A DNA stretch of 63,257 nt, the filler included, from Perkinsus chesapeaki ATCC PRA-425 (taxonomy: Eukaryota > Protista > Perkinsozoa): NCBI GenBank assembly GCA_013115145.1. It is 4 parts of 4 records of this genome, joined end to end, with 100 filler letters (N's around TTAATTAATTAA, not from the genome) between each part and the next. Parts side by side here need not be neighbours in the genome. Positions count along the whole stretch, not along the records: positions 21,191 to 33,476 come from JAAPAO010000816.1; 3 more parts are not named here. The stretch is one strand, 5' to 3'. A program made the position numbers and the translations under genes. Below the pieces are notes generated by a model that saw nothing but the letters and a program-made list of their open reading frames with translations, did no database searches and was not told the origin of the DNA. Shown piece by piece: positions 1 through 63,257 of the stretch. Positions within the stretch are counted from its first letter, which is position 1, and each line of letters starts with the position of its first letter.

Positions 1-33
1 CGTTTTTCTTCGTCTAAACCACCTTTTTTGGTA

Positions 34-72
34 TGACATACGTTGGGCCCGAAAGTGACATACGTTGGGCCC
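34..72. repeat. 17-bp direct repeat TGACATACGTTGGGCCC x2 in GC-rich upstream island
   Basis: Copies at 34-50 and 56-72, upstream of a polypyrimidine/AG (TTTTTAG, ending at 137). Confidence 0.85.
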
Positions 73-155
73 GGTGGGCAACATCGCCGCCACGTGCTCG
101 TCATCACAGTCGGAACCGTTGTCTATCAACTTTTTAGAAATAAATATTGTTAGAA

Positions 156-2060
156 TGATGATAATGAATAGCATCAGCAATGATATATTAAATAATATAA
201 TAATTGATGATAATATTAAAATAAATATATTGAAGTAATTATATTATCATATTATCATATTATCATATTATCATATTATTAAGGTATATGAAATATAAAT
301 ATAATAATATTATAAAACAAAGAAATAATGATATGAAGATTGTCAGTATCATCAGTATTGATGATAGAGAGAAGGATGATGATGTAATAATATTATTATT
401 ACATAATAATAAGCTTTATTATCGATTATTTATAGATATCATCTATCATCTTTAATATTACTACTAACAACAATTATGAAACAAACAATTTCGATGAAGA
501 CACTAGTAATCATAGTGAAATATATGATAATGATTATGATGATAAAGTTGTATTGTTAAATACGGAATCATCATTATTAAATAATAATGATGTAATAGAC
601 GACAAATATGAAGATAATAATAATTATGATACATTCTTAATGGTAATAATATAATCTCAATTATTATGAATATTATTATCAGTTAAAACAAAGTATGATC
701 GAATTAAAGGAAAATTGCGATGATTTCACATCAACGTTCACCGTAATAGTTAATATAATAAATAATAATATTATATAATAGGTAAAAGAATTAGAATATT
801 TAAAAACTGTATTTACAATAATATCAAGAGAAAAGATAAATAAAATAATGAGGAGTAATGGTGGTTATAATAACGGTGAATTAAGTATTAATGAAGTTAT
901 AAATGGTATTAATATAATTAATAATAATATACAACTTATACCTGTTAATGATATTACTAAATCAATTATTGTTGGTAATAATAATATAAATTATTATTGT
1001 AATTATTATTATTACATTAGATATAATAATTAAAAATGATGATGATAATAATGGATCATATAGGGTTATTGAGTTTGTTAGAATTTGTAAAGAGATTAAA
1101 GATACTTTATTTTATCATTCTACTGAGGTGGTAATAATTATATTTATAAGATATTTTATTTATTTATTCTAGTTGATGAATATATGCATTGATAAGTTTA
1201 GTAAATATTGTAATAATAATAGTATTATTGTTGGATATGATAATATTAATAAATTATTAAAAGACATAATAAGGTTAGTACTATGTGTAAAACTACTTAT
1301 TTATTTATACAATTATATAACATTATTATTTTTAGAATATTATATAATAATGATTATTATTATATGGAATACAATATATCAACTGTAGATGATATATGTT
1401 ATAATGCAACAACAACAACAAGAACAAGAACAAGACGACGAACATACAATGATAATAATATGATAGTGGATGATGATGATAATACAAATATATATAACTT
1501 TAAGGATTTTATAGAGATACTTAAAGTAGTCAAAAATGATATTGATGAGATGGCAATTAAGTAATAGTGATTATTGTCATTATTATTATTGTCAAAGATA
1601 TTACTATAGATATATAATATATAATATAGATAATAGTAATGACCGTGATAATAATTATCTTAAATTAAAGGAAGTAATAATAAATATAATACTATAATTA
1701 TTAATTATATGGGGTAGGTAAATGAAATTAAAAAGATATTTAATAATAAATGTGTGGATAATAATAACAATAATAATAATAAGTTAAATAGATCCGAGAC
1801 TAAGAAAATATTAGAACAATTTAATGTAATAATAATATTAATAATAGAGAGCTATGAGTGTAGATTAATATATCTGATAAACATATAGATTTAATATTAA
1901 ATAATATATCACTGGAGGAAGTAAACCATAATAATAATGATAATAATAATGATAATTATTATATCGATGAATTATCATTTATCAAACTTTTAAAAGTTAT
2001 AATCATATATGATAATGCTAATAGTAATAATATACGATATGAAGATATACATGATAACTA
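156..2060 (+). CDS. Multi-exon hypothetical protein, N/D-rich (boundaries approximate)
   Basis: Open exon-like segments (e.g. LKQSMIELKENCDDFTSTFT, VIEFVRICKEIKDTLFYHSTE, DFIEILKVVKNDIDEMAIK) separated by short GTAAT...AG introns. No recognisable domain. Confidence 0.4.
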
Positions 2061-2234
2061 AGGCGGGTAAGCTGGTGGTATCATAATTATATAATCAATG
2101 TTGTTGTTGTTAATATTGTTCAACAAAAAGTTGTTAGTAATATGAAATAATATAATTGCATGTCTAAACGATGTCAACACTTCATTATATCTATTATAAC
2201 CCATCTTCTTCATCAATTACACCTCCTATATTTG

Positions 2235-3122
2235 TTATTGTTTCTTCCCTTTTCCGTTTTTTAACTATTGATAATCTTTGCACTGACAGTCGTGGTGATG
2301 ACGATAATAATAATGAAGTATTTTCGTTTAATGATGATGATAGGTAGGAGGAGGAAGAGGAAGGGTGTGTGAGTATATTAATATTTTCCTAATAATATAA
2401 TTAATATGAAGTATGTTATCACTATTATATCTTACCTTATTTCTTAATATACTATTATTACTAGTAGTAGATGATGATAATAACTTTGATGATAGAAGGA
2501 AATGATGATCTTCATCAGTATCGTTCATTGTTGTTGTTGTTGATATGTTATTATTCTCTTCATCATCATCATCGTCATTATCATCTATCATTGAATGCCT
2601 TCTTCTTTTTGTTCTCTTCTTAACGGTGGCTGCTGCTGGAGCAGTAGTACTATAACTGCGTATCTATATTATCTATTATTATTATTATTAATTCATTTAT
2701 TATTATCATTAATTATTATTACTTTAATATATTGTTCTTGTTCTTCATCTTCTAATGTTGATAAACCACTTTCTAGTTGCACCTTTATATCTTTTATAGC
2801 ATTCTAATAATAAGAAGAAGAAGAAGTAATATATAATAATAAGAATAATTATTAATATTATTACTACCCTTTTCCGTTTAATTTGTTCTATCTTCCTTTC
2901 TTTTTCTATTTTCCTATTATTATTATAACACCACCACCGACACCATATTATTATTAACACTATATTAGTATTACTACCTAGATTCCTTTAACCTATTTAT
3001 AATATCCTCCATTCTCAATTCTCGTTCATCATCATCATCATCTTCATTTTCACTAACTACTAGATCACTATCTGATAATACTAGTATTACCAATTTTACT
3101 ACTACTGCTACTACTACTACTG

Positions 3123-3154
<32 letters not shown>

Positions 3155-3155
3155 G

Positions 3156-3190
<35 letters not shown>

Positions 3191-6100
3191 GCTACTACTA
3201 CTACTACTGCTACTACCCAAATCCATGGAATCATCATCACTATTATTATTGTATTCTTCTTCTTCTTCCTGTATCATTCTATCTAATTCATCTGTTACAT
3301 CCTTTTCAGCTTCTGCATGATAATAATAATTATTATTATTTTACTATATAATAAGTTTACATTTATTATTATTACTACCTTTAATAAGTTGCTCTAATCT
3401 TTGCCTTTTAAATCTATAATGTCTATTATATTTTCCCCCATTAACAACATCACCATTATTATCACCATCATCACCACCGCCTTCTTCATTAAACAATAAC
3501 ACATCACCACCACCACCTCTTCTTCTTCTTTGTTTTGCTTTATTATTAATGAATAATGTACCATCCTCTGCAGCTTTAATTAATTCCTCATCATTTTTAT
3601 ATACCCAATTAGCATGAAACTTAGCTAATCTGTATTAATACTATTATCATAATAATAATCAAAATAACAACTATTATCATTACTTTTCTTTATCATAATT
3701 ATCTCTCATTTCTAATTTAACTTCTTCATTTTCATCAGCCATTAACTCAGATATGTCAGATAATCCATCATCATCTTCTTCTTCGTCTTTATCATCACCT
3801 TTATCATCATCACTTTCACTAGCTTCTTCATCAATAAACTCTTTTCTTATACCAAACTTTTTACATCTTTTGATAATAACATGACCTAAATAATAATAAT
3901 AATAATAATAATAATAACTAATACAACGACTATAAGTCAAACCACCTCCTTCATTCGATCTTTTATTAATCTTTCTCCTTTTAATTTCCCTTTTTATAGC
4001 GTCGTCACCACTACTACTATCATCATCATCATTATTAGCATCATCTTCACATTCATCATTCTCAATATCGTCTATTATATCGCTTTCATCCACTCCAATG
4101 CTACTATGTTCGTCCTCGGTATTAACTTCATCAATTGTTGATGGTATATCATTTTTATTATTAACTTCATCAATTGTTGATGGTATATCATTATTATTAT
4201 TAGCTTCAATTGTTGATGGTATATCATTATTATTANNNNNNNNNNNNNNNNNNNNNNNNNNNNNNNNNNNNNNNNNNNNNNNNNNNNNNNNNNNNNNNNN
4301 NNNNNNNNNNNNNNNNNNNNNNNNNNNNATTATTATTATTAACTTCAATTGTTGATGGTATATCATTATTATTATTAACTTCAATTGTTGATGGTATATC
4401 ATTATTATTATTAACTTCAATTGTTGATGGTATATCATTATTATTATTAACTTCAATTGTTGATGGTATATCATTATTATTATTATTAACTATCTGGGTT
4501 GTAGTAGTATTGTTATTATTAATATGAAAATGATATTCACTGCTATTATAAACTTCATCATCATCATCTTCGTCATGATCACTCGCCATTATTCCATCAC
4601 TTCCTTTCTCTTCATCTTCTTCTTCATCTTCTTTATTATTATTATCATCTGCTACTACTAATGATGATGATAATACTATATTATCAGCATATATTTGACC
4701 ATTATTATTTAATACTTCTTTATCTATTTCATATTCCCATTCTAATACATCCTATAATATTAACAACAATAACTATATAATCTATCATCATCATCATTAA
4801 TAATACCTTATTATTTATCATATTTGATGTTTCTTTATTATTATTATCATCACCACCTTCCTCCTGCCCTTCCTCCTCCTCTTCTTCCTCTTGCTCCTCA
4901 TAATCTTTATTATATTCATACTACATCATCATCATCATGATGATTAATAAACAAATATTATTATTACAGCTGCTGCTCTCGTCTGACTTATCTTCTTATA
5001 TAATGTTGCCTGTAATACATTCCTATTATTATATTCTGTATTAATTACACCACCACCACCACTAACAGCAGCAGAAGCAGAAGCAGTAGATGATGATGAT
5101 GAAGGAGAAGGATGATGATGATGATGATGACGGGGGGCTCTCGATGATGATGATGAAGATGTTAAGTGATGATGATGATGATGTTGTTGGTGTGATATTA
5201 ATATACTATTATTTGATGTATGTGGAGCGAATACATCTATTATTAGAGTATTATTAATCCTATTATTATATATCTAATATAAATAATAATAATACCATAC
5301 CATATATATAATATACAATACATCATCATTAACATTAACCTCCTCCTCCTTCTCCTCCTTCTCCTCCTTCTCCTCCCTATCTTCCACTTCATGTACTATA
5401 TCTTGCTTATCTTTATTTTCATCATCATCATCATCATGATGATGTTGCTGCATTAATACCATCGTATCATATGTTAATAACGGCGGCGGTGGGGGTGGTG
5501 GTGACTCTTTAACTAGCCTATTAACTATTTCATTACGTTTATTATTATTTGATATAATACACTAATAACCACATATTATTAATAATAATATCATTATTAC
5601 ATGTTTTATATTCTTTTGTCTCATTAATAGCTTATCTTTTATAATCTTTAATTTACCATCAACCTTACCATCGTCCTTACCAGCTCCTCCTCCTCCTCCC
5701 TTCTTTACATACCCAACACATCTATTATCATCATCATTAACAACAACAACCCTCGATGATGATGATGATGATGATGTTGTACCTTTATTAAGATCATTAA
5801 AATATCACTTATCAACTGTTACTTATATTATTATCATCATCTTGTATATTATTAATTATTAATGATGTTCTTAATCTTGGTTTCACTGGAAAATACACTT
5901 TACCACCACCACCATAATATGGATATGTATTATTATATCTAATGAATAACAACAACTATGTTATTAAAATATTACTTACTCTTCTACAACACTATTTGAT
6001 GAGCAACAACTCTCATCATCATCATCATCATCATCATCGTCATCATCCCTTCTATTATCGCCTTCATCCCTTCTATTATCGCCTTCATCCCTTCTATTAT

Positions 6101-6255
6101 CGCCTTCATCCCTTCTATTATCGCCTTCATCATCGTCATCATCGCCGTCATCAAATAAGCCTTTTTTGCCTTAAATATGAAATACTATTATTACGCTTAT
6201 TATTATTACCTTTAATTAATCGTCTTATTGGTTTAATGTTGTCATTTATTAACAT
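2235..6255 (-). CDS. Large acidic low-complexity multi-exon protein with Mrc1/Claspin-like domain
   Basis: Exons at about 3870-3380 read EFIDEEASESDD...DGLSDISELMADENEE...RLAKFHANW...DEELIKAAEDGTLFINNKAKQRRRR, resembling the MRC1-like domain. The rest is poly-D/E/S/N. Start and stop inferred by eye. Confidence 0.45.
4120..4490 (-). repeat. 36-nt coding tandem repeat (NNNNDIPSTIEV)n spanning an N-gap
   Basis: Repeated AACTTCAATTGTTGATGGTATATCATTATTATTATT units on both sides of the gap. Confidence 0.9.
6044..6130 (-). repeat. 21-nt coding tandem repeat (EGDNRRD) x4
   Basis: ATCCCTTCTATTATCGCCTTC repeated four times. Confidence 0.9.
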
Positions 6256-6571
6256 AATTATTATACCGAATATTAATATAATAATAACTATAATCAAATT
6301 TTCAACACTCCTCAACTATTTTAATAAAGGTAATAATGAATTTATGAACACACCAATCATTAATAGTAATGATGTTGCGGAGCGAAATCGTTCCAATGTT
6401 CATTGAATCAGCAGTTCTGGGATTCAGCATTGATTCTAGAATCAGATTTTGGGTGTAAAAAGCAGTTCTGGAATCGATTCTGAATTTCAAAATCGTTTTA
6501 TTGAACGACCCTGTTGATACGGCAATGATGATGCTGCAGCAGTTGTTGTTTTTATTATGTATAATAGGGAT

Positions 6572-8153
6572 ATGCATGATAGAAATGGTAGGGGTGGTGG
6601 TTGTTATAATGTTATTGATATATTGAATAAACATAATATAGTAATAAATAATGATGATGATATAACATCATTAATAGATGTATTACAATGGTTTTATAAT
6701 ATATATAATAATAAATATGACATTAATAAGATAACGAATATTGCCTATAAATATAATTATAGGTAATAATAAAAATAATATTGAATGAGAATATTATAAT
6801 AGGAGGCTTGATTTATGGTACGATATTAATAATAAATATAATTTAACATCTTATGAAGGTTTAACATTATTAAAGATGATATATAATGATAGTAATAATG
6901 AATATTAATATTATTCAGGACCATACATATTGTTCAGGAAAGATTGATGCGATTAATATAGCATTTAACAACAACACCACCAAGAACAGCAGAAGCAGCA
7001 GCAGCTCTATTGCGACTACTTATCCTCAACAACATCATTATACAATATCATTAAATGATATTATTGGTAGTAATAATAGTAATATTATTAATCTATTATT
7101 TATATATTAGATGTATTAAATATACATAATAACAATGATAAAAGAAGTAAAGTATGGAGAAATATATTATTTAATAATAGACAAGATAACAGCAACATCA
7201 AGTAATAATAACATGTACTATATCGTCGTGATTATCGTTTAGTTCATCATTATATCGTAAAGAGTTGTATAATAGATTTATTAATGATGTTAATATTGAT
7301 ATATATGAAGATAATGAAGATAATAATTTAATAATAAGAGACCTTAATCGTAATGATGATCTATACTATTACTATAATAATTATATTATTTATCATCAGG
7401 TACTATGCAGGATATACCATTATTTAATAATAGACAAGATAATAAAACATCAAATGGTATAAAAGATAATATAAAAAGGATATTATTAGTTTATAGTAAA
7501 TTAAATGATATTAAATATGTACAAGGTATGAATCAATTATGTTGTTTATTATATTATATATTACTTGATGAATCTGATACATTCTGGGCATTACGATATA
7601 TATTAGATGATATTAAAGATATTTATATAAAAGAATGTGATAATACTGATGATGGAATGTAATAATAATAATAATGTTCTTCTTCTTCTTGTTCGTGTTG
7701 GATGATGATGATGATGATGTAGATATAATAAAGTTGATGAAATAAGACATTTATTAGTGAAATATGATCCACAATTATACAAGTAGTATTAATATCATTA
7801 TTTATTGTATTACTATTATTAGGCATTTTGATGATATTGGTGTTAATAAAGTATTAATAACAATAATAATAAGATGGTTAAGTACATTATTTACATTGGA
7901 TATAAATGGCATAAATAATATATTATTAATATGGGATATATTAATAGTAGCTACTAGATGTAATAAATTATCATCTTATTCGTTATCTTTATCAACTATA
8001 TTCATAATATTGAAAAGATATAAATTATTAAATAATAATGATAATAATAGAGCATTAGAAATATTATCATCGATGAATGATGATAATACTAATATTACTG
8101 ATTTAATATGGTTGAGTGTATGTATCATGATAATCGATTTTAATAATAGATAA
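6572..8153 (+). CDS. TBC-domain Rab GTPase-activating protein (multi-exon)
   Basis: SKVWRNIL, IIRDLNR (IxxDxxR), IKRILLVYSKLNDIKYVQGMNQLCCLLYY (YxQ finger), DTFW, IIRWLSTLF, LLIWDIL. A 41-nt intron at 7202-7242 joins the frames. Confidence 0.85.
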
Positions 8154-8268
8154 TATTATTATTTCATTATTATATGTATTATTACTATTGTGGTGTTCAA
8201 CATAAAACATAATATTATAATGTGTAAATAAGAAACGTATGTAAGGAACATTACACTTGTTGTTATTA

Positions 8269-10767
8269 TCACCATCTACCAGGAACAATAATAGGCTCAT
8301 CGTTGTATCTGGTGATCATGATGATGTTATCATATTATTATTATTATTAGTATAATAATTGTTATTATTATTACTTTCCAGCAACACCATCTTTACCCAT
8401 TTCTATTCTAGCAGCACCACCAGCAGCAGATTCCCCTATAATAGTATCAGAACCAGGCAATTCACGTGAATCGTAACTAATAATAGCATTGTTATAAATA
8501 TATTATTATACTTACGGTCTTAATGATTCCAACCATTCAGAATCTGTTCTATCTCTAATATTCTCAAAATCAATAAGTTCACCATCTAGTGTTTGTACCT
8601 AATAATACCTATTAATAATAATACAGGAGGATGAGAATGAGGAGGAGTTATATTAATAATAATACATATAATGCATTATCAGCTATTGGCATTGGTGACT
8701 TTAATGATAATATATCTGAATACCTAATAATAGTATCATCACAATTCTTAATATACCAGGATTTAGTTAGTATTATTACTCTAATGAATAATATCCCCAT
8801 TCTGTTATACCTAATGCAACTTCAAGCTCATATGGTGTTGCTATTGATGTCATATATTCATTAGTATCCCATATAAAGCTCTCAGGGCATGATAACATTA
8901 CATAACAATCAATTTCAGGAAAATTAGCTAATTTAGCAGGTTCACTTTGACCAACATTAAATATATATACTTCACCTATCATGCATAACATTATTATTAT
9001 TATACTTATCATTATATAATTAGAAAGAATAATAAAATCATTATTATTATACTTATCATTATATAATTAGAAAGAATAATAAAATCATNNNNNNNNNNNN
9101 NNNNNNNNNNNNNNNNNNNNNNNNNNNNNNNNNNNNNNNNNNNNNNNNNNNNNNNNNNNNNNNNNNNNNNNNNNNNNNNNNNNNNAAGAATAATAAAATC
9201 ATTATTATTATACTTATCATTATATAATTAGAAAGAATAATAAAATCATTATTATTATTACGTCCAGCATCTATTAGTTCATTTTTAATACGTTTTAATA
9301 ATTGATCTTGATTGGGTACATCAACTGATCCAAATAATATACCAATTTTACGACCCTTTTTAACCTAATAATCAATAATAATAACCACGATCATTAAATA
9401 TGATTATGAGTATGATGTTACTACTTCTTCTATTAGACGATATCTTTGCATTTCAAATGTCATGGATGATGATGAATTTAATGATGAATAATCCCAGGAT
9501 AATAATGTACAATTATTATTTATTTTACTAACATTATTATTATTAACAATAATAACATATTATTATTACGTATTAAGCAATAACCTAGGCCATAATGATG
9601 ATGTATTAATATCACCAATGAATATAACAATATCCTCTCCATCCACATTACTATTATCGTATTCATCATCATTAATATTAATACTAATAATATAATTATA
9701 TACCAACTTATACTTATACACTTAATATTATATTCCATATTATTACATTTCTCTTCCACAACAATATTTAACATCATTCCTTTCCTTTGCTTCTTCTTCT
9801 TCTTCGTCTACTCCTTTATTATTCATAATAATAGAATCAGCCATTAATTTAGCTAATGGTCCAGATGATTTGAAAACCTCTATACTAGGGCATAATGGCA
9901 GCGTATCATCATCATTATCATTCCTCTTCGTCTTCCTCTTGTTACATTTATTATTACTAGGTATATATTTATTACAGGATTTACATACAAATACATTAAT
10001 AATATTATTATTTAACTTATCAATATTTTGTAATTCCTGATTGTTATTAATAATAATATTAACCATAATATCCAAGTATAATAATTATTACCTTTCCGAA
10101 TGACATCTCAATATCACTATCTTGTGTATCCCATAATAATAATACCTACTTATACAATGATAATAACAACAACGTAAGTCGTAATAACAACAATACAGTC
10201 ATAACTACTTTATATTTATTATTATCACTCTTCCTTTCATTGTTATTATTAATCCATTTTATTATTTCATTATATAATGTATTAGCATTATTATTATATT
10301 CTATATTATTGATATTATAACAGTAATATGTTGGTATTCTTCGTGGCATAGTATGACAACTATGTCCAAAATGTATCTAACTATTCTTATTCTTATTATT
10401 CCTATTAATATTATTATTACTATACAATGAGCTGCATAATGTTCAGCATTAACTTCATCTACACAGCATGATCCTTGTTTAGTATCACCAATAATCTATT
10501 AAAGGCTGTTGTTGTTATTATTAATACATGTTAATTATTATTACAAATACTTCCCTATTTGGTAACCTATTAGATAGTTCTTTACATATACTTGTCCCCC
10601 TATAATAATAGTATCATTACCACCATCCACCCATATCATCATCATTACTACCTTATTAACATGTCATCTGGTAATTGTAATGCTATCCTTTCATAATCAT
10701 TATTAATTATCCAATCAACTATATTCTTCAAATATAGCCCTGAGTATCCTTCATTATTATCCTTCAT
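8269..10767 (-). CDS. DPH2: Diphthamide biosynthesis protein 2 (multi-exon)
   Basis: RIALQLPD, GDTKQGSCCVDEVNAEHY, HFGHSC, PAKLANFPEIDCYVMLSCPE...TPYELEVAL, C-terminal GKDGVAG..RYNDE. The KLANFPEID..V.L.CPE pattern fits DPH2 rather than DPH1. Confidence 0.9.
8992..9256. repeat. About 47-nt intronic tandem repeat in DPH2 around an N-gap
   Basis: ATTATTATTATACTTATCATTATATAATTAGAAAGAATAATAAAATC units. Confidence 0.85.
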
Positions 10768-10839
10768 TATTACTAAACAATAGTAACAACTATATTAAAA
10801 TAGTGATATTACTAATAACAACAAGATACTGTATTATTA

Positions 10840-12822
10840 TCAGAAACTCTTATCCCTCTTGTGACTATTTAATTTATTATTAATTTCATTATATAATTCA
10901 TTTTTATCAACTTTTAACCATGATTTAATTGATATAACATCATATTTAATAATATCATTAATAATACGATATTTTAACCTAGATGGACCTGTTAACCAAT
11001 ATTCATCTTTATTATGTATATTTTTAACATAATGATGTGGTCCGTCAACTTCTATTATAATATTATTTTCTATTATACCATCAACAATCATACCATAGTC
11101 TTCTAATAATACTTCACTTTTATAATTTATATTATATTTATTTAGATAATTATGTATAATATTTTCATGTGCTTTACTTGATCTCAATAATGATGTATTC
11201 TTTAATCTATTAATAGATGATTCTTTTGCTTCATTTATTATATTATATGGTATATGATTTATTATATCTGGTATTACAATACATACTTGATATAACATCA
11301 TATTTAATTCATCATTTAATAATATATCATACACACCACCACCACCATCATCAGTATTATTATACCATTTAATATTATATAACTTATTATAATTAATATT
11401 AACATTTAATACGGCACATATCCAACAATATAATATACCCTCTCTAGGTAAACTAAATTCCGGTATATCAATACTATTAAATATTTTTAATGCAATATCT
11501 TCAGGTGCTACTATTGATAATGAATACATTAATCTAACATATTGTGATTGTGTTAAATTAATATTATTAAATGATAATTTATTTATTAATAATGGATGAT
11601 AATATTGTATAGTTGATAATGCATGTATTGATGTTATTAATATTTTAATAGTATCATCAAATGTAGGATTATTCTTTAATATATATACAATTCTATCAGA
11701 AAATCTTATTAATGATTTATCTGATGATACACCTATTTTAGTAAATGATACCAAACAATTCGCTAATTGTTGTAATTCAAATTTATTCACTGCTATATTT
11801 TCAATATACTTCACACATTCTTGTAATACAGTATTATCAATATAATTACCATATCTACAGCATGCTGTTAATAATATAGATAAATTATTAACATCATCAT
11901 CTTTATTATTATATATTAAATGTTCTATAAGCTTTCTCATACATATTGCCTGTAGACCTGGTGTTGATGTATTTGGTCCTAATAGACCAGCTAATACATT
12001 ATATGATGATATCCATTTAATACATAGTTTGTTAATAATATTAGATAATATATTATTATCATAATACGATAACATATCTCGTATATTATCCCAATCTCTT
12101 TCCAATAATAAATTTAAATTAAAATTATTAAGTAATATATCTATTGTATTAATATCATATTTATATCCTCTAATACAATCCATAATAAATACTCTATCAT
12201 CATTTACATAATTCGGGTCATTAACAATATCTAATATTATTGGTTTTATACTATCCAGTAATTCTTTACTTAATAACATATTATAACAATTACCATAGGT
12301 AACAGCTTGTAATATAATCGATATTGTTTTTAAATAATCATCGTCCTTGTTATTATATTTTAAATTAGCTATTATATATGAGCATAAAGTAGGCCAATAT
12401 TTACTATATAACGATATTGATAAGGATAATAATCTAGAATTTAACCACAGTACACGTGCCATATGCCTTAATTGCATATCCAACATAATATGAGGTCTAA
12501 TTATAATATTATTAAATAATTTATTAATTAATATATCAATACTAACATTATTTTTGTTATTATATAATACCCATAATAAATCAGATACTTCTCTTGTAGT
12601 AGGATATCTATTAGTATTTAATAATTCATTTATATGCTGTAATATAATATTAAAAGCTTTATCATCATTATTATATTCTATTAATCTTCTTATACTTAAT
12701 GCACAATGAGCATAATTAAAATGATATGTTAATCTTATTATTTCACGTGATAATTGTTTAATATCATTAGGGGCCTTTATTAACCTAGTAACTTGTGTTA
12801 ATGGTAATAAGAGAGATGCCAT
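10840..12822 (-). CDS. RAP-domain protein with helical-repeat body, probably organelle-targeted; intronless
   Basis: 660-aa ORF. C-terminal IIIEVDGPHHY...LKYRII...YDVISIKSW is the RAP signature. Confidence 0.9.
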   Translation of the reverse strand: MASLLLPLTQVTRLIKAPNDIKQLSREIIRLTYHFNYAHCALSIRRLIEYNNDDKAFNIILQHINELLNTNRYPTTREVSDLLWVLYNNKNNVSIDILINKLFNNIIIRPHIMLDMQLRHMARVLWLNSRLLSLSISLYSKYWPTLCSYIIANLKYNNKDDDYLKTISIILQAVTYGNCYNMLLSKELLDSIKPIILDIVNDPNYVNDDRVFIMDCIRGYKYDINTIDILLNNFNLNLLLERDWDNIRDMLSYYDNNILSNIINKLCIKWISSYNVLAGLLGPNTSTPGLQAICMRKLIEHLIYNNKDDDVNNLSILLTACCRYGNYIDNTVLQECVKYIENIAVNKFELQQLANCLVSFTKIGVSSDKSLIRFSDRIVYILKNNPTFDDTIKILITSIHALSTIQYYHPLLINKLSFNNINLTQSQYVRLMYSLSIVAPEDIALKIFNSIDIPEFSLPREGILYCWICAVLNVNINYNKLYNIKWYNNTDDGGGGVYDILLNDELNMMLYQVCIVIPDIINHIPYNIINEAKESSINRLKNTSLLRSSKAHENIIHNYLNKYNINYKSEVLLEDYGMIVDGIIENNIIIEVDGPHHYVKNIHNKDEYWLTGPSRLKYRIINDIIKYDVISIKSWLKVDKNELYNEINNKLNSHKRDKSF

Positions 12823-12895
12823 AATAATAAGATTCTCGTAGTCGTAGGAGGAGGTGGAGGGATTGCCATTTTCCTAGAAGACCACCCATGATTGT

Positions 12896-12925
12896 TCTAA
12901 GTTCGATCCCCGGTCAAGGTATTTT
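12896..12925 (+). promoter_or_regulatory. tRNA 3'-half-like B-box element 1
   Basis: AAG-TTCGATC-CCCGG-TCAAGGT-A-TTTT, in the RAP/TDH divergent island. No 5' tRNA half. Confidence 0.55.
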
Positions 12926-12977
12926 AAGACTATTTTTTGTTGCGTCACTCGCTTTTATTTCTTACTGTTAATAGAGG

Positions 12978-14024
12978 ATGTTATTATTGAATACTTGTGG
13001 ACGCTGTATTAATAAATATCTTGGTTGTGGTGGTGTTAGATATTTATCTAGTAATATATCACCTCGTATACTTATTACTGGTACTAATGGTCAATTAGGA
13101 CCAGAAATAGCTTATGCATTACGTAAAAGGTTTGGTAATGATAATGTTATATGTACTTCAAGAACAATTGATCCTAAATCATTATGGGTTAGATCTGGAC
13201 CATTTGAACATTTAGATGTTGTTAACTCATCTGAGTTTATGAAAGTTGTTACTAATCATAATATAACACATTTAATACACTTTGCGGCTATGTTATCTGC
13301 ATTAAGTGAACGTAATCCTAAACAAGCTATTAATATTAATATGCGTGGTACCGAGAATGCATTAGAAATAGCATCACAACTTGGTTTGCAAATATTTATA
13401 CCATCAAGTATTGGTGCATTCGGTCCAACTACACCTAAATATAATACACCAGATATAACAATACAACAACCTAAATATATATATGGTATAAGTAAAGTAT
13501 ATGCTGAATTATTAGGTGATTGGTATTATAATAATAAAGGTGTTGATTTTAGATCATTACGTTATCCTGGTATTATTAGTTGGAAATCACCACCAGGTGG
13601 TGGTACTACTGATTGGGCTATTAAATCATATTTTGATGCTATTAAATATGGTTATTATGATAATTGTTTTGTTAATAATAATACTAAAATGCCAATGTTA
13701 TATATTAATGATGTTATTGATGGTACAATTAAATACTTATTTGATACTAAATCAGAATATCTTAAGTCAGGTAGAACATATAATATATCTGGATGTTCAT
13801 TTACACCAGATGAACAAAGTATTAGTATTAAAAAATATATTAATAATTATTATATTAAATGTATACCAGATTTTAGACAAAATATAGCAGATTCATGGCC
13901 CGCTACATTAGATGATAATAATGCTAAAAATGATTGGGGATGGTCACCTAAATATAATAATGTTGATACTATAACTAAAGATATGTTATATAATATAAAA
14001 CAACAGGAACAACAACAAGGGTAA
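12978..14024 (+). CDS. TDH: L-threonine 3-dehydrogenase (extended SDR type), mitochondrial-like presequence; intronless
   Basis: ILITGTNGQLG Rossmann motif, HFAAMLSA, PSSIGAFGP, YGISK (YxxxK), DFRSLRYPGIIS, PGGGTTD, IADSWP. Confidence 0.95.
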   Translation: MLLLNTCGRCINKYLGCGGVRYLSSNISPRILITGTNGQLGPEIAYALRKRFGNDNVICTSRTIDPKSLWVRSGPFEHLDVVNSSEFMKVVTNHNITHLIHFAAMLSALSERNPKQAININMRGTENALEIASQLGLQIFIPSSIGAFGPTTPKYNTPDITIQQPKYIYGISKVYAELLGDWYYNNKGVDFRSLRYPGIISWKSPPGGGTTDWAIKSYFDAIKYGYYDNCFVNNNTKMPMLYINDVIDGTIKYLFDTKSEYLKSGRTYNISGCSFTPDEQSISIKKYINNYYIKCIPDFRQNIADSWPATLDDNNAKNDWGWSPKYNNVDTITKDMLYNIKQQEQQQG

Positions 14025-14029
14025 CAATA

Positions 14030-14294
14030 GTATTATAATACTTGGTTTTATTGGTAATAGTAGTAATGTATTATAATACTTGGTTTTATTGGTAATAGTA
14101 GTAATGTATTATAATACTTGGTTTTACTGGTAATAGTAGTAATGTATTATAATACTTGGTTTTATTNNNNNNNNNNNNNNNNNNNNNNNNNNNNNNNNNN
14201 NNNNNNNNNNNNNNNNNNNNNNNNNNNNNNNNNNNNNNNNNNNNNNNNNNNNNNNNNNNNNNTACTGGTAATAGTAGTAATGTATTATAATACT
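14030..14294. repeat. 38-nt intergenic tandem repeat around an N-gap
   Basis: GTAATAGTAGTAATGTATTATAATACTTGGTTTTATTG units. Confidence 0.85.
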
Positions 14295-14417
14295 TACATA
14301 ATGTTAGACATTTTTATCAAATGAAGAGTTTATTATTAATATTAAATAGTTTTGTCTAGTTGTAGTGTTATTTTAATAATATATCTGTATTTAATAATAA
14401 TATATTTGTTCAATATT

Positions 14418-15013
14418 ATGGTTTCAACAGATAGTAAGTACAATGGTTTACACAATATTAAGTAAGCTGCTGTTGTTATTATTAAATATTGGTAATTATA
14501 GGTTTAGACCCCCTTTAATACGGGAGATAATAAGGAATATTATTAAAGATAAGATTGATGATACAGTTAATAAATATCCTATATATAATCATGATGGTAG
14601 TAATTATTATAGTACTTGATAATAATGGTATTAGTTTATGGTGAATTAAGTAAAGTATTATCTGAAGATATTAAGAATAGAGTGATAGCTGATATTAATA
14701 ATAATCAACAATCCCAACATTTACCACCACCACGTTATAAGATATTACTCGAGGTAGTAATAATAATAATAGTAATAATAATATTATTAATAGGTTATAA
14801 TAGGAGAATACCGTGGACAAGGTATAAGGATATCATCTAAATGTTTATGGGATAATAATATGGATAATATAGCCACAGATACATATATTAAGGTAATATA
14901 AGTAGGAATAGAGAGGAAGAAGAGGGTTATTATTATTATAATAGTGATATTATTATAATTATTAGGATAATGTCATGTGTATTGTTATTGTATATGGTAT
15001 ATATACATATTAG
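14418..15013 (+). CDS. Tctex1-domain dynein light chain (TCTEX1D2-like), about 5 exons
   Basis: Spliced reading FRPPLIREIIRNIIKDK...LSKVLSEDIKNRV...PRYKILLE|VIIGEYRGQGIRISSKCLWDNNMDNIATDTYIK|DNVMCIVIVYGIYTY*. Confidence 0.85.
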
Positions 15014-15092
15014 GAATACATAATGATATATTTACACAGATTATTATTGTTGTTTGGTTTAGTAATAATAATAATATAATATTATTATTAGT

Positions 15093-17130
15093 ATGATATT
15101 ATTGTTTAATAGTAGTTTATTACAGAGGAGTATTATCAATAATAGCAAGTATAATAAATATTGTCATAATATATTCATATATAGTAACATATATTCATAT
15201 AATAGATTATCAATAACACCAGTATCCCCCAATCCTCATCCTCATCATCATCATCGTCCTCCTCCTGATCATTATTATTCAACTATGACTACTACTACCA
15301 ACAGCAGCAGCAAGAAGGAGAAGGAGACGCTTGTGGTAGTGCATGATGATAATATGATACTACCAGATGGTATTAAGTTGAAAGATGATATTATTAATGC
15401 ATATCCTTTATTTAAAAATGATGTTATATCATATTTAAATGATATGCTAACAATAAAACAATTATCATTATCATCTGAATTAAAGGATAATATCATTGAC
15501 TATTATGCACAATGTTTGGATTATACAACTAAAGTAACAATAACAACAATAATAATAATGTACTTATTACTATTAGGATGGTAAATTAAATCGTGGTACC
15601 AGTTTAGTAGCAGCTTTTGATATATTAAATAATAATAATAATAATAATAATAATAGAGAAATAGCATTAAAGTTAGCGTGGTGTGTTGAAGTGTTACAGG
15701 TAGTAATAATTATAATGTGTGCTTCTTGTTGTTGTTTATTATTATTATTATTATTATCAGAGTCATTTCCTAACATTAGATGATGTTATGGATTCTTCTT
15801 TAACTCGTAGAGGTAAGCCATGTTGGTATTTATTATCTAATATTGGTATATCCAATGCTGTTAATGATGGGACATTCTTATATTCAATAATATATCCAAT
15901 AATAAGGAAAATATCTAATAATAAATCATGGTATTAATAATATAGAGTATTTGTTATTATTAATATAGGTTCATCGATGTTATTGATATATTTGCTGATG
16001 TTGAACAATATACGACTATAGGGCAACATTTAGATGTTAATGCTGGTATACATAATAAAAAAGAATATAATAAGGAGAAAGATAATACAAAAGACAACAG
16101 CAGTAAGAATGAAGAGGAGGAGGGTGAAATACAAAGGTAGTATTATTATTATTTATGATTATTATGTTATCTATTATTATATTGATTATTATGTTATCTA
16201 TTATTATATTGATTATTATGTTATCTATTATTATATTGATTATTATGTTATCTATTANNNNNNNNNNNNNNNNNNNNNNNNNNNNNNNNNNNNNNNNNNN
16301 NNNNNNNNNNNNNNNNNNNNNNNNNNNNNNNNNNNNNNNNNNNNNNNNNNNNNATTATTATATTGATTATTATTATTATTCTTTAGATTCAATACTATTG
16401 CATTGTATAAAACTTCATTTTATACATATTATTTACCAGCATCAGTTGGTGTCTTAGTAAGTGAGGATGAAGATGCTAAATCATATTTACCAATAATAAA
16501 AGATGTAATAATGTAGATAATAATAATGAAGTTGTTGTTGTTGTTGGAATAGATCAATGATATTATTATTAGGTATGTATAAGATTAGGGGTTTATTTTC
16601 AAGCACAAGATGATTATTTGGATTGTTATGCTACACCTGAAGTACTCGGAAAAGTAATGTTAATATTCAATCCTTGGTAGTAGTTATTGTTATTATAATA
16701 ATTAGATTGGCACCGATATAGAAGAATGTAAAGCATCATGGCTATATTGTACAGCGATTGATGTCCTTAATAATAATAATAATCAAGTAATAATTATTAT
16801 TAATAATGTTATAATATTATTATATTATTATCATAATAATAATAAGGTACTACTTGATGAATTGGTTGAAATATATAAAAAGGTTGATAAAACAGCTGAT
16901 GATGTCGCGAAGGTCAAGGATATGTATAAAAATGAACCATTAAATATGGAGAGACGTTTTAAAGAATATGAAGATAAATCTAAAAAAGAAATAGATGATA
17001 TAATATCTAATGTAATAATAATATATAATATAGTTGTATTATACACTATTATTAATAATAGATACCACATAATGGAGTCAAAGCATTATTAAATTATATG
17101 CTAAGTAAGACATATAAAAGGCGCATGTAG
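15093..17130 (+). CDS. FPPS: Farnesyl diphosphate synthase (multi-exon) with N-terminal extension
   Basis: [15 protein letters not shown]|[23 protein letters not shown] (first DDxxD), [34 protein letters not shown] (second motif), GK|[14 protein letters not shown]-terminal KTYKRRM*. Confidence 0.95.
16150..16370. repeat. 27-nt intronic tandem repeat in FPPS around an N-gap
   Basis: GATTATTATGTTATCTATTATTATATT units. Confidence 0.85.
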
Positions 17131-17139
17131 ATGGTAATG

Positions 17140-20100
17140 ATGATTATGGTATTAATAGACTCTTAGTACCATGATAATAATAATAATAGTCATCATAAGC
17201 ATTATAGTTAATAATAGTGTGTTAATGATAATAATGATTATATTTCCACTGAACTACTTAATACTTTACCACTTAATACTATTAGTATTGTGTTGATTAT
17301 ACTATTGTTGTTAATATTATTATTAGTAGTATGACAATATCATCATCATCATCTTTACAAAGAGCCAACGATGTTCATATACCATTGCAACATACTAGAT
17401 TAAATAGGATTAGTGAAATAGAAGATAATTATGATGGTAATGATAAGGTGGTTATGATAGGGTTGATGAAGATAATGTAGATAATAGAGATATAATAGAA
17501 GATAACAAGAAAAGTAGGGGAAACAGTATTACACAACAAGAGAGTCGAAGAGCCGCCGGCGGCGGCGACGGTAGCAGCAGTAGCAGTGGCAGAACAACAG
17601 CATCAGCAGGGTCGACATGGTTATTCGCCTCCGATCCATCTGTAACTAGAATATATACACATAATAATATACAACAGGGACAGGGACAGGGATCATCACC
17701 AAATAATATATAGTATTATTATAATAATGGATGATATTATATTAATATTCAGTAGTTATAATAATAGTACATCAACATTAATTAATGATAAAAGAATAAT
17801 AGGAAGGAATATGGATGATATTCATTATTATACAAGACGAAGGCAGCATCAGCATCAGCAGCATACACCATTAATAATGCAAGGTAGCAGTTAATAGTAT
17901 TGGATAATAATAATTAAACTAGTAGATAGTAATATATTACTGCTTGTTTTTGCTGTTCATCATTGCTGCTGTCATTCTTAGTCTTGTTGTGTAGATAATC
18001 ATAAGGATATAAGGATAGAGGATATAGATTATGATGATGAAAATGGTATGATAGAATCGAGTGAAATAGAACAACAAGAACAATTATCATCATCATATAA
18101 TAAAAAAGATGATATTATTAAATTATTGAGTGATATAATAAATGATTTAATGAATAATAATATAATAACACAGTACGAGGTAGTAATAGTAATAATAATA
18201 TACGATAGAGCAGCAGCAGCAGAAGCAGCAGCAGTACTATTTGTCTTATTATTATTAAGGCTGTTAATATGATACATATAATAATACCAACATATTATAA
18301 TAATACTAATGGAAAGGCGATAGGAGAATGTGATATGAGATTGATGAGTGATAATTCATCATTTAAATGTTTATGTGACGGATTATTATCAATAAATAAT
18401 AAAGATGATAATGTTAATGTAATATTATTATTATTATTATTCTTCTCAACACCACCGCTACTACCGTCAGGTGGTGAGATCGTATCGTTATCGCCGTAAA
18501 AATTATTTATTAAATTGGTTATCATTAATACCAATTGGTGCTTTATATATAATAGATAATATTATAATGGATTTATATGATAAAGGTGATAATAATAATA
18601 ACAATAAGAATAATAATAATAATTAAAGGGATATTGAGTATCAAGGAGGAAGAGGAATTTAATAATATCATATTAATATTATATGATAATATAACTAATT
18701 CATCATCATCATCAACAGCAGCAGTAGTTGAACATCATATTAAATATACTGCACAACGTTTGATACAACTAGTAGAAGAAGAAAAAGAAGGAGAATCATC
18801 ATCCTCATCAAGCAGTAGCAGCAGTAGATCAAATGATGTGAATGATGTTAATGGAGTAATAACATTATTATGGTACGATGTTGTTATTAGTATTATAAAA
18901 CTTACAGGCATATATGTTATCATTATTAAAAAGAAGATTAAATATATGTATGATAATAATAATACAAGGAGGAAATAATAATAGATTAGACTCTCCTATT
19001 ATCAGTAATAGATATTATGAAGTAGCAGCTAATAATAAAAGAAATGGTATAATTGATGATAATATGTTATTATTACCATCACCAACACCGCCATTACCAT
19101 CTAAAGATGAGTAAATACTTTAATATTATATAAGGGATATAGTAGATATTATTAGGTATTCATCAGCAACAATGAGATTGATACAACACAGACGACAACA
19201 ACAACAGGAAGAAGAAGAAGAGCCTAATGTATTAGCATCACCGATGGGGAATGTATTAGCATCACCGATGGGGAATGTATTAGCATCACCGATGGGGAAT
19301 GTATTAGCATCACCAGTAATTACTATTATTGATATCATAATAAGGATTGAGTGTTAGAATAATTCACCAACATCATCATCGACAACATCATCATTATTAT
19401 TATCTAATAATAATACATCGTTATCACATAATAGGTAGTAATAATAATAATATGTCATAATAATAATTATAAGGGATAAACTAATAACAAATAATACACA
19501 ACATCAACATCAACATCAACAAGCAGTAGTGGTACGTGTACCAACGGCAAGAAGGTGGTAAATATAAGGTGGATGATGGTGGATATACATATTTAATCAG
19601 ACCTAGCACTAAAAACAATGGTATAGGTTTAGGATTTATAAATAAAGGACCTTCACCATCACCAACACCGCCGCCGCCATTACCAATTACTGAATCAACT
19701 AGTAGAGAAGATAATAATAATAGCTATTATAATAGACAATCATCACCCGCACCATTTGTTGAATTGTAATAATAATAAATGTGATTATACTTTTAATTAT
19801 CATTCAGATCATATTTAATGAATAATGGATGTGGTAGATGTGGATCACCAATACCATCACCAGGTCCAGTGCAAACACCTAGTTTAGTATGTCATAATAA
19901 TAATAATAACAATCATCATCATTATCATCATCCATCAGTAATAATAATAATGAGTTTTTAAATACTATCATTAATAATAGCCAATACCACAACAATATTA
20001 TGAAGGCGTTGGTCTTGGTTTTATGGATTATAATAATGATAATGTTATTAAATATAAGGATAATGAAATAACATCGATTGATTACATCAACAACAACAAT

Positions 20101-20250
20101 GATGATAATAATAAAGTAGGAACAATACGAATAGGAAGAGTGTATCGGTTAAATAATAGGGAGGACATCTAATAGAAGGAACAGAAGCGAAAATGCAGGG
20201 AATTAAAGGCAAGTTATCAACAACAACAACAGATGATGCTGATGATGATG
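17140..20250 (+). CDS. Large low-complexity multi-exon hypothetical protein (boundaries uncertain)
   Basis: Exon-like open segments with poly-S/Q/E and Pro-rich stretches separated by GTAAT..AG introns. No domain recognised. Confidence 0.35.
19226..19314 (+). repeat. 24-nt coding tandem repeat (NVLASPMG) x about 4
   Basis: AATGTATTAGCATCACCGATGGGG units. Confidence 0.9.
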
Positions 20251-20595
20251 CATTAATTAATAATCAACAACATGAATCAACCACCTGAATATAATTTTGT
20301 TATTGTGTTGTTATTCGTAATATCAATTCGTCATAAATACAATATGGATGTATATATCGACCTTTACACGACCAATGCCAATGAAAACACGAAGATACCA
20401 CCCGTCTGCTGCCAATTGTTACAAAACAACAGTTGCTTTATTCATTATTGCCGGATTACGGTCCTTCTCTTATTATGAGTTGATTTATCGATTAACTATT
20501 TAATAACACAAGATTAGATATTATTAAAATTAATGAAAGCTTGTATTTTGAGTGCAATTACTCAATAATAGTATATCATAGTTGTTAATGATAAT

Positions 20596-20857
20596 CTACT
20601 TAGATGATGATTTAGATTCTTGTTTATTTTGTTCTTCTTCTGAATCATAATTCGGATCACCTTTATCCAAAGCAGCATCAGCTGGTGGATCAGTAGGCTT
20701 ACCCCAAGTATATTTACCACCACCTAAATAATAATATTATATATAATTAATAACCAACCTTACCTCCTTGTTTCTTCTGAGCAGCATCAGCATTAACAGA
20801 AGAATTAGGATTGCCGCTGTGGCGTTCCTTTCTAGCATCAGATTCACCGTATCCCAT
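20596..20857 (-). CDS. 73-aa protein with PDCD4-N-terminus-like KKxGGGGKxTWG...DPNYDS motif (2 exons)
   Basis: Exon 1 20857-20764, 40-nt GT-AG intron 20763-20724, exon 2 20723-20596. MGYGESDARKERHSGNPNSSVNADAAQKKQGGGGKYTWGKPTDPPADAALDKGDPNYDSEEEQNKQESKSSSK*. Confidence 0.75.
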
Positions 20858-21090
20858 TATTAACTTATAAAAGCTTATCAATAAAACTAATAAGAGAGCA
20901 GCATATAATAATATCTAAGATACATAACGAATCTTAAGGCTTTACCAACATGAAAGATAGCGTAGCGTTAAGTAGCGACACTTGAAATCTTACACATTCC
21001 TTAACGAATGAAACAACATGTGAGGGTGTGATGTTGTCGGACGGAGCGAAGCGGGACAGCGTTCGCACAATTGTGTCAAAGATACTCTTT

Positions 21091-21190
21091 NNNNNNNNNN
21101 NNNNNNNNNNNNNNNNNNNNNNNNNNNNNNNNNNTTAATTAATTAANNNNNNNNNNNNNNNNNNNNNNNNNNNNNNNNNNNNNNNNNNNN
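21091..21190. other. Artificial scaffold linker (44N-TTAATTAATTAA-44N)
   Basis: Six-frame stop spacer, identical at three places. Confidence 0.97.
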
Positions 21191-22817
21191 TAGGAAGATA
21201 TTTGGTCAGCAGTGCCGATGGTGGCAACAGTTGGGCATATTATGTACCTAAGGAACGATGGGCGTTTAGGTGCCTAATGTTACGTAGTGCGCACAGGAAG
21301 CTGCGACATGCAAGTCGGAACGCCACAGTAGAGAGAGCCATTGAATTTGGATTCTTTGCGCCATCTCTACGAAGGCTGGCAAACGATGTGCTGGCAGTAT
21401 GCGTCACATGCCAACTGAAGAACGCCAAGCGAGAATGGAGAATTCTGCCCGGGATCGCAGGAACGGGAGTCTCTGATTTATCGCCACAAAGTTTGCTGAA
21501 GAATGGCAAGGAACCGTTTTATGCGGTATCGGTGGACGCTATTACTTTGGGGTCAGGCCTTCTCTATTTATCGGTGGTCTGCCTAATGACATACAGTGTG
21601 GTTGGGGTGGCAATACCTGACCAGACGTCATCAAGTATCGCAGCGGCCATCAGACGAGCTCAGAGGAGAGAAGGGGGCTTCGCTGTAATAGTGGCCGATA
21701 ATGCGATCGCGAGAGATTCAGTGGCGAGAGATTCAGTGGCGAGAGATCCTGAGATAGCTGGATGGAATATCAAGTTTATACCAGCAAATCCAAGAGCACC
21801 ATGGACGACAGCAGCTGAGACTCATCATCGCAGCGCGGTTCGAGTCGCACGGATTATTCTGAGAAAGTATAGAGTATCCGATTGGAATCATGAAACGATG
21901 GCGACATTAAAGCAGGAGCTGGCTGATGAGATAACTTGGACGCTGAACAGGACGCCACTATCGTCGGCGGACATTAATGACCAAGGATATATCAGAGCTC
22001 TGACTCCGGATGATTTGAGGTATGGTTACATCCGCAGAGAGGGAGGCGGAGCTACGCTGATGGATAATGAGGTATCCTCTGAGGTAAGCAAATCCGAAGG
22101 TAAGTGGCTGAGGCGGCGGGAAGCAAATCTCCGGCGATTTTTGAACGATTTTTGGCCAGAGAAGCGCCGCAAAGTATTAGCATCATTGGGGCGAACGGAA
22201 TCAGTGAAGAAGGATTTTACTTTTCGAGTTGGAGATCCGGTGATGATTTATCAGCCGAGTCGGAAACATGATATGCTTTGGCGGACGGGCTGGATAGTGC
22301 AGTGTATTAGCACACGACGCTATCGAGTGCGTATCGTTGGAGGTAGAGGTGAGCGCATTACAGAGGAGAACCACTACAATTTATGCCCCCTGGAAATGCG
22401 ACGAGATTATGATGATATGCCACTTCCTGATAGAGCTGGAATGAGGATAAGATGCAGACTAACGCACGAAGATGGATCGCTACAGCATCACTGGGGTACC
22501 ATAGTTAAAGATTTGGCAGAGAAGGTACTCGTTTGCTGGGATGTATCGGATCCAGGACAGAGCGCGTTTGAGATGTTGAAGTTGGAAGAAGAAGACTGGG
22601 ACTTTGGTGATTCAGAAGTCGACACTTCCGAGAGGGAGGCGTGTCGCGGCACCGAATGAATCTATCATTTGGTGGCGAGCGCGAATCTAATCTTCCGGAT
22701 GCGGCATGAAGATATCTTGAAGATTGTATATGATTGATGTATTGACGATTGTGTTTCATTGTCGTAGTTCATTGGTAATGAACCGCATGCCGTGTAAACC
22801 GTAGCCTATTTGGCTCA
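21191..22817 (+). mobile_element. 3' part of a BEL/Pao-like LTR retrotransposon (integrase, putative PPT and putative 176-bp 3' LTR)
   Basis: Integrase ORF runs off the contig start. Purine tract GAGAGGGAGG at 22630-22639, then TG at 22642 and a CA at 22816-22817 next to the junction with host coding sequence. The 5' LTR is not in the window. Confidence 0.7.
21202..22659 (+). CDS. Retrotransposon pol C-terminus: H2C2 zinc finger + rve integrase + DUF5641-like + Tudor-like domain (5'-partial)
   Basis: HRKLRH...CVTC; VSVD...ADN...AETHH (D,D,E); BEL-type KFIP..APW, LNRTPL...LTP, FWPE..., GDPV...W.TGWI...LCPLE. Confidence 0.9.
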   Translation: MVSSADGGNSWAYYVPKERWAFRCLMLRSAHRKLRHASRNATVERAIEFGFFAPSLRRLANDVLAVCVTCQLKNAKREWRILPGIAGTGVSDLSPQSLLKNGKEPFYAVSVDAITLGSGLLYLSVVCLMTYSVVGVAIPDQTSSSIAAAIRRAQRREGGFAVIVADNAIARDSVARDSVARDPEIAGWNIKFIPANPRAPWTTAAETHHRSAVRVARIILRKYRVSDWNHETMATLKQELADEITWTLNRTPLSSADINDQGYIRALTPDDLRYGYIRREGGGATLMDNEVSSEVSKSEGKWLRRREANLRRFLNDFWPEKRRKVLASLGRTESVKKDFTFRVGDPVMIYQPSRKHDMLWRTGWIVQCISTRRYRVRIVGGRGERITEENHYNLCPLEMRRDYDDMPLPDRAGMRIRCRLTHEDGSLQHHWGTIVKDLAEKVLVCWDVSDPGQSAFEMLKLEEEDWDFGDSEVDTSEREACRGTE

Positions 22818-22819
22818 AG
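22798..22819 (+). other. Spliced-leader-like 22-mer ACCGTAGCCTATTTGGCTCAAG
   Basis: 20/22 identical to the dinoflagellate SL (DCCGTAGCCATTTTGGCTCAAG) and 19/22 to the P. marinus long SL as recalled (ACCGTAGCCATCTTGGCTCAAG). Followed by GG rather than GT, so not a canonical SL RNA gene. Confidence 0.85.
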
Positions 22820-22820
22820 G

Positions 22821-23598
22821 GACTTGTATTTTTTGCTCCACATCATGTCTAGTCGCGTTGGAGAACAGCTTGAGGATACAAAGACGGCCGAACACGACAC
22901 AGGGATTCCACGACGAAGATAACGAAAGAAAACTTCATCTCTCTTATTGATACCAATCGGATATTACGTGTCATGGAATGCTGCTTGACAAAGCTGGCTA
23001 CTTCGAAAACACACCAGAGGCGTTTGAAATAGTCACTTGACCAAAGTACAAGGAGCTCATTGGAACGGGCAAGATATGAACTGAGACCCCATATACCACG
23101 AAGCTTTGATACTTGATCAGTCTGGCATATACAACATTTATCAAGAAATACCATACTATCAATATAACCCGGCAATCGACATCCATAGAATAACGATAAT
23201 AGAAATGATAGAAGGGATGTTAGATACGCTATTAAAAAAGATAGGCTACTCGATAGTGTAGTGGACAGGCACGTTATAATGAATAATAGTGCGGAGTTCG
23301 CCACAATGTACGCCAGTCCTTTGTATTGAGCCATTGCCAATGCGATGTGCTTGAGAGTTGGATTGGCAGACCAAGAGTGGCTAACAAACGAATCCAACTG
23401 TCTGACCGGCCTTGAAAGGGCATATGTATCATCTGCGCCAACTGAATCTTTTAGAATATGCCTTTGATGGACAATCGTACTCAAAGGAACACCCCGAAGA
23501 AGTGACAGTGAGCCCGACGCATCCATAATCCTGTCTATTACATCCTTACGGCAAAGGACTTCTATCATTTCAATTTCGTCGACCACTTCTTCATTCAT
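22821..23598 (-). pseudogene. Truncated/chimeric HET/TIR-like membrane gene copy interrupted by the retrotransposon
   Basis: 22922-23631 is near-identical to 24782-25491. It continues into diverged paralog-like sequence (1-nt frameshift; VFGRLCILKLFSNATRHDVEQKIQ) up to the element end. Confidence 0.75.
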
Positions 23599-24042
23599 AC
23601 GTGCCACAAAAAGTAAACTGGAAAAGGCAAGATATTCACCTACTTACGACCCTTTTCTGAAGTACTCAGTTTTACCGATGTCTATGCAGTGGAACGAATG
23701 GATCTAACAGCAGCTAAAGGGTATGAGACCCCTACTCTTCCGGCCGGGAATATTGTGAAGCACATTAACTCAAAACCGTGTGAGGACGGAAATCATCAGT
23801 AAGTAGAATCAGGACGGGGGAGGAGCGGCAGTCTATTGCACAACAACTTCTCACTCAACAAGTGACAACGAACGTATAGGCTTGGCGTCACCAAGCCACT
23901 AAATAGTATGGACTGCCGCAGTACGGCAGTTATCGGAGGGAAATAATATAATGGTCGTCATTGAGCAAAAAACAACATTTGCCAACGACGTCGTGAACAC
24001 GCCTTTGCGGGGCTCATACCACATAAAGTAGATAGACATAAT

Positions 24043-25458
24043 TTATCGACACATGAGAAAGACAAGAAACAGTACCAGTAGCGGTATAATACACGTAGCT
24101 GAGGCGTAGTGCTCTGGGATAATACTCACCAAAGAGGTGTCGAATAGAATACATCCTCCAGCGACCAACATTATGAGCTCGTAAAGGGCGGCTATGGCAA
24201 CCATTCCGGCAGCCGCAATTGGTTTTGGTATGTGCCTAACCTCAAACAGCTTGTAGGTCACAAAGACTAGGAATGGTAAACGGCAGAGCAATAATACCAT
24301 TGTTGAAGCTAAGCAACGTAGAATTACCCACCATTGGGGGCCGCCAAACGGTACTGTGCTACAGCAGCATACCATCATACGACCAACACATGCCAGTTCC
24401 ATTGGGAGAGATGTTATAGCAAACGTGAAGAAGCCGATTGTCCAGGGACGATTCCGATTGGTAATGTACTCTTTGTTATCCCTAACGTATCTCTCGAAGG
24501 ATTCCAGCGACCCATACCAATTTCTAATAACCTCGTGAATGAGCAGCTTGTCCTCTTCAAGTGAGCATTCTCCATCATCAACACTGAATTGGCTGACTTG
24601 TCGGTCTAAGTCCAACCTATGAGGCAAATACTCGTAAACAATAGCCAGTCCCCAGCAACTTGCCAAGAGCAAGCTGACCCTCAACATCCCTAAATAGTAC
24701 GGCCGTTTCACAGAGGCTTCAAAGCTGAGGATATGAAGAATAGAAATGGTCACGACGGCCAGAACTTCAATGGTGAAAAAGACGAAAGAAAACTTCATCT
24801 GTCTTATTGATACCAATCGGATATTACGTGTCATGGAATGCTGCTTGACAAAGCTGGCTACTTCGAAAACACACCAGAGGCGTTTGAAATAGTCACTTGA
24901 CCAAAGTACAAGGAGCTCATTGGAACGGGCAAGATATGAACTGAGACCCCATATACCACGAAGCTTTGATACTTGATCAGTCTGGCATATACAACATTTA
25001 TCAAGAAATACCATACTATCAATATAACCAGGCAATCGACATCCATAGAATAACGATAATAGAAATGATAGAAGGGATGTTAGATACGCTATTAAAAAAG
25101 ATAGGCTACTCGATAGTGTAGTGGACAGGCACGTTATAATGAATAATAGTGCGGAGTTCGCCACAATGTACGCCAGTCCTTTGTATTGAGCCATTGCCAA
25201 TGCGATGTGCTTCAGAGTTGGATTGGCAGACCAAGAGTGGCTAACAAACGAATCCAACTGTCTGACCGGCCTTGAAAGGGCATATGTATCATCTGCGCCA
25301 ACTGAATCTTTTAGAATATGCCTTTGATGGACAATCGTACTCAAAGGAACACCCCGAAGAAGTGACAGTGAGCCCGACGCATCCATAATCCTGTCTATTA
25401 CATCCTTACGGCAAAGGACTTCTATCATTTCAATTTCGTCGACCACTTCTTCATTCAT
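24043..25458 (-). CDS. HET/TIR-like domain multi-pass membrane protein (copy A), intronless
   Basis: FVSHSW-[TM hairpin]-FLDKCCICQTD...SNELLVLWSSDYFKRLWCVFE, followed by several hydrophobic helices. The ORF track starts at GTG 25467; the first ATG is at 25458. Confidence 0.8.
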   Translation of the reverse strand: MNEEVVDEIEMIEVLCRKDVIDRIMDASGSLSLLRGVPLSTIVHQRHILKDSVGADDTYALSRPVRQLDSFVSHSWSANPTLKHIALAMAQYKGLAYIVANSALLFIITCLSTTLSSSLSFLIAYLTSLLSFLLSLFYGCRLPGYIDSMVFLDKCCICQTDQVSKLRGIWGLSSYLARSNELLVLWSSDYFKRLWCVFEVASFVKQHSMTRNIRLVSIRQMKFSFVFFTIEVLAVVTISILHILSFEASVKRPYYLGMLRVSLLLASCWGLAIVYEYLPHRLDLDRQVSQFSVDDGECSLEEDKLLIHEVIRNWYGSLESFERYVRDNKEYITNRNRPWTIGFFTFAITSLPMELACVGRMMVCCCSTVPFGGPQWWVILRCLASTMVLLLCRLPFLVFVTYKLFEVRHIPKPIAAAGMVAIAALYELIMLVAGGCILFDTSLVSIIPEHYASATCIIPLLVLFLVFLMCR

Positions 25459-25592
25459 ACGTGCCACAAAAAGTAAACTGGAAAAGGCAACACATTCTAT
25501 GAAGGCAAGCCAGATACAATTTTACGAGACTCTCCTTACGACTCATGTTTATTGTGTACAATATGTGAAATAGTTTTTACAAGAAAGTTAAA

Positions 25593-25648
25593 CAATCTCC
25601 ACCCGGGTCCGAACCTGGGCCTCCTGCCCATGATAATGACCGCCTACC
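25593..25648 (-). pseudogene. Degenerate tRNA-like element (A-box + B-box), element 2
   Basis: TAGTAGAATGG (A-box-like)...CCAGG-TTCGGAC-CCGGG-TGGAGAT at tRNA spacing. Acceptor and anticodon stems do not pair. Loosely tRNA-Val-like. Confidence 0.55.
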
Positions 25649-26023
25649 ATTCTACTAAAAATTCAGTCATAAATGTGACTTTCACATCGCACACGGTCAA
25701 CGACAGCGCAATCTAGGCTGCATCCTTTCAGTTGAATAGATTCCTTATCGGGATATCTGCGACCGTTTCTTAATCGCTTATTAAGACTGCGTCTTATGGT
25801 GCAAGAAGCTGCTCAGAGGCATAAGCGAATTCAAATGATTTCAATGCTCTTGAGGAAGTTTTGGTATAAAGCATTTTTGAGATCTTTACGAAAATGCTTT
25901 GAATTAGGCCTAAGGGTTACGAAGCCGCATCTTCGTTGCTTAGACAAGCAACTTCTTGCATACACTTCCTTCCAAAGCTTTTCTAGAGTTTGCGCAATCG
26001 TTACTCCCATCAGCTGCTTTCCA

Positions 26024-27259
26024 ATGGAAGCTTGGCTCAGCTCAGCAGACCTCGTCCGCCAAGTGGCATCGTCTTTGTATCAATCAGACGTGTGCAGTTT
26101 GTGGCGAACCTGTAAAACTGCCCGGGAACACCTTCGTGTCGATGGCCTGCTTTGGGTGCCAAATATTTTCCTACTCAATAGCGGAGATACCGCAAGATGC
26201 CTCGCTGAAGTGCACCCGGACTCTGTACAGTTTATGCGTATCGCCTTGTCTAAGTGCCGAGACGCTGCTATTCTGTTGCCATTCGCGCCTCACTTGAAGG
26301 GTTTGGGTATTGAACTCAGCAGCGCCTATTTACTAGAGGTCCTCACCGAGCAACTTCACGGTCATCTCGGGAAACTCGATCGGCTATGGGTGGAGTTCAT
26401 CGGTCACAGTCTAGCCCTGGACGGATCCATTGCTTCCCCAACGTCGATCGACGACAACATCGCTCTTCTAGGAAATGACTGTAGAGAAGTTTATGTGGCG
26501 TGCATTGGTGGCAGCATGCCTCTTCGCATGACCGCTAAAATAGGCACCAAGGTCACGAGGCTCACACTGGCCGGTAAATTCGGTGCTCGCACTCTTGAGC
26601 GCCTGAGCTGCCTTCCTCGTAACCAACTCATCTGCCTTGATCTAGCCAGGTGCCATTTGCCGCAGCGTCAGCCATTAGCGGCTTTTGCGGAAATTATTGA
26701 GTCTCATTCGGAGTCATTGAGCTATATGTCGTTCAAGTGCTCTCCTGTACCGAATGTATCAGAGATTCTGGGCGTTAGCGGAAGGCATCCACGATTGGTG
26801 TGTTTTATGAAACTTGTACGTGACCACGAAGAAGTTGTGTCGATTACTGTTTCCGATCTATCCCCTCGCGCAACATTTAGTGCCTCGTCTGGCAGTCGGG
26901 CTAAGTGCTTTGATCGATACGATCATTTGCAACTGCTCGGATGGGACGCATTTGGTGTGTTCGCCGCTACCTTCGGGAACTTGAAGTTCCGAACAGTGGA
27001 GGATATGTGGGCAGCTCTGAGCAGCGAATCACGGCACATAGTGGACTTGATGGCCAGCCGGATAAATGGGCAATACAACGAATATCGGAAACTGGTGCCG
27101 GCGGCAGGCACAGGACAGCCTGGTTTCGAGTTGTCTATGTCGAGCGACTCCGAGTCGGATATTACCGAGCTAAGTTCCTCGTGGCGTAGCGCTAGCGACA
27201 GGTTAGACTCTTCCTCATCAGAGGAGAGTGACGAATCAACGTCTTCCGATGGAGAGTAG
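26024..27259 (+). CDS. F-box-like/LRR-like protein with acidic Ser-rich tail; intronless
   Basis: MEAWLSSADLVRQVASSLYQSDVCSLWRTCK resembles an F-box. LxxLxL repeats follow (LKGLGIEL, LDRLWVE, VTRLTL, LICLDLARC). ATG 26024 follows a TTTTCTAG acceptor. Confidence 0.55.
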   Translation: MEAWLSSADLVRQVASSLYQSDVCSLWRTCKTAREHLRVDGLLWVPNIFLLNSGDTARCLAEVHPDSVQFMRIALSKCRDAAILLPFAPHLKGLGIELSSAYLLEVLTEQLHGHLGKLDRLWVEFIGHSLALDGSIASPTSIDDNIALLGNDCREVYVACIGGSMPLRMTAKIGTKVTRLTLAGKFGARTLERLSCLPRNQLICLDLARCHLPQRQPLAAFAEIIESHSESLSYMSFKCSPVPNVSEILGVSGRHPRLVCFMKLVRDHEEVVSITVSDLSPRATFSASSGSRAKCFDRYDHLQLLGWDAFGVFAATFGNLKFRTVEDMWAALSSESRHIVDLMASRINGQYNEYRKLVPAAGTGQPGFELSMSSDSESDITELSSSWRSASDRLDSSSSEESDESTSSDGE

Positions 27260-27707
27260 AAAACAAGTTGCGATGAATACGTAGATTGAGTTTGTAGTTC
27301 ACTAAAAGCATGTTTGGTCTTTTCTTTCATGCGTTCGTGTTGATGTGGTCAATAAAACATCTGAAACCTCGCATTACGGGTGATGAGTTACAGTCCAGGG
27401 CTCACTCACATTTACACTGATAACCAAAATATATAGTACAAGGGGTGGTCACTGAATAGCCGTAGAATGGTGGAACCAGTAATGCATTATGAAAAGACAA
27501 AGCTGATCCAGAAGCATACCACCCAATCACCGGCGTTCAAAATAACATGTTCAATATTCCTGGCTGGTGCTGGGTCAGAATCTACAGGAGCAACCCCCTG
27601 GAGACCTTGAAGCCAAGCAGAGCGAGATACAGCCACTTTCAGCGGCTGTTTGACAGCATAAGCCGAATAATAGAAGATACCATGGAGGCTGGCCCCAATG
27701 CCACCAG

Positions 27708-29111
27708 CTAGGCAGAGAAATGGGTCCACTTCAGCAGACCCAATGTTATGAACGGAAGTACGACCATGATCCATGCACATGGACGGACCGCAAATAGCAA
27801 TACTGTTGGCGAGTCAAATAGAAAAAAGGCTGCTTGCCCGGAGACGAACATCAATGCGCCATATGAAATGCCCAGTAATAAGATGATGAGCAGGATTATA
27901 CTTCTACCGAGAAATGTTTCACTGCCGAAGGCCCGGACGAGGCGGTACGAAGCCACCGTGAAAAGGGGCGTCCGACACATAAGCAGAATACTAACAGTTA
28001 TTGTGTCCCGGAGTATGATGTACCACGAATAACCAAGATCAACTTCAAGGCTAAAGGAAGAGAGACTCGCCGCAAGCCGAGGCCAGAAAACCAGTATATA
28101 GGGAAACATCACGACGCCTGCTACTTCCCTCGGCAAGGCGTCCTCTCGCTTTCTCATCATACTCCTCATACACGACCAACTATTCCGTACACAATCATTA
28201 AAGCTCCTATCTGAACCATACCACTCGTTTATTCGCAACCTTAGCATTTCGGTGTCTTCACTGAAGGTACACTCCGCTTCATCTACGGAGAACCTTTGTA
28301 CCTGCTTCTTCAGTGCCAACTTCGCGGGAACAAAGTAGAGGAGGACAATTAGACATACACCAACAGACATAAATACTTCAAAGAGAAAAAATACAATCGG
28401 GGGGGTCCAGGATTTCATGAGTTCCTCACATGGAGTTGGTATATAGAGCACCTCAATGACCAAAAGCCCTAAAATTTCTACCATGGCGATCAGATGTGCC
28501 AAGCGTGAAGTTAATATGGAGTAGCACCTGATGGAGCTCACGTTGTGGATATGGAGGAAGTTGGCATACTCAAAGACACACCAAAGCCTCGAGAAGTACT
28601 CGGGCGTCCAAAGGATAAGCAGCGTATCAGATCGATTAAGGTAGGCTTCCATGTTCTTCAACCCTTCCCTCTTCGCCTTCTCGTCAACTTGAGGTATACA
28701 GCATTTATCAAGGAACACCATTTTCTTGTTGGTTCGGCTTGGGATTAGATAACCAAACCACATACCGAGAAACATGGCAAACACACCGAGTACTTCCGTG
28801 GCTACAACAGCCTCTCTCTTGTAAGCGGGTAAGAAGTAAATACCGACTGATAATGGTATAACAGTGAGGAGCATTGCAATATAACCAAACTTGACATACA
28901 GAACGGTAACGAGCGTCATGTGCTTCCAGAAAGGGCTACCAGACCATGAGTGACTCAGAAATTCATCCAAGCTCTCGACTGGTTTAGACAACCTGTATGA
29001 TTCATCTGACGGCTTTGAAGTGCGCAACAAATACCATCTCCGAGTAACATCGTGTAAGTATACACCTCTCGTAGGCATCTCGCCTAGCTCGGCACTAGGT
29101 TTCAATGTCAT
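27708..29111 (-). CDS. HET/TIR-like domain multi-pass membrane protein (copy B), intronless
   Basis: FLSHSW...FLDKCCIPQVD...SDTLLILWTPEYFSRLWCVFE, FSVDEAEC..ED..LR.RINEWYGS, many TM segments. Confidence 0.8.
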   Translation of the reverse strand: MTLKPSAELGEMPTRGVYLHDVTRRWYLLRTSKPSDESYRLSKPVESLDEFLSHSWSGSPFWKHMTLVTVLYVKFGYIAMLLTVIPLSVGIYFLPAYKREAVVATEVLGVFAMFLGMWFGYLIPSRTNKKMVFLDKCCIPQVDEKAKREGLKNMEAYLNRSDTLLILWTPEYFSRLWCVFEYANFLHIHNVSSIRCYSILTSRLAHLIAMVEILGLLVIEVLYIPTPCEELMKSWTPPIVFFLFEVFMSVGVCLIVLLYFVPAKLALKKQVQRFSVDEAECTFSEDTEMLRLRINEWYGSDRSFNDCVRNSWSCMRSMMRKREDALPREVAGVVMFPYILVFWPRLAASLSSFSLEVDLGYSWYIILRDTITVSILLMCRTPLFTVASYRLVRAFGSETFLGRSIILLIILLLGISYGALMFVSGQAAFFLFDSPTVLLFAVRPCAWIMVVLPFITLGLLKWTHFSA

Positions 29112-29399
29112 ACAGGATTAAACAACGCCTGTGAATAATTGGTAATAAGTATGAGGCCAACTTTAGCGCGACAAAGAATCAAGAATTTCTTCCATCTGTG
29201 ACCCGGCTTGGCACTGGAGATGGATCTCCCTGTAAAGCCATGGTAATGTCAGAAGTGGTCTCGATCTTCTAGGCGATAATAAAGCTGTGTGTTGCTACCG
29301 CGACCTTCCGATTCGGAAGTTTTGAAGACTTCACGTGACACACAGACTGTGTGACACAGCATAGACAGGGAACCCTGTACGTCACGGCAGTGCATCAAA

Positions 29400-31100
29400 C
29401 TTTGAGGCGCGAAATTCGTGCCACGACTGCCTTGAGCCGAAGGTTTGAGGTCTCACAGAACTCAATACTTCATATATATAGAGCTATGTTAGTGAATCTT
29501 GCACACTTACTATGGCTTTTCAGCAGGAATATTTCGCCAGATAACCTTGTGTTTTCGGTGACGGACTTGTCACGCGGGAATGGTGGAAAGTAACCTAAAT
29601 GCTCAAGGGGTTCCCGGCGTCTCAGAGTTCTCAGGTGAATTTTCGCAGGCTCTGTGAGAAATATGATGCGGAACTCACCGCGGAGTGAGTATTTGGATTC
29701 GGGAGAACACGAACTACTATGACAAGCGCGGGGAAGAGTCTTGCATATAGCTTTGGCAGGGAAGGCTGTGCGATCGGAGACGAATATCATCTCGATATCC
29801 CTCCTGATAGCATCTAGGCGGACGGTACTGGAAGATCAAGGGCAACAACCTAGAAGGTGCACGATGTTCGCATGTCTCCCAGGCTACTAGTCATCAGCGC
29901 CATTAAAGTCATCAGTGATGACGTATTCGGATTTCAAACTTCAAACCCTTCGAGATGCGTAGGACCCTGGGCGTATCGCATAGTACCAGTAGCACCTTGA
30001 AGAGACGATCTCCGCACCCTCCTTCCGTAAGGTGCGAAACTCATAACATATCCCCCCGTAAGCAAGAGAGAAGGACTCCTTCCATGAAGGAGCTCCTCGA
30101 GCACCTCCCTCAAGGCAAAATCGCGGAGCTATGCGGCCCGCACTGAAAATTTTTCAGTGAAAAGCCGTCAAATATTGTCTTCGCCTTCATCTTGCTTCAC
30201 CAAGCAAATTTGGATAATCGAACAGCCTTATCTCTCAATGAGTATTCCCATATTGTTCAAAAGTTCGGTGGATCTTGTTGTTGCAGGTTGCGAGTGACAG
30301 AGCATACACCACCCGCGTAAAGGGTTGTAGGCGTATATTGATGAGGGTACCATGATGGTACTACCATCCCTACAGTACGGGTAACCCTCCTTCTTGCTAA
30401 GGAGTCCTTAGCCTAGGCCGTAAAGTGTGCTCGCAGCCCGAAGCAGGCGCCAAGGCGCCTGAGTGTCTCAATACCGGTAGCTCCGAGTTCATTCTAAGAG
30501 TTGTAGTGTTAGACACTCGAGATCGAATCTAGTACTATCAAAGGCGGCGAGTAGCGGCCCGCTACTAGCGGTCGGTGCTGCAGAAACTCCCGCCAGGGCT
30601 GGGGATCGCGATGGCATGACTTCAGAGACTGTCGTACAGTTGGACAAAATCCTTGACCATTAGATGGTCGATTCGGATCCTCGTCCGGGGCTTGGCCGGT
30701 CGTCTCGTCGTCAAAGGAGCGGTCTAGCCGGGTGAATAACTCTAGCCGCTGTCAAATCGATTACTTTGGAGTGTCGACAAGGTCGAGTCGACACACCCTA
30801 GATCAGCTCAGAGTTGGCAACTCTGACCTAGTCAGGTCACCCGAGGAAGCGACTCAGGCCCGTGAGACCGCGCGGAAGGCAGCGTGGCAGGCAATCAGCA
30901 GCGAGGGGTAGATCTTCTCTGGTGAGCCTCTCGCGTTTGGTAACTGCGGATTCAGCAGTGCGGAACAGTCGCTTCTATCGAAACTAATGCCAGCGTGGAT
31001 ACCGATTGCGGTGTTCATGCAGCGCCTGGTACCGATCGGGTCCAGTAGGTGCCGATAAGGCAACCAGAAGGAACCTGTCAACCACGCTACTTGAGTACTA
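29400..31100. mobile_element. Probable decayed repeat/retroelement relic (hairpin-rich region plus interrupted gag-like frame on +)
   Basis: No intact ORF. The + frame at about 30616-31090 is protein-like but broken by TAG/TGA stops. Many short palindromes. Family not identified. Confidence 0.3.
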
Positions 31101-31449
31101 AAATAGAAACTGTTAGCGGAGCCAAGGTCACTTTACCACCTGATTCCCATTGACACTTAAAGAAGACGACAAATTATCGAAATTTATTGAAAATAAAAGA
31201 CGTATACGAATGCAGCAGTGAGTGGACTCCACGACCCTTACTCATCAAAGATCGATCTTTGACGCTTTAGTGATGTAGTGCTAGTTCGAGAACGGAATTT
31301 CGTCGTGATATTCCCGAGACGGAGAAATCCCTGAGCAGTCAACAACCAGCAATTTCAGTCCAACATACTCAATGGTGAACACGCCAATGAAAATGTGTCC
31401 AATAGACTGATACAAGTGCGATAATAGGAAGGATAACGAAAAGCCACGC

Positions 31450-32793
31450 CTACGGGCTATTCAAGAACAACACCATAGTTGGTGGTCCATAGAAGAAGAG
31501 AACGCCTTGCGCTCCAATAAATTGGCCAACGCTATAAAGCAAGGCGAATGATACGAGAGCTGAGGTACCGAAGCACTTGGCTAGAGTGCTCTTACGTTCT
31601 AGGACACTGCCTGTGCAATACGATATAACAACGAAGAGAGGCACGCGGCATGCAAGCAATACATTCAGCACAAGTGTACTTCGAATAATGAGAGTCCACG
31701 AGTACTCCGGGTATTCGTTGTTCCAGGCTATAGCACACGCCAGACGAGGCCACAGAGCCATTACATATGGAAACATCACGAAGGCTACTACCTGAACCGG
31801 TAATGCCGGATCAGAAATTTTCATTGCGAGGCTTATTCGTGACCAGCTACTCCGTAGACACTCATCAAAGTTTTCCTGTGATCCATACCACTCGGATATT
31901 CGAGAGCTCAGCATTGTAGTATCTTCGGCAAGCGTGCAGTGCGCTGCACTCATTGAAAACTGCTGAATTTGCTTATTCAACTCCCTCTTCGCAGGAAGAC
32001 AGAAGAGAAGCACAATTACACATACACCAACGCTCAATGCGACCTCGGTCACGGACCAGCAAATGGAGGGTATCCACAATTTTATTTGCGAGCCCCTCGA
32101 AATTACGGCGTTTGCGATTTCCACAATGAGAACACACGCGACCTCCCACCAGACAACCACATGATAAAACTGCATGAACCAAGCCGACCAGCACAGAATC
32201 GAGTCGGGTCCATGACTACGAAGGTAGCTAGCCAACTCAAAGACACACCAAAGCCTCGAGAAGTACTCGGGCGTCCAAAGGATAAGCAGCGTATCAGATA
32301 GACTAAGGTAGGCTTCCATGTTCTTCAACCCTTCCCTCTTCGCCTCTTCGTCAACTTGAGGTATACAGCATTTATCAAGGAACACCATTTTCTTGTTGGT
32401 TCGGCTTGGGATTAGATAACCAAACCACATACCGAGAAACATGGCAAACACACCGAGTACTTCCGTGGCTACAACAGCCTCTGTCTTGTAAGCGGGTAAG
32501 AAGTAAATACCGACTGATAATGGTATAACAGTGAGGAGCATTGCAATATAACCAAACTTGACATACAGAACGGTAACGAGTGTCATATGCTTCCAGAAAG
32601 GGCTACCAGACCATGAGTGACTTAAAAATAGATCTAACTTCTCGACTTGTCTCGACAGCTCGTAAGTTTGCCCGGATGCCTCCGAGTTGTAAAATAAATA
32701 ACACCTGGCGGTGACGTTATCCAAAGTGATTCCTCTAATATGAGACTCGAGCACTGGTCTCCCGTTCGACCGGTCCAAAGTTCGAAAATCCAT
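31450..32793 (-). CDS. HET/TIR-like domain multi-pass membrane protein (copy C); premature TAG before last TM helix
   Basis: Same motifs as copy B. The frame continues past TAG 31452-31450 as AWLFVILPIIALVSVYWTHF.. to TGA at 31369. Confidence 0.8.
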   Translation of the reverse strand: MDFRTLDRSNGRPVLESHIRGITLDNVTARCYLFYNSEASGQTYELSRQVEKLDLFLSHSWSGSPFWKHMTLVTVLYVKFGYIAMLLTVIPLSVGIYFLPAYKTEAVVATEVLGVFAMFLGMWFGYLIPSRTNKKMVFLDKCCIPQVDEEAKREGLKNMEAYLSLSDTLLILWTPEYFSRLWCVFELASYLRSHGPDSILCWSAWFMQFYHVVVWWEVACVLIVEIANAVISRGSQIKLWIPSICWSVTEVALSVGVCVIVLLFCLPAKRELNKQIQQFSMSAAHCTLAEDTTMLSSRISEWYGSQENFDECLRSSWSRISLAMKISDPALPVQVVAFVMFPYVMALWPRLACAIAWNNEYPEYSWTLIIRSTLVLNVLLACRVPLFVVISYCTGSVLERKSTLAKCFGTSALVSFALLYSVGQFIGAQGVLFFYGPPTMVLFLNSP

Positions 32794-33476
32794 GAAAAGA
32801 AAGGTCACACGTCACACGTCACACGTCGCACTTCTCATGCCACTACTGGGCTCCGCGGAATGTTTCCAGACTCCCGGCTTCAAGCGCAAGCAGGTGGCAA
32901 GAATGGTATCGAATGATCTTTTCACCATCCTGCTCGGGAGCTACAAAGGTACCAAACCCCATTCGACCACCGGAAGAGGACTCCCCCACGGAGTTATACC
33001 ACCCATTGAAAGGCAGTCATACTGATCGTAACGGGACAGGGCGTGCGGTCAGGCAGCTCCTGGCAAAACTCCTGTGTCTACCCGAGTCAGCTAACCCGAC
33101 TCAGTTTTTTTTTAGAAAAAATGGAGGCTCTACGACTGAAGAATCTGTGGTCTCCTGTTTTTTTTGCGCGCGGGAAAGGCGAAGCACAATGTGCTCACCA
33201 CATGTGAAGATGCGCCTTCTTCCCCGCATCCGTATTGCTCGGAGGAAGAACAGACAGTGAATGTAGTGGGCTCCGCTCAGCGAAGGTGAAATCAGTTCTT
33301 GTCTTGAGCGGCGTGGGTCGCGCCGAAGCACATATTAGTAGCACAATATCTCTGTTGGTTGTTCAATTCTTGCACTGCGTTTCGACTTGCCCCGAATACT
33401 TGGTCTACACCTTTTCAACGCCTATTTCGACAATAGTAACTTCTATTTCGACAGGCGAGCGAGATTTATGTTAAGA

Positions 33477-33576
33477 NNNNNNNNNNNNNNNNNNNNNNNN
33501 NNNNNNNNNNNNNNNNNNNNTTAATTAATTAANNNNNNNNNNNNNNNNNNNNNNNNNNNNNNNNNNNNNNNNNNNN
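33477..33576. other. Artificial scaffold linker (44N-TTAATTAATTAA-44N)
   Basis: Same spacer as 21091-21190. Confidence 0.97.
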
Positions 33577-34413
33577 ACTCTCGCTGCGTGAATTGAGGCA
33601 GGTCGGGTATTTGCCTCTTAACTAACCTTGGTTACTTCGTAACCTTCCAATACTGGCAGTCCGGATGTATCCTACTAGAACCCGGAAATACCTCTCAAAA
33701 AATATTGAGGGGTCTCTTCGACGGATTCACTCGGGTAAGGGTATATGAAGGCTTGTCGATGGTGTAGTTAAAGTTCAAGGCCGTATAAAACTAGCTGTCT
33801 TCTCGTGGTTATTCCTCTGAAGCTAGATAACAGAATGGACCGCTGCACTGAGGTCGGTGACCTTGTCCGTTCGCGTAATGGATGCATTATGGCATTGCCA
33901 TACTAATTTCGGCCTGTGATTTCGGATACTGAAACGAGTGATACGGTCATCGTGCCTCTGGCGGCCAGAGTCTGGCCTGCCGACCTGTTGAGCACGTCAC
34001 AGTATGTGGTTGAGTTTACAAACTGTAACAGTCGCAGCTCGGAATTGACCGCCAACTTGGACAAGGGTATCATAACAAGGGATGAGGTAAATGAACAAAA
34101 ATGTCCTTAGAGGATCGGCATTACAAGCGCTCACTCTGGCCAGAAGCGTGATTTTCCCCTGCTCCTTTGCATGGTCGAGTGGCGCCTGGAGCTGGAAAGC
34201 CGCCGCGCCACCTTCACATCAGCTGGCAACCTCCGCAAGAGAACACTGCACAGTCCCTCAGCAGAGGCTTGAATACTTCACTCAGACTGTGTAGCACAGT
34301 CATCGGAAAATCAGCTCCGGAGAATGCTCAGGGAAGGCGATGAGATATGCTATTAACTTAGGTATGCGAGTCCCCTTCAATCAGTTAAGTATTTAGGAAA
34401 ACGTTCGCATCCA

Positions 34414-36095
34414 ATGACCTCGCGCTGTCTAACTGCGGGCATCGTTCTCTTAACTTGTCTATATTCAGACTCAGGCATAGTTCTGGTTGAGGTGAAGTCG
34501 GTGAAGCCCATCTTCGATTATCTCGAGTACACCAAAGGTGTGGCTGTCGACGTTATGGTCCATTTACTACACAGTGTCAGGACTCGTTCACACCCCTGAT
34601 GAAGAAACTGAGCACTTCAGCCGTTTCGAGAAGGAGTTGAACACGCTAAATGCAGCCATCTCACACGATGATATGGTGGAACTCTTCGACGAGACTAGGC
34701 CGGTCGTCATGCAGAGCCTTGTTGATGAGATCAACTCTAAGCAGAGCACATGGACAGCTTCAGTCGACCAGGGCAGATTTAGAGGTATTCTCCATTGTAC
34801 GTATGACACAAAGTTGGTCATGGCATCGCAGGAGTCTCCCTTCGTGATGCTAAAATGTTATGCGGTAGCTTCATGGAAACGAAGAAACATGTCGAAAGGG
34901 AGGATCAGTCACCTAGAGATCTGCAGGCCTAGCCCGAGAGCTTCGATGCCAGGGTCGCTTTCAAGCAATGCAAGAACGTTATCGGGCATATCTGGTACAG
35001 AAGGGGTAGTTTCATGATCAGCTACAACATATCCTTCAGGGACCAGTCACATTGTGGTGACTGCTGGGCATTCGGTACTGTTAACGCTTTCAACGACAGA
35101 GTGTGTATTGCCCTCAACGGGGCAGATCAAACGCTGCTGTCACCCGGTTATATGAGTGCGTGTTGTAATAAGGATCACAATTGTTCGTAAGTAGTGAGCA
35201 CCAACCACCGGTTGTTTAGTCTTTTTCTCTTCGAGGTCGCACGGCTGCGGTGGCGGTTATCCAAGAGATGCATGGAAGTTCCTTCACACTTACGGAAGCG
35301 TGAGAGGTATGCCCCTTCTTTGCATTCCTCTAGCCGGTAGAAAATGAGAACCATACTATTCAGGTGGTGATTACGTGCCAGAGGATGAATGAAAAGAGGA
35401 AGATGGATGCTGGCCGTACGAGTTCGCCAAGTGCGCTCACCACATTAACAGCTCTACATTACCAAGTTGCGGCAATGTGAGGATCAATCCGTGTGGAAGG
35501 GATGGAAGTTCCATCATTTAACCAGTATCTTGTAGGTCAGCTCTCCCACACCACAATGTCTGACCACTTGTCGAAATCCGAAATATCCAATCCCTTTCGA
35601 GAAGTAATAGAAGAGCTGAAGCTCGATGCATTCTTATCACCAAATATTTTCAGGGGCCGCTACTATACGACCAAGTTGGAGCCAGACGCTTTGCGCACGA
35701 ATGAGAGTATCAAGCACGAGATCATGACAAATGGGCCGGTAAACCTCCCGCAGCAAATGAGTCGTTGCCCATTCATTAACCATCGGCTGCTTTGGATTAA
35801 GGCTGGGATACGAATGCCTTTTTGAGATCAGGTGTCTGCTTCTTACTATGTCTATGAGGATTTCTTTGCCTACAAGTCTGGAGTCTACAAACACACCACT
35901 GGCACTCATGGCTATGGGCACGTTGTGAAGATAATTGGTTGGGGCAAAGAAGAGGGTGAGGATTACTGGCTGGTGGTTAATAGTTGGAATGACGGTTGGG
36001 GTGACCATGGCCTGTTCAAGATAGGAATTAACGAGTGTAACATAACGGACAATGTCCTATCGGGTTATCCAAATCTGCCCAGAAAGCAAATCTGA
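34414..36095 (+). CDS. CTSB: Cathepsin B-like cysteine protease (multi-exon, signal peptide)
   Basis: [13 protein letters not shown] (catalytic Cys), [20 protein letters not shown] (occluding loop), [18 protein letters not shown] (His), YWLVVNSWN (Asn). Confidence 0.95.
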
Positions 36096-37135
36096 CATTG
36101 CAGCAGGCTGAACTTATGGCCAGTACGGTCTTATTAAAACTAAGCTTCATCATCATTGGTTGATGACTCGTTTATTTCTACATTGTGAGTCCCTGAACAA
36201 CGACCACGGTCCTATTTCAAGCTTTTTGAAATGCTCGTGGAGTTTTCTCATCGGGGACCTGACTCACAATTCTTAAGACAGAGTCGTTGAGTTAGCACTG
36301 CGAGTTGTAAATGATATTTTATTATCTGACATTGTCAGACTGACAACAACGTTGTCACAACATTAATGTGTCATTATAGAATGATAATGCTATGTACAAT
36401 CGATGATTATAACCATATACCGTACAATGATCCTCTTTGTGAGAGAATAGCTAGAACCCTATAAATTTGAAGCCACTGCGACTACTTCTAAACTCATTAT
36501 TAAGTATACTATGAATATTGTTGTACGCCAGAGTTATGTTCTAGCGCAGAGCTTAAATGACGCACAATAAAGGGCCACTAAAAGCAACTAAGTCATCTAC
36601 ATAACTTACTTAGCTATGTAACAACTTGAAGAAAAGATAAGAATACCTTGTAGGTCCCCAGCCTTGACGTCAATATGCCTGAATACAATAAAGGACGGTC
36701 ATTATACGCTGATCCTTATGAATGATTGATAACCTCATAACGTCCTCATTACGATGGCCGTAGATTTCGCATGTATGACATGATCCGCATTTATGCCAAT
36801 GTCTGCTCCACTCCGCACTCTAGCATCGATTACAGGTTGAGTGCTTTTATTCAGTCCGTTGTAAAAGCTTGGGAAAAGGGCGTGGATTGGGTTGGGAAAT
36901 TACCCAAAAGCTGATCAATAGGTATAACCCGGTATGAAAGAATGCGTCTGCTACAGATTCACTTAAAGACAGGGAGGGCGCGGCTACTTCAGAAGTTGTA
37001 CTCCTGGTTGGCGCCACGCTCCACATAAAGGCATCCATGGCCAGAGCAACGAACGCGCGAACTGAAATACCTTGTATGCCGTAACGTCTCTCGTAGAATG
37101 ACTTCGTAGTGATTCGAAGTATTCATATCTTCACC

Positions 37136-37351
37136 ATGCTCTTCATCTCCTCCTTCTCTTACCTGCTTCTTGTCGTTTATTTGCTGGTAGGCGACGGGCA
37201 GTATGCTTTTGGTATGAACGACCCTCACCCTGCATGCCAACTCGATTTTTGCCAAGGTGTATGTGAAGCTCCAGAATGCAAGTGTTACCCATTTTCTCCC
37301 GAAGTATGTATGTGTGGCTGTAGTGTCTCGGCCTCCACGTTGGTCATCTAG
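37136..37351 (+). CDS. Small secreted Cys-rich peptide
   Basis: Hydrophobic N-terminus MLFISSFSYLLLVVYLLVG, then 8 Cys in about 30 aa (CQLDFCQGVCEAPECKCYPFSPEVCMCGC). Confidence 0.6.
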   Translation: MLFISSFSYLLLVVYLLVGDGQYAFGMNDPHPACQLDFCQGVCEAPECKCYPFSPEVCMCGCSVSASTLVI

Positions 37352-38178
37352 GGCTTGTCCGCTCGTAATGGCGAGCCCGCTGATGTATGGGCTGGCGTTG
37401 TTGTGGAGCTCTTTGTTATGATGCGTTATCATCATTGATAGCAATGTTATCCTCTGGCCATGTATCGGCGGTACTATTTCCTTTCGCTCCATGCGGGGCA
37501 GACGGCATCACGGCTGGAACTGAGGCTAGTCGCATCAGGAGAATTGGCTGTTGTTTCCTTAGAAGTCGTTTCATCATTTCACCACTCGGTAATTGCGCAC
37601 GTCAACTGCCTGTCGGCTGATGCGGTTTATAGGAGAAGGACGCACAGATCATTGACGCGCGCGCAGGTTCAAATTGGTCGTTAGGTAGTCAGAAGACTTT
37701 TACAAGGCTCCTCAAGCAGTATAGAACCGTCCGAATCACAACTGTTTGAATCTTTGCTGTTTGGAAGCCTTCTCGTATAAGTGAGACCGATATGCAGGTT
37801 ACAGTGCATCCGCTAGTTTTGTATCGTGATTGACTTAGCTAGCTTAGAACGCAGTAAAGGAACCAAATGCGATGGGTGGTAAGCTTGAAGCTTTCGACTG
37901 AGGTCTAACGCACGGGTAAAGGTGGTATTTGTGACCCAATCTTCTGGACGTTAGCTCCTGGCGAAGACTAAGAGATTGTTACCACATTATGAATGTGATA
38001 TTTGCACTTTTACAGCCTTACAGGAGATGTTTCTTCTGCAAATTTGAGATCCGGGGTCTCAGGCCCGTAATGATCCCGCCAGCGATCTTGTACTCCTTGT
38101 TACAAAGACCTTGTGCTGGGCACCCGCCCCGTACAAACCTCTACTACTTTCACCATCGCGCTCAATGAACCGTGGTGT

Positions 38179-38221
38179 ACTGATGTACCATAGGCACAGC
38201 CAATGCCTATGGTACATCAGT
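38179..38221. repeat. Perfect 18-bp inverted repeat with 7-nt loop
   Basis: ACTGATGTACCATAGGCA-cagccaa-TGCCTATGGTACATCAGT. Confidence 0.95.
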
Positions 38222-39818
38222 GAACAACAATCCGTACGATCTTCTTTCAAGAACTGATGATGAGCTCCTCGACAACGAAGGCGAACGTTGTTTGGTTGGA
38301 TCATCTAGTTGGTGTTGGAGTCAGCACTGGTTCATCCCTTGGGAAGACTGGTGGAAAAGTGGTCAAGAATGTGCTTGAACTAACCGCGTAACTCTTGTGT
38401 CTCTTCATGAGAAAAACCTCAATGTAGACTCTATATTGTAGAGGCCCCTATACCTCTGACTGACCCTCTCAAAGTCACTGTAATTCGCACCCCACGTCGT
38501 AGGCCCTAAGAGACCGCGCCCTTCACTATCAGTGTCCCCGTTCAAGACTCTTGAACAAGGACACTGATCAATTATTGATCTTGCAATTACTGACAGGATC
38601 TCTCTTGAATCAAGAGCGTTAGTACAGGGTAATGAGTACACGGTGTACTGTACACGGTGGTCGGCCTGTGAGTCACTGGCTGTGACTCCCCTTCTATGCG
38701 TAGTCCATGCGCAAGCTGCATATTTGACAGTATCAGATACAACTTCGCAAAGAATTCCTTCGATTATACTCGTTACAGAGGAGGCTTCTGCCTAGAAAGG
38801 CTGTCGGCTAGAGGCGAATGATGAGGTTCGTGAACGACCCGTCAGGCGCCCAACCGGTTGGAAATCAACCGAGGGGCGGACCCCCCCCCCGACGGATGAA
38901 TCAACCGGCCATTTGCGGATTTCGCATTTCAAAGGAGAACAAGGCACGAGTTGTTGAGAAAAACAACTCATCTGAAACGATGTCTTATATTGTACAGAGA
39001 GAGGTGGGATTATCGTGGCGCAAGATCTGTTCGTGCTGATCATTCTATACGGCATTTGTCATCGGCTGTCTGCACCGTATGCTCTAGAGTCTCTCACATT
39101 GCCGGTGGATCCTCTCGCGAATCATTACCAGCATTACAGGCTGTAATTTACAGTACACTATTGGAAAGCGAGGAGGACTGTGAGTTAACCCCGGGAGACG
39201 AGGGGAGCCCGCAAGGAGACCATTTCATAGTAGCTTGACCTGGTAAAGTTAGCCAATGTTTAAAAAACGCGATGTGTTACACATCATGCGTAAAACTTCT
39301 CTATTAGAATAGGTTTAAAAGCATGTGCTGTTGCGCTTGCGTGCAAACTCTGGCGCACTCTGCGCCGCTGACAATCATGGACTATAAGCGCTTGTCGTGA
39401 ATCGCCTGCTTGTGATTCTGGGCTGAGATTTCTCAGAACAACTTCCTTCTACAAGAGCTACTTCTTCGGCCCATCAACTGTGAAGAGTATGAAGAAAGTT
39501 TAACTGTGGTTTTTGAATGAGTCGCGCTTTATAAGCGCCCGAGGGCTCCCTGCATGCACTGTGTGGGCGTTCTCTGTCGGCCATCCCTCCCACTCGAGCG
39601 CGCAGAGACCTCACGGCCTCGTCCAGATGTCTTCGCAATGCGAGAAGCCAGCCATCTGGTAACTGTGGCAGGCCAATCTTTCGGAGGCAACCTTTGAGGA
39701 AAGTAACCTGCTTCAGCAGATTATGCTCCGCCGGAGCGAAGTAGAGCCATATATACTATTAGCTAATTCTCTCTCTTTCGTTACGAAGTGCTAGAAGAGC
39801 TCCCTTATTGAACTATCA

Positions 39819-40019
39819 ATGATCGCAGCTCGTCTGGCTTGTATGCTACTATTCATCGCCTTCGTGGCTTTTGGAGCACAGCAGTGCAACAAGGGTAGCG
39901 AGTGCCCGAGTGGTCAGTCGTGCTATTGTAGAGAAGGCGGCAAATGCTCTAACACCTCCAGACTCCGTATGTTATTCTTCACTTCTGGGTGCACGTGCAA
40001 AGATGGTGTATGCGCCTAA
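39819..40019 (+). CDS. Small secreted Cys-rich peptide (66 aa)
   Basis: Signal-like MIAARLACMLLFIAFVAFGA, then a mature part with 8 Cys ending CTCKDGVCA*. Confidence 0.65.
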   Translation: MIAARLACMLLFIAFVAFGAQQCNKGSECPSGQSCYCREGGKCSNTSRLRMLFFTSGCTCKDGVCA

Positions 40020-40736
40020 TGTATTCTTCGTTGCTGATGTCCATCGACCGTACACGACTCTACTAGCAACCCTAAGTACCAAGTTGAGACTACCATCTAT
40101 TTCATGGTATATTCTTGTATAAGTCACCGAACAGTTTGTAGCGCTCCGTGTGTCTCAGCACGTACGGGCTTCAGGTGATCTGGTTTTCGGGCTACGCAGC
40201 CCATTTTGAGAAGCGTGAGAACAGCCAGGCAGCCTAATCCTTCGTCAATTTCGATTGCTCGCTTGTTGCCTTCTCATTGGTCATTCTCAGTGGTCCTTCT
40301 TCGATTGCTGAAAATCGAAGCCTTCGCAGCTGCGAGCTTTACTATGAATTGTGCAGTGTACGATTAGACGATGACGCTTATTGGCTTGAACAGTTCGAGC
40401 CAATAAGCTTCATCGTGAAAAGTTTTCGAGCTGCTTGCGAAACCCACGCGTCCCTGCTGGGAAACAGCTCGACGCTGGACTCCAGGGCCTGGGGATCAAT
40501 TAGCGACTTCAGTGACAACATTTCAACGTCGGGAGCCGAATTCTAGATTTCTGCTGCTATTAGCTTGAACTACTTGGATTGTGTGGAGTGTCCCCTCGTA
40601 GGAAGGCCGCAACAAAGTTAGTCCGGGAGTGCGTAGAAGTATGAAACCGCGAGGATATGATACAGTGTTTTAAGTCAGCGGCAATTCTTATAGGACTAAG
40701 TAGCAGATCGAGCCGATGTCATTCCAAATCTAAAAG

Positions 40737-43000
40737 TTAGATTTGGTTTAAGATGCCGGGGAACATCTTCACGAATCCTGGAGGAAGGTCGACGGGCCTT
40801 AACTGACCTTCACTGTTTGGGTTGACAGCCCCAAAGCGCTCACTCGCTTCTGTTAATCGTCCTCGAGGCAGCTGAGACCAAGTTGTCCCTCCATTAATGC
40901 ATGGCGGTCGACTGCAGGGCCCCGGCACCAGTCGAGTCAATTAAATTGACTAACACAATATTAAATTCTCAGTATAGACGGTATTTAGAGCTCGTCGAAT
41001 GATCTTTTTATATCATCTTACTTGTTATCTCCACCCCTTTTCGCCGGGCAGTCTTCATCGGCCTGAAAACCAATTCTTCCGAGTACCCCAGATTTAGCTG
41101 AAGCCCACCTGTTCGGTAATTCTTCGAAGCTTCTGCATCCTCATAGCTCGCCCGAGACCTCGATCGTTCGCCACTGTGACGGTGTAATCGTTTCCTTGAT
41201 TCAGATGACATGGATCTATCTCCACTTGAGCTACGGGAATATTCACGATGACTCCTTCTACGACTGCGAGAACGAGACCTGAAAATAACACATGGCTTCA
41301 TCCTGATAATGTATCAAAGAACCGATGCCCAAGGTGGGAAGAAATGAAAAGAACAATATCGGCTGATGCTACAATTTTGTGAATAACACCCATGCCGAGT
41401 GTTCTGGGGAATGAAAAAGCCTTAGAAGACCATCTAGAATTATCCACTTTATTGCCAAAGGAATCCTCGCTTCGCCAGTCAGTCGACTTCCAGTCTTACT
41501 AGGTCCAGCACTTTAGTAGTTGACCAACTTCACTTGACTTGAGAAGTTGATATAATAAAAGAACTTCGAGACATTATATTACATCCTTAGTGGACAAGTT
41601 CGAAAAATTCACCCCATCCGTTTCAGAGCTACATTGTCGTTCAAAGATATGCTTCCCGCACCAGTAGCCCGTGCCGTCGCTCACCTTTCGCGCTTCGATT
41701 TCTTGTCTCGTCGATGGCCATGGCGGTGATGTCGGCGTTCGGCCTCGTCTTCACTGGAGATGCTGCTCTCGCTGCCACTGTCATGATCCTCACTAGAATC
41801 GTCCCGCTGCAGGCTTCTCTTTTTATGGCTCTTGTGGTGGTGGTGATGCTTCTTGTGATGCTTTTTCTGACAACAAGTTCTGACCTTGTTTTTGCTGCCG
41901 GGAATGGAAACGATAAAAAAACGGAAATGCCTGCACGTTGGATTGTTCGACCAGGTTTTGAACTAGTGGTCGATTCCCGCAGCACCGAGTAAAAGGCGTC
42001 CTGAAGATTACGTGAGGAGACGTCACAGGTGCTCGAGAGAGCAGAACAGAGATAAAAAAGCTGCTGAGAGAAGTCCCCCCTTTCTTGGTAGGGAGTTCTA
42101 GGAATTCCCCAAGAAAGATGGCAAGGCAAGGAAAAAATGATTATCGTAATTTCGATGCGAGTAGAGGATGAGCAGAAAGTTCCTACTCATCAGCTGCAGT
42201 GTCTTTGGTAATACTGAACGGTACCTCCTTTTTCCTTTTCTTCTGCATCTCAAGCGCATCACCCTCTGGCTCCATCAAAGTAGATTCTCTCTTCTCTGCA
42301 TCAAGGATACGCCTGAGAAAGGTAATGGCTTCGCCGCATAGCCGTTTCCAAACCGGCTACTTTTGCCGCTCAAGTTGCCTCCCGATCACTTGGTCATACA
42401 TCTTCTTCATCGTTGCCTCTGAAAGAGCAGATAGAGATGTCATCGACAACGCAGCTAGTGAATTTCGCAATTTCCAAAAATACGGTAGCCTGTTTATTAC
42501 AATATGACAAATGCACAGGCTGCTTCCCAGAGCTGGGACCTTACACGACAACCCCTCTCCATTACGCAGTCCTTGTTCATTTGCACATATATAGTATATA
42601 AGTATATGTCGATACATTATATTTAGTGTATAAGTATATGTTGGTCATTACGTAAATTTGACAATTGTATCAAGCAAGAGAACCTAGAGGGTTCTACAGT
42701 ATAACCAGCAACACAGAAACGCACGCACAGTATCAAAAGTATCGATTATGCCAGATGATAAACGAATGTACTAAAGCATCACTTGAAAACGGTCGAGCAC
42801 CTTACCTGCATTTATTGGAGCTAATCCTGCCTTCTCCATCTCCCTCTTCCTGTACATACTTCCCCATGCTCCACTGCGAAGACCTGCCTTACAACAGCAA
42901 CGTCCTGCTATGGCTTATCACAAATCATCCCTTACCAATGAGGTTGCCCTCAACATCCATTGGCGGCGCATTGCCACTCATTCGGACAGGTCACGGCAAG
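40737..43000 (-). CDS. Multi-exon RS/His/Lys-rich hypothetical nuclear protein
   Basis: Exons ATMKKMYDQVIGRQLERQK|RILDAEKRE...KKRKKE|KKHHKKHHHHHKSHKKRS...DKKSKRE|SRSRSRRRSHREYSRSSS joined by GT-AG introns. Ends approximate. Confidence 0.5.
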
Positions 43001-43057
43001 ATGCAATCCCCTGAAGCCGGTAATCAGCGATAAAAGACAACACAACAGCCGAAAGCG

Positions 43058-45594
43058 TCAAGAAGCTCCCATTAGAAATTCACTAAGGGAAATTGTGGCA
43101 TCTTCTTCAGCCCACTCACACGCCATTCGAGATCGATGCAATGTTAGCAGCTGATCAGTAGAAAGCAGTTGAGGCGGCCGACTCTGAAAGATACATTGTG
43201 CACGCATCAACCTAAGATATGCACTCACTCGTGTTCGACCATCACTTTTCGTCACTGGACGTTCGCTAGGCCGCCGAAATCCACAAGTCACCAGAAATGT
43301 TCGCAAGTACGGTGCCACAGACGGAGACGTCCATAGGTGCCCATGCCCCCCAAAAGGCGGGAACACTGCCACCACCTAAGAACAAATCGATCACCATGGC
43401 GCGCGCTTTTTACAATACCTTATCGGAAGGTGCTCCACTGTTAGCGGCGACTCGCATCCCGTGGGAAACAGATATTATCATGTCATCTCTCGGATGGAGA
43501 ACCATGACTGGTATCGGGCACTCCGACACGAGACGTATTACGTCCCAAGATACAACCTAGCAAAATGCATGACCCCTTCTGGAGACCCAAAGGGGGGATC
43601 CGCAAAGTTTGGGAGGTATAGGAGAATACGGTATGAAAGTGCTCACTTGTTTTGGAGGCACTGCCAACTTGTCAAGCATGCAGAAGTTCTTGGCACATCC
43701 CAAATTCTCTTCCACGAATTCTGTGGCGAGTGACGACAGTTTCGTGTACGGGCTGAAAAGAAGATAGATGCATCTCGCATTTCGATGTTCTGTCCTAGGC
43801 GTGCAGAGCAGTTGCTGCAAGGCCGGACATCAGAAACACAGTATACTGTATTTCGCATGACTTTCAGTAGTTTCGCAGGTATAGCAGTTTAAGAATCAGA
43901 TGCATATGTCTAGAAAGCTCATTAAATGACATGCCTTACGAATTTGGCACAGCAATATTCTGCGCAAAACGGTTTCATAGTTATACGGGTCGCGAAACGA
44001 TTGATCGATTTGAACAATAAGATAGACTACTACTTGCTTTGGTTATTATATTCAGCTTGTCTCCTTCAAAAACTCGTTAACTTAAGTGGAATATTCGAAA
44101 TTATGTTACTTGCCTATCAAACTGATACTTACAGTAGTTGCTCCTACGGTAGATCCTCCAGAAAAGAGGAAGTGTTGCGCAGTTGAACCAAGTGTTAACG
44201 TTGACCCGAAATGGAATTGGGTACAGCTTGTGAATGCTTTGGAGTAACTCATCACATGAAAGCATCGATACGAAATCTAGACTCTTTGCCTGGACGAAAG
44301 GGTGAACCCGATCCAGGCAAAGAGCGGTTCACGCGAAGGCATTTCCGCGTTTGTTCGAACGTTATACAGCAAAAAGTTCAGCGAAGCGCAAGGTTTTCGA
44401 CTGTATAACTCACAACCCGATAAAATACGGTATACTCTATTTCGTCGTTGTGTCAAGCTGTATACATGACGATGAATAGTGCAAAGTAGAACTCACCTTT
44501 GCAAGAAGAGACCGGCAACTTTGATGAAATGCCGATGCCATAGCCGGTGGACGAGACTGGCGGCTACACCAGTACCAATAGAAAAACCACCAACAATTAT
44601 TCTTTCCGGTGGGAAAGATAACTCATTAACCAAGAACCTGAGTAACTGTGTATCTTGCGAGCTTTAACCTAGGATTCTCACCAAAAAGAGGCGTCAGCTA
44701 CAGCATTTATAGAGTCAACTCCGATGGACATTCGACCGTGCGGGTTGGGAGTCAGCCCATATCCTGGGTAGTCGACTGCGAGAATCTGAGAGTATTACTG
44801 ATAGAAAGATACCAAGTCGATATAATTATAAAAGATATACATCGCTTTTACCGCTGCGCCGCGAAATTCAAACCACGAAATATTATCTACCTCTGCAACC
44901 AAGGTGTCACGAGTGAACATCAGCTGCGACACCTTCATCTTTCACCAAAGCCGTATTTTACAATTCATCCAGCGTCTACTATTATCTCGTCACATTGGAA
45001 AGGACCGTTGACCAATGGCCATAAAAGAACAAATCTCCAGGAGCTAAGATGCATTCCGTCAAGATCCTACGTTACATGCATTCCACCCCCTTCAAGCTAA
45101 GATACGTTACATGCATTCCACCCCCTTCAAGCTAAGATACGTTACATGCATTCCACCCCACCCTTCAAGCTAAGATACGTTATATGCATTCCACCCCACC
45201 CTTCAAGCTAAGATACGTTATATGCATTCCACCCCACCCTTCAAGCTAAGATACTTTACATGCATTCCACCCCCTTCAAGCTAAGATACGTTACATGCAT
45301 TCCAAAGACATTAGCCATTCGCTGTAGCATATCCGACAACTGTTGTCCAACCGTTTCAAAGTTGCCGTGGAAGTACAGCAACACCGGGACGCTATCGCTA
45401 GAGGTACCGTTTCGCGTCGCGAAGAACATACCAGCGCAGAACCTAGGAAAAGCAAGCACCATTTCGGAGGACTCGTATATGCTTTGCATGATCGAGTCGA
45501 CATATCTCTCGCGACTACTAACATAATTAACTGCGCTATTATATATCATGACTTCTGCATCGAGCTCAAGTGACACTGACGCAGCATTCACCAT
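43058..45594 (-). CDS. Alpha/beta hydrolase, ABHD17/BEM46-like (multi-exon)
   Basis: LLYFHGNFE, FGMH|ILAVDYPGYG, IIVGGFSIGTG (GxSxG), PVMVLHPRDD (Asp), GGHGHL (His). Confidence 0.85.
45068..45303. repeat. 35/38-nt tandem repeat (about 7 units) that duplicates an exon-intron junction
   Basis: TACGTTACATGCATTCCACCCCCTTCAAGCTAAGA units. On the minus strand each contains GGAATGCAT|GTAACG. Confidence 0.92.
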
Positions 45595-46012
45595 CTCGGG
45601 ACAATTATTATAATTACAATTACAATTATACATTATTATTACAATTATTATTTACCTCACAAGCTTATGACGCTCTCAGTCCTCCGGCTGATTGAATGCT
45701 AGGATCATATTATAAATTCGACACGAGTTATGGAACCGAATCTTAGCTTCAAGATAGGTTTATCGAACGACCCCAGTACAAGTGCTACTTCATGAAATCG
45801 TTGATTGAAACTCTAAGCAGATTGTCGAGGATATCAATTTCAATTCACAAGCACATTTGCGGTGTTATTGAATTTTTATCAAGCGTGCGTTTCTCGAGTC
45901 ACGAGATCCTCAGTCAACTTCTTAAAAAATCAATAAACTAAAATCCTTTGCCACTAGGGGCCTTCTCGGAGAAGGGACGGAGCTTGGCGAATCGCCAGTG
46001 AATCTGTCGGAT

Positions 46013-46046
46013 GGTCGCGAGTTCGATCCCCGGGCCTGCCATTTTT
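46013..46046 (+). promoter_or_regulatory. tRNA 3'-half-like B-box element 3
   Basis: GGTCGCGAG-TTCGATC-CCCGG-GCCTGCC-A-TTTTT. No 5' half. Confidence 0.55.
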
Positions 46047-46099
46047 CTGTAGACAATATTCTTTTACTCTGAAAGCTTCAAGATATTAAGTGAAGTGAG

Positions 46100-47219
46100 A
46101 CTATACGCCTCGCTCCCCGCTCCGCCGCAATTCCACAGGCTTACTGTCGGAACGGTCCACGATCGGTTCTGTCAGGAACCAGCAAAGGCGAAGATGATGC
46201 TGCAGTTGTTGAGCTACCCGTACTGTTCCCTCTACTGTATCCAGAGCAGCAAGACGCCTCTATCCCCGGAGGACTGGCGTCCAGTCCATCATTATTATAC
46301 ACCTGAAATTACATATATCATCCAACATGAATGCTGCGTACTATAATATATTGTAATATTTCACCAACATAAAATACAAACTGTTCGTGACCCAAAGCGA
46401 ACTAGCTCAACAGTAGGAGAAGAAGTTCGAATCACGGAACAGCCGCCGAACAGCAAAGAACGTTCTGTCCGTTCATCTTGGCGAGCAAACTGGCGAAATC
46501 GTTCTTTCGCATTGTTGTTGTTTTTCCCGTCATCATCGAGGCCCCCCACGAAACTCTGCCATCTCGAGCGATGGATATACTTGTGACTTCAGAATGAAGC
46601 GAGACGATCTTCTGTCCGGCGATCTCGAAGACCCTCTGGGTCTCGCCAGATGGCCTGAGACCATTGGTCTCCTCCCACTCCAAAGAATCGATAATGTTCA
46701 TCAAGTAATCGATAAGAAAAATCCAGCAAAAGTCGTATCTAGATTTTTTCCTTCTCGAGAAGGGCTCTATTTGCGAACTTGTAAGCTCCAAACTGAGAAA
46801 TGAAATCAGCGTTCATATACCGACTCAGGTCTACAAATAAAGTCTGTCAGTACCCGGTATCAACAGACCTTATTAAATAAAGGTAATAATTACCGATCAC
46901 CGCCCGTCATGCGAAAAATGCTCCTTCATCCTTGCCTACAAGAGCTACGATAAAATCTCGATGACTCGATTGTCTCGATGACAATCTCTCAACTACAGGG
47001 TGCTGCAAAAAGGGATTGGGATTTCGTGGCGCGTGAGAAATTATCGATAAGACGGGTACCAGTATAGAGTGTATAAGCCGGATATTTCGACACCACCTCG
47101 AGCCCCTGTATGATAGCACTTACTGGTATCCACACAAGACGCTCAGCATTTCGAGTGTAGCCAGCCTCAGCGAAGAATGCTCCAGGGAATATAACATATT
47201 TAGAGATACACAAACCCAT
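46100..47219 (-). CDS. Multi-exon hypothetical protein with MGLCISK (possible N-acylation) start
   Basis: MGLCISKYVIFPG...RLVWIP|GTAAG donor and further exon-like segments. Structure not resolved. Confidence 0.35.
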
Positions 47220-47459
47220 TGGAACCGACTACTACGCACTTCATACTTCACTGCATACCCCCAGCAGCGCCTATATAAGTTCTCACAAATGTTTCACGGC
47301 GATCGCTCCGGTACGTGCAGAGTTATATACTATTATAAAACGACACAAACTAAGACTACAACTAAAGAGTGAAAAAGTAATTGAAACTCATACTCCTTTC
47401 GAGGCGGTGCTATCTGATGCCGGCTGGATGCTCTCTATTAAAGCCCGAACCTGAACAAT

Positions 47460-47500
47460 AAAACGTCCGAGCCGAGAATCGAACTCGGGACCTCCTCTGA
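47460..47500 (-). promoter_or_regulatory. tRNA 3'-half-like B-box element 4
   Basis: GAGGTC-CCGAG-TTCGATT-CTCGG-CTCGGAC-G-TTTT with a perfect 5-bp T-stem. No 5' half. Confidence 0.6.
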
Positions 47501-50500
47501 TGGCGAATTAATTGTCTTCAGATGTCGTTGAAAATGGCTTTCGTTGGTTGACCTCGGAATGCTCTATTTTAATATCTCCACAAAATCGCATGCAGGAACC
47601 AATTCTTATATATCGTCTCCCCCAAGCCCGACCACACAGCCTACTACCTCTGCCAATGTCTTACTGCCTCCCAAACTATCCGTTAATTTCATTACATCAT
47701 ATACAACTGTAGCACCTACAACAACAACACCAGCCTCTATCAACAAGCCACAACAGACTAAACGTAGTTTTCATCATCCATCTAGTGTAATCAATAAATT
47801 TCACATCCCTTTATTTCCAGCCTCACCACACCAATGCTAACTTAGGCCCACACCATGAGCCGCATGACCACTCTCGCTTCCTCCAATCCTCAGGTCCCAA
47901 CTCCCCAAGCTCAACGATTATATTATCTATTCCCCTTCCAGAACTTGCTCCCCCCCCTACTACCCGGTGGCACCGCCGCTTGCTGTTGCCGCATGCTCTC
48001 CTGCAATTTCAATACCTCATCCGGCGTCCAATCAGAAACCTTCGTAGGAGGCGCCTGAAAGCGTCGTGACTGCGCGCCACAAAATTGCCGCGGGACTGCC
48101 ACTGAAAACCTGTGGGCGCTGACCGCCCCGCGGCTGACGCCCATTTGGAGGGCTTTAATCTCCTTACACAATGACATTTCCCCTTGCGGACTTTCCCAGC
48201 CTAGAAACCAAGGCTCGTCTGCAAAATTATCCCCTGTTGCCTTGTGGATCTTCGTGCGATCGCGTTTAAAGATCCTCATTTCGTCCTTTAATTAGGTAAT
48301 ACTGAATGTTTTTATTAGGAACGCACTGCCTTGCTATAAAGACTGTGCCCTCCACTGCAGAGGAGATACAATTGAGATTTTGCAAGGACGAATGTCCGAA
48401 GGGGAGAATGAAATGCAGTCCTTCTGGGCCTGACAACCGATGCTCTCCTATATCGCCCTATAAACGCCCATTCTCGACCCTCGAGTATATCCCACACATT
48501 TTTACCTGCTGCTGCTGCTGACCTCCAGTAGTGGGATCCCCTGCTGAGGTGTTCTGATCAGCCAATAGTGCCAAGTATAGAAGATTACGTTGAAGCCTCG
48601 AAAGTAATGGGACACGCCTGCACAACAGAGAAAGCTGCTCTTCTTCGAAAGCAAAGGGTGTCCCATAACTTTTCTTCCAATTCTGGACGAGAGTTTCTCA
48701 CCGTGTTTCGAGATGTTTTTTTTTCGTGATCAGCATCCTGGTTGGGCTACTAAACGATCGCGATGAAAGAAAATAGGGTCGAAAGTCCAGAGTTTTCGAC
48801 CTCCCGAAAAAATTTCACGCGCAGAGCTCATGTGGAGGCCAAAGGCCGAGTAGCGGTACAACACTCCGCCTGTACAATCCTGAAAGACTTCCGAATATAC
48901 CTTCAAAATTCCATTGTCAACCAGTTCCTGGTTGGTGAGAAATTCTGATCCAAATTGGAGGAGGAGAAGTAGTTACGGGCCACCCTTCAATCATCCACTC
49001 GTATCCAATAGGAGGGAGTCTATTAGATGTAGATTTGCTACTGTAATTTGTACTAATAAATTCCTTATTATTATAATTCACTAACCTCCCACGTTCCAGC
49101 CTCGGTAAGCCTACTTCCCGATATGACCTTTCCACTGGGCATCTGTCCGTCTGCAGCTCTTTGAGCATTTCTATTATAACATCGTTCTCATCCAGCATCC
49201 TTTTCAATGACTCTGGTCCGGTAACATGGCACGGCAGCTGGGCGGGACCTATGTAGCGAGTATCTTAGGTCCACGCGCGATTTGCACAAATTCGAGCGCG
49301 CAGAACGAACCAGTGCTGGTCAAATCTTCAAAATGAGGGATTACTAAATATCAGTTCCGTGGAATGATTCCTATCAAGAATGGCTTATAGACAGCTATAC
49401 AGCGGCATCGACTGCTAACGTCATAAGGACCGTATCTTTTTTCGTTCATCAATTTCCAGCGTTGGAATAAATCCACCTAGTCGCCCACCTGTGCTGATTG
49501 GCAACTAGATTCCGAGCACAAGACTACGGTCTTGTTCATTATCTCTTCGCACCGCAAAATGGGTCATTGAGTAAATTCCTTCTAGATAGTTGATAAACCG
49601 TTTCACACTGTCCTGTCTGTTGTGTACTCTAAATTTTGCGATGCATTTTTACACCCAGCTGCCCTGAAGTCTTATATCTCCACAATAGTAGCATATAGCT
49701 CACCCATATAATATATCACCGTGTATTACTACAACAATTAACTGCTGATCCACTGTATTATTAGTAAAATACATATATTGTCTAAATGCCTCGTAAGCTA
49801 TATAAATATTCTTCCCTTTATTTTCCACTACCTCTCGGTACACCATCGGCCGCGATTCCCGATACCGTGTTCAAGGCAGATCGCTGTTGTTGGGAAGATG
49901 AGGCGGTGGTTAATGGTACATTATCCATAACGAAAAGGTCTAAATACTTTACTGAATGCGTCACACGCCACGAAATTCGTAGAGTCGTCACCAGTCGGAG
50001 CATGGAAAGGTTTCTGAAGTCGATTCCAGCGCTGGTTCTGTTAACAGAGCGTCTCAGGATCATTTCCGAAAGCGTTTTTCGAACTCCAATTCGGTTTGTT
50101 GAACAGACTCGGCAATTTCGCGACCTTCTCCGAACTTGCTCATAAGTGCCAACAACTACGAATAGACTCAGTTCGGTATTAGTACTAAAATGTGCACATC
50201 TCAATGTCTCAGCTGTGTTATGTGGTGTTGCTTAAATATAGGTGGCCGAAAACGGATAAAATCGACGGTACGTATTTGATCGCATGCGTACATGTGCACG
50301 CAGACGTTCATAAATGCACTATTGACACACCCGTCCATCTTGGTGAGGTAATTAGAGTGGGAAAGTAATTGTAGAAAACCTTTGTGATGATGGTTTGGGA
50401 TGCATTCTTGTAATACTCTTGTCCAGTAGTTATCTTTTTATGTTGGATCATCACCTTATAAGCGCATTTGCTGGAGGAACTACTCAAAGGTAGTCGGGCA

Positions 50501-50530
50501 ATAACATCTCAGAATGAAAGTACAGTGTGA

Positions 50531-50612
50531 GACAGCGTGTCCGAGTGGTTAAGGAGGTGGACTAGAAATCCACTGGGCTCTGCCCGCGCAGGTTCGAATC
50601 CTGCCGCTGTCG
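50531..50612 (+). tRNA. trnS-AGA: tRNA-Ser (anticodon AGA)
   Basis: Acceptor GACAGCG/CGCTGTC, anticodon stem GTGGA/TCCAC around CTAGAAA, long variable arm, GGTTCGAATCC T-arm; 82 nt. Confidence 0.97.
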
Positions 50613-52700
50613 CCTGTTAGTCCATACCATCTCTATCACAATCCAACTGAATGTGAGAATATGAGTTCTTTAACTGACTAGATGAGTTTACTAATGAGTT
50701 TATTCAATAACCTCTGCTCATCATCGTAACGGCCATTCCCCATACGTTCCACTTTTACGGAACACATCGCGGGAACGCATGCCTCTCGTTAGCCACCACA
50801 ACCATGAAGATGCTTCCGGAATGATTCTGAATAATAAAGCCAAAGATCTCGGTGGGCTCATCAGCAAGCCCCTCAGCCCCGACCATTGTATTATACCTAA
50901 GAGACTCGCAGAGTAATAAAAATGACTATGGCAAGTACGAATGGTTTGATGAGGTATATTATACAAGTGCAGACGCCATTGAAGCATTTTGATATACGGA
51001 ATGACTCTGGAGACTCGGAGCCTTTCGATAGCGGCACAGATGGCCCTGTCTATATCCAACTTCACGGATACGATAAACACTACGACTATCACACATGTGT
51101 GGAGGGACGGCTCGCAGTGTAGAGATTCTCATTAGGTTCCGGGTGGTATATTTTAAAACAGCACTTGAAGGCTGGTAGGCACTATATGGTATCAATTTTG
51201 GGACCGGATGTTGGCCCAGTGAAGCAGATCGACCTTCATAACCCAACTGATGATGATTGGTAATATGGGGTGTAGTTGAATCATCTCTAGGTGATCACGG
51301 GAAGATCCGTAAGATTACCCGCAAACTGAGCACGGGTGTTTCACAATTCCGCGGAGGTGAATTCACCATATTGGTAACAATTTGATTAATTGGATTTACC
51401 GACCTATAAACTCGCTTGACACATTAGTAGTATCAAGTGGAGCTCGAGGATGAGAGCGAGGAGATGATCTCTAAGATCGACTAGTGTTGCCCTATGCACG
51501 TATACACTCGACCATTCGCGCCGTGCAGCGTGTGAGCCCGCACCACAGAGTGCCAAACTTCCGTATCGACACTTCCTGAGGGAGATATCTATTTAATGTG
51601 TAGAGATTGTCAGATGGACTTGATTCTAGTGGTGCCTCCTTAAGCTTTGAAGGCTCGGACGTTATCCATTTTCGCTCTTCGCATCTTTATTAACCTTCCC
51701 ATAGTGGAAGAAAATATTATTATTGTTGTTGTACCCGACGCTCTTGGGGCTTAGTCAGACTCCAGTTTATCGCATCTTGCCTTTTTAGTTGTATATAAAT
51801 TATCGGATACAACGTTAGCTCCATCTTATCTTTGCTTTAGGAATCCAAATTAGTGTGAGGCTATGTTAATAGGCTCTCCTCATCTTCTACTTACGGCGGT
51901 CACTTCAGGTTCGCTGGTACCCTCCTGGTGAAGCGATTTACGTCTGATGGCAATGAGCGTATGAACCCTATGCACAGTGATGCCTGGGTGGAATTCAAGG
52001 TCATCATCCACAACTTCATACCACACTTTACTCTGATCGTACAGGTCAACAAATGGCTGGTGTCTCCGGATCATTCAGAGGCTTCGACAGTAAGGACAGG
52101 TAATCCGCATTTTGTGGCGAGTGACGGTCGAGAGATCGCCCCTTCCCATAAAGCCTTAGTGAATGCACTATAATCATGTCTCGATGTAAATGAGCTGTGT
52201 AGCGTATAGTTGACCTCTTCAACTCGGGCGGACCGTGAATATCTTTATGGTTCATTTTGGGTGATGATAATGCCCTCGATCGAGGTGGTGGTTTAACGTA
52301 GTGGACTCGGCGGCACGTACCGTTCCAACTCGGTCCGCTCGAACTTGTTGTGCTATAAAGTTGGTGAAGTGTTGAAATTGACAAACTATCAAGATGAGAT
52401 CGCATCTCCCGCGATGTTCGGTAGTGGCCTTCATCGAGTTCAATTGCAAAAACTATCAACAGTGGCTTGAAAATTCCGTATTTCGTTTCTCAAACACTGA
52501 ACCAGTAATTTTGCAGTCCGAAATTCGGCCTCATCGATCGAGTTTAAAATGGACGGGCTTTGCGTACCGCTGAACACTCTTCAAGCTTACAGTGGCGTCC
52601 AAAATATTTTTCGGAAAATAATGAGTTGCGTAATAATAAAAAGGAAGAAAGCTTTTAATTAGCGTAAAGAAGGAATATGATGAAGTGAAGTGAGAAAAAC

Positions 52701-52872
52701 GATCAAAACAATATAAAGCTATACTATTAAATAACTTGATCAAAACAATATAAAGCTATACTATTAAATAACTTGATTCAAAAAAATATAAAGCTATACT
52801 ATTAAATAACTTGATCAAAACAATATAAAGCTATGCTATTAAATAACTTGATTCAGAACAACAATATAAAGT
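52701..52872. repeat. 37-nt AT-rich tandem repeat (about 4.5 units)
   Basis: GATCAAAACAATATAAAGCTATACTATTAAATAACTT units, no spacers. Confidence 0.9.
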
Positions 52873-54469
52873 AGATGGATGTAATACCTGACCTACTCAG
52901 CTCAACAGCTGTAGTCCATTCAACATCCCTACTCCTCCTTGAAAGGAACTATCGGTGGTTCCATCGTCCTGCTGTGAGTAAGACTTATTGTATGCAATCA
53001 TCTATAACGGTTTTCCAGGAGGCTCTCTCTTTGCAAGTGTTTCGTTATTATGAGTTTGTCACATACTCTTCTTCGTGGTGTTCGTTATAGGAATACATGG
53101 CATCGTCCAAGGTCCCTCTAGGTCCACCAACATCAGGCTCGGAAGGGACAGTGTTGCGGTATATAAACGGACAGGCGATATGTCAACCAACAGGGCCTAA
53201 GGCTGAGATACAATCTCTATTGGAGAGGTAGTATTGGCCATCGGAAGATGGTACTCGGGCTCCTCTTCGTGGGCGAGATTCTCGCATTCACCTTGGAAGT
53301 TTGTTCCGGGGAGGGATCGGGGTCATAGAGGAACACCGACTTTTCTTAGAGGGGATCTATCTGCTACTTCTTCGTGCTCTATGAACATCTCCTATATCGA
53401 AATTTGCGCTACATCTCCACCGCCGTCAGGTGCAAGCTTCTACTCTGTAGGGAATCTATGTCGGAGGGCATTGCTCAGAGACCTTCTTGGCGTTCGCAAT
53501 ATTTGAACGTCGTCGCGGTGGAACTAAAAACGTCGGCTCGCTGGGAAAATGATAGCCTCTTAGGCCTGCCATTGCGCACTATAAAGATTTTGGATTAGGT
53601 ATCTTTTACAGAAACAATCTGCTATGAGGGAGCAGCTGGAAAATAACTCCGCTACGACTCGAGCGGTTCAATCAGCGGAGAAATTGAGAGTTGAGGCCCT
53701 CCAGGTTGTGGACCATGCAATAAGTAATCAGCCGTAAATGGTTCTGTGTGTGGCGAACAGTGTGAGTATTTTGGTAGGGAAATTATGTGGCAAAAGCATC
53801 CTACTTCGGTAGTTGGTGAATTCCTCTTTCTCTCATCCTGATAGAAGCCTGTAGTGCCTCTATCGGATGGCCAGCAATTTGCTTACTAACCGTTTGTGGA
53901 GAATCTTTTACTAGTATAGGTCATTTACATAGTCATCCTCTCTCGAATTTCCCATTTCACTTTGTACTGATAAGCTCCTAGCTTTACCGATGAGGAGTCG
54001 ACTTGCATGGATGATGCTTTGATCGAGGCTTGATCTAGATTTTGATCAGATACACTTAATTTGCTCACCAACGACAAGTGGCCAGTGGGGGATAAAACAG
54101 AAAATATGCAGTTTTTACAGGTAGAACGTCAGGCGTATCTTTTGAGTATGTGAAATGCAAGGTTCGAGCTACTAACCCAGAGAGAGATGAACTTGATGCG
54201 GGGAGAGAACTGTTGGACAGGCTTGAGCGGCGGAAAGATATCCTCGAGGATGATCGTACTAGAAGGGAACTGACGGCATGGCAGTGCCGCGATGGCACTC
54301 CTCGGCAGCCGGAAAGTGCCTCCTTATAGATAACCTGGTAAATTATGAGCATAGAAAAGATTATAGGAAACCTGGTGACCCCTGAGCAGAAAGCGTGGAA
54401 TGCATACCTTCTTGGAATACGTGGTTCCACCGTGGGACTTCTTCTTGAAAACTGGACCTTGACGACCTC

Positions 54470-55235
54470 ACTAGAGCACAATTTTGACGATCAAAAGTCT
54501 GGAGTAGGCGGCGTGGGCGGTTTTGGTTGAGAATAAAATCGGGTGTGTTTCAATTTTCCATGCAGAGACGGTACCATTACTCTGGCTACCCGATTCTACG
54601 CAGTGCGAAAAGATATCTGTCTCTCAGGCAAGCAGATATCGTTGACACTCTCCCAAGCGGCATCATCTCAAGTGGAGCAATGTAGAGCTTTTGCTGCTGT
54701 ATTGAAGGGCCTGCGGGATAACGGGGAGGGAACGAAGTGGCAAATGCTGCATAGAGGGGCAGTTGTTCAGGTGATTTGGGTGGAGCGGTTGGCGAGTGGT
54801 GGGGGCAGTGGTCTAAATGAAAGGATGGGGAGAAACGCTACATACATCCAGTATGCATTTATGTCGGAATTTACCACTTGGTGGCAATTATATAATACTA
54901 TTATATAATTGTTGTAATATTATTATATATATATATATATATAATAGAAGTCGTGGAATGTCTTCTGTAGGTGAAATTCAACGAACTCCCGCTCTGGTAA
55001 TTGGGTTAGACGGAATCTTGTGTGTTGAGCCGCCTCGCCAAGAAATCATTTGTTTGCGGGGTCGGTTCATTTACCCGTATCAATAGTAATATAATAAAGT
55101 GCGAATCGTTTGTAATTTTAGGTATTTCTGTTCCCTTACGATCTATCAGTTCTCACTCGTCCAACATCGGTGGTGCGTAGCTCGGAATTGAGGGATGCTA
55201 CAGTGGACAATAGTAAAGGCAGCAACAAGTACATC
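54470..55235 (-). CDS. Possible secreted multi-exon hypothetical protein
   Basis: MYLLLPLLLSTVASLNSELRTTDVGRVRTDR followed by a GTAAG donor. Downstream exons tentative. Confidence 0.3.
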
Positions 55236-55789
55236 GCAGCGATGTAAGTGTATGTATTCTGATAGGGAAATTAAAGTTGAATTTGGTCTACAATAGAACA
55301 GAGGCGAGATTGTTGGGGTTGTATACAATTTTTATAGGTATATAAAACTGATGAGGGTGTACTGATAATTATGGTAAAAATAGGTACTAAAATTGTGATT
55401 TAAATGGTGGCACAAATGGTCATGTTTTCTGGTTGAAATATCTCCATTTTCTCCGTTCTTTTTGTCGCGAATGAAGGGGATTTGGGAAACTCTGTCAATT
55501 GATGACGACAAAGGGAGGGGGGTGAAAATGTTTTTATTTTCAATGGCAGATGTCTCCTAACGCTGCGTCCATCAGATATCCGGCCAACTCGGCGAAGGGT
55601 ATGAATGTTGCGTTGAAGTTCCCAGCGGGGATAAGCAAGGAGGTTGAGGGACGATGGCGATTGTCGGTACGGATAAGACCGTTGGATGATAATGTTAAAG
55701 AGGAAGGAATTAGAGAGAAGACAAAAGGGAAAAGAAAGCGAGGAGAAGATGATGGTAATGTAAATTGTTGTTTTGAAATATAGCAGAAG

Positions 55790-55822
55790 AAATGCCGCGG
55801 CTAGGGATCGAACCTGCGGGCT
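55790..55822 (-). promoter_or_regulatory. tRNA 3'-half-like B-box element 5
   Basis: GCAGG-TTCGATC-CCTAG-CCGCGGC-A-TTT. No 5' half. Confidence 0.5.
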
Positions 55823-58800
55823 GGTGTCTAGCTGTACTCAGAATCGGCATAGACTAGTGGTGGACTATCTGCCGGCTGCCTTTTTGATTTGATCCCGAAT
55901 TGCCCGCTAGACTCATCGGTGCTGGGAGATGAGAAAGCGGTGGAAATTTTGTGAAATTTTCTCAAAGTTCTCCACCTCTTCTCTACCGACATATCCACTC
56001 CATACGTCCACGTACGTAATGTGAATGTGTCTTTGACGTATAATTAAATTAAGTCTAAACTCGCATTTTTGACCAAGTCAGCTCTGTACACCCAATTCCG
56101 GTCTCTAGATGGCGCGTACTGTATAATACAGATTATGTAGATGATCACAGCCAGCATGAACTGTGATGGCTGTTTTGTGATACTCTCCAATGAGCCACCT
56201 ACACTCATTGAATGCGGAGGAGTCAATTTTGGTACAAAATGCGTTCCTAGACCAGGAGGGATCATTCCAGGCATTCCTCCTCGGAGGTGTACATCTGATG
56301 TCCCTCTCTGGCATCCCTCCCAACCCACCTCTCTTGGCTGTGCTGAAATGCGGTGTGATGTATTGATGCAGGTCATCGCCAAATGGATTTGTTGTAGGTT
56401 CCACACAAGTGCAGTCAGCGGGCGTGAAGGTAGCGGTGCCGCCAGTGGTGCCTAGTGGCCTCACTGACCGTGCTAAATGTATTGATTTATGTTTGAAGGA
56501 AGCACAGAAGACAATAGTCTCCATGTAGGTGTGCTCTGAAAGTGGTGGTGACAACTAGGGTTCTTGATAACAACTTTGGGAAGAGTTATTTCACTTGTGT
56601 ACTATATGCTGTTCAATTTGCCATATCTATATCACCTAACTTGCATCTGCTGTTGATCGGGTCGAGTCGGAAGAATCCTTCAGTGGTAACCAATGCTATC
56701 ATCAGTGATTATTCATCACCGTTTTGGTTGGGCCTCTGAGGCTTTCACAGAACACATCGTCAAATGATTCGTTCGAAGAATATCTGCAATTTTCAGGGTG
56801 GCATTTGAAGCGATGATGAGCGACAAGCCGATCCAAGCTCGTCACTGGGCATGGGGTGCTGGCCAACACAACAGTCGACCCCATTACAGTAAGGCCGATG
56901 CAACTGGCAAAGTTACACCCCAGGTAGGCCGCGCCGACCTTCAGAGAACACTGTTGTGTCCAGATTCGCACGGTTAATCTGCTCAAGTCATCTACGGTAA
57001 CGATCGCGCTCGAGCCTTTGTATGTCATTCTCGGGACACCGATGACACCACTAGAGGAACTGGCTGCGTCACAGATGAAGTGAGCTTCAGAGGGACATCA
57101 GGCGTTCCAATGAGGAATGTACTTTAGTTTTAAAGAAATATCGTATTTGTAGACCGAAGAGAAACGTAAAATCATTTTGGATGGTTCGAATATGTGCCAA
57201 TTTATATCCCGTCCTAGACGCAACAGGCGGTGGCGTTGACGGATTAAAAACGATAAAGATACTGTCGAAATAACTGTCCTCTCAGGCTTATATGGAGTAG
57301 AAATCAATGAACTTGTCAACTACTGTGCTGGCCTATGCAAATGCGTACAACTACTATTGGCGCTCACCTTAGAGCGATTAATCATTGTCTAAATCGTCTT
57401 TGTATCTTCGCACTAGGAATGTTTTTCGATCCTTGAGGAACACTGCGAAGATGACACCCTGCTGTTTTTCTGCATTATTGTCCTATGTATTGTTCATTCT
57501 CAGACACATAGTGTTGACCCGCCTGGCTGGGAGCTACGACCCTGACCTATCAGCAGCGCTGGTATCTTCGCCTCAGAATGCCACCTTACTCGATCAATGG
57601 CTTGATTGGCTCACGCCTTTAATGCCTTAACGTTTCTATCCTATTATTGTGTGGTGTTTGCTACTGTTTATATCAGTATCGTAAAAAAGTTGTTCTCACA
57701 AAATATCAAGTCCTAACTCTTTCTCGTTACTATTTTACGCTCAAAAGTGTAGAGGTCATATTATTTTGTAAGGGGGTTTATATTAGGCAAATCTCGCTCG
57801 CATCTGGGTGTAGGGAAAGGAAATCTCGACGAAATTTTTCGAATTCTCGGTAGATTATCCTAGCATCAAAAATACTGGTGAGGCGCTTGGACGAGGAAAT
57901 TGTTAATCTCACCGACAATTACTCTCAAAGTTTGGAAGCGTTCACTTCCAAGAGCGGATCGATGAGGGAAATGCAGAACTAACCTGTGAAACGCCAAACA
58001 GATCTTCCAATGCTTGTTGTATGAATCACTCTCAGTTGTCGGTTAATAAACGTGAATTCACTCAGTGGGTCCCACTGTCGGTCTGGGTGGGCACGGGCCG
58101 GCATGTGTGGCTTCCTCGAGAGTTTCCTTGGCAAGCAGGATTCCCCACGACAAATAGGCTCTATAGTTTCACAGTGTAACTGTGTTGCTCGCCAATCTCC
58201 TTGCAAAAATTTGAGAAATTCAACTTTGGAAGTGACTCTTAGGCGCGATGAAATATTTTCCCTGAGGGATCCCTAGTGGCCCCTTGGTGAAGGCACATGT
58301 GTCTGACTGTAGGGGGTGTATTCCGTCGAGTTACCTCTTTCGATCGAGTATTATCTTACCAGTAGCGGGGCGGTGCAATGGTGAGTTGTCTCCTATTGTC
58401 AACGCGCTGTGTAGTTTTTCATCGTGATGACCTCTGGTCGAATCATGTTCGCGCCGACCATCCTCCAGGCCTATGCCAGGATGCTGCGAACATTGAAAGA
58501 AGTGAGCCCCTTACGATGTTTAGTAATGCTTGTTATGACATGATCAGTGAGACGCCATAGCTCGCATTATTAGTTATAAAAGTATCTTTGCGAGAAAACT
58601 TATTGTTCACAGAAATTTCTGTCCAGCTTGCGAATGTATTTTCAAGATAACAGATATCTCGGCTTTATAATCAATAGACGGATTTATTCGGGTTTTTGGT
58701 TTTTGGTTTTTGGGTTTTCGGGTTTTATACAGGGCCAACAGAACAGCAGTTTGGTGGTAATCAAGCAAAGCACAAAATGTGTAATGCAACTGACGGGAAA

Positions 58801-61800
58801 GAGAGCCTATTACACAGTGTCCCCCTACATGAGGCTTGAAATTCCTGCTGAGATTCCCCAGCTAGTGACGGTAGCTTCAGCTTTAACTATCTTCAATAGA
58901 TGAGGATCTTCAATAACTATCTCCTTCAAGAGAGCTGGTGCCATCAGTATCTCGCCATACGCATCAGTTTATCGACTGGCGTGTTTATTTCAGGCAATGC
59001 CTGGAGATGTTTTGACTCAACGGGAGATGAGGTTGGCTCTACGAGGAAGTCTAAGGGATAATTACTCCCTCTATCCCGAGCAGGCCGTGCTGCAGGTTAA
59101 GTCGATGATGCGCATGCGTGCAAGTTAAGATATTCCCTCATTGTTTCAGGAGCTCAATGATACCATTAATATGTTGCGCTATAACATTGTCCAGAGCGAA
59201 ATAGTAGCCAAGCTCCGGCCGTCCAGACGAAGCCGCGGTTCTCAGGTTCCGTCGAGCTCACCGGGCGAGGCCCGCATGAGGGTTACACTTACGCAGGAGC
59301 ACATCAGTCAGGGGAAGCCGATTGAGTTGCGGCCGCCATGGGAAGAAGCTACCACGATCAGCGCTGACGAATTTGAGAACGCTGTGGGTAAAGCATGATG
59401 GTACAACGTGAACGACATCAGAGTTTCTGTCCTTTCGTTGGTGTTGGTTAAAGCTTAGATAACCCTGTCAATTTATGCCGGGCGATTAGGGCTTCCTCTG
59501 TACTACTTTCCGTCGCGGTGGAGCTACATTTTCTCCTCGAAGTGTCTCATGTGTACGCGTGGGATTGCGGCTCACAATACTGAAGTTGTTATCGGGTCGA
59601 AGGAAATAAGCTGCAATGTGCGCATATGAATTCTGTATTGTACAAAAAACTCTTGCAGTTGGTAACCTCGGTGGCTCCAGGTGGGATTCAAGTTGACTGT
59701 CGCCGGCTCGGGGGTCCTTAGTGAGGATATGGCGCTCTAACATATGCAATTGAATTCCGTAAGTGACCTGGATTGTATCCCGTTTTGATTTTGAGATGGT
59801 ATCGCCTCATCGAGGCAGCCCACTAAAGATTAGGTTTGGCAATAAGCAGTTCAATGTGAATGCTGGTGAGGAAGAGATCAACGATATGTTCGAGCATCTG
59901 GACCGTTACTATCAAACCGAGTAGGTCATTTTGTTTAATGTTGTCGACTGGAGTTCTTACTCGAGAATAACACCGACACTTCGTTCGCTTTAACTCGTTA
60001 CTTGTAAGTAAGCCGTAAAACCGAAGTTCAATTGATCTACAAATGCGTTTAGAGAAGCAAAGGCGTAGCCTAACACTGGCCGCCATCAAAAAGCTCTGTG
60101 CAGCATTGCCTCAAGCTTTGGGGGTTCTACGTCGGAAGAATTACTGGTCCAGTGTTGGAATTTTGCCACCGAATCGTCACAATTTCTCGGCTATCTCGAG
60201 GTGAGAATTGACAAAATATTACTGGTGAACGCAACAGTCTAGGACGTTGGTCACCTCGGTCACCTCGAGACATGTGTGGTTATTCAGGCACTCTAACAGA
60301 GATCGTAGGAGACGTCATTACAGCCCGCAGCAGATGATAAGGATATGTGAAACCTTGCGCATGCGTGCAGATTATTGTGCAACTCCATCTCCTGTACGCC
60401 TTGCATGTGAACTTCTGAGAACTGCCATTATTGACGTGATTGCCTCGGCCAGTGAGACGGGCCATGCCGATTTTGATAACATCCTTTGTGATGATGATAA
60501 TTGGGTGAGCCTACTTCGTCTTGTTGTCATACCGTGTCATGTGTCTCATGGTTGCATCGAATCGTCGACTTCCTCGTGGGCTCATGAGTCTCGCTACACG
60601 ATTAGTGGAGCCTCTTCACTTGTCTCCATCGATAGCCAGTGTTAGGCTCTCTAGGGGTCGCTTACTACCGCTTACTCACTTAGAAGTCCTTACCCTACAA
60701 AGCTCCAGAACTATAGAAGTCGATCAGAGCTCATGATAGTGTACTGCAGCATATGTTAACCGTAGTCGCGGATCGTGCCAGAACTCGACATCAAAAGTCT
60801 CCGACGCGTAGTCCACGTTTGCTTTTGATGTCTCTGTACGTGGCTTTCTCTCCCAATGCCGGAAACCGCTTCGTTAGTCTACCAAACTTCCGAGAGGCGT
60901 AGTTTGCATAACCTGCAAGTGCAGCAATTGTCTCAACCAACAATGCGGGATTCCGAATGCCACATTTTTCGTATCTAGTTGGCTACGTGTCTCGGGGGTT
61001 CGATGCCACTTGGCGCGCCTGTTGCGTGACGCGACTTGCGTCACAACCGTTGTCCGCGCTGCGTGGAGCGTTCTTGCCATGATTCTATCACGTAGAATGC
61101 GTTATCGAGTTTTATCGTAATTGTGGCATCGTTCTTCGCTACCCACTCGAGACTTGCTCATCTCACACTTAATCTGGTCTTCTTCAGTCTCGCAACACAG
61201 CTGCGCGCCTATCCCAGCAGCAAGTTCAGGAAGCGCTGCTGTGCCTTCGCCGAGAAGTTGGTCTTCTCGAAATGGCGATTAATTACTGCAGAGAAGGCGA
61301 TCAAATCTCTGGCTGCGACAGCCCAGTGCTCGAGATTTCTTTTTCGGGATCGAGGTCTTCTAAGTTGTAAAAGACTGTTTTTTGGCTCATGATTGGGTAC
61401 TTGTGGTTTGGTTTTCTACATCAAACGCGGGTCGAGTTCCTTCACTTGGTCTAGTGAGCCATATGCGCTGACTGCTGGTTTCTGGCTTTAAGAATGAGTT
61501 ATATGGGCGGAAAAGTCCTATGTTACGCTCTTTTAGATTCCCTATAGAGCGTGGTCATACCAGTGATAGTCAGTACCGCATCTACGGGGTGCAGTAATTT
61601 CTCTAAATCGACAGCGGGGTTGCACTGCTAGCTCAGACTTAGCACAGCCTCCTGTACGCAAGGTGAAATCTCTTACGACTGCGATTGATTCGCATTTGAA
61701 TATAGACTGGCTTGTAAACCGGAACCAGGGTGGCTGGAGTTTCCATTCTTTCCTTCCTTTCTTTCCGCAGGAAGGAAGGAAAAATAAAAATCTATTTTTC

Positions 61801-61928
61801 TTTTCAAATGGTAGTGGCGCGCGCTCCGAAGGGGCGCGTTAAAAAATATAAGGAGTGTTGCTTGACGCTAAGGTTTAGTTTATGCGCGAGCTCCCTGTGC
61901 CGGACCAAGTACTATAATAACTCAATAC

Positions 61929-62028
61929 NNNNNNNNNNNNNNNNNNNNNNNNNNNNNNNNNNNNNNNNNNNNTTAATTAATTAANNNNNNNNNNNNNNNN
62001 NNNNNNNNNNNNNNNNNNNNNNNNNNNN
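61929..62028. other. Artificial scaffold linker (44N-TTAATTAATTAA-44N)
   Basis: Same spacer as the other two. Confidence 0.97.
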
Positions 62029-63257
62029 GTAAAGAAATCTGATAAATAGATGGCACTTGAAGCAGCCAAGTCGACCAATCTTACCGAACTTCATCCAGTT
62101 CTTCTTTGTCCTCTAGCAGGCTGATACACGTACCGGCACGACCAAAGCGCCCACAGCGGCCAGACCTGTGCAGGTATCTACAAACCTAGCATGGAACACC
62201 GCGAATTTATTCAAGATATGTTACGTCTCCTTTGCCTCTGGGAGACCAACGTTGATAACGAGGTCAACTTTCTGCCCATCTACGCCACGAGCGAAGACCT
62301 CATCTGTGGCAACGACCACAGCATGCTCGGTGGAGCGAAGAACACGCATGGCAGCATTGCGATCCTCGAAGCCTAATAGCTAATTGCAGAATGACAGTCG
62401 ACGGCGGCTTCCCACTGTGATCTTGAGAAGACTCCATTATTTTGCAATTAGACCCGAGCATGACTTGACGCTGTCGTAAATAGTCTCCGATGACCTTCAC
62501 TAGTTCTACCGATGAGCAGAATACAATGCATTGTTGGAACCTAACGCAAGGAGTCAGAGGGTAGGCGTGATGGTAGAAAGGTGGAAATGAGCAATAACGG
62601 TATTGACTGAGATCAACACGGACTTGCTGAGTTATTTCAGGGCCGAAAAGAGGCAAGCTTAAGGCCACGAGTATGAAACCCAGATTGATGTTGTCTGTTT
62701 ACTTTTCGCCTTCCAAGAGCGTCTGCAAGCCCCAAGGTATGTCACCGTTAACTTCTACTGGCAACACACAAACTGCATGTTTTATGTGCGTAAGAAGAGC
62801 GTTCTCCCTAAACCAAGCTTATACGTAATTAATGACTTGCGAGTGCCTACGTTGGATCAGTGGTATCGCTTCTGCACAGTGCTGCTCGTTGGAACTCTCG
62901 ACAGGCTTTAGGTTCAAGGTATTCCAGTAAGTCCTCAGCATACGGCAGAACCTATCCCCATCGTTGGGCTTTCCAACTGTACAATGCTTACATGTGGTGG
63001 CATTGTGGCTGATGATAAGATTAGTCTGACATCTTGGCAGAGGTAGTGCAATCCTCGAGTGATATAGGTCAGCCACTGAACAACAGGGAGTTATATACAG
63101 AGAACACACTCTATAACACACCAACAGAATGTATGCGGTCAGCTGGCAAGTCTAAATATCGGTACCGAATCCATTCATACCGACACCTTACCTTTCGATC
63201 CCGTGAGCTGTCCAACATCACATCAGCCTCGTCCAACACCAATAAGCCCGCGTCGGC
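62029..63257 (-). CDS. DEAD-box RNA helicase (multi-exon, partial at both ends)
   Basis: LLVLDEADVML (motif II), LILSSATMP (III), QQCIVFCS (IV), VVVATDEVFARGVD (V), T|YLHRSGRCGRFGR (VI). Confidence 0.92.

Follow-up and report, generated by a model that had tools for sequence, protein, structure and literature searches.

A host spliced-leader sequence inside the long terminal repeats of Ty3/gypsy-like retrotransposons of Perkinsus

Ty3/gypsy LTR retrotransposons, such as Ty3 of yeast and Cer1 of C. elegans, carry long terminal repeats (LTRs) of the form TG...CA, a polypurine tract (PPT), a tRNA-type primer-binding site (PBS) and gag and pol in two frames, with the integrase last in pol. Cer1 is also the described element that comes closest to using a spliced leader (SL): SL1 trans-splicing affects only a subgenomic mRNA and not the full-length RNA, and its LTR encodes no SL. 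In Ty1 of yeast, a copia-type element with integrase before reverse transcriptase (RT) and no spliced leader, the gag start is located in the 5′ LTR, and the gag frame extends over the PBS. A different association of retroelements with the SL is found in the non-LTR elements SLACS, CRE and NeSL, which insert into SL RNA genes, so that the SL is target DNA. DNA-encoded SLs are furthermore known as relics in retroposed genes of dinoflagellates and Perkinsus (Slamovits and Keeling 2008, summarised in PMC6050394). For P. marinus, Zhang et al. 2011 (PMC3101222) described >100 intron-less 'SL-like' loci, most of them starting with T, which were treated as non-functional SL RNA-like genes without a link to retrotransposons; the regions downstream of such loci were remarked to be variable. 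We found no description in the searchable literature of an LTR-retrotransposon clade with the host SL fixed in both LTRs, Cer1 being the nearest case.

Here we analysed an SL-like sequence within a 63,257-nt stretch of DNA from Perkinsus chesapeaki ATCC PRA-425 (the window), composed of parts of four records joined by filler. The coordinates of all features are collected in Table 1, and related copies are referred to by L numbers. The window contains a Ty3/gypsy-like Perkinsus LTR retrotransposon, of which the 3′ end is visible. A preliminary description had already pointed to the 3′ end of an LTR retrotransposon at this place, in agreement with the PPT, the TG start and the retroviral-type integrase, and the letters it quoted for the purine tract (22630–22639), the TG at 22642 and the 22-mer at 22798–22819 are all present.

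Table 1. Features of the element and of the adjoining host genes, in window coordinates
Feature	Position	Strand	Remarks
C-terminal part of element pol ORF, 488 open codons visible	21193..22659	+	Cut by contig edge at 21191
PPT (purine run 22630–22639 plus CG)	22630..22641	+	Directly 5′ of 3′ LTR
3′ LTR, 226 nt, TG...CA	22642..~22867	+	Right end uncertain by ~3 nt (22864–22867)
Inferred U3, 156 nt	22642..22797	+	TATAT at 22727–22731, 71 nt 5′ of SL
DNA-encoded spliced-leader copy, 22 nt	22798..22819	+	LTR positions 157–178; inferred first bases of R
Rest of R/U5, 48 nt	22820..22867	+	T-rich leader, ATG 22845–22847, ends AACA
Truncated host paralog, TIR-like membrane protein	22849..23607	−	N-terminal half only; frame enters LTR, stop supplied by LTR sequence
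Full-length host paralog, 474 aa	24043..25467	−	Uninterrupted comparator for junction

The pol reading frame, whose last codons and stop fall within the LTR, is 88% identical to a protein of P. marinus, the species that also holds the nearest element copy. It comprises an integrase zinc-binding N-terminal domain, a DDE core, and SH3-like and further beta-rich C-terminal domains. In Pfam, the window ORF gave a weak, sub-threshold match to Integrase_H2C2 (E 4e-4), a family that was found in six of eight relatives and exceeded the gathering score in P0042; RT_RNaseH_2 was weak in four of the eight (best E 2.7e-4), and neither RVT_1 nor rve matched the pol relatives at threshold. PDB sequence searches with single pol proteins and with a profile returned no match, and the UniRef name of P0004 is 'Reverse transcriptase domain-containing protein'. 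These sequence-level searches classified little of pol, and the identity of the integrase was settled by the fold search alone: using the AF2 model of the window ORF (pLDDT 80.8), Foldseek retrieved the PFV integrase (E 1.9e-13) as well as the Ty3 integrase (E 9.7e-12). Residues D115 and D169 are near-invariant among 36 relatives, and every long relative has the integrase region at its C-terminus (for proteins P0010, P0020 and P0023, the source's spliced gene models were taken as they stand). The Perkinsus elements thus resemble Ty3/gypsy elements in having the integrase last in pol, with a fold that is both Ty3-like and retroviral, but differ from them in a pol too divergent for the Pfam RVT/rve models and PDB sequence searches, and in an LTR that holds the host SL. 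Between the window and L001, dN/dS was 0.06, and by this pairwise estimate the window lineage has evolved under strong purifying selection.

On the left, the LTR begins with the sequence TGTCGCGG at 22642 (window, as read). This TG is the true LTR start, as L003 and L005/L007, which are independent insertions in P. olseni, share a start of the form TG(C/T)CGCGGCACCGAATG, outside of which their flanks are unrelated. On the right, similarity to other element copies is lost after ~22864, the terminal CA of the window LTR lies at 22866–22867, and collinear similarity to the host paralog begins at ~22866–22868. The window copy has only its 3′ LTR on the contig, and the right end is therefore defined by the loss of element similarity and the gain of host similarity. 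Upstream of the SL, the window U3 is 77% identical to that of L001 and 66% identical to that of L005, and the copies read have a TATA-like motif 51–71 nt 5′ of the SL. Downstream, 22820–22864 is conserved element sequence (alignments to L001 and L003; P. marinus and P. olseni copies), and the ATG opens a frame reading M-S-S-R-V..., matching the gag start in related 5′ LTRs. Two published primers also align here: the P. marinus primer PmaSLS-like-F4 corresponds to 22833–22856 with one mismatch, and shortSL1a/s to 22843–22863 with three. The part after the SL is 35 nt shorter in the window than in L003 and L005, and of their common end motif it has kept only AACA. These alignments place the SL inside the window LTR, ~48 nt from its end, and not at the junction between element and host.

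The host side of this junction is documented by a second, uninterrupted gene copy. Positions 22922–23640 are ~99% identical to 24782–25500, with weaker collinear similarity extending leftward to 22866. The intervening stretch 22868–22921 was considered as a possible part of the LTR; local alignment found nothing in it resembling the LTR tails of L003 or L006 but a collinear match to the paralog (16 of 500 shuffles reach the score), and we therefore treated it as host DNA. The nearest named homologs of the host paralog come from P. chesapeaki (57%) and P. olseni (45%). As judged from the two paralogs, the element landed in one member of a tandem family of TIR-like genes.

The plus-strand 22-mer agrees with the published DinoSL in 20 of 22 bases (sequence comparison) and differs from Perkinsus PmaSL1 by three substitutions, all in the central block. 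Without its first base, the resulting 21-mer occurs once in the window, and it did not arise by chance in any of 100 shuffles, even when three mismatches were allowed. As had been pointed out previously, there is no GT donor as in an SL RNA gene: the bases directly 3′ of the window SL are GG, and those in other copies are TA (L001, L011), TG (L003) or TT (L006). Neither the window SL nor those of L001, L003, L006 and L011 are followed by the GT donor and conserved intron start of an SL RNA gene, and true P. marinus SL genes read on as GGTA..., according to published 3′ RACE primers. An Rfam search of 22500–23000 gave no match. In 144 kb of retrieved sequence we found 11 SL-like matches, all of which lie in such LTRs except for one chance bacterial match. 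Nine of the ten LTR-borne SLs are exact copies of PmaSL1 or PmaSL2 over 20–21 nt. Their first base is T or G in several LTR copies, whereas functional Perkinsus SLs start with A. When the segments from SL to LTR end of three copies were folded as RNA, the z-scores ranged from −0.2 to +0.9, and no structure emerged other than a small hairpin of the SL itself. A scan of metagenome contigs gave a sole match to the exact 21-mer of the window (L009), which we rejected as a relative and regard as a chance match, since the 21-mer sits in a primase-like ORF of an unrelated contig that has nothing else in common with the window.

An SL at the equivalent internal LTR position was found in L001, L003, L005/L007 and L011, and in both LTRs of L006 and of L008. 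This layout is common to three families with ~40% pol identity. It is exemplified by L006, which has two LTRs of 279 nt (8998–9276 and 15439–15717), 98.9% identical to each other; the SL occupies LTR positions 188–209, and another 70 nt lead to the LTR end. L008, with LTRs at 1–213 (cut by the contig start) and 6376–6654, is a second insertion of the L006 family; its LTR end is identical in place and its flank is different. In both of these complete P. olseni relatives, the 70 nt beyond the SL end in ...AACA. In the window's own family, 83 nt separate the SL from the PBS in the independent insertions L003 and L005, and the block of U3, SL and leader forms the 5′ LTR in L003 and L005 and the 3′ LTR in the window and L001. 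The third family, represented by L011 of P. marinus, shows the order PPT, TGTC, 125-nt U3, SL, 23 nt and ATG. Between families, U3 is 49–58% identical, which is near background, compared with 91–100% for the SL.

All LTRs start with TGTC or TGCC, and those of L003, L005, L006, L008 and L004 end in ACA. The tRNA-type PBS TGGTGACAGCTG, which begins with TGG, abuts the LTR end in L003, L005, L006 and L008 (two families), and that of L004 comprises 28 nt with complementarity to the 3′ end of a tRNA that extends into the T arm. When we looked for the primer tRNA gene, ARAGORN reported only a tRNA-Val(AAC) in L005/L007, the 3′ end of which does not match the PBS. A G-rich tract followed by CG precedes TGTC in L001, L006, L008 and L004, and a G-rich tract followed by CA is present in L011. 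As for target site duplications (TSDs), L004 has GGGG on both sides (4 bp, clean), L006 has only three shared bases (TTA), and the 5′ end of the window element is off the contig. Related complete copies have gag and pol in two frames, and in L005 and L006 a long gag-like open stretch continues in the frame of the first ATG beyond the SL. In L005, this ATG lies 28 nt after the SL and its frame stays open through the LTR end and the PBS, similar to the arrangement of Ty1. The SL is not a feature of all relatives: L004, from a more distant family (27% pol identity), has a normal LTR, PBS and PPT and no SL, and a search for the SL in the distant relatives L004, L012 and L013 found none, although L012 is uninformative in this respect, its contig ending 95 nt into the LTR. 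Among the few copies read, the SL type goes with the host species, with a T-starting 21-nt form in two P. marinus families and a 22-nt form in two P. olseni families, a pattern more readily explained by exchange between families or with a host pool than by simple vertical inheritance.

The SL probably marks the U3/R boundary, where the element RNA starts. From the layout described above we infer that R starts with the SL and that trans-splicing gave rise to it, as well as any function it may have at present. We consider it likely, as an overall explanation, that these are elements whose LTR-internal SL is the start of R and goes back to trans-spliced RNA that was copied into both LTRs. An element RNA with the SL at its 5′ end would have been reverse-transcribed and, since the 5′ end of the genomic RNA by definition becomes the U3/R boundary of both LTRs, the SL would make up the first 21–22 nt of R. 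It would then form part of the homology for the first strand transfer and double as the 5′ leader of the gag mRNA. Indeed, related 5′ LTRs run from SL to leader, gag ATG, ...AACA and PBS, so that the DNA 3′ of U3 resembles a mature trans-spliced mRNA at its 5′ end. Capture from trans-spliced element RNA, one of the origins suggested in the preliminary description, would be the most economical source of an LTR-encoded SL.

That description had gone further and equated the SL with R/U5 and the very end of the LTR, at the junction with antisense host DNA only a few bases away, where it would supply the terminal CA, serve as integrase att site and abut the PBS. In its favour, both the PPT and the TG at 22642 exist, the last bases of the SL are CA-AG, and a host ORF is cut short close by. 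The SL is nevertheless followed by 45–48 nt of conserved element sequence, with host similarity only from ~22866, and the LTRs of L006 and L008 run on for 70 nt to the same AACA in two different flanks, those of L003 and L005 for 83 nt. Accordingly, no copy with a visible end stops at GGCTCA, the expected order of SL, AG and TGG (PBS) was never seen, the PBS always coming 70–83 nt after the SL, and a TSD predicted to begin with AGGGA falls inside the LTR. It is thus extremely improbable that the SL is the LTR terminus, U5 or an att site, or that it provides the terminal CA. We find it equally hard to credit that the 22-mer has nothing to do with the element, being the SL relic at the 5′ end of some retroposed host cDNA or a fragment of an SL RNA gene next to the element, even though such relics of retroposed mRNAs are frequent in dinoflagellates and have been reported in Perkinsus. 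The block of U3, SL and leader recurs at both ends of one family (5′ in L003 and L005/L007, 3′ in the window and L001) and in both L006 LTRs; neither a GT donor, an intron nor an Rfam match accompanies the SL; and the plus strand 3′ of it holds 48 nt of element followed by an antisense host gene. In a retrogene with an SL relic, the SL would lie upstream of a host gene on the same strand, whereas in the 5′ LTRs studied here it precedes the element's own gag. The likeness to relic SLs (PMC6050394) is that a DNA-encoded SL stands just 5′ of a 5′ UTR and start codon and is best explained by reverse-transcribed trans-spliced RNA; the differences are that in Perkinsus LTRs it is the retrotransposon's own RNA that would have been copied, that the SL sits in both LTRs behind U3, and that it is inherited across families rather than being a one-off event.

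Two further possibilities concern how the SL is maintained. It could be a leader encoded in cis that today functions in its own right, trans-splicing no longer taking place and transcription starting at or near its first base; selection would then retain it for its use as R homology, a host-mRNA-like leader, an Sm-type site or a core promoter element. Such a role is in line with the non-canonical first bases (T, G), with the persistence of the window variant under purifying selection and with the TATA-like motif 51–71 nt upstream, and retained SLs have been proposed to play a part in the promoters of dinoflagellate retrogenes. The SL type, however, tracks the host species and not the element family in the few copies read, and we regard a purely cis-encoded leader as possible, if somewhat unlikely. 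Alternatively, the SL might be renewed in each generation, if transcripts started in U3 and the terminal AG of the encoded SL acted as trans-splice acceptor, a fresh SL replacing the encoded one exactly. This could account for 9 of 10 LTR-borne SLs being exact over 20–21 nt while U3 is at background between families, as well as for an SL type that follows the host species and for an SL that ends in AG. Such renewal is made doubtful by a first base that is often not the A of functional SLs and by the lack, here, of the truncated relic behind a new SL that has been described for dinoflagellate relic-SL acceptors. Moreover, the window SL keeps its three substitutions under strong purifying selection, suggesting that the exact SL is not indispensable and arguing against constant renewal.

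Like SLACS, CRE and NeSL, the Perkinsus elements associate a retroelement with the SL; they differ in that the SL belongs to the element itself, that it comes without an SL gene intron, and that LTRs and an integrase are present. What appears new, by the searchable literature, is an LTR-retrotransposon clade of a trans-splicing protist with the host SL as a fixed internal part of both LTRs, at the expected start of the genomic RNA. The published S-type SL-like primers (PMC3101222) match the bases after the SL in the window and hence represent the same sequences, found here as LTRs beside pol, PBS and PPT. Judging by these matches, LTRs explain at least part of the >100 intron-less 'SL-like' loci of P. 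marinus, which matters for SL-based counts of retrogenes and for the annotation of Perkinsus genomes.

Because R begins with the universal 5′ tag of host mRNAs, it is also conceivable, though in our view rather improbable, that a host cDNA ending in anti-SL could switch onto the SL of the 3′ LTR and thereby gain the U3 promoter and an integrase-recognised end, with the SL renewed in each cycle via its terminal AG. If true, such switching would be a route to forming and expressing the SL-tagged retrogenes of perkinsids, possibly also of dinoflagellates, and would fit the published variability downstream of SL-like loci. More generally, the SL would provide a natural sequence tag for the U3/R boundary, and this brings the long-standing question of which reverse-transcribing elements handle trans-spliced RNAs in dinoflagellates and perkinsids within reach of ordinary RNA data.

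A purine run (22630-22639) followed by CG, the sequence TGTCGCGG starting at 22642 and an SL-like 22-mer at 22798-22819 can all be read in the window, as quoted in the preliminary description. Without its first base, the SL 21-mer occurs once in the window; none of 100 shuffles contains it, even at up to three mismatches. Compared with the sequences printed in published papers, 20 of the 22 bases are identical to the dinoflagellate SL (DinoSL), and three substitutions, all in the central block, separate the 22-mer from the Perkinsus SL PmaSL1. The two bases after the SL are GG; the lack of a GT donor had thus been described correctly, and since a search of Rfam with this region also gave no match, we rejected an SL RNA gene. 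A host retrogene relic and an SL-gene-targeting non-LTR element were likewise rejected as identities of the SL element.

The ORF that accompanies the SL encodes a protein with 88% identity to a P. marinus hypothetical protein and 84% to one of P. olseni. Sequence profiles of this ORF detected a weak integrase zinc-binding domain and nothing else, PDB sequence searches returned no match, and at E 0.001 it had 89 relatives among 1.84 billion representative proteins; in all long relatives the matching part was C-terminal. An alignment of 36 relatives revealed two near-invariant aspartates (D115 and D169), and the AlphaFold model (pLDDT 80.8) matched the integrases of prototype foamy virus (E 1.9e-13) and Ty3 (E 9.7e-12), so the ORF forms the integrase end of a highly diverged pol of retroviral type. 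For the RT part of pol, we found weak RNase H matches and the source-database name, and nothing beyond. The last 488 codons of pol, which are those visible in the window, contain no stops or frameshifts and a single in-frame 15-nt tandem duplication. This duplication (21709-21738) is perfect, doubles five residues and sits after the second catalytic Asp but before the position where the Glu is expected. Between the window pol and L001, a P. marinus copy of the same family, dN/dS was 0.06 at a dS of about 1; both lineages have evolved as functional elements.

Features of the window and LTRs of L006, a P. olseni copy of a second family
Feature	Position	Strand	Remarks
pol C-terminal ORF (integrase)	21193-22659	+	488 open codons, cut at contig edge
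Window 3′ LTR	22642 to about 22867	+	226 nt, TG...CA, SL at LTR positions 157-178
Truncated host ORF	22849-23607	-	reads into LTR, stops inside LTR
TIR-like multi-pass membrane protein paralogs (four in tandem)	22849-23607, 24043-25467, 27708-29111, 31450-32808	-	first cut by LTR
487-aa ORF among paralogs	25796-27259	+	no Pfam match; serine- and acid-rich C-terminal tail
L006 LTRs	8998-9276 and 15439-15717		279 nt each, 98.9% identical

The junction with host DNA lies about 48 nt further along than the position right after the SL at which it was originally placed. The 45-48 bases that follow the SL are part of the element rather than the host, because in L001 the same T-rich leader extends beyond the SL up to the contig end, because primers for a repeated P. 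marinus 'S-type SL-like' family (Zhang et al. 2011, PMC3101222, Table 1) match the window at 22833-22856 (1 mismatch) and 22843-22863 (3 mismatches), and because the same block is present at the 5′ end of P. olseni copies of this family (L003 and L005/L007), in the order start motif, U3, SL, leader and ATG. L003 and L005 are separate insertions, since they have unlike upstream genes and flanks. The two become similar exactly at TG(C/T)CGCGGCACCGAATG, and the same motif at window 22642 confirms the left LTR boundary and the preceding PPT as first proposed. On the right, similarity to other element copies fades out after about 22864, and from 22866 on the sequence aligns collinearly with the uninterrupted paralog (gene 24043-25467), at a score reached in 16 of 500 shuffles; together these place the LTR end at about 22867. 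The bases beyond this end (22868-22921) do not resemble the LTR tails of L003 or L006. After the SL, the window LTR has 35 nt less than L003/L005, which may reflect an internal deletion or a damaged end.

The host paralogs match TIR_2 weakly in Pfam, and UniRef gives a P. chesapeaki homolog the name 'TIR domain-containing protein'. Positions 22922-23640 are about 99% identical to 24782-25500, and identity falls sharply to about 60% on the left side of 22922, a pattern that points to a recent gene conversion or a partial duplication among the paralogs.

The full extent of the LTR was seen in L006 and L008, two complete or near-complete P. olseni copies of a second family with about 40% pol identity to that of the window. 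Each L006 LTR carries the SL at positions 188-209 and continues for 70 nt to its end, ...AACA; the 3′ LTR of L008 has the same end and a different flank. The SL is therefore neither the LTR terminus nor the att site or U5 that it had been taken for. Nor does the PBS directly follow the SL-AG, as had been expected of full-length copies: TGGTGACAGCTG lies directly after the 5′ LTR in the L006/L008 family, and 83 nt after the SL in L003 and L005. This 12-mer is a genuine tRNA-type PBS, because L004, an SL-less member of a more distant family (27% identity), has a 28-nt PBS complementary to a tRNA 3′ end including the T arm. The LTR of L004 (206 nt, clean 4-bp duplication) is preceded by a G-rich tract and CG and starts with TGTC, as in the SL-bearing elements. 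Its LTR pair (9696-9900 and 14103-14308) is nested between a second pair of direct repeats (8739-8979 and 14662-14902; 241 nt, 98.8% identical), which may indicate insertion into another repeat or element. The same G-rich tract and CG followed by TGTC is present at about 4930-4945 in L012, an ENA metagenome contig with a distant relative that ends 95 nt further on. Overall, LTR pairs, TG...CA ends, PBS, PPT and an integrase fold identify an LTR retrotransposon with the integrase last, upholding the kind of element first proposed, one that has taken in a spliced leader.

The SL is internal to the LTR and recurs across families. In L011, a P. marinus scaffold carrying a third family (integrase about 41% identical), a G-rich tract, TGTC, a 125-nt U3, the SL, 23 nt and an ATG precede an assembly gap; a Tc3-type transposase HTH gene (7863-8633) lies about 1.4 kb upstream of its pol. 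Within 144 kb of fetched sequence, all SL-like matches with up to three substitutions fell in LTRs of this group save one, an exact copy of the window 21-mer variant within a primase-like coding region (2512-2532) of an unrelated metagenome contig, which we rejected as a chance hit and which calls for caution in SL-based metagenome screens. Between families, U3 is 49-58% identical, the background for such alignments, and the SL 91-100%. In the copies read, the SL type follows the host: two P. marinus copies from two families both have the 21-nt type with T as first base, and all P. olseni copies, from two families, the 22-nt type. Both L006 and L008 contain a pair of long open stretches (586 and 1481 codons) in different frames, as is usual for gag and pol. 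In L005 there are two open stretches and the 3′ end is truncated, and L003 is broken into five of at least 150 codons; both lack a 3′ LTR. U3 length varies within the family, as L003 carries 63 nt (9763-9825) that are absent from L005.

The U3/R boundary of any LTR element is the 5′ end of its genomic RNA. In these elements, the DNA after U3 resembles a mature trans-spliced mRNA, with the SL, a 23-70 nt leader and the first ATG, which in L005 and L006 is in frame with a long gag-like stretch running across the LTR end and PBS. The SL is thus probably the start of R. In the simplest account, an SL-bearing element RNA would have been reverse-transcribed, normal LTR regeneration would place the SL at the start of R in each LTR, and it would there contribute to the homology used in the first strand transfer. 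As to how the RNA 5′ end would arise today, the SL may be a cis-encoded leader, in line with the non-canonical first bases of the SL copies and with the persistence of the three-substitution variant of the window in a selected lineage. Alternatively, trans-splicing at the terminal AG of the SL itself may renew it, in line with the exact SLs that nine of ten LTR copies carry and with the agreement of SL type with host species.

Literature searches for LTRs with an encoded SL found none. In P. marinus, more than 100 SL-like loci, intron-less and mostly with T at the start, have been described (Zhang et al. 2011, PMC3101222), and at least some of them are LTRs of this kind. The Caenorhabditis elegans element Cer1 differs in that SL1 is added to its spliced subgenomic mRNA only and not to its full-length RNA, whereas the Perkinsus LTRs themselves encode the SL. 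The mechanism of these SL-containing LTRs is open to testing by ordinary RNA-end data.

Follow-up and report, generated by a model that had tools for sequence, protein, structure and literature searches.

A cluster of genes on the minus strand of the window, a stretch of 63,257 nucleotides from Perkinsus chesapeaki ATCC PRA-425 (GCA_013115145.1) made of four parts joined with filler, encodes proteins whose predicted TIR domain is interrupted by membrane hairpins. With a probability of roughly 0.55, these proteins are membrane-integrated TIR enzymes that cleave NAD+ and are controlled via their membrane domain, possibly in conflict or cell death. A flavodoxin-like TIR fold with a five-stranded parallel sheet, βA-βE, is supported by structure prediction. 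Beyond the fold, we infer NADase chemistry, regulation through the membrane part and a biological role, whose suggested link to immunity draws on family dynamics and on analogy.

The gene cluster

The sequence-only reading of this region described three long intronless paralogs and one broken copy, all on the minus strand. Four related frames are indeed present, and they are intronless, but one of the three long copies, copy C, is not intact.

24043-25467, minus strand: copy A, an intact divergent paralogue; ORF of 474 aa with a GTG start, or 471 aa counted from the first ATG
27708-29111, minus strand: copy B, intact, 467 aa; the reference for residue numbering and the modelled protein
31450-32808, minus strand: copy C, ORF; 447 aa from the ATG at 32793; 31372-32793 with its remnant included
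22922-23637, minus strand: copy D, a truncated duplicate of the 5' end of copy A

The GTG start of copy A is the one given by ORF calling, and the first ATG is codon 4, at nucleotide 25458. The copies are regarded as intronless because they are colinear with full-length, transcript-derived relatives. Copies A to D are homologous among themselves and to Perkinsus proteins at E values of 1e-151 to 1e-164. In the alignment copy A is 30-32% identical to copies B and C, with every core motif present. All of the motifs that had been listed earlier were recovered and are invariant among the copies, namely F(L/V)SHSW, a two-helix hydrophobic insert, FLDKCCI.Q.D, LL.LW..(Y)F.RLWCVFE and FS...C..ED...I..WYGS..F. 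Additional hydrophobic helices lie beyond these segments.

Copy C is interrupted by an in-frame stop at 31450-31452, which falls 26 codons short of the ends of its orthologues and removes the last predicted membrane helix. The 26 in-frame codons past the stop (31372-31449) encode what is left of that helix and can still be aligned to the C-terminal end of the P. chesapeaki orthologue (C-termini were compared with the relatives P0002 and P0003); a tblastn alignment of P0002 reads through the stop at 76% identity. Copy D is 99.3% identical to copy A over 716 bp by blastn (22922-23637 versus 24782-25497) and contains the first 228 codons of copy A together with 30 nt upstream. To judge by this match, it is a very recent duplicate of the copy A 5' end. 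Its own ORF (22849-23607, 252 aa) has an unrelated sequence as its 3' part. At the breakpoint, copy D runs into unrelated sequence adjoining a retroelement integrase-like frame.

Copies B and C share a tract of 95% nucleotide identity (blastn; 28555-28990 in copy B and 32222-32657 in copy C) that spans βA, hairpin 1 and the TIR core. Their dS by the Nei-Gojobori method is 0.044 for residues 60-125 and 0.26 for residues 126-198, and silent sites are saturated elsewhere. On these nucleotide comparisons the shared tract is a conversion tract. The 2.3 kb spacer between the two copies (29112-31449) has no ORF of at least 80 aa except two short ones, and tblastn finds no family remnant in it. Part of the cluster is thus decaying: of the three full-length copies one is cut short by a stop codon, and copy D is a fragment.

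A predicted TIR fold interrupted by two putative membrane hairpins

An AF2 model of copy B (pLDDT 81.4, pTM 0.81) divides the protein as follows.

28935-28982, minus strand: TIR piece 1, residues 44-59; strand βA with F.SHSW (DSSP strand 48-54)
28737-28934, minus strand: membrane hairpin 1, residues 60-125, at the position of TIR helix αA; helices 60-93 and 98-122
28518-28736, minus strand: TIR core, residues 126-198; βB (VFLD...I.Q.D), αB, βC, αC (RLWCVFE) and βD
28569-28571, minus strand: codon of Glu181, at the TIR catalytic glutamate position (WxxxE motif)
28296-28517, minus strand: membrane hairpin 2, residues 199-272, at the position of TIR helix αD; helices 199-223 and 231-272
28137-28295, minus strand: TIR piece 3, residues 273-325; F......C....D and WYGS..F, with βE/αE and then helices
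27711-28136, minus strand: C-terminal block, residues 326-467; four predicted membrane helices at 328-351, 363-395, 400-424 and 446-464

The TIR fold thus consists of three pieces (44-59, 126-198 and 273-333) rather than one contiguous domain, and the inserts of 66 and 74 residues between them contain two hydrophobic helices each. Only about 45 residues precede βA. A TIR split by a TM hairpin had been proposed from the sequence; the split is borne out, but the AF2 model, hydropathy (peaks of 1.9-2.1 in hairpin 1 of copy B) and the relatives all point to two hairpins, at the αA and αD positions, instead of one. Likewise, the conserved FS...EC..ED...WYGS segment noted earlier is present and is assigned here to the same TIR fold, as its C-terminal part (βE/αE). 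The variable multi-pass part that was thought to be coupled to the TIR-like unit is also found, since four more helices follow the split fold and the membrane parts are variable.

The model was compared with 48,161 PDB representatives by VIA-align, with a second VIA look. Plant TIRs are prominent among the matches, including RPP1 (Z 8.0-8.5, with 138 and 136 residues aligned), RPPT-TIR (8.4, 144/165) and RUN1 (8.3), together with animal TIRs such as SARM1 (7.5, 122/140, rmsd 3.3), IL-18Rβ (7.6) and MyD88 (6.8-7.8) and the bacterial TIRs SpbK (7.3) and ThsB (6.0). At Z 5.2-8.5, more than 25 solved TIR entries match, with lengths of 125-175 residues of which 111-144 are covered. The alignments of the first search span model residues of about 45-333, and overall those to TIR domains start at 44-48 and end at 319-335. 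By the tool's own warning, Z 7-8.5 can often be reached by models that lack a clear match, although in this case most of the domain is covered by dozens of independent TIR entries. An independent ESM Atlas model has ThsB-TIR and plant TNL clusters among its structure neighbours. A Foldseek search of the whole model against the PDB gave no match at E≤0.001, and the rows for the soluble domain are TIRs only, with probabilities of 0.4-0.75; this weak result is attributed to the inserts, which break the local alignment. The earlier claim of a TIR-like fold, which the failure to predict a flavodoxin-like TIR fold would have overturned, is supported by a model that matches many solved TIR domains. 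The N-terminal 196 residues of copy B were also folded alone without an alignment, and this model (pLDDT 48, pTM 0.24) was discarded.

Sequence profiles lead to the same family. The window copies score 12.9-14.9 bits, under a Pfam TIR cut-off of 28, with the inserts breaking the HMM alignment; in copy B a sub-threshold TIR_2 match lies in the TIR core region. Among 15 members, TIR_2 is matched by 13 and TIR by five at E≤1. At the stricter E≤0.01, 18 of 86 relatives match TIR_2 and 12 match TIR, and no other family recurs. One P. chesapeaki relative, P0053, exceeds the PF01582 cut-off (25 bits versus 21.3). In a profile search of the PDB the best match was the TIR of IL1RAPL2 (E 0.002), aligned to the stretch of residues 126-198. 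Richer family profiles brought no gain, with TIRs, including RPPT-TIR and AtTIR, at E 0.36-0.41; AtTIR, too, aligned to residues 126-198. In the profile alignments the family Glu is in register with the Glu of AtTIR WCLDEL and of IL1RAPL2 W.IFEL. The top match of the 86-sequence profile, a designed ion channel (E 0.022), was rejected as compositional, reflecting low-complexity hydrophobic helices.

The motifs SHS, D..CI.Q.D and YF.R.WC..E had been equated with the cores of both TIR and HET domains. The TIR half of this comparison agrees with Pfam and with the model. The HET likeness fits the published remote homology of the two domains, as HET has been linked to TIR by HMM work over the region up to αC, and HET homologues are reported in haptophytes and stramenopiles (PMC4986451). 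The Pfam scores, however, lie nearer to TIR than to HET. Membership in HET itself (PF06985) was rejected, with a best E of 0.04 in three of 15 members and none of 86 relatives matching at E≤0.01.

Conservation of the putative active site and of the predicted membrane layout

Conservation was measured in 144 distant cluster representatives that are about 20% identical to copy B. The motifs F.SH.W, F.D...I.Q, W..Y..RLWC..E and F......C....D are 96-100% conserved in this set. Within the first, F51 and W56 are invariant, and F51, S53, H54 and W56 together range from 98 to 100%. D135, Q141, W177 and C178 are also 100% conserved, E181 is present in 143 of the 144 (99%), K63 and D286 belong to the 99-100% conserved set, and F274, C281, D286 and F304 are conserved at 96-100%. 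The Glu and Trp of TIR NADases such as SARM1 and the plant TIRs are required for activity (10.1101/2022.05.07.491051). The residue pattern of this catalytic class, a Glu in helix αC within W...E plus the F.D block of βB, is found in the family. Conservation of WC..E alone does not prove catalysis, because non-enzymatic animal TIRs also keep that Glu.

The membrane parts are variable in sequence, with mean conservation of 25-33% (25% in the C-terminal block), and no membrane-helix residue is conserved at ≥60% across the family save boundary positions, so that all of the conserved residues lie in the TIR pieces. Their predicted layout is nevertheless retained. Among 101 distant relatives, two hydrophobic segments occur in insert 1 of 79 (median insert 91 aa) and in insert 2 of 72, and four occur in the C-terminal tail of 50. 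By hydropathy, then, a 2+2+4 helix layout recurs across the family, which runs to thousands of uncharacterised relatives. Since each insert has an even number of helices, all three TIR pieces would lie on the same, K/R-rich (cytosolic) side of the membrane. K and R make up 0.12-0.22 per residue on the TIR-side flanks versus 0.05-0.06 in the hairpin tips, whose loops have medians of 22 and 11 residues. The protein would accordingly be inserted in the membrane through eight helices in this topology.

The TIR unit could instead be a non-catalytic assembly or adaptor module, as in TLR and IL-1R signalling, and the protein a membrane receptor that uses TIR-TIR contacts to recruit other TIR or HET-like proteins and has no cleavage activity. 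It is true that the best PDB sequence match is an IL-1R-family TIR, that the TIRs of MyD88, TIRAP, TRAM and IL-18Rβ score level with enzymatic TIRs in the VIA search, and that WC..E is also present in animal scaffold TIRs. However, near-invariance of D135, Q141, W177, C178, E181, K63 and D286 at about 20% identity is typical of an active site and not of a contact surface. Moreover, αA and αD, which are used in many TIR-TIR contacts, are replaced here by membrane hairpins, and the ORF listing contains no partner TIR gene in the same DNA piece. An adaptor role is for these reasons considered unlikely.

Family size and turnover

The family comprises 1603 clusters (50% identity) at E≤1e-30. Named members come from Perkinsus and from dinoflagellates, and haptophyte is the label given to some relatives in the Atlas. 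Relatives are present in the MMETSP and EukProt transcriptomes, i.e., the family is expressed. Consecutive locus tags or accessions indicate tandem relatives in P. chesapeaki, P. olseni and Effrenium voratum. In P. olseni, tandem paralogues with more than 90% protein identity elsewhere are only 65% identical in hairpin 2; on this comparison hairpin 2 is the most variable part between close paralogues. The variable patch sits at the tip of the hairpin. Family members have either no name or just the automatically assigned 'TIR domain-containing', and none of the literature searched describes a TIR domain with membrane hairpins inserted in it. The closest published case is that of G. huxleyi TIR proteins with N-terminal multiple membrane helices (PMC12489294).

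A conflict role, whether against non-self or viruses or in cell death, may fit this family better than housekeeping because of the tandem arrays, recent duplication, decay, conversion tract and variable hairpin 2 tip. The housekeeping alternative is a second-messenger synthase, that is, a membrane-bound enzyme of the ADP-ribosyl-cyclase type from which dinoflagellates, perkinsids and haptophytes would obtain cADPR- or NAADP-like signals that mobilise Ca2+, with a membrane domain that only places the enzyme on a particular organelle. The conservation of the catalytic site would apply equally to such an enzyme, the family is very large and expressed, and cADPR can be made by SARM1-type TIRs (10.1101/2022.05.07.491051). 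Nevertheless, a housekeeping enzyme would not be expected to occur in each genome as many divergent copies in tandem, with pseudogenes and conversion tracts among them and a loop that is hypervariable, and the membrane part is poorly conserved. This explanation is given the same low likelihood as the adaptor role.

Much less likely readings: a channel or transporter, or a spurious resemblance

Very unlikely is a channel or transporter in which the TIR-like unit is a nucleotide-binding regulatory module, comparable to the nucleotide-sensing domains of TRPM2-type channels or the nucleotide-binding domain of ABC-2-type exporters. Residues 184-466 resemble the membrane domains of ABCG, LptF/G, NosY and CcmB over about 200-230 residues, but the Z values of 7.0-8.9 are under the helical-bundle noise level of the tool (about 13), and the relationship to ABC-2 transporters is probably noise. 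Charged residues do occur within the predicted membrane helices of some copies. Against a transport function, the conserved positions are confined to the TIR pieces, and there is neither an ATPase domain nor a sequence signal. Finally, the likeness to TIR might be spurious; the cytosolic α/β domain of a lineage-specific membrane family would then be unrelated and share short motifs by chance. In favour of this, the window copies fall under all curated thresholds, Foldseek is not significant and the PDB profile E values are weak (0.002 to 0.4). It is nevertheless the least likely reading, because four independent lines reach TIR and nothing else: the AF2 model with VIA, the ESM Atlas neighbours, the recurrent Pfam TIR and TIR_2 matches (one above threshold), and all three classical TIR blocks aligned in order with the Glu in register.

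Proposed mechanism

A membrane-integrated, NAD+-cleaving TIR enzyme would operate as follows. The product would be an integral membrane protein of about 470 residues with a cytosolic catalytic TIR unit threaded through the membrane domain. From the N-terminus, βA would lead into the hairpin that stands for αA, then into βB-αB-βC-αC-βD with the F.D, W and Glu active-site positions, the hairpin that stands for αD, βE/αE and the four last membrane helices. The TIR unit may cleave NAD+ or make an NAD+-derived signal, as do SARM1, plant TIRs and the bacterial Thoeris or AbTir TIRs. αA and αD are the usual contributors to TIR-TIR contacts and here would be continuous with membrane helices. Because these two contact helices run on into the membrane, packing within it could set activity; that is, packing or oligomerisation of the variable membrane helices and outward loops could assemble or release the active site. 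Possible triggers at these helices and loops would include a ligand, a membrane disturbance or a partner protein.

The family may represent a new class of transmembrane signal-transducing enzyme, a tentative and somewhat doubtful proposal. In such an enzyme, a TIR NAD+-cleaving site would be mechanically coupled to an eight-helix bundle, with two of its own helices turned into membrane hairpins, and NAD+ cleavage or nucleotide-signal production would be switched directly by what happens in or across the membrane, be it the entry of a virus, a ligand at the variable outward loops or damage to the membrane. If this were true, the family would be a major group of innate-immunity or cell-death receptors in dinoflagellates, perkinsids and haptophytes that has gone unrecognised until now; alternatively, it could be the ADP-ribosyl cyclase of these groups. 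A catalytic domain interleaved with membrane hairpins is an unusual layout for any enzyme and suggests a direct path from a membrane event to NAD+ chemistry. If active, the proteins would be candidates for a part in signalling against viruses or in cell death in dinoflagellates, haptophytes and Perkinsus, and they would embody a new regulatory principle for TIR enzymes. To our knowledge, almost nothing is known about TIR enzymes in the protist lineages that dominate marine plankton and count coral symbionts and shellfish parasites among them.

Comparison with known systems

The plant TIRs (RPP1, RUN1, RPS4, RPPT-TIR and AtTIR) are the best structural matches, with Z 8.0-8.5 and 130-144 residues aligned, and have in common with the family the ..WC..EL motif with the catalytic Glu in αC as well as the βA (F.S) and βB (F.D) blocks. 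Identity at the sequence level is only 11-15%. Whereas a plant TIR forms one uninterrupted soluble domain of about 160-180 aa, either fused to NB-ARC-LRR or free, the domain described here is split twice, is accompanied by four membrane helices and is without NB-ARC or LRR. SARM1, a eukaryotic cell-death enzyme at the mitochondrial outer membrane, is likewise a structural match with a W...E active-site motif. Its domain order is ARM-SAM-SAM-TIR, and control is exerted by the ARM domain, which senses NMN/NAD+, and by an octamer of SAM domains. In contrast, no membrane helices interrupt the TIR of SARM1, and a Pfam search of the copies gave no ARM or SAM match, so they are not placed in the SARM1 family.

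Toll-like and IL-1 receptors are also membrane proteins with a cytosolic TIR. They cross the membrane only once, however, and join a large ectodomain of LRR or Ig type to an uninterrupted TIR at the C-terminus, whereas the proteins described here have eight predicted helices, short loops only and a TIR that is N-terminal and interleaved with the helices; a Pfam search of the copies gave no LRR or Ig match. The three-block pattern ..LS..W,.D..CI.Q.D, YF.R.W...E looks very HET-like when set against the HET consensus. HET is a cell-death domain related to TIR. Unlike the Perkinsus proteins, fungal HET proteins are soluble, often NLR- or lectin-linked, and without membrane hairpins. HET genes are multi-copy, fast-evolving conflict genes (PMC10890737). 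ABC-2-type transporters differ in that their six-helix fold is paired with an ABC ATPase, a domain absent here.

Bacterial TIR defence proteins (ThsB of Thoeris, SpbK and AbTir) provide structural matches at Z 6.0-7.3, and the F.SH start of the domain resembles that of many bacterial TIRs. The matched solved domains are contiguous and soluble, while the named members of the present family are eukaryotic and lack the context of a two-gene sensor-effector operon. The NAD+-based abortive-infection logic of these bacterial systems is nevertheless the model for the role proposed here.

Gene cluster and state of the copies

The four paralogues lie in a piece of 12,286 nt without N (21191-33476; JAAPAO010000816.1), and every motif listed for them in the sequence-only reading was found by alignment in copies A, B, C and D. 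Residue numbers follow copy B (467 aa).

Reading frames of the family
22849-23607, minus strand: copy D
24043-25467, minus strand: copy A
27708-29111, minus strand: copy B
31450-32808, minus strand: copy C, ending at an in-frame stop
31450-31452, minus strand: the in-frame stop of copy C

Copies B and C share 55-56% protein identity, and copy A is 30-32% identical to either. Because transcriptome-derived relatives are colinear with the frames along their full length, the frames represent complete intronless genes, the stop of copy C and copy D excepted. Three long intronless paralogues and one broken copy had been described from the sequence. The absence of introns holds, but copy C is not intact, as its frame goes on for 26 codons past the stop; the last hydrophobic helix is still spelled out in these codons, whose translation matches the P. 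chesapeaki relative P0002 at its C-terminus. The broken copy was correctly recognized. Copy D is a partial duplicate of copy A (716 bp at 99.3% identity), and at the protein level it shares 94% identity with copy A over the N-terminal half of the latter. The source region, 24782-25497, comprises the first 228 codons of copy A and 30 nt upstream, and beyond the duplicated segment the sequence of copy D is unrelated to copy A.

An integrase-like frame of 485 codons (21202-22659, plus strand) lies beside copy D and runs in over the left end of the piece. It has a sub-threshold match to the zinc-binding Integrase_H2C2 family (E 4e-4; 20.8 bits, cut-off 25.5) and, judged from sequence, is probably a retrotransposon pol remnant. 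Since about 260 nt separate this frame from the end of the homology of copy D to copy A, a retroelement may have had a role in the breakage.

Two other intervals were examined. An ORF of 487 aa (25796-27259, plus strand) is divergent from copy A, and the two starts are about 330 bp apart. It has leucine-rich stretches and a tail rich in Ser/Asp/Glu; a Pfam search gave no match, and an ESM Atlas feature search gave a weak F-box protein lead (score 0.90, few common features). Between copies B and C lies a 2.3-kb spacer (29112-31449) with a G+C content of 49-52%, slightly above that of the genes. Its largest ORF is at most 106 aa, and tblastn for family remnants found none there.

Predicted fold

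For copy B, AlphaFold2 with a 15-sequence alignment gave a confident model (pLDDT 81.4, pTM 0.81).

Elements of the copy B model (residues)
48-54: βA
60-93 and 98-122: hairpin 1, two long helices
131-133: βB
144-152: αB
161-168: βC
176-188: αC, with RLWCVFE
194-198: βD
199-223 and 231-272: hairpin 2, two long helices
near 280: short strand
284-321: helices, with F......C....D and WYGS..F
328-464: four further long helices

Foldseek with the whole model gave no significant match, and its sole soluble-domain rows were TIRs. An independent VIA-align search against 48,161 PDB representatives matched many solved TIR domains, which upholds the TIR fold claimed from sequence. The matches included RPP1 (Z 8.0, 138 aligned), IL-18Rβ (7.6), the SARM1 TIR (7.5, 122/140 aligned, rmsd 3.3), SpbK (7.3) and MyD88 (6.8), together with RPS4, AtTIR, TRR-2, TIRAP, ThsB, TIR-1 and TRAM; the fold-related nucleoside 2-deoxyribosyltransferase reached Z 6.3. 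A second pass gave RPP1 at Z 8.5, RPPT-TIR at 8.4 (144/165 aligned) and RUN1 at 8.3. Additionally, structural neighbours of the independent ESM Atlas model of the protein include ThsB-TIR and plant TNL clusters.

All TIR alignments run from about residue 45 to 320-335. Because only about 150 residues of that span sit outside the two inserts, the alignments draw on essentially all three non-insert pieces (44-59, 126-198 and 273-325). The FS...EC..ED...WYGS block, proposed earlier as a conserved segment, is indeed conserved, and since the alignments use all three pieces it belongs in the model to this one TIR fold, forming its C-terminal part. The sequence-only reading was thus right that a TIR-like unit is split, but the model splits it twice, with two hairpins instead of one.

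In a separate observation, the six helices from hairpin 2 onward (residues 184-466; 27714-28562, minus strand) resemble membrane domains of ABC-2-type and related exporters. ABCG16, ABCG2, ABCG1 and ABCG5/8 matched at Z 8.3-9.2, LptF/G at 7.8, CcmB at 7.5 and NosY at 7.0, values that lie below the noise bar of the tool for helical bundles, although one transporter class recurs.

The membrane layout was checked in 101 representatives having all four motifs in order. Two hydrophobic segments were found in insert 1 (median 91 aa) in 79 of them and in insert 2 (median 87 aa) in 72, and the tail (median 181 aa) had four in 50. An even helix count per insert is required for the TIR domain to lie on a single side of the membrane. 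The TIR-side flanks carry 0.12-0.22 K+R per residue and the hairpin tips 0.05-0.06, which under the positive-inside rule fits a predicted cytosolic TIR domain.

Sequence support and family

With copies A-D, Pfam gave solely sub-threshold TIR_2 matches (E 0.04-0.16). PDB searches returned the IL1RAPL2 TIR with a paralogue profile (E 0.002) and, weakly, AtTIR and RPPT-TIR with an 86-sequence profile (E about 0.4); in all three alignments the W-C-x-x-E of the family falls on the TIR W...E. Among 15 relatives at E<=1, TIR_2 matched 13 and TIR 5; among 86 at E<=0.01, the counts were 18 and 12. These are the only Pfam families that recur among the relatives, and the P. chesapeaki relative P0053 exceeds the PF01582 cut-off. 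Of the HET/TIR likeness first proposed, the TIR part is retained; the best HET match reached only E 0.04, and the spelling of the motifs is HET-like (PMC4986451).

When 1.84 billion cluster representatives were searched with a family profile, 5695 matched at E<=1e-3; 3453 of these reach E<=1e-10, and 1603 reach E<=1e-30. The best 150 are 450-600 aa long and nearly all aligned full-length. Named members come from P. chesapeaki, P. olseni and the dinoflagellates Effrenium voratum, Symbiodinium natans, Symbiodinium sp. CCMP2456, Durusdinium trenchii, Ansanella granifera and Gymnodinium catenatum. Some members are known as MMETSP or EukProt transcripts, and related clusters carry a haptophyte label in the Atlas. 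Some members have consecutive locus tags or accessions, a sign of probable tandem arrays: FOL47_001224-26 in P. chesapeaki, FOZ60_000178-79 in P. olseni and CAJ1407514-18 in E. voratum. The E. voratum members (P0018 and the cluster members P0159-P0161) have C-terminal extensions of about 400-500 aa; the one in P0018 gives a repetitive Fibrinogen_BP-like match that stays below threshold (36 bits against 50, E 3e-9). In other long relatives, of 700-840 aa, the extensions are N-terminal, and Pfam found no match in them.

Conservation and variation

The 86 aligned members, 80 of which are distant, are mostly 18-25% identical to copy B. Over 144 distant representatives, F51, W56, D135, Q141, W177, C178, D286 and F304 are 100% conserved, S53, H54, K63, F133 and R175 98-99%, and W168, F274 and C281 96-98%. 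Mean identity in the membrane parts is 25-33%.

Among named proteins, copy C is closest to P. chesapeaki P0002 (76% identity) and P0003 (74%), and P. olseni proteins are 40-45% identical. Against its P. chesapeaki orthologue, identity is 100% in βA, 97% in hairpin 1 and in the TIR core, 68% in hairpin 2, 77% in the C-terminal TIR piece and 59% in the last four helices. The adjacent P. olseni paralogues P0005 and P0006 (FOZ60_000178/179) are 91-100% identical at the protein level in each region other than hairpin 2, which is at 65% and has its differences concentrated at the outward tip. The tip may be a hypervariable patch used in recognition, or it may have been converted from a third paralogue.

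Over 436 bp (28555-28990 and 32222-32657), copies B and C are 95% identical. Because silent-site divergence (dS) is low within this tract (0.044-0.26, with 0.044 over hairpin 1), whereas the remainder of the two copies is saturated, it looks like a gene-conversion tract homogenising βA, hairpin 1 and the TIR core. Against P0002, too, the corresponding stretch of protein shows 97-98% identity, and therefore strong purifying selection acts there too.

Proposed function and alternatives

NAD+ cleavage and product cyclisation by the TIRs of SARM1, plants and bacteria depend on both the Trp and the Glu of W...E (10.1101/2022.05.07.491051). Given the invariance of this pair here (Glu at position E181 in 143 of 144 representatives) and the βA and βB blocks, the most economical reading, by analogy, is a putative NAD+-directed enzyme. 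Helices at the αA and αD positions are predicted to run on into the membrane, which makes membrane control of the active site plausible; the membrane bundle, through its conformation or oligomerisation, would be well placed to exert it.

Four rival readings are less likely. An adaptor TIR without catalysis is the first. A second-messenger synthase with a housekeeping role is another; a conflict or cell-death role fits the tandem amplification, decay, conversion and variable outward patch, which do not prove it. The third is a channel carrying a nucleotide-sensing module. Finally, a spurious TIR resemblance has to be weighed against the structural alignments to many solved TIR domains.

Comparison with known systems

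Based on its predicted fold, the protein most likely belongs to the TIR superfamily, with a putative TIR-like mode of action. The domain of that superfamily is contiguous, whereas the TIR unit of copy B is not, and none of the architectures of TLR/IL-1R, SARM1, TNL, Thoeris or HET proteins is present here. Because UniRef names two relatives 'TIR domain-containing protein', the TIR link is partly known already and not wholly new. No description of the doubly interrupted eight-helix architecture or of the family size was found in the literature searched.
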